DNA of 32,000 bases from Candidatus Saccharimonadota bacterium (GCA_963718045.1 OY970350.1:600001-632000), one strand, 5' to 3'; counted from the first letter of the stretch, positions 1-32,000 are shown. Numbers and translations: made by a program. The notes: generated from the letters alone by a model not told the origin.

Positions 1-2
1 AT

Positions 3-722
3 CAAGACTTATCAAATGTCGGGAGTGGCAACTATCCTTCTTTAAATGGCATTAATTGCACCGCCAACGAAAATGGCGGGCAACCTAGTGGCTGCAGTAC
101 TTCTACCCCAATAAATGACACCAGCACAGTTATTGGTGAGGTACTGGCTTTTAATTCCGGTTCTTATACTATCTTGCCGGTAGTTGGCCGGAATTATGTG
201 GCAAATACTAAAGATACCCAAGATGCTACGACCTTTAGCCAAGCTGAACCATGGATAATCTCCAGCACAGCGCAAAGCATAACTATGCCATTTGGTCTTA
301 GGGTCGTTAGCGATCCCTCCGTCACCTCCACCGTTACTTCCCCCACCATCTCACCACCGCCAGGCCTCGGCGCTATTGGGATTTTTAGTTTTACCAGTTT
401 TGAAGGCAATAACTTGGCTAATTCTGGAGAAGCGTTAAGTTCCGGCTCAGAGCACGTTGAAATATTTGCCATCCCTGGTTCAGCGCTTGGTACTAGCCCC
501 ATAGCACTAGTGAATACGCCGCTAACGAATTGTTCTGGCAATTCGGACGATGTTTGCATTAGCACCGCTCAAGCTCAAATGATAAATCCCAGTAACGGTA
601 TAACTTTATGCCTCAATAGCGGGTCTGATACTCAATCGGTCTTTTTTACAATTGGTGGTGGCAGCAACAGCGCCACAAGTGTCAGTGATACTATATATAG
701 TACTTTGGGGTGTCAGTCATGA
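3..722 (+). CDS. Hypothetical Ser/Thr/Gly-rich exported protein, 5'-truncated by the window edge; first visible gene of the pilin-like operon
   Basis: Frame 3 has no stop codon from nt 3 onward, so the track's TTG at 174 is unlikely to be the true start. Stop TGA 720-722 overlaps ATG 719-721 of the next gene (ATGA coupling). No recognisable domain. Confidence 0.5.
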   Translation, partial: QDLSNVGSGNYPSLNGINCTANENGGQPSGCSTSTPINDTSTVIGEVLAFNSGSYTILPVVGRNYVANTKDTQDATTFSQAEPWIISSTAQSITMPFGLRVVSDPSVTSTVTSPTISPPPGLGAIGIFSFTSFEGNNLANSGEALSSGSEHVEIFAIPGSALGTSPIALVNTPLTNCSGNSDDVCISTAQAQMINPSNGITLCLNSGSDTQSVFFTIGGGSNSATSVSDTIYSTLGCQS

Positions 723-1216
723 TGAAACTTTGGCATAAACAAAACGGCGATACCATTATTGAGGTGATGATTTCATTAGCAATTCTGATGCTTGTCCTTG
801 GCGGGGCATATTATACGGCCAGCCAGTCATACCGCAATGACCGTGATTCCCAGGAGCATACTGAAGCTTTAACGATTGCCCAGTCCCAACTTGAAGAGCT
901 AAGGGTTATTGGTTCAATTGCTGCTAACGAGCAATGTATTGGCACTAACCTGACACCTTCAAATGCCTGTGATGTTAATAGTTCTGACACCACGCTTATC
1001 GGCAACGGCAGTCAGTGCACCCCCTATTGTTACACAGTTAAAATTAGTAAGGTGACGTCTACATCAATCACTTATAGCGTTCCTCAACCGCCACCTCCAT
1101 CGGCAGCACCACCAGTTGATCTGAACACCTACGATATTAATGTTACTTGGACAGCTATCGGTGGTACCGGAAAAGATAGCGTCAGTCTATATTACAGAAT
1201 GGATTCGATAAGCTGA
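719..1216 (+). CDS. Prepilin-type N-terminal cleavage/methylation-domain protein (minor pilin, PilV-like)
   Basis: The N-terminus reads MMKLWHKQNG|DTIIEVMISLAILMLVLGG. This is a short basic leader, a Gly, a Glu at +5 and a ~20-aa hydrophobic helix, i.e. a type IV pilin class III signal. The following ALTIAQSQLEEL segment resembles PilV-type minor pilins. ATG 719 overlaps the upstream stop; the track's GTG at 710 is an alternative start. Confidence 0.75.
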   Translation: MMKLWHKQNGDTIIEVMISLAILMLVLGGAYYTASQSYRNDRDSQEHTEALTIAQSQLEELRVIGSIAANEQCIGTNLTPSNACDVNSSDTTLIGNGSQCTPYCYTVKISKVTSTSITYSVPQPPPPSAAPPVDLNTYDINVTWTAIGGTGKDSVSLYYRMDSIS

Positions 1217-1920
1217 TGCGGGCATCCCAAGACGGCTTTACAATTGTTGAGCTGATGATCGCTACAGCGATATTTGCAATCATGCTAGTTTTAACTACAA
1301 CCACTATAATTGGCATCACTCAAACGTATACCAAGGGGTCGGTAGAAGGCCAAACCCAACAAACTGCCAGAGCAGTCTTAAGCGACATTAGCCAGGCTAT
1401 CGAGTTTAACGACAGTAACGATATTACGGTCACCACCAATTCCTCAGGCGATGTTTATTACTTCTGTGCCGGCAGTGATGTTTATGTTTACCAGTTAGAC
1501 AAATACTTGTCGCCAACTTTGACTGGCAGTGAATACTCCACATGGACCCTGGTTAGATTCCCGTATAGCTCCTGTACGGTCCCGCTCAACTCGCTGAATC
1601 AGCCCGACCCGCTAGGTCAGGCTGGTGCCGAAGAACTGCTAACTACTAACGAACGGCTGGGCTGGCTATATATTGTCCCCTTTGCCATTAACGGTGAAAC
1701 CGCCTACACCATCAACCTTGAGATCGGCTACGGTGATAATTCGTTGCTTAACGACACGACCAGCACTAACGGGGGTTATGACGTCAACGCCTTACCGACA
1801 GCTCCGCCAGTTTCCGCCCATTATAAATACAGTTGTCAAAGCGGGCCGGATAGTAGTTTTTGTGCTACTTCAACTTTGACAACTACAGTAATTCCCCGTA
1901 TACCTGGTATAAGTGGTTAA
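1216..1920 (+). CDS. Prepilin-type N-terminal cleavage/methylation-domain protein (minor pilin, PilW-like)
   Basis: The N-terminus MRASQDG|FTIVELMIATAIFAIMLVL is a canonical G|FTxxE prepilin peptidase site followed by a hydrophobic helix. The start overlaps the previous stop by 1 nt (TGATG). Confidence 0.8.
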   Translation: MRASQDGFTIVELMIATAIFAIMLVLTTTTIIGITQTYTKGSVEGQTQQTARAVLSDISQAIEFNDSNDITVTTNSSGDVYYFCAGSDVYVYQLDKYLSPTLTGSEYSTWTLVRFPYSSCTVPLNSLNQPDPLGQAGAEELLTTNERLGWLYIVPFAINGETAYTINLEIGYGDNSLLNDTTSTNGGYDVNALPTAPPVSAHYKYSCQSGPDSSFCATSTLTTTVIPRIPGISG

Positions 1921-3025
1921 GCCGATGTTTAATAAATATTTACACCTAGTAGTTAAATCAGAAAAAGGCTATGCTTCATTTGTTATAACCCTGGTAACTA
2001 TGATTGTTGTTGGCTTAATAGTCGTCGCTTTTGCCACAGATGCCCGCCTTGAACAAAAAGATACACTAGCTAATACCCTAGCTACCCAGGCCTACTATGC
2101 CGCTGAGAGCGGCATTAATGATGCCACGGCCATCATTCAGGACGAGATATCTCATGGGGTAACGCCGCAATCTACAACTAGCGGCCAGTGTAACTCCACG
2201 TCATCAGAATCATACGTTGTCAACGGTAGCAACTACCTATTGGGTAGTAATGGCCAGATTCAATATAACTGTCTGATCGTCAATACCTCACCAAACTCTC
2301 TGAACTACCAAAACCTGAGTCCCGGAATCAGTTGGGTATTTGCCTTAAGTAACGCGAACGCCAGCGATAACATAAGCAGCGTAACCATCAGCTGGTACAA
2401 CCCAGACGCAAAAGGTACTTTCACCGGTTGCCCGAATGTTAGTCTTCCGTCGGCAACTTTCCCGATGTTAAACGTGACCTCGGGCCAAGACTTATCGCCA
2501 TCTAATTGCGGTGCCGGTGTTTTACAGCTAGATATGGTGGCTGATAGCAGCTTGACGGCGAATGCTTCCAGTCCTGGGGATACGGCTTATTTAGAGCCGG
2601 TACAGCATAGTGGCGACGCTGTAGTGGCGCCAGCAGTACCCATTTCCCAAGATGAGGTCTACCTTGTGGAATGTGGCAGTAATGGTGGTCAATATGCTTG
2701 TACCCAGACCATAAATACTCAGCCTGGGCTGCCGGCCGATCATATCTACTATATTCGTTTGCAGTCTTACTATCAGCAAGCTTACGTTTATATAACGGCT
2801 CACGATGCCCAAGGTAACCAACTTAATTTGGTTGGTGCCCAGATATTAATCGATTCTACGGGCCAGGCCAACGGACAACTCAAGAGACTACAGGAAAGGG
2901 TATGTACCGGTAATTACTGCAACAGCAGTGCCTCGGCTGGGGCTATTATATCAACTAAATGTGTCGATAAGGATTTTACTGTCTATCCTGGCGAAAACTC
3001 TGAGAGTCCGACCTGCAACAACTAA
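1913..3025 (+). CDS. PilX-N-terminal-domain-like pilus assembly/minor pilin protein
   Basis: The N-terminal segment EKGYASFVITLVTMIVVGLIVVAF...QAYYAAESGINDA matches my recollection of the PilX_N pattern: G-x-A/S, a hydrophobic helix, then Q-A-x-x-A-A-E-x-G. The start is GTG 1913 or ATG 1925. The gene overlaps the previous gene's 3' end. Confidence 0.6.
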   Translation: MVKPMFNKYLHLVVKSEKGYASFVITLVTMIVVGLIVVAFATDARLEQKDTLANTLATQAYYAAESGINDATAIIQDEISHGVTPQSTTSGQCNSTSSESYVVNGSNYLLGSNGQIQYNCLIVNTSPNSLNYQNLSPGISWVFALSNANASDNISSVTISWYNPDAKGTFTGCPNVSLPSATFPMLNVTSGQDLSPSNCGAGVLQLDMVADSSLTANASSPGDTAYLEPVQHSGDAVVAPAVPISQDEVYLVECGSNGGQYACTQTINTQPGLPADHIYYIRLQSYYQQAYVYITAHDAQGNQLNLVGAQILIDSTGQANGQLKRLQERVCTGNYCNSSASAGAIISTKCVDKDFTVYPGENSESPTCNN

Positions 3026-6000
3026 AGTACGGGCGGCAAACTAGTGATTGCTTGGATGATTGGTTGCTGCGCATAGCCTGGTTCCAGCCAATTAAGCGGC
3101 GAGTAGTCGAATTCTTCGGCATCGTAACAATCCTGGGGAGTTGTGCTGCAGTTTGCTGGCGTTGAATTGTTAGCGGCCGCGCTTAGTGTACCGTAAGTGC
3201 GGTAGAAGTTGATAGCGTTAGCTATGAATGAGCCGTCAATAACCAGACGATCGTGACTGCAGGTATTTTGAGAGCTATTAGTGGTGTAGTCCGCGGCCGG
3301 ACAGATGTCAACACTACCTCCGCCATAGTCATTGATGGTGCCACCGCTGTTAGTAGTAGGGTTAAGTTCAGCAACGTACTCACCAGCTAGGTTCCCGACC
3401 GTCTTACCAATGTTAATATCCGCCCCATTGACAACTACTTCAAAGCTTGGGAGCAGGCTGACGGCTGTGCCAGACGGAATTGCATAGGTAATTGGTTTAG
3501 TAATATTGACTGTGGATTTTGAGTAGCAAGTGTAGTGATCATATTGCTCATTAGGTCCTAAAGTCATACCTGCAATAGTGCCACTGGTCGGGCAAGGACC
3601 AATGTAATCTGTTGGGCCTTGGGATTGGCTGGTTTCGGCTTGGGCATAGTAATCAAAGGAGCCACAGCTCGAGTTCGCAGCAGCACTAGTTGCAAAATCA
3701 CCGCCATACTGCGAGGCCGGGTAGTTAGCAAGCGTAAGCGGAGGTGGGTTAAGCAAATTAAGCACATCTTGTCCCGAAGCAAAGCCATTAATGCTACCGG
3801 TAGCTAGAGCTGATGTTGTCGTGCCGGCACCAAGGTCGCCATTGCCACCCTGATTAAAGCTTTCAATCCCCGACATGCTACCGCCGATGTAGCAAGAGGC
3901 TATGGAGTCACTAGACGTACCTACTATGACATCACCTCCAAAAACTCTCACGTACGGTTGGGCACCTATTGCTGTGGCACAGGCTGATTTGGCTTTGCTG
4001 GTTAGACCGTTATTTGAAGTGATGCTACCCTGGTAATCCATCTGTGTGCCTGTCGGCTTAACATCAACCTCCAGACAGATAGAATCGCCGAATGCTAAAG
4101 GAGGCATACTGACACTATCTGTTTTAGGAATTGCTGTGACGGTTGTACCTGAACAGTTGCCGTTAGGTCCGTAAGTAAAGGTAGTTGAAGCACCGGCCGC
4201 TGGATAGGACACAACCTGACCTGAGGGGGTAATATATGAAACAATATAGGTATTGGTGATGCCCATAACCTGACAGGGGAAATGGACGGCTGTTATCTGC
4301 TTGCTGAGACCGAAAGTTGCATTGACATTAGCCGACATGGTAATGCTGGTTGGATTATCTTCTTCTCCGTTTAAGGAAACAGTCGCATCAGTAACTGCTA
4401 GATGAAAAGTTCTGGCATAACACTCATTTAAGACTGGGGCACCAGCATATGTAGTGTTTGATCCTGTGGCAACTGTGGCACTAGCAGCGTGCCAGTCATA
4501 ATATGGAGTTCCTTTATAGGAGTGTATACAGGTACTGCTGGAGCCGCCGCCGGTGTCGCCAGCGTTACAAGTATAGGAGACCTTTTTACCTGAGACTGTT
4601 TTCTTACCTGTATAGCTGTGTTTACAGGTACTGCTGGAGCCGCCGCCGGTGTCGCCAGCGTTACAAGTATAGCCATCTGGGCTTGACGACGAGTAAAAGC
4701 GAGTTTGGGTAAACCGCTGGTTATATGTCACGGTGGTTGTATGGGGATCGTACGGGTAGTTATTAACGTAATTGGCGTAGTTTAGGGTAAAGACATTAGA
4801 GCTCTGGTAGCCTGTAGGAGCCCAGCTAATTGAGGTACCGCTGCCAACGTATTCGGTATCATCATTGGCGGCACTTATTCCCCAGTCGCCGGGTACCTCT
4901 TGGTAATATTGGGCATTGGGCTGCGTTGTTGTACCCGATTCCCCTCCGCTCCCCTGTGCAGCCCCGCTAACATCCGGATAGTTACCTTGCGGTAAAGTTA
5001 TCGTCGGCTTAGTGTTTTGACCTGGACAACTTACTGATGGTGTAACAGTGAATGTATCGCTACACATAGCCATATCTGGGACATAATTATAATTATTGGA
5101 CTCAACTAGTGCAGTAAGTACGTATGTACCAGTCTGTGACAGGTCACCTGCAGAAATGCTGGCACTGAATTCCGTGTCGCTGTCCGCACTGAAGGATAAA
5201 CTATCAACCTTATTGTTGGGAAGAGTCATAGAAGCGAAAATACCGCTACTACTGACATCAGGCAGACCGCCGCTAACCCAGCTGCCACTAGGCCAGCTAT
5301 ATGTTAGATCTATGTAGGCTGTGGCTGGAGTACTCACAGTCGGTGTTGCCGGATCGGTGTCGTCAGTACAGGCTATCGTACCAGTGGAAGTAATTATGAT
5401 GTCATAACCATCATTATGAGCACAGTTACCACTGCCGCTAGCACTTGCTATCTGGCCAGGATAGTATCCATTAGTTGAGATTGCCCCTGATGTACAAGAG
5501 GTCTGAGGGCTTGTCGGCGGCCCGGTGTCATTGGGATTAATAAAGGCTGTATCCATGCCAGCGACATTATCTACTCTAATACAGAAGTTTGTTGTATCTG
5601 GTATGGTAATTGAAAAATAGCCAGTGCTGTCGACCGTCGCAGTATCTTTACCGCTTAAAGTGCTGCATGAATTATACATTATTACTGCCTGTGTAGCCGC
5701 CGACACGGAAACACCGTTATAGGTATGGACATAGCCGGAGATGGTTACGCCGTTTGTAAATGAATAATTACACTGGACCATATCTGGAACATAGTTATTG
5801 CTAGACCAGACAAAGGCGGTAAGTGTATATGAACCAGTCTGCGACAGATTACCTGCAGAAATACTGGCACTGAATTCTGTGTCGCTGTCTTGAGTATAAG
5901 ACAAAGTATCCGAGTTAAGGTCGGGCAGGGTTAGATAAGAGTCAATATCACTAGTGGTGACATCAGGCAGACCGCCGCTAACCCAGCTGCCGCTTGCCCA

Positions 6001-7857
6001 GCTATCTGTTAGATATATATAGGCTGTGGCTGAAGTATTAACAGTCGGTGCTGCCGGATTGGTGTCGTCAGTACAGGCTATCGTACCAGTGGAAGTAATT
6101 ATGATGTCATAACCATCATTATGAGCACAGTTGCCACTGCCGCTAGTACTTGCAGTCTGGCCAGTATAGTAGGTGGTGTGTGAGTTACAAGAGGGCTGAG
6201 GGCTTGTTGGCGGCCCGGTGTCATTGGGATTAATCTGGACTGTGTCTACACCACTGGTGTCATTGGTTACCTGAACACAGTAAGATTTCCCAACAGGTAC
6301 TGGAAATGAAAAATAACCAGCGCCATTGACCGGTACCGTACCGTCTGCGGTGTAACATGATTTTACATAAGCCTGTGTAGCCGCTGATACGGAAACACCG
6401 TTATAGGTCTGGACATAGCCGGAGATAGTTACGCCGGTTGGCGTAATAGTGAACGATGTACTACACGTAGCCAGATTATCAACATACAGATTATTGGATA
6501 GGGCATCTGCGTTAAGTATATATGAACCAGTCTGCGACAGGTCGCCCGCGGTAATATTGTAATTATAACTTGTGCTTGCAATATAAGATAAAGTGTCAGA
6601 AGAGCCAGTTGGAGGAGTTAGTGAAGCGGAAACATTACCACTAGTGACATCAGGCAGACCGCCGGTAACCCAGCTGCCATTAGGCCAGGTAGCAGTCACG
6701 CCTACATCTGCCGTAGCAGAAGTATTTATAGTCGGAGTAGTTGGATCAGTAGAGACAGTACAGGCTATTGTACCAGTGGAAGTAATTATGATGTCATAAC
6801 CATCATTATGAGCACAGTTACCACTGCCGCTAACACTTGCTGTCTGGCCAGTATAGTAGGAAGTATGCGAGTTACAAGAGGGCTGAGGGCTTGTCGGCGG
6901 TCCGGTGTCATTGGGATTAATCTGGACTGTGTCTACACCGGCGGCATTGGTTACCTGAACGCAGTAAGAATCGCCGCTGGGTACTGGAAATGAAAAATAA
7001 CCAGCGCCATTGACCGGTACCGTACCGTCTGGAGCGTAACATGAACCTACATAAGCCTGTGTAGCCGCCGTTGGACTATCAACACCGTTATAAGTTTGGA
7101 CATAGCCGGAGATAGTTACTACGGGAGGTTGCAATTGAGTCAATGTGCCTACAGGGTTAGCACAAGAATGCTTAATAATATAATCACCATCTTGGCTATG
7201 GAAAATAATGGCCGGTGTTACACCACTACCCTGACCTACATATAAATTAATGTCGTACTTGTAGCTTGCATCTTCGTCGGCAGCAGTGTTATCGGTATAA
7301 GAATAGTTCGATGTATTAAAATTAATTTCACCTATCGAATCATAATAATTAACCGCGTCCACCCAACAGTTTTCAGTGGAGGTATCAGCTTTTGGATCTG
7401 TTGCATAAGAACATGGCTGACTATCGCTAAAAACAGTGGCGCAGGCACGCTGACCACCGCCAGAGTTACCTTCCACCATACTGGCCATAATAAAAGCCGC
7501 ACCAACGCCTTCCCATGTCTGTAGATCGGTAGCGTCTGCGGCATTACAGAACGTATTAACATATCCGGTTAATTCATCTTCAAGATCTGTGGCATTAGTA
7601 GCACATATAGCTTCACCACAGCTTGTTACATCTTGACCGTTATACACGCTTGGTAAAACATCGTCACAATCGCCCTTCGCGGCATTACACTGAGTTGCTT
7701 GGCCGTTAAAATACCCGCAACCCGTACTTGAAAAGTTGCAGGCCGCATAGGTTTTGGGGCTGTTATGATATACGGTTACATAAACAAATGAAGTGACAAC
7801 TAAAGCGAAGATTACTAAATATTTTAAGATCCTCTTTTCTCTCAGTATGTGTTTCAT
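3022..7857 (-). CDS. Giant (1611 aa) Cys-rich, N-terminally membrane-anchored modular surface protein; putative adhesin
   Basis: This is a single uninterrupted ORF. The N-terminus MKHILREKRILKYLVIFALVVTSFVYVTVY looks like a signal-anchor, with no prepilin motif and no LPXTG motif. It contains three tandem ~229-aa modules that each begin with a CarboxypepD_reg/SdrD-B-like ISGYVxTYNGV...GYFSFxVP strand pattern. Composition is Thr/Ser/Gly/Asn-rich with many conserved Cys residues. Confidence 0.85.
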   Translation of the reverse strand: MKHILREKRILKYLVIFALVVTSFVYVTVYHNSPKTYAACNFSSTGCGYFNGQATQCNAAKGDCDDVLPSVYNGQDVTSCGEAICATNATDLEDELTGYVNTFCNAADATDLQTWEGVGAAFIMASMVEGNSGGGQRACATVFSDSQPCSYATDPKADTSTENCWVDAVNYYDSIGEINFNTSNYSYTDNTAADEDASYKYDINLYVGQGSGVTPAIIFHSQDGDYIIKHSCANPVGTLTQLQPPVVTISGYVQTYNGVDSPTAATQAYVGSCYAPDGTVPVNGAGYFSFPVPSGDSYCVQVTNAAGVDTVQINPNDTGPPTSPQPSCNSHTSYYTGQTASVSGSGNCAHNDGYDIIITSTGTIACTVSTDPTTPTINTSATADVGVTATWPNGSWVTGGLPDVTSGNVSASLTPPTGSSDTLSYIASTSYNYNITAGDLSQTGSYILNADALSNNLYVDNLATCSTSFTITPTGVTISGYVQTYNGVSVSAATQAYVKSCYTADGTVPVNGAGYFSFPVPVGKSYCVQVTNDTSGVDTVQINPNDTGPPTSPQPSCNSHTTYYTGQTASTSGSGNCAHNDGYDIIITSTGTIACTDDTNPAAPTVNTSATAYIYLTDSWASGSWVSGGLPDVTTSDIDSYLTLPDLNSDTLSYTQDSDTEFSASISAGNLSQTGSYTLTAFVWSSNNYVPDMVQCNYSFTNGVTISGYVHTYNGVSVSAATQAVIMYNSCSTLSGKDTATVDSTGYFSITIPDTTNFCIRVDNVAGMDTAFINPNDTGPPTSPQTSCTSGAISTNGYYPGQIASASGSGNCAHNDGYDIIITSTGTIACTDDTDPATPTVSTPATAYIDLTYSWPSGSWVSGGLPDVSSSGIFASMTLPNNKVDSLSFSADSDTEFSASISAGDLSQTGTYVLTALVESNNYNYVPDMAMCSDTFTVTPSVSCPGQNTKPTITLPQGNYPDVSGAAQGSGGESGTTTQPNAQYYQEVPGDWGISAANDDTEYVGSGTSISWAPTGYQSSNVFTLNYANYVNNYPYDPHTTTVTYNQRFTQTRFYSSSSPDGYTCNAGDTGGGSSSTCKHSYTGKKTVSGKKVSYTCNAGDTGGGSSSTCIHSYKGTPYYDWHAASATVATGSNTTYAGAPVLNECYARTFHLAVTDATVSLNGEEDNPTSITMSANVNATFGLSKQITAVHFPCQVMGITNTYIVSYITPSGQVVSYPAAGASTTFTYGPNGNCSGTTVTAIPKTDSVSMPPLAFGDSICLEVDVKPTGTQMDYQGSITSNNGLTSKAKSACATAIGAQPYVRVFGGDVIVGTSSDSIASCYIGGSMSGIESFNQGGNGDLGAGTTTSALATGSINGFASGQDVLNLLNPPPLTLANYPASQYGGDFATSAAANSSCGSFDYYAQAETSQSQGPTDYIGPCPTSGTIAGMTLGPNEQYDHYTCYSKSTVNITKPITYAIPSGTAVSLLPSFEVVVNGADINIGKTVGNLAGEYVAELNPTTNSGGTINDYGGGSVDICPAADYTTNSSQNTCSHDRLVIDGSFIANAINFYRTYGTLSAAANNSTPANCSTTPQDCYDAEEFDYSPLNWLEPGYAQQPIIQAITSLPPVL
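4527..4672 (-). repeat. Perfect 50-nt direct repeat (2 copies, 96-nt period) inside the giant gene
   Basis: Positions 4527-4576 and 4623-4672 are identical (tacaggtactgctggagccgccgccggtgtcgccagcgttacaagtatag). They encode the twin motif YTCNAGDTGGGSSSTC(K/I)HSY. Confidence 0.9.
5040..7119 (-). repeat. Three tandem intragenic modules (~684-687 nt each) inside the giant gene
   Basis: The module starts (VTISGYV codons) lie at nt 7119, 6432 and 5748. Long perfectly identical DNA tracts link the modules. One is 72 nt (5356-5427 = 6061-6132). A 63-nt tract starting at 5378 in module 3 (gtaccagtgg...ccactgccgcta) recurs in module 1 around 6770-6832. Confidence 0.9.
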
Positions 7858-7906
7858 CTTTAAATCAAGTGATTTCTTGTTTTTAGTATAACAAACATAA
7901 ACATAT

Positions 7907-10433
<2,527 letters not shown>

Positions 10434-11957
10434 CTAATGTTCCGCCTTTTCTGGTTTTTCACTTTCAGAAATAGTGCTGAGATTGAGATCTGGTTCAGTT
10501 GGCCTAGCATTGGCGTTTGTTGGTCTAGACCTGTTCCCTACGGTTAGACATTGAGCTTTAAGCTCATCACGAACTTGGTTAAATAACTCGTCAGAGGTTA
10601 CCTTTTTGGCAAATTCATTAACCTTAAGTTTAAGTTTATCGACATCAATCTTTTCCTTGTCATCCAGGTTGAGAATTATGTCTAGCATTAACTGCTGGGC
10701 GATTAAAGTATAGGACATGCCTGGCGCCTGGGTTATTATCTGGTTGATTAACCTTCCGGTACTTAGAGCCCGCCTGTATTCATCGCCGATTTCTGTACCA
10801 AAATGGGCAAATTCGCGGGCTTGGCGGAAGTCCGCAAGGGTTTTAAGAGTCTTAAAGGCTTGGTCTTTTTGACGGTCGTTATGTCCGGTACCGCCGGCAC
10901 GGGTAACGGAAAGGCCAAAGTTAAAAGCTGGCCTGACACCGCTTCTAAAGATATCCATGTCTAGTACCCACTGGCCATCAGTAATACTCATAACATTGGT
11001 TGGCAGGTAGGCAGTAATATCGCTGCCCGGAGTATGGACTATTGGAATAGCTGTTAGCGATTTTCCAGTTTGATCAAGCTTGCCTGCCCGCTCTAGAAGA
11101 CTTGAGTGGGCATAAAACATGTCTCCAGGATATGAGTCCCGTCCGGGACTGACGCCGGATAACAGAGATATTTCCCTATGGGCATGAGCATGGGAAGTAA
11201 GGTCGTCATAAATAATGATGACATCTTGGTTACACTTCTGCCAGAGGTATTCAGCCAATGAGCAGGCAACATATGGCGCCAGGTAGCTTAAGACTAGTGA
11301 TTCAAACATGGTCGAGACAACGACAATTAAGTTGCCCATAGCATCGTTTTCTTTAAACCGGCTTAAAAGCGTGTCGATATCACTTCTTCGTTTAGCAATC
11401 AGGCAGTAGACAACAATCTGGTCAGAGTTTTTTTGGTTAATGGCTATCTGGGAAGCTAATGTGCTTTTACCGGACTTAGAATCACCCATTAAAGACATTC
11501 TTTGGCCGTGAACAATAGGCAGTAGTGCGTCAACAGATGTGACACCGCTTTCCACCTGAGTATCGAGAAGCTTGTGCAGATACAGCGGAACTGCTTCGTT
11601 AAATACCGGCCAGGTAGTATCTGAGACAACCGGGCCTTTGCCGTCCAGAGGTTCGCCCATGACGTTAACTACACGGCCAATAAAGTTTTTACCAACTTTA
11701 ACCATTAGTTCCTGGTGCTGAAGTACCGCTATCATGCCGCTGTCTAGATTTTCGGTGCCCAAGTGGAGAACTAAAACACAGTCAGCTCTCACTTGGTGGA
11801 CATAACCCTTAGAACCATCTTCAAATTGGACAATGGAGTGGACTTGGCAAGGCTGGAGGCCGCGGACCTTAACCATGAACCTATCAACAGCAATTACTTC
11901 GCCAACCGGGTTACCGGCTTCAACTAGTCTATTGAAATGAAGATTAGAGCTTTTCAT
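10434..11957 (-). CDS. atpA: F-type ATP synthase alpha subunit
   Basis: The P-loop reads GDSKSGKST (canonical GDRQTGKT). The motifs IIYDDLTSHA and PGRDSYPGDMFYAHSSLLERA match the alpha motifs YDDLxKxA and [21 protein letters not shown]. A ~35-aa Pro/Glu-rich C-terminal tail is present. Confidence 0.9.
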   Translation of the reverse strand: MKSSNLHFNRLVEAGNPVGEVIAVDRFMVKVRGLQPCQVHSIVQFEDGSKGYVHQVRADCVLVLHLGTENLDSGMIAVLQHQELMVKVGKNFIGRVVNVMGEPLDGKGPVVSDTTWPVFNEAVPLYLHKLLDTQVESGVTSVDALLPIVHGQRMSLMGDSKSGKSTLASQIAINQKNSDQIVVYCLIAKRRSDIDTLLSRFKENDAMGNLIVVVSTMFESLVLSYLAPYVACSLAEYLWQKCNQDVIIIYDDLTSHAHAHREISLLSGVSPGRDSYPGDMFYAHSSLLERAGKLDQTGKSLTAIPIVHTPGSDITAYLPTNVMSITDGQWVLDMDIFRSGVRPAFNFGLSVTRAGGTGHNDRQKDQAFKTLKTLADFRQAREFAHFGTEIGDEYRRALSTGRLINQIITQAPGMSYTLIAQQLMLDIILNLDDKEKIDVDKLKLKVNEFAKKVTSDELFNQVRDELKAQCLTVGNRSRPTNANARPTEPDLNLSTISESEKPEKAEH

Positions 11958-12448
11958 GCCTTATCTAGCTCCCTGATGCGGCTATCTAGAAGCTTACGTG
12001 TTCCGCTTAAACCGCCTTTAAGCGACATATCGAAGACCCTGTTGGTGGTCCGGGCGATGCAACCGACGCCAATGGTCGGGTTAATACCAACAACAATAAA
12101 ACAGTACGGATCAATCTCATTTCTAAACCACTCAGTTATTTTGGCAATAAATTCCGGGCTAGCCTCAGAGGCAAAACTAATATTAATTACTCGGCCTCGT
12201 TCATTTAGCCGGTTGAATACATTAAGCAGGCTGTCTCGGTGTTCTTTGGCAGTAATATCTATGTTGTTGGCTTTTAGAACATCGGTCATTTTAGCAGAAA
12301 CGTTAATATCCTGCTTTATATTAGGGCTCCTAATGGTTTTTTGGTTTATATCTTCATTTAACTGCGTCAGTTCATGAATTAGCCGGTTGAGATCGACTGG
12401 CTGGGAAACTGAAAGTGGTAATTTAAAGTATTTCTTACTGTCAGACAT
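11954..12448 (-). CDS. atpH: F-type ATP synthase delta (OSCP) subunit
   Basis: The call rests on position between b and alpha, on size, and on the C-terminal INPTIGVGCIARTTNRVFDMSLKGGL segment. That segment resembles the delta pattern vdpsLiGGxxxxxgdxxxDxSxxxxL. It has an ATGA overlap with atpA. Confidence 0.65.
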   Translation of the reverse strand: MSDSKKYFKLPLSVSQPVDLNRLIHELTQLNEDINQKTIRSPNIKQDINVSAKMTDVLKANNIDITAKEHRDSLLNVFNRLNERGRVINISFASEASPEFIAKITEWFRNEIDPYCFIVVGINPTIGVGCIARTTNRVFDMSLKGGLSGTRKLLDSRIRELDKA

Positions 12449-13061
12449 TCTTAATGTCCTCGATCATAGCCTGCTTGTTTGTCTCAAGGTTAGCCAGAAT
12501 ATAGTCTAGTTGATCATTTAGGTCTATTTCACTGCCAATAGCACTAGTTATATAGTGGCTGACTATGTCTGTTAGCTGGTTAATAAAGTTGTTAATTATT
12601 CTAACCTTTTCTTCCGCTACATCTTTTTGGACCTCTGCACCTAAGACTTGGCGCTGTTCATCGAGAGCAAGCGATGTTTTCTTGATTGAATCAATAGCCT
12701 GATCGCGAGCCTCGTTGATCGATTGCTCATACTTGGTTAACTCTTCATGGACTTTAGAGGTCAGCTCGTTCTTCATATACTCATTGAGCTGGGATGAGGT
12801 TAATCTCAGATCCTGCTGAAGGAATGCAGCGCTATCATTTATTATCTTTTCAAATTGAAGCCGGCCCCTGTTTTTAAGTTCTTCCCTAAATTCATCATTA
12901 AAGATACGTCCAACGACTTCTTTAGTGGTGCTGTCAATATCTGAACCAAAAAGTTTGGGCTGACTCAATGTTTTTTTGCTTATCTGGACAGTTAGCCATA
13001 TAAAACCAGAGCCGGCAGCGATAATAAATGCAGCTACCAGATAAAACCACCAGATTGTCAT
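12441..13061 (-). CDS. atpF: F-type ATP synthase b subunit
   Basis: A single N-terminal TM helix (MTIWWFYLVAAFIIAAGSGFIWLTV) is followed by a long charged coiled-coil segment. It is the first gene of the cluster and overlaps atpH by 8 nt. Confidence 0.7.
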   Translation of the reverse strand: MTIWWFYLVAAFIIAAGSGFIWLTVQISKKTLSQPKLFGSDIDSTTKEVVGRIFNDEFREELKNRGRLQFEKIINDSAAFLQQDLRLTSSQLNEYMKNELTSKVHEELTKYEQSINEARDQAIDSIKKTSLALDEQRQVLGAEVQKDVAEEKVRIINNFINQLTDIVSHYITSAIGSEIDLNDQLDYILANLETNKQAMIEDIKNV

Positions 13062-13125
13062 GTTTGTTTACCCACCATATATACCTATAGCTCACTCTTT
13101 AACGCTTAAGCTATAGTTCAGGAAT

Positions 13126-13152
13126 ATTATACGCTAAAGTTTTATCTGACAA
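13126..13152 (-). promoter_or_regulatory. Candidate sigma70-type promoter for the atpF-C cluster
   Basis: On the minus strand there is TTGTCA (13152-13147), a 15-nt spacer, then TATAAT (13131-13126). A GGTGGG Shine-Dalgarno-like sequence lies ~10 nt before the atpF ATG. The spacer is short. Confidence 0.35.
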
Positions 13153-13159
13153 AACAGAG

Positions 13160-14311
13160 TCAGCTTAACTTTAACAGGCTTTTTAGGGTATCCAGGGTGT
13201 ACTCCAGGTCGGATTTGGTTAAATATCTGCCAAATGAGAAGCGGATAGAGCTTCTAGCTTCCAAGTTCGTAAGACCAATAGCTTTTAGAACGCTTGAGGG
13301 CAGCTCATTTGAGGCACTGCAGGCTGATCCTGCCGCTGCCATAATACCCTTTTCATCTAAAGAGATTAAAAGCCATTCATTGTCTATGCCCGGAAAAGTA
13401 ACGTGGACGTTATTTACTACCCTTTTTGTCCTTGAGCCGTTAATTTTAGCACTTTGGAAGTTATTAGTCAGACTGGTTATGAAATATTCCTGAAGGTGTG
13501 CTAGTCTGTCTGATTCGGACTTTTTGTTATCTTGGGCTAAATCAAGAGCCGCTGCAAAACCAATTATTCCTGGCACATTTTCAGTGCCGCTCCGAAGGCC
13601 TCTTTCCTGTCCGCCGCCAAATATGACGGGCTTTAAACGGACACTGCTCCGAGCAAATAAGGTGCCGCTTTGCTTGGGGCCATATATTTTACTGCCGTTT
13701 AGAGTCATAAGATCAACACCGAGTTTAGAGATATGCAGGTCCAGATAGTTAGCTGCCTGGCAGGCATCAGTGTGGAAATAGATTGGTCTAGTTATACCTC
13801 GGCTGAGTCTGTCTTTCCTGACAGTTTGAACTGCACTTGCCACCTCTTTTAGCGGCTCAATGACCCCTATTTCGTTGCTAACGTAGATGATGCTGACTAG
13901 ATTTGTGTCATCGTCTATTAAGTCTTTAAGTTTGTTAATCTTAATCAGGCCTTCTTTATCTACCGGGCAGATACGGGCATTAAAGTTCTTAGCCGGGACA
14001 TAAACGGACGGATGTTCAATAGCTGATATAACCATATTGCCATTAGGATGGGCATTCATAACACCAGTAATTGCCAGGTTATTTGCTTCAGTGCCGCCAG
14101 CGGTAAAAATTATTTCTGAAGATTTAGCACCTAGATTTAGGGCCACACTGCGGCGGCTATCTTCAATAACTGATCTGACGTCTTTGGCTTTAGAGTAGGC
14201 AGCTGATGGGTTGAAAAACTGTTTAGAAAAGTATGGCTCCATAGCCTTAATGACCTTAGGGTCCATTGGTGTGGAGGCGGCATAGTCTAAATAGACGGTT
14301 TTTTGGGGCAT
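13160..14311 (-). CDS. iscS: Cysteine desulfurase, group I (NifS/IscS-like), PLP-dependent
   Basis: Motifs seen are YLDYAASTP, FTAGGTEANN, HTDACQA, a PLP-Lys context LNGSKIYGPKQSG, RSGTENVPGIIG, and an active-site Cys in AAGSACSAS (group I SSGSAC type). Confidence 0.85.
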   Translation of the reverse strand: MPQKTVYLDYAASTPMDPKVIKAMEPYFSKQFFNPSAAYSKAKDVRSVIEDSRRSVALNLGAKSSEIIFTAGGTEANNLAITGVMNAHPNGNMVISAIEHPSVYVPAKNFNARICPVDKEGLIKINKLKDLIDDDTNLVSIIYVSNEIGVIEPLKEVASAVQTVRKDRLSRGITRPIYFHTDACQAANYLDLHISKLGVDLMTLNGSKIYGPKQSGTLFARSSVRLKPVIFGGGQERGLRSGTENVPGIIGFAAALDLAQDNKKSESDRLAHLQEYFITSLTNNFQSAKINGSRTKRVVNNVHVTFPGIDNEWLLISLDEKGIMAAAGSACSASNELPSSVLKAIGLTNLEARSSIRFSFGRYLTKSDLEYTLDTLKSLLKLS

Positions 14312-14334
14312 ATTCTTATACTATACGGTATTGA

Positions 14335-14706
14335 TTAAGCCGGGCTGAGCATCCGGGAATACTGGTCCGAGACAGCTGAGACATATTTTTTAATGGCCTT
14401 GTATAGATGGTCAAATTCCTGGGGTTCTACCTTCTGATACGATTGTCCGTTGTGGGATTTTATGGCCCCATCCGGGCGCAAAATATAACGGGTAGATACA
14501 ACGATTCTGTTGCCTTTTTCATCTAGCCAGTCTTCGTGCCAAATCCAGGTGTACTCGTCTAAACAGAAGAAGTCCCGGTGATGATTCTCTGGTACTGGTC
14601 CGAATATATTACGGCCAAATTGAGACTCAAACTGAATTAGCTGTCTTTCAATATCTTCAGCTCTTTGAGCATTACTGCGAGGTAAAATCCTTGGTAAAAT
14701 ACCCAT
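14335..14706 (-). CDS. Hypothetical protein (123 aa), Trp/acidic-rich
   Basis: A strong SD (GAGGGAGG) lies ~12 nt upstream of the ATG, inside the preceding ORF. The gap to the preceding ORF is 2 nt. No recognisable motif. Confidence 0.6.
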   Translation of the reverse strand: MGILPRILPRSNAQRAEDIERQLIQFESQFGRNIFGPVPENHHRDFFCLDEYTWIWHEDWLDEKGNRIVVSTRYILRPDGAIKSHNGQSYQKVEPQEFDHLYKAIKKYVSAVSDQYSRMLSPA

Positions 14707-14708
14707 TC

Positions 14709-15038
14709 TTAAGCAGCCTCCCTCAGGTTATTAAGAGCATTATCTTGAGGAGTTTCCGCATGTATACGGTCAATTCTCTCTCTAACACCTCTTATGTATA
14801 TGATGCCATCTATTTCATCAGGAGACCTCGAGTCAATTTCTTGAATGCTATTTATGGCAGTATCAGCAACGTTAATATAGGGAGCTGGCTCAATTGAGGC
14901 CCTTGCGCCCTTTGGTGTATTGGCCATAGACCTGGCAGATTCATCAGCTCGGACAGAGCTTGAAATCACAACATTCCATCTGGCAATAATAGCCTGTTCT
15001 TGCCACCCATCAATCTTTTCACCTCTCCTTGAGTTCAT
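14709..15038 (-). CDS. Hypothetical protein (109 aa)
   Basis: The ATG is preceded by AAAGGG. The ORF is tightly packed between tatD and the 123-aa ORF. No recognisable motif. Confidence 0.5.
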   Translation of the reverse strand: MNSRRGEKIDGWQEQAIIARWNVVISSSVRADESARSMANTPKGARASIEPAPYINVADTAINSIQEIDSRSPDEIDGIIYIRGVRERIDRIHAETPQDNALNNLREAA

Positions 15039-15064
15039 CCCGTTACCCTTTGTAAAGTTATATA

Positions 15065-15880
15065 TTATACATGGAATAGTTGTCTGGCATTTTTAATCGT
15101 TTGAGAGGCAATTATTTCTAGAGGTTGTCCTCTTAATCGCTCCAGGTTTTCTGCCACAAGCCTAACATATTTAGGCTGGTTAATATTACCACGCTTTGGG
15201 GCTGGCGTCAAGTATGGTGAATCTGTTTCAAGGAGTAAATTAGGCAGTGGTATTTGTTTAAACATAGCTAGTTGAGCAGGGTCTTTGGAGAAGGTAGAAA
15301 TACCATTGACGCCAATAAATAACCCGCGGTTTAAGGCTTCAGTTAGGTTAACCAGGTTATCCGTGAAGCTATGAAGTACACCCCGTATATTTGGGTAGTT
15401 ATCCAGAATTGGCCAAAAGTCCGTGTAGGCCTCACGGACGTGGAATATTACCGGCAGGTTATGTTTAGAAGCTAGACTTAACTGAAAGTCCAAAACCGCT
15501 TTTTGGTCTTTAGGACTCGAGTGGTTATAGAAGTAGTCCAGGCCGCATTCACCAATGGCTACCACTTTATCTGACTTAGCGAGAGAAGCAAATTCTTCTT
15601 GTTTAGCTTTATCTCTAACATATTTCTTAGCTTCATGAGGATGAATGCCAATACTGGCCCAGACGTTTTGATGTGCTCCGGCAGTTTCTATAGCCAGTTT
15701 GCTGTCATTAAGGTCAGTGCCAACGGTTATTAGTCTGGTGACGCCAGCATCATAGGCATCACGAACGACCGCCTCTACATCCTTATTTTTTAACTTTTGC
15801 CATAGCCGGGCGGTATGCTCTTCAACACCAGACTGGTTAATGGACTGTATATGACAGTGGGTGTCAGTTAGTTCGATCAT
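15065..15880 (-). CDS. tatD: TatD-family metal-dependent hydrolase/DNase
   Basis: Motifs seen are DTHCHI, IGECGLDY, VIFHVREA, LHSFT and LLETDSPYL, which are the TatD metal-ligand motifs. It overlaps metG by 17 nt. Confidence 0.9.
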   Translation of the reverse strand: MIELTDTHCHIQSINQSGVEEHTARLWQKLKNKDVEAVVRDAYDAGVTRLITVGTDLNDSKLAIETAGAHQNVWASIGIHPHEAKKYVRDKAKQEEFASLAKSDKVVAIGECGLDYFYNHSSPKDQKAVLDFQLSLASKHNLPVIFHVREAYTDFWPILDNYPNIRGVLHSFTDNLVNLTEALNRGLFIGVNGISTFSKDPAQLAMFKQIPLPNLLLETDSPYLTPAPKRGNINQPKYVRLVAENLERLRGQPLEIIASQTIKNARQLFHV

Positions 15881-17312
15881 TGTCTATTTTAGGGAAAAGG
15901 TTCTCTTTCATCTTATGAACTTTGCCGCCGGCGAATGCAGCTTTTATTTTGTCAGCTGTTTGCGGCAGGAAAGGTTCAAGAAGGTCGGCAATCTGAAGCA
16001 GGCTGCCGGCTAAATAAGCTAGAACTTCTTTAAGGTGGTCGCTGTCTTCAGATTTAGCTAATTCCCATGGTTTCTCTTCTTCAATATATTGGTTTAGACC
16101 TTTAACCTCTTCAAAGACTACATCCAGGGCTTTATCTAAGCGGCAGTTTTTAATTGCTTCTTCGTAGGCGGAAATGTCATGTTCTGGCGGTGGTACGTCG
16201 TTAGTCAGGCCGCCGCTGTAGCGTTCAATCATGGTGGTTATTCTAGATACGGCATTGCCTAGCTCATTAGCCAGTTCATTGTTATAGCTATCTATTAGGC
16301 TGCTTAGTGAGAAATCCCCATCAGAATAGCTGGGAATGTGTCTTAAGAGATAATAACGGAGCGGATCAGGACCAAAGTTAGCAATAAGTTCAACCGGATC
16401 TATTGAATTGCCCAGTGACTTAGACATTTTTTGTCCTTCAACGAAAATAAAGCCATGAACATAAAGAGTTTTAGGCAGGGGAAGATCTAGTCCCATTAGC
16501 ATAGCTGGCCAAATAGCGGCATGAAACCTGATAATGTCCTTGCCAATTACTTGGACATTGGCCGGCCAGTAGTTTTTAAAGTCTTCGTTATCCGGGTAAC
16601 CTAGAACTGTTATATAGTTCATCAGCGCCTCAAACCAGACGTACATTACCTGCTCACTGTCTCCGGGAACAGGAATACCCCAGGTTATCTTATTTTTTGG
16701 CCGGGAAATAGATATGTCTTCTAAGCCACTATCAATTAGACTTAAGATTTCATTACGACGAGTTGCCGGTATAATCCTAAATTTTTCAGACCTAATAGCT
16801 TCAGCTATTTCTGGTCCGTATTTAGATAATTTAAAGAAGTAGTTTTTTTCCTCTATCTTCTCAAATGGACGGTTATGGTTAGGGCAGATGCCGTTATTTG
16901 CCTTAACCTCTGCATCAGAGAAGAAAGCTTCATCACCAGTACAATACCAGCCAATATATTCAGACTTATATATGTCCTTTTCTAGTTTTTGCCAGATAAC
17001 TTGGGCAATTTTTACGTGGGTAGCGTCTGTTGTTCTAATAAAGCGGTTATTAGAAATGTTAAGAAGAGCAGTTAGTTCTTCAAAGTACTTAGAGGTTTTG
17101 TCGGCAAAATGTTTTGGTTCAATGCCTGCTTCCTTGGCTTTTTCAGCTACCTTGCCGCCGTGTTCATCAGTGCCGGTGGAAAAGATAACCTCATCACCAC
17201 GACTGCGGGCATAACGGGCAAGAACATCAGCAATAACAAACTCCTCGGAATGGCCAAGGTGCGGTTTGGCATTTATATATGGTATTGATGTGGTGATATA
17301 AAAACGGCTCAT
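15864..17312 (-). CDS. metG: Methionine--tRNA ligase (short form)
   Basis: A class I HIGH motif (PHLGH in SIPYINAKPHLGHS) and KMSKS (GQKMSKSLGN) are present. WFEAL and WPANVQVIGKDIIRFH are typical of MetRS. Confidence 0.9.
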   Translation of the reverse strand: MSRFYITTSIPYINAKPHLGHSEEFVIADVLARYARSRGDEVIFSTGTDEHGGKVAEKAKEAGIEPKHFADKTSKYFEELTALLNISNNRFIRTTDATHVKIAQVIWQKLEKDIYKSEYIGWYCTGDEAFFSDAEVKANNGICPNHNRPFEKIEEKNYFFKLSKYGPEIAEAIRSEKFRIIPATRRNEILSLIDSGLEDISISRPKNKITWGIPVPGDSEQVMYVWFEALMNYITVLGYPDNEDFKNYWPANVQVIGKDIIRFHAAIWPAMLMGLDLPLPKTLYVHGFIFVEGQKMSKSLGNSIDPVELIANFGPDPLRYYLLRHIPSYSDGDFSLSSLIDSYNNELANELGNAVSRITTMIERYSGGLTNDVPPPEHDISAYEEAIKNCRLDKALDVVFEEVKGLNQYIEEEKPWELAKSEDSDHLKEVLAYLAGSLLQIADLLEPFLPQTADKIKAAFAGGKVHKMKENLFPKIDNDRTN

Positions 17313-17313
17313 C

Positions 17314-17730
17314 TTATTTAAGTAGTTTAGTTACTTCCTCTCTTTCCAGATCATCCAGTTCAGCAAAGATATCTTTCTCATATTTCTCTACTTTTTGGTA
17401 GATATAGTCATGATATGACCTAGGGATTACATGAAAATGGATGTGGTCTATTTTTAGGGAGTTTTGCTCCACAAAGGGCCGGTAGTTTTGGCGGATATCG
17501 CAGCCGTCACCAAGCTTGCCGATTATTTTCTGTTCAGCAAAGAATATTAAATCGAAAATGTCTTTCAGCTCTTTAGAAGATAACTCCCAGGGCTTTTCAA
17601 TGTGTTCCTTAGGTGTAACTAAAATGTGCCCCGGTACTTTTCTGGGATCACTTAAAAAAATTAAAGCCGTGTCGTTAGATTTGATTACCCTGTTCAGCGG
17701 GTTACAAAAAGGGCAGCCAATTTTAGTCAT
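17314..17730 (-). CDS. HIT-family (histidine triad) nucleotide hydrolase/transferase
   Basis: The histidine triad HIHFHVIPR is present, with an N-terminal CPFC zinc-like motif. There is a 1-nt gap to metG. Confidence 0.85.
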   Translation of the reverse strand: MTKIGCPFCNPLNRVIKSNDTALIFLSDPRKVPGHILVTPKEHIEKPWELSSKELKDIFDLIFFAEQKIIGKLGDGCDIRQNYRPFVEQNSLKIDHIHFHVIPRSYHDYIYQKVEKYEKDIFAELDDLEREEVTKLLK

Positions 17731-17764
17731 CTTTTATGTCCTTTCCTTATAACTCTCAATTATA

Positions 17765-19018
17765 TCAGGCTAGGCGGTCAATATACTCCTGGCATAATCT
17801 TTCAAAGACAGAATTAGTCCAGCCGAAGCCTTCCTGGGACGGATAAACTCCTTTAACCGGCGGCTTATCTGGTGATACGACGTTATATTTCTCTAAAAAT
17901 ATGCCGTGGTCGTTAAACCAGCTTAGGTTAGTTTTAAGCCATTTCATGGCAATCCGCCTAGCCTCTTTGTGAAAGCCGTAGCGTTCCAGTCCTTTTATAG
18001 TCAGGTAGTGAAGTGGTGCCCAGCCGTTTGGAAAGGCCCACTGTGTTGGCATGCCGCCAAAAACAAACTGGCCGACAGGCAGAGAATCAGTAGCTGCTAG
18101 ACCGCCCTTATGCTCAAACCTCTGAAGGGCTTTAACTAAGGCTCTAGCCTGGTCCTTATCTGCCATACCGGCCCAAAGCGGGTAGTAGCTGGCCAGTGAT
18201 ATGACCGTACCTCTTTTTTCACGAACATAGTTATAGTCAAAATATAGGCCTTTAGACTTGTCCCACATCAGGTCGTCCATCTTCAGTTTGCGCTGACTTG
18301 CCTTATCTTCCCACTGGGCCTCTTCCCTTTTATTTCCCAGTATTTTAGCGGCCCGGGCGAAGTCTGCCTCGTATTTATATAAAAGGGCATTTAAATCAAC
18401 CGGCAGATAATTTAAGGCTTTATGGCTAAAGCGGGGTGTGAGATCCCAGCCGCTTTCAGCTTCAGCTAAATCGTTTAGGTAGTTGATGTCATAATACCTG
18501 GAAAGTCCCTGGTATACCTGGTGGGCAACTGGTTTATTAACTCCCATCCAGACTCCTTGGTATTCGGCCTTGGCTGTTTCAATGTGCTCTTTAAACCATT
18601 TGTTATCCATATCATATGCCTTATATACATCGAATATGAAAGATGTTAAAAAGGGCGGCTGGGAGCGGCCCATAAGGTACGTCCTTGAAGCGTTTGGGAT
18701 AATGCCGAATCTTTTGAATAGATAAATCAGGTTGTCTAACATGCCTATAATGAGATCTTTATGTTCCGCGTCCAGTAGTCCCTGAATCATGAAATAACTG
18801 TCCCAGTAATACATTTCGTTAAAATCAAACTCAGTTTTCTCATTGAATGCCGGCACTAAATACGGATGCGGCAGTCCGAGTAAACTCTCGTCATCTTTTG
18901 GGTGAAAGCGAGTAACCTGGGGCCAATAATCCTCAATATATTTACGGGCAGCTGCAACCTGTTCGGGCTTTAACTCTATGTCCGGTCTAAATGTAAATAT
19001 TTTTTTCGGGTTTATCAT
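17765..19018 (-). CDS. Alpha,alpha-trehalase (GH37-like), apparently cytoplasmic
   Basis: GH37 signature-like motifs are FNEMYYWDSYFMIQGL, GRSQPPFL, ESGWDLTPRF and PTQWAFPNGWAPLH. No N-terminal signal peptide is visible. Confidence 0.8.
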   Translation of the reverse strand: MINPKKIFTFRPDIELKPEQVAAARKYIEDYWPQVTRFHPKDDESLLGLPHPYLVPAFNEKTEFDFNEMYYWDSYFMIQGLLDAEHKDLIIGMLDNLIYLFKRFGIIPNASRTYLMGRSQPPFLTSFIFDVYKAYDMDNKWFKEHIETAKAEYQGVWMGVNKPVAHQVYQGLSRYYDINYLNDLAEAESGWDLTPRFSHKALNYLPVDLNALLYKYEADFARAAKILGNKREEAQWEDKASQRKLKMDDLMWDKSKGLYFDYNYVREKRGTVISLASYYPLWAGMADKDQARALVKALQRFEHKGGLAATDSLPVGQFVFGGMPTQWAFPNGWAPLHYLTIKGLERYGFHKEARRIAMKWLKTNLSWFNDHGIFLEKYNVVSPDKPPVKGVYPSQEGFGWTNSVFERLCQEYIDRLA

Positions 19019-19110
19019 TTGCTGGTCCTTGCAATTTAAAGCCTAGACCGCTAACACATGAGGGTCAAGACTTGTTATTAAGATAGTTTTAGACTTCTCA
19101 AGGCCAATAT

Positions 19111-19144
19111 TAAAAGGCACCCTTGATATAAGGATGCCTTTTTA
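19111..19144 (-). terminator. Rho-independent (bidirectional-looking) terminator downstream of the RRM protein gene
   Basis: The hairpin is GGCACCCTT (19116-19124), loop GATAT, then AAGGATGCC (19130-19138). That is 8 of 9 bp paired with one mismatch. It is flanked by AAAA and TTTTT runs and lies 23 nt after the stop at 19167. Confidence 0.55.
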
Positions 19145-19166
19145 AGCTTTAAAAGCTTATTCGAAA

Positions 19167-19439
19167 CTAACGCTCTCGGTTGAAACTTTGTTCACGAGGT
19201 CGTGCTTCGCTGACTATGATAGCTCGGCCATCAAGTTCTTTGCCATTTAGGCTAGCGATAGCTTTCTTAGCTTCTTCGTCACTGTCCATCTCGACAAATC
19301 CAAAACCTTTTGATCGGTTGGAGTCGCGATCGACAATCACATTGGCTGAGTTTACTGTACCGACAGTTGAGAAAAAATCCTTCAACTGGTCATCGGTAGT
19401 ATTCCAAGACAATGATCCGACAAATAGACGTGTTGCCAC
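19167..19439 (-). CDS. RRM-type RNA-binding protein (RNP-1/RNP-2)
   Basis: RNP-2 is LFVGSL and RNP-1 is KGFGFVEM. The start is GTG, with AAGGAG 6 nt upstream. Confidence 0.9.
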   Translation of the reverse strand: MATRLFVGSLSWNTTDDQLKDFFSTVGTVNSANVIVDRDSNRSKGFGFVEMDSDEEAKKAIASLNGKELDGRAIIVSEARPREQSFNRER

Positions 19440-19733
19440 AGATCACTCCTTTATTACGACTTAGAGGTAATCTGGCAATCCAGTTAGCTGCGCCTCAAAT
19501 CACTATTTTCTTATTTCCTAGAACCGAACTCACGTTACGTTAGCAGCTTTATCTAGTTGGACTTAAGATACCCTAAAGAAGGTAAAATAGCAAGAGCATA
19601 ATTGACATCGCCAATATTAGATGTCACTGATAGCATGGTTTACTCTGGGAAGATTATGTTTACCTAGATAATGATAAGATCGAGGGTGTTTTGTAACAAA
19701 AAAGACTCCATTTTACAGAGGTCAAAGTGATTA

Positions 19734-20137
19734 TGGTGGAGCTGCCGGCGATTGCGGCCGGGTCCGTCAGTTTATCTTGGTTAGTCTTCTACAAGTTTAG
19801 TTTGTTTTTAATATTCAGATATGGCCTTTAAACAAACAAACAAACCATATCTATAGTCCAAAAGTCTTAGGAAATACCATGGACATAGTATTTCAGCACC
19901 AGAGAGATATGAAACGTCTATTAATTACTCTGGATCATTTATAGACATTGCTTAAGCTATTGGGCTTAAAGCTAAGCGAGGAGCAAACATAGCGACTACT
20001 GAGTTTACAGAGTCGCGGATTGATGCTACTGCGCTATTAATCTTAGATGTTGCATCTAAAAAAGTTGCCTATAACGCTGACAAGCGACTTGCTGATCTAA
20101 CCGATAAAGTCCAACGTCGAGCTTAACATTCAGCCCC
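19734..20137 (-). ncRNA. ssrA: tmRNA (transfer-messenger RNA)
   Basis: The minus-strand 5' end is GGGGCTGAATGTTAAGCTCGACGTTGGAC (compare E. coli GGGGCUGAUUCUGGAUUCGACGGGA). The 3' end is GGAC-CCGGC-CGCAATC-GCCGG-CAGCTCC-ACCA. This gives a T-arm plus a 7-bp acceptor stem pairing with the 5' end, including the G3:U pair, and an encoded CCA. The gene is ~404 nt and sits in the only large ORF-free gap. Confidence 0.9.
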
Positions 20138-20147
20138 ATCGAGCTTT

Positions 20148-20156
20148 ATTATATCA
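20148..20156 (-). promoter_or_regulatory. Candidate extended -10 element (TGaTATAAT) upstream of ssrA
   Basis: The minus strand reads TGATATAAT, ending 10 nt before the mature 5' GGGG. No convincing -35 element was seen. A tmRNA precursor would be 5'-processed. Confidence 0.35.
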
Positions 20157-20212
20157 TTTTGCTAATGTATTTACCAGTCTAAAATTGTCTGGATTAATGG
20201 TTTTGCAACGAC

Positions 20213-20614
20213 TCAACTCCACTTTGTCTCACTTAGCCAGTAACTAAGATGACTCAGTCCGGTTTCTACTGGTTGCCGAGTTAAATTATCGACGATTTGG
20301 TCATCGTTAATTAGATAGCTCTCTAGGATTGCCCCTCCTAGATATGAATCTGCAATTTCGACTCTTCTAACCTGACCAATCTTAGGGTCGACACTGGATT
20401 CTAATTGAACCCCAACGGGATGCTGATCTGCAGCATAACAAAATAGCAGTCCTCTAATTCTAGCAGTAGGAGGCTGATCAAGTTCGCCGCTCACAAAGTG
20501 TGTGAATCCGTGTCCTGTCTCTTGGATGAATACTTTATCAATCTGTCCTACAAGCCATTTAGTTGCACGCTGATCAGATAGGTCATCGGAATGTTCAGGT
20601 TGAATCATGGCCAT
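20213..20614 (-). CDS. Hypothetical protein (133 aa)
   Basis: The ATG lies 2 nt after the rsmA stop, suggesting coupling, with no separate SD. No recognisable motif. Confidence 0.5.
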   Translation of the reverse strand: MAMIQPEHSDDLSDQRATKWLVGQIDKVFIQETGHGFTHFVSGELDQPPTARIRGLLFCYAADQHPVGVQLESSVDPKIGQVRRVEIADSYLGGAILESYLINDDQIVDNLTRQPVETGLSHLSYWLSETKWS

Positions 20615-20616
20615 TT

Positions 20617-21429
20617 TTATACACTATTTCGTTGCCTTTGGCAATCTAGTGTATTCAGTTTTATTAGTAGCTCCTGCCATTCCTGCAAATTGAGAGTCTG
20701 AGGCCTTCTTTTTGGATCAATGCCAGCATCCTGGAGTATGTTTTTAACTATCTCTTTATCTTGTCTAAAGCCGCTGCTTAAGTTGTTTAATATTGTTTTA
20801 CGCTTAGAGACAAAAGCAATTTTAATTAGCTTAAACAATTCTTTTATTTCTCGGTCAGAAAGAGTTATTGCGTTCGGTGTCAGCTTAATTATCTGGGATG
20901 TTACCTTTGGCGGCGGAATAAACTTATCTGGCGTTACTAACGGTCCTTTTAAAGCGTCCCAGTAAAATTGGCAGGTTAGACCTAAGATAGACATATCTCC
21001 GGGCAGGGCAGCTAACCTATCGGCTATTTCTTTTTGGACTAAGAGGACAACAAGTTCAGGTCTATATGCAGTTTCGCTAATGAGTTTTATTATCTTGCCT
21101 GTTAGATAATATGGGATATTGGCTACCAGCTTATATTTACCTAATTCAGACAGGTCATAGTTTAATATGTCTTCATTAACTATTTGAACATTAGAAAGAT
21201 TAAGTGCAGTTAGTTTTTTGATCAGTGAAGTGTCTAGCTCAATAGCAATTACTTTGTTGGCCTTAGCGCTTAACAGTTTGGTTAGCCTGCCTGTTCCTGG
21301 TCCAATTTCAAGAATTGTGTCCTTGGAGGATATATCTGCTAAATCAGTAATGTTTTCAAGAATACCCTGGTCTGCCAGCCAGTGCTGGCCTAGCGATTTG
21401 CGAGCTTTAGGTTCATCACCAGTTGCCAT
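20617..21429 (-). CDS. rsmA: 16S rRNA (adenine1518/1519-N6)-dimethyltransferase
   Basis: Motifs seen are KSLGQHWL (canonical LGQNFL), the SAM motif ILEIGPGTGRLT, and ANIPYYLT (canonical NLPYNIS/T). Confidence 0.9.
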   Translation of the reverse strand: MATGDEPKARKSLGQHWLADQGILENITDLADISSKDTILEIGPGTGRLTKLLSAKANKVIAIELDTSLIKKLTALNLSNVQIVNEDILNYDLSELGKYKLVANIPYYLTGKIIKLISETAYRPELVVLLVQKEIADRLAALPGDMSILGLTCQFYWDALKGPLVTPDKFIPPPKVTSQIIKLTPNAITLSDREIKELFKLIKIAFVSKRKTILNNLSSGFRQDKEIVKNILQDAGIDPKRRPQTLNLQEWQELLIKLNTLDCQRQRNSV

Positions 21430-22696
21430 AGTCTATCCAGTGTATATAGGCGTCATACCAATCACCAAACTTTGTCTGAGCATACCAGTTACACCATTCA
21501 AGCTGGGTAATTGGGTCGGTCTGCCAATCAGCGCCAAACTCAGCCATTTTATCTGGTGGAGTAGATTGACATAATCCGTAGCCTACATCGTCGTCGTTAG
21601 CATAAAGCTGGCTGAAGCCAGCTGGACAATAGCCAATCTCACCCTGCCATTTAGTTGGACACCAGCCTGACTCATGAGAAACAATGAAATCGACATAAGA
21701 ATAATTGGCTGGAGAGATACCAGCTAGTGACATGTCTCCCTGGATACCAGACAAACTATCCCCTTCATCCACTATCTCTGTAACTGGAGGTACGGTCACA
21801 ATTGTTTGGATTGGTGAAGAAGGGTCTAGAATTGTGCCGTAAGGGGATAATTCATAGGCAGCGACTTCTTTTCCGGGTGATCCTTGCTGAACTATTGAAC
21901 TAGTACCATAAGCTAGATCGGAAACGTATGTAGTCTGGACGGGGGTGGCGATGGACTGGGTAACGATCTCTGTTTTAATACCTGATCTACTGATACTAAC
22001 TTGTTCGTTAGGACTTATTGATGAGTTTAGACTAGGGGTAACTTGGTCTTCTGAAGTTAACTGTATGTTCTCTTGGCTTATAACCTCAGCTACTGTAGAA
22101 GCGTGAACATAGAGCGGTAGATCAGTACCATATAGATCAAGGACTATGGGTATACCCGATTCAATAATAACCTGCCGGCCGATAGCATCGCTGGCTAAAA
22201 AGTTTTCACCGGGCTGAGAGGTGACGTAGTCTGAGGCTGTGGCAATGACACCTACCTGGCTGGCAATTGCTCTCGGAGTTGTGGCAGCACTAAAAGAATA
22301 GTAGACGACACCATCTTTAACTATTTCAACTGGTACAGCCCGGTAGATATTAATTCTAAAGTCGTCCTGGTCAATTGGCGTGTTTAAGTTTGGCTGGACA
22401 ACGTCACCAGTGTGGAGATGAATATCTAATCTAGATAAAAGGTCACCAACTGTTTTATCGTCACTGGGAACTATTTGTTTTACGCCGGCATCGGTAATAA
22501 TAACTATCTTAGAATCAGGTGTTACCTGGATTTGTTTGGCATTACCGAAGAATAATACAAAAGCAATCGTCAAAAGGATTAGGCAAAAGCCTGTAATAAC
22601 AGGAACGGCAAAAGGATGCTTGCTTAGTACTTTAAGCCGCTTGAAATCTATACGGCTTTTGCGCCTTGATTTGACCCCGTCTAATTTAAATTTCAT
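21416..22696 (-). CDS. DUF348/G5-domain cell-wall protein with a C-terminal transglycosylase-like domain (YabE/RpfB-like architecture)
   Basis: An N-terminal TM helix is followed by three ubiquitin-like DUF348-type repeats (..TVGDLLSRLDIHLHTGDVVQP..). A G5-like segment follows (..YGTSSIVQQGSPGKEVAAYEL). The C-terminus SHESGW...GYGLCQ...FGDWYDAYIHWIDYGNW resembles the RESGG..YGxxQ..YGSW..A..FW..GWY family. It lies adjacent to rsmA, as in Firmicutes and Actinobacteria. Confidence 0.75.
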   Translation of the reverse strand: MKFKLDGVKSRRKSRIDFKRLKVLSKHPFAVPVITGFCLILLTIAFVLFFGNAKQIQVTPDSKIVIITDAGVKQIVPSDDKTVGDLLSRLDIHLHTGDVVQPNLNTPIDQDDFRINIYRAVPVEIVKDGVVYYSFSAATTPRAIASQVGVIATASDYVTSQPGENFLASDAIGRQVIIESGIPIVLDLYGTDLPLYVHASTVAEVISQENIQLTSEDQVTPSLNSSISPNEQVSISRSGIKTEIVTQSIATPVQTTYVSDLAYGTSSIVQQGSPGKEVAAYELSPYGTILDPSSPIQTIVTVPPVTEIVDEGDSLSGIQGDMSLAGISPANYSYVDFIVSHESGWCPTKWQGEIGYCPAGFSQLYANDDDVGYGLCQSTPPDKMAEFGADWQTDPITQLEWCNWYAQTKFGDWYDAYIHWIDYGNW

Positions 22697-22809
22697 ATAG
22701 GTGTGATCTAAAAGGATAGATGCGAATACCGCTTAGCAATGTCCCTTTAGACATCTGTCTATTGTAGCAAAAATTGCTATCTTTTATTATCCTTACCCAG
22801 ATTAATAGA

Positions 22810-24945
22810 CTAGAGTTTTTCCAGCGGAGCGAAGGCCAGATTGAGCTTTTTAATGCCATGGCCTTTGAAATATACGGCGACAATCTCACCATTAAGTTCA
22901 ACAACTGTACCGAGGCCAAATGTTTGGTGATTGACGCTATCGCCGGTATTTAAATCTGGGACATATCTTGGCTCAAGATTGACAGAACTGGGGGTCACTA
23001 CTTCCTTTGATGCAGCGTAAAAGCCATTCTCGGTTTGAAACTGGCCGTCTATTTCACTTAAGAAACGACTGGGTGGGTTATGAAGCACGCCGCCGTAGAT
23101 TAAGCGGCTTGATGCATAGATCATGATAAGTTCGAGGCGCGCTCTGGTCATGCCAACGTAACAAAGTCTTCTTTCTTCTTCCATATCGGCTTGATCATAT
23201 AGAGCCCGCGAATGGGGGAACAAAGTTTCTTCCATACCTATCATGAAAACAACCGGGAATTCTAGTCCCTTAGCAGCATGAACGGTCATAAGTGTGACCT
23301 GGTCGTTATTAAAGTTAGCATTATCTATGTCGCTAATTAGGGCAACTTCTTCTAAAAAGCCAGCCAAACCGACTTCTTGGTATTCACTGGCAACACTTAG
23401 CAGTTCCTTAACGTTTTCCTGACGGGCTTCACCAGAAGGCGTACCGTCATCTAAGTACTTAAGATAATCTAGCCGGCGGATCAAAGAGTCTATTAGTGCC
23501 GGCAGGTTAGTGGTATCGATAATTGATCTTAAACTTTTTAATATGTCATGCAGTTCATTGATGGCAGATTTAGCTTTTGGAGTTAGCTGGTCGTTTTGGT
23601 CTATTTCTATGAAGGCACTTTCTAAGCTCCCGAGTGAATCGGCTTGAGCCAGGAACAGGCCGAGGCTCTTAGGGCCAATACCGCGAGCCGGAACGTTAAT
23701 CACTCTCTCTAGCGATACCCGGTCTTCCGGCTGATAAATAAGCCTCAAATAAGCAAGTATGTCTTTTATTTCTTTTCGTTCATAAAACCTCACTCCGCCA
23801 ACTATCTGATAGGGAATACCGTAACGGATAAATGCTTCTTCAACCGGCCGGCTTTGGGCGTTGGTCCGGTACAGGACAGCATGATCAGAATAACTAAAGC
23901 GGCCGCTGTCTACCCCTTCTTTTACTTGACGGATTAATGCTTCGGCTTCAGATCTTTCGTTATTGACTTGAACAATATTAACCGGCTTGCCTTCGGTTGA
24001 TGCTGTCCAAAGACGCTTATCGCTTCTTTTCGTGTTGTTTAGTATCAGGGCGTTTGAAGCATCAAGGATGTTTTTGGTTGATCGGTAGTTTTGTTCCAGT
24101 TTAATAACGCAGGCATTTTTATAGTCCTTTTCAAAATTTAAGATGTTTCTAAAGTCTGCCCCTCTAAACATATATATCGACTGGTAATCGTCACCAACAA
24201 CAGCTAGGTTATTGCTGCTGCTGGTTAGCAGTTTTATTAATTGGTATTGGGCAGCGTTAGTATCCTGGTATTCATCGATCATGATGTATTTAAACTGACT
24301 ACGCCATTTGTCCCTAATTTCCTTGGTTTCTTTTAGCAGTTTGACTGTTTTAAGTATTAGGTCATCAAAATCTAGGGCAAGGCTATTTTTCAGTTCTTTC
24401 TGATAGAGTGGGTAGATTTGGGCAGCTACTTTCTGGGACGGCGAACTGGCAGTTTGAGCGTATTCATGAGGGTCAATCATTTCATTCTTGGCAGAACTGA
24501 TTAAAGAAAGGCTGATTCTAGAAGGGAAGTTCTTTTCGTCAACACGTAAGTGCTTAACTACCCTTTTAACTGTTGCTAGAGAGTCGGAATCATCAAAGAT
24601 AATAAAGCTTTTAGGGATACCGATATGTTCACCGGAAGTTCTTAGAATCTTTACACAGATGCCGTGGAATGTGCCCATAAACGGCATGAAGCTGTAGCTT
24701 GATTCACGGCCGCCAATAAGTCTAGCGATACGGCCTCTCATTTCCTGGGCTGCCTTGTTGGTAAATGTCACGGCCAGGATAGATTCTGGTGTCGCTTTAC
24801 GGGTAGCTAAAATGTAGGCAATACGGTGGGTTAGGGTTTTAGTCTTACCGCTGCCAGCACCGGCTAAAATTAGAAGCGGTCCTTCTGTTTCAAGGACAGC
24901 TTTCTTCTGTTCGGGGTTTAGCCCTTCTAATAGTCTTTCCTCCAT
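22810..24945 (-). CDS. pcrA: ATP-dependent DNA helicase PcrA/UvrD (SF1)
   Basis: Walker A is AGAGSGKT. Also seen are motif II DEYQDTN, VGDDYQSIYMFRGA, TVHAAKGLEFPVVF and YVGMTRAR. The C-terminal GDxVxHxxFGxGxV segment is a Tudor-like tail. Confidence 0.9.
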   Translation of the reverse strand: MEERLLEGLNPEQKKAVLETEGPLLILAGAGSGKTKTLTHRIAYILATRKATPESILAVTFTNKAAQEMRGRIARLIGGRESSYSFMPFMGTFHGICVKILRTSGEHIGIPKSFIIFDDSDSLATVKRVVKHLRVDEKNFPSRISLSLISSAKNEMIDPHEYAQTASSPSQKVAAQIYPLYQKELKNSLALDFDDLILKTVKLLKETKEIRDKWRSQFKYIMIDEYQDTNAAQYQLIKLLTSSSNNLAVVGDDYQSIYMFRGADFRNILNFEKDYKNACVIKLEQNYRSTKNILDASNALILNNTKRSDKRLWTASTEGKPVNIVQVNNERSEAEALIRQVKEGVDSGRFSYSDHAVLYRTNAQSRPVEEAFIRYGIPYQIVGGVRFYERKEIKDILAYLRLIYQPEDRVSLERVINVPARGIGPKSLGLFLAQADSLGSLESAFIEIDQNDQLTPKAKSAINELHDILKSLRSIIDTTNLPALIDSLIRRLDYLKYLDDGTPSGEARQENVKELLSVASEYQEVGLAGFLEEVALISDIDNANFNNDQVTLMTVHAAKGLEFPVVFMIGMEETLFPHSRALYDQADMEEERRLCYVGMTRARLELIMIYASSRLIYGGVLHNPPSRFLSEIDGQFQTENGFYAASKEVVTPSSVNLEPRYVPDLNTGDSVNHQTFGLGTVVELNGEIVAVYFKGHGIKKLNLAFAPLEKL

Positions 24946-24986
24946 TACTTCTATTCTAATTCATTAGAAAGTAATTTAGAGGAATA

Positions 24987-25772
24987 TTAAGGAGTTTGTT
25001 TGCTTTGTCCTACTACATAAGCTTTATCTACAATGCTGGCGAAAGACTCGGGATCTAGACTGGCACTGCCTACAAGAGCTCCGCTGCAACCATCTAAAGC
25101 TAGGTAGCCGCTGACTGTTTCTTGATCAACACTGCCGCCGTAAATGATTTTAACGTCGCCTGCGGCTGTGGCACCATATACTTCGCTTATCTGATAGCGG
25201 ATATAGTCTATGACTTTCTGAACATCTTGAGTACTTGCCGGTTGGCCGTCAAAGGTAGAGATGGCCCAAATTGGTTCGTAGGCGATTGTTACCTTTCTAA
25301 CTTCTTCGGATGTTAAATCGGATAGGGCAGTGATAAGCTGGTCATGAATTACCCTCTTTGTTTCACCAGCTTGTTTCTCTGGTTTAGATTCACCAATACA
25401 AAGAATTGGTTTGATGTTGTTTCTGATAGCGGCCGATACTTTATCCCGGACAAGTTCTAAACTTTCACTGAAATATATGCGGCGCTCAGAGTGGCCAATA
25501 ATGACATAATCTACCAGCCCGGATAACATGGTAAAACTGACTTCCCCGGTATATGGTCCATCGTCTTTGGAACAGGCATTCTGGGCAGCCAGGTGCATTT
25601 TACGGCGGTCTATTTGCAGACTCAATGGCTGGAGAGCAAGCATCGACGGGGCAATAACAACTTCAACTGAACGGTGAGGGTTTAAAAGCTTGTTTAGTTT
25701 ATGAATATACAGACTAGAATCACCAACGTTGAGGTGCATTTTGAAATTAGCGATTATTAGACTTTTATGCAT
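24987..25772 (-). CDS. tpiA: Triosephosphate isomerase
   Basis: Motifs seen are ANFKMH (catalytic Lys), IIGHSERR (His), AYEPIWAI (Glu) and IYGGSV. The loop-6 tail reads AISTF instead of the canonical AIGTG. Confidence 0.85.
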   Translation of the reverse strand: MHKSLIIANFKMHLNVGDSSLYIHKLNKLLNPHRSVEVVIAPSMLALQPLSLQIDRRKMHLAAQNACSKDDGPYTGEVSFTMLSGLVDYVIIGHSERRIYFSESLELVRDKVSAAIRNNIKPILCIGESKPEKQAGETKRVIHDQLITALSDLTSEEVRKVTIAYEPIWAISTFDGQPASTQDVQKVIDYIRYQISEVYGATAAGDVKIIYGGSVDQETVSGYLALDGCSGALVGSASLDPESFASIVDKAYVVGQSKQTP

Positions 25773-25859
25773 ATCTTATAAATAGTCTAGCACAAGCGGA
25801 ATAATGAAATAATCATAAAGAATAGAAACATTTTTATTACTCCTAGATTTGCAAAATTT

Positions 25860-26036
25860 CTAATGAGAGATTCTATCTTTACGTAAGAAGTTGGTTGCAG
25901 AGAGAGCTTGACCTTTTCCGTTTGTAGATCTGGCCTTCTTAATCCCACTCCAAATATCTGTCTGTTTGGCCATCTTTCTTATTACGTCAGGAATAGTAAG
26001 TTGTCCACGATTTTTTATTACACTAATTGTTTTCAT
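25860..26036 (-). CDS. Small AbrB/SpoVT-domain-like protein (58 aa), absent from the ORF track
   Basis: The minus strand runs from ATG at 26036 to TAG at 25860-25862. It translates as MKTISVIKNRGQLTIPDVIRKMAKQTDIWSGIKKARSTNGKGQALSATNFLRKDRISH. The segment xKxRGQLTIPxxIRK matches the SpoVT-AbrB swapped-hairpin signature (kGQvtIPkeiR). It fills an otherwise empty pgk-tpiA gap. Confidence 0.5.
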   Translation of the reverse strand: MKTISVIKNRGQLTIPDVIRKMAKQTDIWSGIKKARSTNGKGQALSATNFLRKDRISH

Positions 26037-26089
26037 ATACTCAGAATATATAAATATTGAACATCTGTCAGATATTTTAGAATAATAAC

Positions 26090-27373
26090 TTACTTATTAA
26101 GCAAGGCTTCGACACCCGGCAAAGTGTGCCCAGACATTAGATCAAGACTTGCTCCTCCGCCTGTCGAAACAAGGTCAAACATACTAACTAGCCTTCGTCT
26201 TTCGATGTACCCAACTGTATCTCCTCCGCCAACAACCGTAAACGGCTTATGACCCATCTCTCCGGTTAGACCTTGAATTAATAGATCCGTTCCATGAGAG
26301 TATGGGCCGATACTGCCAAGCAGCCCTTCTGTTTCAGTTACTCCCATTGTCCCATTCCAAATTACGGTATTAGCAAGCTGGGTCAGGCCGGCAATAAAGG
26401 CACCGCTGAATGGGCCAATATCTAGTATTTTCTCGTTTTCATGGACGTGGCCTGATTCCCTTGGCGGTTTTTTCGGATAGCTTTCAATGTCGGCAATTGC
26501 GTGAGCTGACCAATCGACAATTCTGGTCGGCTTGGTAGGATCAACGGCTGAGGCAACCACGCCGTCAAAAGGCAGGGAAAAGATAAAATGTCTTTTTTTG
26601 GCTTCATCTTTGGCCAGATTTAAAATCTCACGGGCAAGGGGAAGGTCATGTTCATCGTAAAGACTATTCCCTATCTCTATTCCGTCAGCTTTTAGGAAAG
26701 TGTTAGCCATAGCTCCGCCAATGGCTACGCCGTCGGCAGTGTTAATAAACCTTTTTAAAACAGCTATTTTGTCTGCTATCTTAGCGCCGCCAATGATAGC
26801 TATAAGCGGTTTTTTGGGATGAGAAATGGCATCTGTTATGGTATCTACTTCCCTTTCAAGTAGTAATCCGGAAACGGAAGGTAAGTGGTGGGTTATAGCG
26901 ACAGTTGATGCATGGGCCCGGTGAACTACACCAAAGGCATCTTGGACAAATATTTGGGCGTAAGAAGCTAGACTGGCAGCGAAGTTATCATCATTCTCCT
27001 CTTCTTCTGGATGAAATCTTAGGTTTTCAAGCAGCAATAACTGGCCTGGTTTTAAATTAGCAGCAGCTTTTGATGCCTGATCGCCAATACAATCTAGTAC
27101 AAAATCCACTTGCCTACCTAAGATTTCGTTAAGTTTTTTGGCAACCGGGAAAAGAGAGAGATCCGGGTCGGGCTTGCCTTCCGGCCTGCCAAGATGCGAA
27201 CAGATAATTATCTTGCAGTTTTGACTCAAGAGATAGTGGATGGTTTCAAGTGACTGCGTAATCCTATAGTCATCGGTTATCTTACCCTTTTCAACTGGCA
27301 CGTTATAGTCAGTCCTTAGAAGTACTGTTCTATTTTTTAGATCTATGTCTCTGATTGTTTTTTTATGGAACAT
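26090..27373 (-). CDS. pgk: Phosphoglycerate kinase
   Basis: Motifs seen are RTDYNVP, SHLGRP, AIIGGAKIADKI, VVGGGDT and STGGGASLDLM. Confidence 0.9.
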   Translation of the reverse strand: MFHKKTIRDIDLKNRTVLLRTDYNVPVEKGKITDDYRITQSLETIHYLLSQNCKIIICSHLGRPEGKPDPDLSLFPVAKKLNEILGRQVDFVLDCIGDQASKAAANLKPGQLLLLENLRFHPEEEENDDNFAASLASYAQIFVQDAFGVVHRAHASTVAITHHLPSVSGLLLEREVDTITDAISHPKKPLIAIIGGAKIADKIAVLKRFINTADGVAIGGAMANTFLKADGIEIGNSLYDEHDLPLAREILNLAKDEAKKRHFIFSLPFDGVVASAVDPTKPTRIVDWSAHAIADIESYPKKPPRESGHVHENEKILDIGPFSGAFIAGLTQLANTVIWNGTMGVTETEGLLGSIGPYSHGTDLLIQGLTGEMGHKPFTVVGGGDTVGYIERRRLVSMFDLVSTGGGASLDLMSGHTLPGVEALLNK

Positions 27374-27380
27374 ATTATTA

Positions 27381-28811
27381 CTATATTAACCTAACTTTTA
27401 TGGTATCAGTTGTGCCTACTATGCCGGGCTGCTTACCAGAAGCTGTTACAACTATATTCCCGCTATTTAATATTTTCTCTTTGGCCAGCCAGTCTGTTAA
27501 TTTGCTGGCGGCGAGTCTATCTACCGGCCGGACATAACTCTTGACACCATAAACTAAGGAAAGTTGTTGGGCAACTTTCGGGTTAGAAGTAACGGCAATA
27601 ACTGGTTTTTTCGTTCTTTTAGAAGCCAGCATTCTTGCGGTAGCACCAGATTTTGTTTCAGCAATAATAGCTTGGGCTTCTAAAGTGTCGGCCAGATCAA
27701 CAATCGAGTGGGCGATTATTGCCTGTCTGGAATTATCTATAAACTCAGGAAATTTAAACTTAAGGCAACTGTTAGCCTCGGTGTATAGGATAGTTCTTTT
27801 CATCATTTTTACTGCTTCTAGCGGATGATTTCCAGTGGCTATTTCATCACTAAGCATTAGACAATCTGCGCCAGCTGTAACTGCATTAGCTATATCTGAA
27901 AGCTCGGCTCTTGTTGGTTCGGTTGAGGTTGACATGCTAAAAAGCATTTTGGCGGCAATAAAAACTGGCTTGGCATATCGTATGCAAAGATCAATAAACT
28001 GCGACTCAATTGCCGGCACAGCTTCTGGTAATACTTCGTAGGTTAAATCTTCCCTGTCTACCATTAAGCAGTCACTTTCTTCAACGATTTCTTTCATGTT
28101 TTCGATAGCTGCTTTAGTATCCACTTTGACTATAATCTGGGCCTTCATATTAATACTGGCTAAGATTTTCCTAAGCTCTCTAATATCTTCAGCCGTGTGA
28201 ACAAAACTAAAGTCTACATAATCTATATCTTCAGTGGAACCAAAGACTAAATCTGCCCTGTCTTTGGGAGTGATAATATCACCGCTAAAGTCTGTGTCTG
28301 GTAGATTTAACCTCTTTCCTTTAATAAGGAAGCCGTCATTTTCTATCTTTAAATGAACTATGCCGTCAGTTATAGATATTACTGTTGAGCAGATCTTGCC
28401 GTCATAGATATATATCCTCTCGCCTCGCCTAACCTTTTTACTTAGGTTAAGCTGAGTTGGAATAATGTTCGTGTCAGCATAATTAGCATTTAGCCCAAGC
28501 CTAATTGTCTGACCAGCTTTAACCTCAATAACACCGTCAAAGTCTCCGAGTTTAACTTTTAGACCTTGTAAATCCTGAATTATAGCAACTGGCTTATTAA
28601 GTTCTTCAGAGGCCTTTCTTATCCAGGCTATTTGTTGATGACGCTCTTCATTAGTACCCTGAGAAAAGTTAAATCTTAGACCATTAGCACCTGTTTCAAT
28701 GAGATCATATATTGCTTGGTAGCTATTAGTACTTGGCCCTAAGGTAGCAATGATCTTAGTTCGTTTATAGTTTGCAATTGGTACTTTATGCGGTTTTTGT
28801 AGCATGCCCAC
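27381..28811 (-). CDS. pyk: Pyruvate kinase homologue with divergent active-site motifs
   Basis: RTKIIATLGPS, PTRAELSDIANAV, GADCLMLSDE and the overall length and architecture match PK. Several catalytic and ion-binding motifs are substituted (see findings). Confidence 0.75.
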   Translation of the reverse strand: MGMLQKPHKVPIANYKRTKIIATLGPSTNSYQAIYDLIETGANGLRFNFSQGTNEERHQQIAWIRKASEELNKPVAIIQDLQGLKVKLGDFDGVIEVKAGQTIRLGLNANYADTNIIPTQLNLSKKVRRGERIYIYDGKICSTVISITDGIVHLKIENDGFLIKGKRLNLPDTDFSGDIITPKDRADLVFGSTEDIDYVDFSFVHTAEDIRELRKILASINMKAQIIVKVDTKAAIENMKEIVEESDCLMVDREDLTYEVLPEAVPAIESQFIDLCIRYAKPVFIAAKMLFSMSTSTEPTRAELSDIANAVTAGADCLMLSDEIATGNHPLEAVKMMKRTILYTEANSCLKFKFPEFIDNSRQAIIAHSIVDLADTLEAQAIIAETKSGATARMLASKRTKKPVIAVTSNPKVAQQLSLVYGVKSYVRPVDRLAASKLTDWLAKEKILNSGNIVVTASGKQPGIVGTTDTIKVRLI

Positions 28812-28981
28812 CAGCTTTTAATTTCTTATTATATTGTAACTTTTTCATGAACATTTTAATAATTATTGCTTTTAGTTATATATAAAAGGCGATTATCTAC
28901 TCATGACAAGTAAGTTAAAGAATATTGAGGGTCAAGTCTATTTGTGTATAAATTTATTCACAGTTAGCGTAATAAATCATA

Positions 28982-29010
28982 TTGACCCCTTGACATAATG
29001 ATGTTAGAAT
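28982..29010 (+). promoter_or_regulatory. Sigma70-type promoter with an extended -10 element
   Basis: TTGACC (28982-28987) is followed by a 17-nt spacer ending in TGt (29002-29004), then TAGAAT (29005-29010). The predicted TSS at ~29016-29018 coincides with the first base of the structured element. Confidence 0.45.
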
Positions 29011-29016
29011 GTTCTT

Positions 29017-29075
29017 GTGCTTGGGGCGAAAGCCTAGACTCTGCCAAGGATTCTCCTATGCAGGAAAACAAGCAC
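29017..29075 (+). ncRNA. Candidate structured small RNA (three-way junction), unclassified
   Basis: P1 pairs GTGCTTG (29017-29023) with CAAGCAC (29069-29075). P2 is GGC-GAAA-GCC, a GNRA tetraloop hairpin. P3 is CTGC-ca-AGGA-TTC-TCCT-at-GCAG. A second hairpin, AATGAG-TCA-CTCATT (29082-29096), and a T-rich tract (29104-29116) follow. Confidence 0.3.
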
Positions 29076-29091
29076 GCTAGAAATGAGTCAC

Positions 29092-29430
29092 TCATTGTGG
29101 CTTATTTCTTTTTTTATGGTATCTAATTCCATAAAAATGAGGATTTCCCTTACCTATTTGTCTAACTACAACTATCGCGCTAGCCTGTGTAATACCTATT
29201 TTACAAAACAATTCATGATATATAACTTGTTTCCCGAAGTTCGAATCATTGGCCTCGGTTAAACTAGATCTAACAATTATCTTGGAGTATCTCACTACAT
29301 TAGGTGCATGTTCTAGCAAATTAAGTCTCATCATCGCATCTTTTTTGCCTCTGGGGTGGCCGGTGCCTTCTATATACAAATGTCTAAATCCTTGGCCAGT
29401 AAAGTAGACCTTGGTTCTTAATAAGGACAA
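29092..29430 (-). CDS. Hypothetical basic protein (112 aa) lacking an ATG/GTG start; possible gene remnant
   Basis: The ORF is bounded upstream by an in-frame TAA. The only start candidate before residue ~34 is TTG at 29430. No domain was recognised. Confidence 0.35.
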   Translation of the reverse strand: MSLLRTKVYFTGQGFRHLYIEGTGHPRGKKDAMMRLNLLEHAPNVVRYSKIIVRSSLTEANDSNFGKQVIYHELFCKIGITQASAIVVVRQIGKGNPHFYGIRYHKKRNKPQ

Positions 29431-29578
29431 AAAATCACACCAATCTTTTTGTAGGCTTTTCTTTTCTTAAAAATAAACTTTTGTAGTTCTTCATCTGCAC
29501 CTTGTTTCACTTCTTAATTATCTCATGAAACAGATAATTTGTTACATACTGTAATGTGATAGTTGCAATATAAAATTA

Positions 29579-29607
29579 TTGACAGAAAAATCTATTATGT
29601 ATATAAT
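29579..29607 (+). promoter_or_regulatory. Perfect consensus sigma70 promoter (TTGACA-17-TATAAT) of the toxin-antitoxin operon
   Basis: TTGACA lies at 29579-29584, followed by a 17-nt spacer, then TATAAT at 29602-29607. The ATG at 29615 is 8 nt after the -10, which implies a leaderless or near-leaderless mRNA. An upstream TTACAtacTGTAA inverted repeat is a possible operator. Confidence 0.6.
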
Positions 29608-29614
29608 GGATTTA

Positions 29615-29890
29615 ATGAAAACAGCGACTATTAATTTTAAAACTGATGATGTAACCAAGGCAAAAGCTCAAGCTGTTGCTAGACAGATAGGCATACCTCT
29701 CAGTAACCTGCTCAATGCATACATCTATGAACTTGCGAGTACTGGTAGTGTGCATTTTACTACTTCCGAACCTATGACTAAAAAGATGGAAAAACTTATT
29801 GCTACGGCCGAGGAAGAAATAGCGGTTGGAGACATTAGCGGCCCATTTGAAACTTTAGAAGAAATGTTTGAGCACCTGGATAGTTTGTGA
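29615..29890 (+). CDS. relB: RelB/DinJ-family type II antitoxin
   Basis: MKTATINFKTDDVTKAKAQAVARQIGIPLSNLLNAYIYELA matches the ribbon-helix-helix DinJ/RelB pattern (xxxRxDxxxKxxAxxxxxxxGxxxSxxxxxFxxxV). The track's TTG start at 29579 coincides with the -35 hexamer, so the ATG at 29615 is preferred. The stop overlaps the toxin start (GTGA). Confidence 0.75.
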   Translation: MKTATINFKTDDVTKAKAQAVARQIGIPLSNLLNAYIYELASTGSVHFTTSEPMTKKMEKLIATAEEEIAVGDISGPFETLEEMFEHLDSL

Positions 29891-30150
29891 TGGTTATTTC
29901 AACTACCAAATCGTTCGATAAACAATATTCAAAATTGAATGTAAAAGTTAAAATCTCATTTAAAAGAAAGCTGGAACTTTTTTCGACCAACCCTTTTGAC
30001 GTTAGGTTACGGAATCATGCTCTTAAAGGTAAATATTTAGGTTACAGAAGTATTGATGTTATGGGTGACGTAAGAGCACTATACACAATAAAAGGAGACG
30101 AGGTTATTATTTTTGGCTTTATTGGATCACATAGTCGGCTGTATGGTTAG
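29887..30150 (+). CDS. relE: RelE/YafQ-family type II toxin (mRNA interferase)
   Basis: FDKQYSKL...LFSTNPFDVRLRNHALKGKYLGYRSIDVMGDVRALYTIKGDEVIIFGFIGSHSRLY fits the YafQ/RelE pattern (nP..p.L..H.LkG...g.rs..i..D.R.iY......i.....GsHs.lY). Confidence 0.8.
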   Translation: MMVISTTKSFDKQYSKLNVKVKISFKRKLELFSTNPFDVRLRNHALKGKYLGYRSIDVMGDVRALYTIKGDEVIIFGFIGSHSRLYG

Positions 30151-30665
30151 CCTATTTTATTGTGTATGAAGTAGTAGCTTGAAGCAGTACTTGCAGGCAT
30201 TATCCGCGTATCAACCTCGTCAAAACCAACTCTATTCATTTCTGAAATAGTCCAACTACCATTATCAGGATTGACACTCTCAACAAATGCCACGTGACCT
30301 AGCCCGCCAGGTGCATTAACGTCAACCATGATTGCCGTGTAGCTTGGTGTTTGATCGACTAAATAACCGTCAGCTTGGGCTCTGACAGCCCAAGTTATGG
30401 CGTTGCCCCAGGTATTAGGGATAGGCTCCCCTGCTTTTGCCCGAAGAAGTGACACCCAATAGGTACAGTTGCCGAATGCATAGTCATCATTAGCAGCTAA
30501 TGGTCCTTCGTATAGATATATATCCATGTTTGGGCCAGAAGACGAGGAGCCAGCCAGAACAAGTAGATTAGTCAAAGAGGACAGTGTAATTATTGGCAGA
30601 AGCAATAATGTGATAAGAACCGCTGCAGCTATACCGCTATATAACTTTATGTTACTTTTTAGCAT
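30147..30665 (-). CDS. Membrane-anchored CHAP-domain peptidoglycan hydrolase (T4SS-associated)
   Basis: It has an N-terminal TM helix. The CHAP catalytic context is FGNCTYWV (Cys) and GLGHVAFVESV (His) with ISEMN. It overlaps the VirB4-like gene by 14 nt. Confidence 0.8.
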   Translation of the reverse strand: MLKSNIKLYSGIAAAVLITLLLLPIITLSSLTNLLVLAGSSSSGPNMDIYLYEGPLAANDDYAFGNCTYWVSLLRAKAGEPIPNTWGNAITWAVRAQADGYLVDQTPSYTAIMVDVNAPGGLGHVAFVESVNPDNGSWTISEMNRVGFDEVDTRIMPASTASSYYFIHNKIG

Positions 30666-32000
30666 ATAGCTCGCTAGGATCTGTTGTTATTAGCGGATGC
30701 TCACTGTTTGATGCCACTATCTTAACCGCCACGTGCGTTTGGTCAACAATCATAAGACTGTCACCTCGTTCAGTTGTAAGCAGGTAATTTCTTTCAAATT
30801 CGCTTAGATTAAACTCACTGACAACGTTCTTAATAGTTGTCGAATCCTGGCGCATTAAGATTCTAAGAGCACTTTGCGAAGCAATTGCCCGGCCGTATTT
30901 ATTGTTTAAAAAGTCATTGGCTTGCTGGGATATGATTGATACGCCCAGGTAATATTTCCTCGCCCTCCTAACTAGACCGGCAATAAATCTGGCACTATCT
31001 TCATGTTCTAAAAGCAGCCAGCCTTCATCTATTATTAGAAGTCTCTTACTAGGTTCAGCTTTAATCTGATTGGATACAAAGTTAGCTATTATTAACATCA
31101 TCACTTGCCGCAAACTTTCCGGTATGTCCTTTATATCGAAAACAATTAGACGGTTAGTTAGTTTAATGTTCGTCGGTGAATTAAAGACTTCTGACATTGA
31201 GCCGTTGACGTACTTGTCCAGTCTCTCGGTTAATTTTGTTTGGCTTAGTTTTCCTAATTCGGTATATAGATCGCTAAGCAACGGCGCAGTTGACTGGTTT
31301 GTTTTTAGTACCGCTAAAAGTGCTTTGTCTACCATAGACCTTTCACGAGCTGAAAGACCTTCGGCAAGCAAAGATATTATGTCGGTGACGTTATCTATAT
31401 GCTCACTTTGCTGTTTTTTATTTAAGCTGGCTGCCAATGGGTCAAGCGGGTTAATTCTTTGTTTTGATCTTAAAGACAGTTTAATATATGTGCCCTTTAC
31501 CGACTGGCTGAGGTTTAGATATTCTCTTTCAGGATCAATGACTATTACTTTCGTACCATTAGTTAGCTGTCTTAATATTTCAACTTTAGTCAGATAGCTT
31601 TTACCGCTGCCTGATTGGGCAAAGACTATAGAATTAGCATTCGGCAAAGAGAAACGGTCAATAATAACCAGCGAATCGTTAGACTTATTTATACCAAACA
31701 ATATGCCGCTGGGCTGGACTAGTTCAGACGACATAAATGGAAATGTCAGAGCGGCAGATGAACTATCTAAGTTTCGTTTATATTCAAGTTCATCCGTTGC
31801 CCTGGGTAAGACTGATTGAAGGGCAGCTAATTGCTCGTACCTTGCTGGCTTAGTTAGGAATAGTCTTGAAGACATTGTCGATTCTAGCAGAGTGGTTATT
31901 CTGTCCAATTCACTTAGGTCTTTTGCTCTTAGGGCAACGTAAATACTTATTTGGAAAAGCTTCTCTTGTCCTCTTAAGATTTTGTCTCTTAGTTCAATGG
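30652..32000 (-). CDS. virB4: VirB4/TraE-family type IV secretion ATPase, 5'-truncated by the window edge
   Basis: Walker A is AQSGSGKSY and Walker B is LLIIDEGW. GVSIISQQANDF is a further family motif. The frame stays open from the track's TTG (31908) to nt 32000, so the N-terminal part lies outside the window. Confidence 0.8.
   Translation of the reverse strand, partial: IELRDKILRGQEKLFQISIYVALRAKDLSELDRITTLLESTMSSRLFLTKPARYEQLAALQSVLPRATDELEYKRNLDSSSAALTFPFMSSELVQPSGILFGINKSNDSLVIIDRFSLPNANSIVFAQSGSGKSYLTKVEILRQLTNGTKVIVIDPEREYLNLSQSVKGTYIKLSLRSKQRINPLDPLAASLNKKQQSEHIDNVTDIISLLAEGLSARERSMVDKALLAVLKTNQSTAPLLSDLYTELGKLSQTKLTERLDKYVNGSMSEVFNSPTNIKLTNRLIVFDIKDIPESLRQVMMLIIANFVSNQIKAEPSKRLLIIDEGWLLLEHEDSARFIAGLVRRARKYYLGVSIISQQANDFLNNKYGRAIASQSALRILMRQDSTTIKNVVSEFNLSEFERNYLLTTERGDSLMIVDQTHVAVKIVASNSEHPLITTDPSELYAKK

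Follow-up and report, generated by a model that had tools for sequence, protein, structure and literature searches.

Large proteins that are not themselves pilins are found at the tips of several type IV pili (T4P). PilY1 of Pseudomonas and Myxococcus and PilC1/PilC2 of Neisseria and Kingella are non-pilin, tip-associated T4P adhesins; pilus biogenesis, too, depends on the C-terminal domain of PilY1. In Thermus thermophilus, ComZ (PDB 6QVI) is a competence pilin with a large β-solenoid insert and a proposed tip location. Gram-positive stalk adhesins of the MSCRAMM type carry tandem β-sandwich modules (Cna-B/SdrD-B/prealbumin-like) in numbers that differ from strain to strain. Saccharibacteria, which are ultrasmall, live attached to the cells of other bacteria. 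Nanosynbacter lyticus TM7x uses T4P to bind its host and to twitch, and PilX2, its proposed adhesin, has been likened to PilY1; PilX1 and PilX2 are described as pilin-like "lollipops" in which an N-terminal hydrophobic helix is followed by a C-terminal jelly-roll or β-propeller (PMC12206443).

Here, we analyzed a 32,000-nt stretch of DNA from a Candidatus Saccharimonadota bacterium (GCA_963718045.1 OY970350.1:600001-632000; hereafter, the window). It encodes a 1611-aa protein that we assign, as a large member, to an undescribed secreted family of Saccharimonadales (Saccharibacteria/TM7), with the signal peptide, the PYVRVFGGDV...SLPPVL core (aa 1290–1611), and the adjoining minor pilins by which the new family is defined. 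The features of the locus, in window coordinates, are as follows:

3..722, plus strand: mp1, minor pilin, cut by the window edge; phmmer match to mp1 of the related locus L001
710..1216, plus strand: mp2, minor pilin, 168 aa; N-terminal methylation motif (Pfam N_methyl, 26.1 bits, above the cut-off)
1216..1920, plus strand: mp3, minor pilin, 234 aa; N-terminal methylation motif DGFTIVEL (Pfam N_methyl, 28.3 bits, above the cut-off)
1913..3025, plus strand: mp4, minor pilin of the PilX_N type, 370 aa; convergent with the gene of the 1611-aa protein
3022..7857, minus strand: ORF of the 1611-aa protein, ATG start
7744..7857, minus strand: predicted signal peptide, aa 1–38; basic n-region, hydrophobic aa 13–30, predicted signal peptidase I site KTYA↓A
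7123..7743, minus strand: N-terminal Cys-rich domain, aa 39–245, ending IIKHSCANPVG
6436..7122, minus strand: module 1, aa 246–474; CarboxypepD_reg-like β-sandwich start (TISGYV...), NPNDTGPPTSPQ...SGSGNCAHNDGYDIIITSTGTIACT core, second half
5752..6435, minus strand: module 2, aa 475–702, tandem repeat; one module is absent in the relative P0001
5038..5751, minus strand: module 3, aa 703–940, tandem repeat
3991..5037, minus strand: conserved middle region, aa 941–1289, predicted all-β (β-sandwich domains); YPYD motif and twin Cys hairpins
4624..4665 and 4528..4569, minus strand: the Cys hairpins, repeated motif CNAGDTGGGSSSTC, aa 1065–1078 and 1097–1110
3025..3990, minus strand: family core domain, aa 1290–1611; PYVRVFGGDV start, SLPPVL tail at the C terminus (3025..3042)
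7907..8278, minus strand: atpC, last gene of the ATP synthase operon (Pfam ATP-synt_DE_N, E = 1.2e-12)

The single 4.8-kb ORF described in the initial annotation is real, and so is its position between the pilin and ATP synthase operons: 49 nt separate it from the end of atpC, which is upstream on the same strand, and from the other side a four-gene prepilin/PilX_N operon runs toward it, the stop codons of mp4 and of the 1611-aa gene overlapping (CTAA, 3022–3025). From their sequences, mp1, mp2, and mp3 are classed as N_methyl prepilins and mp4 as a PilX_N pilin. Full-length mp1 in L001 has 296 aa and the N terminus GAGFTIVETMIFLAISG; mp1 counterparts match N_methyl above the Pfam cut-off in L066 and more weakly in L005 and L012. 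The PilX_N match is weak in the window's mp4 (E = 0.011) and exceeds the Pfam cut-off in its counterparts in L005, L012, L015, L017, and L066. The atp genes are not neighbors of most family members, and atpC is context only, not part of the system; lying behind the atp operon on the same strand, the window's gene may be co-transcribed with it.

The 8-kb left end of the window had been described as GC-rich, which measurement bears out for the left 7 to 8 kb (0.46–0.50 in kb 1–7 and 0.43 in kb 8, compared to ~0.35–0.46 elsewhere). Foreign DNA was rejected as the source. The excess lies at codon position 2, where GC is 0.53 in the 1611-aa gene, 0.44–0.48 in the window's pilin genes, and ~0.30–0.42 in its other non-pilin genes, while GC3 of the 1611-aa gene (0.41) is the same as in the rest of the window. 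The excess in this gene thus reflects amino acid composition.

The N terminus had been read as a signal-anchor. Its hydrophobic segment (aa 13–30) was found as described and has an equivalent in 142 of 157 full-length family members; a cleavable Sec signal peptide is, however, more likely than an anchor, since A38 of the KTYA↓A site is nearly invariant in alignment A4 (40 family members). None of the 157 full-length members has a second transmembrane (TM) segment, nor did a regular-expression search find in any of them a class III prepilin motif (G↓F/M-T-L-I/V-E followed by a hydrophobic α-helix). As the Pfam N_methyl model gave no match in the 1611-aa protein either, the protein is, by these searches, not a pilin or minor pilin. 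The reported absence of LPXTG and prepilin motifs was borne out. Apart from aa 13–30, the 1611-aa protein contains no TM-like segment, and its C terminus (...SLPPVL) lacks one; a sortase-anchored adhesin was rejected on these grounds together with the lack of any LPXTG-like motif. Patescibacteria (CPR) have MdbA/VKOR-type extracytoplasmic disulfide systems (PMC6744442), and the 47 Cys residues of the protein, viewed with these systems, count among the points for export without an anchor.

Following the signal peptide, the Cys-rich region noted earlier contains 11 Cys between aa 40 and 232. About one-fifth of the family share this domain (consensus GAAFII...IKxxCGNPxG in alignment A7), and a K..C[GA]N[PFL] motif occurs at a similar position in 28 of 151 homologs; neither the domain profile nor its members matched anything in Pfam or the PDB. 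The three tandem modules of the initial annotation were recovered, with starts (ISGYV) at aa 249, 478, and 706. Each contains one copy of NPNDTGPPTSPQ (aa 314, 543, and 774) and one of SGSGNCAHNDGYDIIITSTGTIACT (aa 343, 572, and 807), and the three are 72 to 79% identical at the DNA level. They match a NOMO1-like β-sandwich below threshold (E = 0.016), CarbopepD_reg_2, CarboxypepD_reg, SdrD_B, and SpaA_2 are each matched by single homologs, and we tentatively regard the modules as prealbumin/CarboxypepD_reg/Cna-B-like. CARDB, CarboxypepD_reg, SdrD_B, and SpaA_2 domains, all folds typical of adhesin stalks, occur in the variable regions of other members.

The part of the protein conserved across the family is ~670 aa long, compared to the ~600 aa given earlier for the C-terminal region. 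At least 259 clusters (50% identity) are homologous to it, and nearly all matches fall in the C-terminal part of query and target alike. The description of this region as lacking a recognizable motif agrees with the absence of Pfam, NCBIfam, or PDB matches for the family; it is not unassignable, being the conserved part of a large family. No intracellular enzyme was matched by the terminal domains. Many members keep the middle region, for which AlphaFold2 gave a pLDDT of ~80 (aa 941–1289) and Foldseek found only generic Ig/FnIII-like sandwiches in the PDB. The twin CxxxxxxxxxxxxC motif was confirmed here as CNAGDTGGGSSSTC at aa 1065 and 1097, and the same hairpin repeat occurs in P0007, P0012, and P0016.

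The core proper comprises the last ~320 aa, beginning with PYxKxFGGDV and ending with [SG]LPP[VI]L, which is terminal in ~130 of 151 homologs; P319 and P320 are invariant among 76 core-domain sequences. Its AlphaFold2 model (pTM 0.71, mean pLDDT 69) is partial: residues 110–230 exceed a pLDDT of 90, while the disordered tail and ~90 residues fall below 50. It predicts short-strand, β-solenoid-like repeats, not a seven-bladed propeller. Neither Foldseek against the PDB nor sequence searches gave a significant match for the core. The smallest family members (339 to 395 aa) consist of the signal peptide and the core only, suggesting that the core carries the basic function; at the other extreme, N-terminal regions reach 1835 aa.

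Between close relatives, the N-terminal region is swapped and the C-terminal region is kept. P0001 (1384 aa, 87% identical) has two modules rather than three. The L003 protein is 77% identical over aa 937–1611, and its N-terminal 350 aa are unrelated. Compared to L010, dS is 0.47 for the N-terminal domain and module 1 and 0.13–0.22 elsewhere, and dN/dS is 0.23 in the core and 0.42–0.55 in modules 1 and 3.

A link to the adjacent pilins had been proposed, with co-occurrence in related genomes as a check. The check was run and the claim withstood it: T4P neighbors recur, in several arrangements, across ~80 related loci. In ~70 of 81 loci, the family gene is either directly upstream of pilM-pilN-pilO-pilB-pilT-pilC-pilA or stop-to-stop with a four-gene minor-pilin operon. 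pilM, followed by pilN, pilO, pilB, pilT, pilC, and pilA, lies within 300 nt downstream on the same strand in ~54 of the 81; in 7 further loci, it follows at 0.6 to 3.2 kb, separated from the family gene by toxin-antitoxin genes or a second family copy. The convergent minor-pilin operon is found at the stop codon in 8 further loci, in L008 and L009, and in the close relatives L001 and L002; the stop-to-stop layout is kept in L001, L002, L003, L008, L009, and L010. At ~70 to 400 nt, this operon lies near the family gene in L005, L012, L013, L015, and L017, and L005, L012, and L015 show an intermediate layout (family gene, mp4-mp1 on the opposite strand, then pilM). Usually, the family gene stands first or second in the core pilM-to-pilA operon and is not part of a pilin operon, and in ~45 loci, a gene for a membrane-anchored TPR-like partner is directly upstream. 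Gene order can persist in small, stable genomes even where function does not link the genes. Southlakia epibionticum, a cultured oral species, has ychF upstream of pilM, and the T4P inventory of TM7x lists no such protein; the only Saccharibacteria studied genetically may lack the family.

The closest functional parallel is PilY1/PilC. The 1611-aa protein likewise is large, Sec-exported, and non-pilin, is encoded beside minor-pilin genes, combines a conserved C-terminal with a variable N-terminal part, and has a proposed pilus role in assembly and adhesion. Unlike PilY1/PilC, it has no vWA domain, and in most relatives the family gene precedes pilM instead of lying within a fimU-pilVWX-type operon; to our knowledge, the invariant LPPVL terminus has no counterpart in PilY1. 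Homology to PilY1/PilC was rejected. The Neisseria_PilC Pfam family (PilY1/PilC β-propeller) matched neither the 1611-aa protein nor any of 40 full-length members or 76 core domains, neither PilY1 nor PilC was among the Foldseek PDB matches of the core model, and that model is not a propeller.

With PilX1/PilX2 of TM7x, the protein shares the phylum, the T4P link, extra domains, a proposed role as the host-binding part of pili, and the lack of a canonical PilD signal. It differs in having a Sec-type signal peptide, no pilin helix, a C-terminal conserved domain, and a gene separate from that of the adjoining PilX_N pilin mp4. ComZ, also pilus-associated, appears with other β-solenoid proteins among the weak Foldseek matches of the core model, at a non-significant level (E about 7, TM 0.15), and, in contrast to the 1611-aa protein, belongs to the pilins and bears a class III signal. 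The tandem modules, by weak matches to CarboxypepD_reg, SdrD_B, and SpaA_2 in the family, tentatively resemble those of MSCRAMMs, which end in an LPXTG sorting signal and a C-terminal membrane anchor missing here and which lack a conserved pilus-linked C-terminal domain. A remote relationship of the core to DUF7305 (PF23981) is possible: 10 of 76 core domains match it weakly (core residues ~155–274 against profile positions 80–170), with scores well short of the gathering cut-off of 27 bits (10 to 12 bits in two of the matches; best E = 0.009). The window's protein does not match DUF7305, and the literature searched contained no mention of it.

We put at slightly better than even the reading in which the family members are secreted and pilus-associated, their conserved core serving docking or assembly and their adhesive heads being exchangeable, similar to PilY1/PilC in function without homology. 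Its export, its adhesin-type β-sandwich modules, and the N-terminal swapping between close relatives point to the adhesin or host-interaction role. Alternatively, the protein could belong to the pilus machine as a structural or assembly component, its long N-terminal regions being secondary decoration; it might help the filament to start or to cross the wall and S-layer without a secretin, or counteract retraction. Members made of signal peptide and core still sit directly upstream of pilM, as does the typical family gene at the head of the pilM-to-pilA operon; the TPR-like partner in ~45 loci recalls pilotin or assembly factors; and Patescibacteria (CPR) lack PilQ (PMC6744442). The short members have no N-terminal head through which to act as adhesins, so the basic role of the family may be pilus assembly or envelope passage. 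We nevertheless consider a purely structural role unlikely, as it leaves unexplained why the N-terminal regions are long, modular, swapped, and faster-evolving than the core. An assembly function is, moreover, compatible with an adhesive one, since the C-terminal domain of PilY1 serves biogenesis too.

Somewhat less probable still is a free-standing surface or S-layer-associated adhesin, co-regulated with pili, unattached to them, and held by its C-terminal domain, for instance, via the TPR protein or the cell wall. The protein is exported, Cys-rich, and built of β-sandwich modules, and the invariant terminal peptide could be a retention signal; close-range adhesins in addition to T4P were proposed in a Tn-seq study of Southlakia (PMC10633639). 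However, no known wall-binding or S-layer domain was matched, and the repeated pil adjacency in several arrangements, including relocation with the minor-pilin operon, exceeds what co-regulation usually needs. A secreted toxin, effector, or enzyme acting on the host cell would also be a large modular protein, and one RHS_repeat match (E = 0.034) was obtained. That match is one repeat, below threshold, where RHS/YD toxins have several that form a shell; searches of Pfam, NCBIfam, PHROGs, and the PDB hit no family of enzymes or toxins; and a conserved C terminus with a variable N terminus is the reverse of polymorphic toxins; an RHS/YD polymorphic toxin was accordingly rejected, and we regard any toxin-like role as highly improbable.

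In the preferred reading, that of a pilus-associated protein with exchangeable heads, Sec would export the protein and the signal peptide would be removed, leaving no membrane, sortase, or pilin-type anchor. The region aa 941–1611, above all the ~320-aa core with its LPPVL tail, would tie the protein to the pilus system; the likeliest docking site would be the complex of the minor pilins mp1-mp4, the PilX_N pilin among them, a complex that would prime and cap the filament. The variable N-terminal part (Cys-rich domain and three β-sandwich modules) would face outward and bind the surface of the host bacterium, and its exchange would tune host specificity. Physical attachment to the pilus, a tip location, and adhesion would give the protein the role that PilY1/PilC play in Gram-negative type IVa pili, with unrelated domains. 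A more specific version, which we offer tentatively and hold to be rather doubtful, is that, in environmental Saccharibacteria, the main (pilT-containing, T4P-1-type) pilus has the family as a standard component that has gone unrecognized: a secreted adaptor whose β-solenoid-like core and invariant, disordered LPPVL tail would insert into the tip complex of minor pilins or the upstream TPR-like partner, with recombined N-terminal cassettes deciding the host.

How ultrasmall episymbionts such as Saccharibacteria and other Patescibacteria recognize and hold their host bacteria is an open question. T4P are known to be required; little is known of the components that determine specificity, and that for one oral strain only. 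The 1611-aa protein is a strong candidate for a swappable host-binding part of the pilus. If this is true, a secreted protein of the pilus locus with swappable outer domains would be a testable candidate determinant of host range in the much larger, environmental branch of the group, and at least two protein domains without an entry in Pfam or NCBIfam would be defined.

A single ORF encoding a 1611-aa protein lies where the initial annotation had placed it, between the ATP synthase operon and a pilin operon. The four minor-pilin genes (mp1 to mp4) are located downstream in convergent orientation, and the facing stop codons overlap as CTAA. The ORF and the sequence features listed for it were confirmed, with corrections concerning the N terminus, the GC shift, and the C-terminal region; all results presented here are computational.

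Genes of the window
3022-7857, reverse strand: the large gene, a single ORF of 1611 aa
49 nt upstream of the large gene, same strand: atpC, last gene of the ATP synthase operon
17765-19018, reverse strand: trehalase
21416-22696, reverse strand: G5/DUF348 protein
30652-31908, reverse strand: TraG/VirB4-like P-loop ATPase, possibly of a type IV secretion system

Within the 49 nt that separate atpC from the large gene (7858-7906), TGTTATACT looks like an extended −10 element, and no Shine-Dalgarno sequence is obvious. A promoter and terminator scan performed no better than on shuffled sequence. The large gene may be expressed from a separate promoter or by read-through from the atp operon.

Thr, Ser, Gly, Ala, and Asn make up 50% of the protein, which contains 47 Cys and very few charged residues. 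The only hydrophobic stretch (aa 13 to 30) follows a basic start and is itself followed by KTYA|A. While this N terminus was originally read as a signal-anchor, a cleaved Sec signal peptide appears more likely from the sequence, since A38 of the KTYA|A site is nearly invariant in a 40-member alignment (other members have AXA-like sites at the same place) and none of 157 full-length family members contains a second transmembrane (TM) segment. The LPXTG-type and class III prepilin motifs reported as missing are indeed absent, as is any further TM-like segment. The protein has no membrane, sortase, or pilin anchor, and a pilin-like or sortase-anchored protein was rejected because the motifs are lacking. 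It is very probably secreted.

An exhaustive HMMER search with aa 412 to 1611 as a query returned 259 cluster representatives at E ≤ 1e-3, 34 of them at E ≤ 1e-30. Nearly all matches were limited to the last ~330 to 680 residues of the query and were C-terminal in the targets too. The C-terminal region, described at first as ~600 aa with no recognizable motif, has no significant match in Pfam, NCBIfam, PHROGs, or PDB; it is ~670 aa long and is the conserved part of a large family. Word-indexed searches recovered only 2, 7, and 17 proteins, none of which carried a name other than “hypothetical,” probably because T/S/G-rich sequence fills their candidate lists. All named homologs and genome records belong to Candidatus Saccharimonadales or Saccharibacteria metagenome-assembled genomes. 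We found no description of the family in the literature, our coverage of which was incomplete.

Proteins of the family are 339 to 1835 aa long (median, 812), and in the smallest ones a signal peptide is followed directly by the core domain. This ~320-aa domain starts with PYxKxFGGDV, holds conserved Cys, includes the conserved blocks IPSFxLVVxGNIYI...VTQLDGxYVAE...GGxIxTC, and finishes in an LPPVL tail. The exact [SG]LPP[VI]L end is present in about 130 of the 151 top homologs, and both prolines are invariant in 76 aligned core domains. Sequence searches of Pfam, NCBIfam, PHROGs, and PDB with the whole protein, 40 full-length members, and the 76 core domains produced nothing above threshold; the sole recurring weak signal, Pfam DUF7305, was seen in 10 of the 76 core domains (best E = 0.009, far under the cut-off). 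Homology of the terminal domains to an intracellular enzyme, which would have argued against an adhesin or host-interaction protein, was not found, as no catalytic family matched.

The C-terminal part is conserved, while the N-terminal part is exchanged between close relatives. The protein from L003 (L-numbers denote loci with related genes) is 77% identical to the large protein over aa 937 to 1611, but no relation exists between its first 350 aa and the first 936 aa of the large protein, the break falling at the start of the conserved region. P0001, the 87% identical protein from L001, has two modules instead of three. In a comparison with L010 (86% identical overall), dS was 0.47 in the N-domain and module 1 versus 0.13 to 0.22 in the rest, which points to a mosaic history; dN/dS was 0.23 in the core and 0.42 to 0.55 in modules 1 and 3, and judged from these ratios the gene is under purifying selection, tightest in the core. 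At the position of the N-domain and modules, other members carry CARDB, CarboxypepD_reg, SdrD_B, or SpaA_2 domains. About a fifth of the family shares the Cys-rich N-domain (GAAFII...IKxxCGNPxG), a cassette that recurs in its own right; 18 such domains had no match in Pfam or PDB. The three modules begin at aa 249, 478, and 706 and are 72 to 79% identical at the DNA level. Their repetition was established by alignment, the 687-nt period being above the 500-nt limit of Tandem Repeats Finder, which returned none. Both “core” strings quoted for the modules were found in three copies each, and the twin CNAGDTGGGSSSTC motif is present at aa 1065 and 1097.

The GC-rich left end of the window was also seen by us, GC content being 0.46 to 0.50 in the first 7 kb and 0.43 in the eighth compared to about 0.35 to 0.46 elsewhere. 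For the large gene, the shift is an effect of codon position 2, where GC is 0.53 versus ~0.30 to 0.42 in the other nonpilin genes of the window; its GC3 (0.41) equals that of its neighbors. The excess thus reflects a Thr/Ser/Gly/Ala/Pro-rich composition, and horizontal transfer was rejected as its source.

An AlphaFold2 model of aa 935 to 1611 built with 12 sequences contained confident all-beta domains at aa ~945 to 1295 (pLDDT of about 80) and left the core unmodeled. In Foldseek, these domains resembled only generic Ig/FnIII-like sandwiches, one of them an adhesin repeat. When the core was modeled separately with 54 sequences, the pTM was 0.71, with only partial confidence: residues 110 to 230 and about 245 to 265 of the core, with many short strands, were confident, and the last 14 residues were disordered. 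Foldseek of the core model against PDB and viral models revealed nothing significant. Its weak PDB matches were mostly beta-solenoids (ice-binding proteins, bactofilin, an autotransporter, and the pilus protein ComZ), and the predicted core fold is probably beta-solenoid–like.

To analyze gene neighborhoods, we collected 81 loci, 4 from species-representative genomes (by a scan with a five-sequence alignment) and 77 from metagenomes, using conserved core-domain peptides only. All ORFs of these loci were searched with the four pilins of the window lineage and with pilM, pilN, pilB, pilT, pilC, and pilA of one locus. Linkage to pilin genes in related genomes, on which the initial annotation had staked its reading, was present in nearly all loci, in several arrangements. 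Since flanks played no part in locus finding, the linkage is not an artifact of the search. In about 54 loci, the family gene and pilM share a strand, and pilM starts no more than 300 nt downstream; it is followed by pilN, a pilO-sized gene, a ~82-aa ORF, pilB, pilT, pilC, and pilA, an order that matches type IV pilus (T4P) locus one of N. lyticus TM7x (PMC12206443). Seven further loci have pilM 0.6 to 3.2 kb from the family gene, separated from it by toxin-antitoxin genes or a second family copy. In the window, in its close relatives L001 and L002, in L008 and L009, and in eight further loci, the family gene lies stop-to-stop with the convergent four-gene minor-pilin operon or within ~70 to 400 nt of it. 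The order is intermediate in L005, L012, and L015: the family gene comes first, mp4 to mp1 follow on the other strand, and pilM-pilN-pilB come next. In L009, the family gene together with the minor pilins occurs in a different surrounding, with no atp operon and only an 80-aa atpC-like remnant. Among loci with a long flank, only L039 has no pilus gene. Gene mp4 encodes a true PilX_N pilin, five of its counterpart genes scoring above the Pfam cut-off, and the products of mp1 to mp3 have N-terminal methylation motifs. We consider a functional link of the family to T4P likely. In Southlakia epibionticum, an oral species available in culture, pilM is preceded by ychF, and the T4P locus of the TM7x study begins at pilM (PMC12206443).

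Other genes recur in these loci. In about 45 of them, though not beside the gene of the window, the end of a ~170- to 220-aa ORF directly adjoins the family gene start. Its product has one TM segment and, C-terminal to it, a TPR-like helical domain (subthreshold TPR_1/2/8 matches), and may act as a dedicated chaperone or anchor in the membrane. Lineages closest to the window have a different upstream partner with a single TM segment and no Pfam match, conserved among its five loci (E = 1e-27 to 1e-196).

Upstream partners of family genes
L022:6276-6872, L023:2271-2855, L031:6346-6945, L016:5026-5622: examples of the ~170- to 220-aa ORF
L008:1524-2549, L009:8994-10004, L003:3891-4901, L030:5200-6195, L042:5196-6227: the 331- to 343-aa partner

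Two same-strand family copies are found in L004, L008/L011, L053, L058, L068, and L070; in L008, L053, L068, and L070, a separate small partner accompanies each copy. The L008 copies, P0004 (1060 aa) and P0005 (1059 aa), differ in their N-terminal regions. In L007, from one Saccharimonadales genome, a toxin-antitoxin cluster (PemK, PIN x3, and YafQ; 3779-9315 and 13393-14002) surrounds the family gene, both upstream of it and between it and pilM. A conserved ~79- to 95-aa ORF separates the pilO-sized gene from pilB in nearly every pilM-to-pilB locus (e.g., L022), at the position of TM7x_00430. A ~80-aa atpC-like ORF upstream of the family gene in L003 (3592-3834) and L009 (8695-8937, with no complete ATP synthase operon nearby) looks like a rearrangement remnant.

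We infer a scheme in which the conserved core, perhaps via its invariant and apparently flexible LPPVL tail, would fasten the protein to the pilus system, most likely at the priming or tip complex of minor pilins, which are encoded right next to the large gene in the window, while the N-terminal domains would extend outward and bind a host cell. The chances that the N-terminal part serves in adhesion or host recognition are about even; docking at the tip through the core is a more tentative proposal. In TM7x, host binding and twitching are driven by T4P, and a different, pilin-like protein, PilX2, has been proposed as an adhesin (PMC12206443). PilY1/PilC follow the same working scheme, but the large protein has no PilY1 domain, propeller, or vWA domain and is therefore their analog rather than a member of that group.

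Since core-only members exist, the basic job of the family needs no adhesive head, and the core may instead be an assembly or envelope-passage factor of the pilus machine, which has no secretin (PMC6744442). The protein could also be a free-standing surface adhesin merely co-regulated with pili. A toxin or enzyme is unlikely: no catalytic family matched, and a polymorphic toxin would be expected to be conserved at the other end. An RHS toxin was rejected, since only one weak repeat was seen and conservation runs in the wrong direction. We class the protein as a putative nonpilin pilus-associated adhesin or assembly protein. The finding has more to it than “a big surface protein”: the family to which this large, cassette-bearing member belongs is undescribed, linked to pilus loci, and made up of secreted Saccharibacterial proteins.
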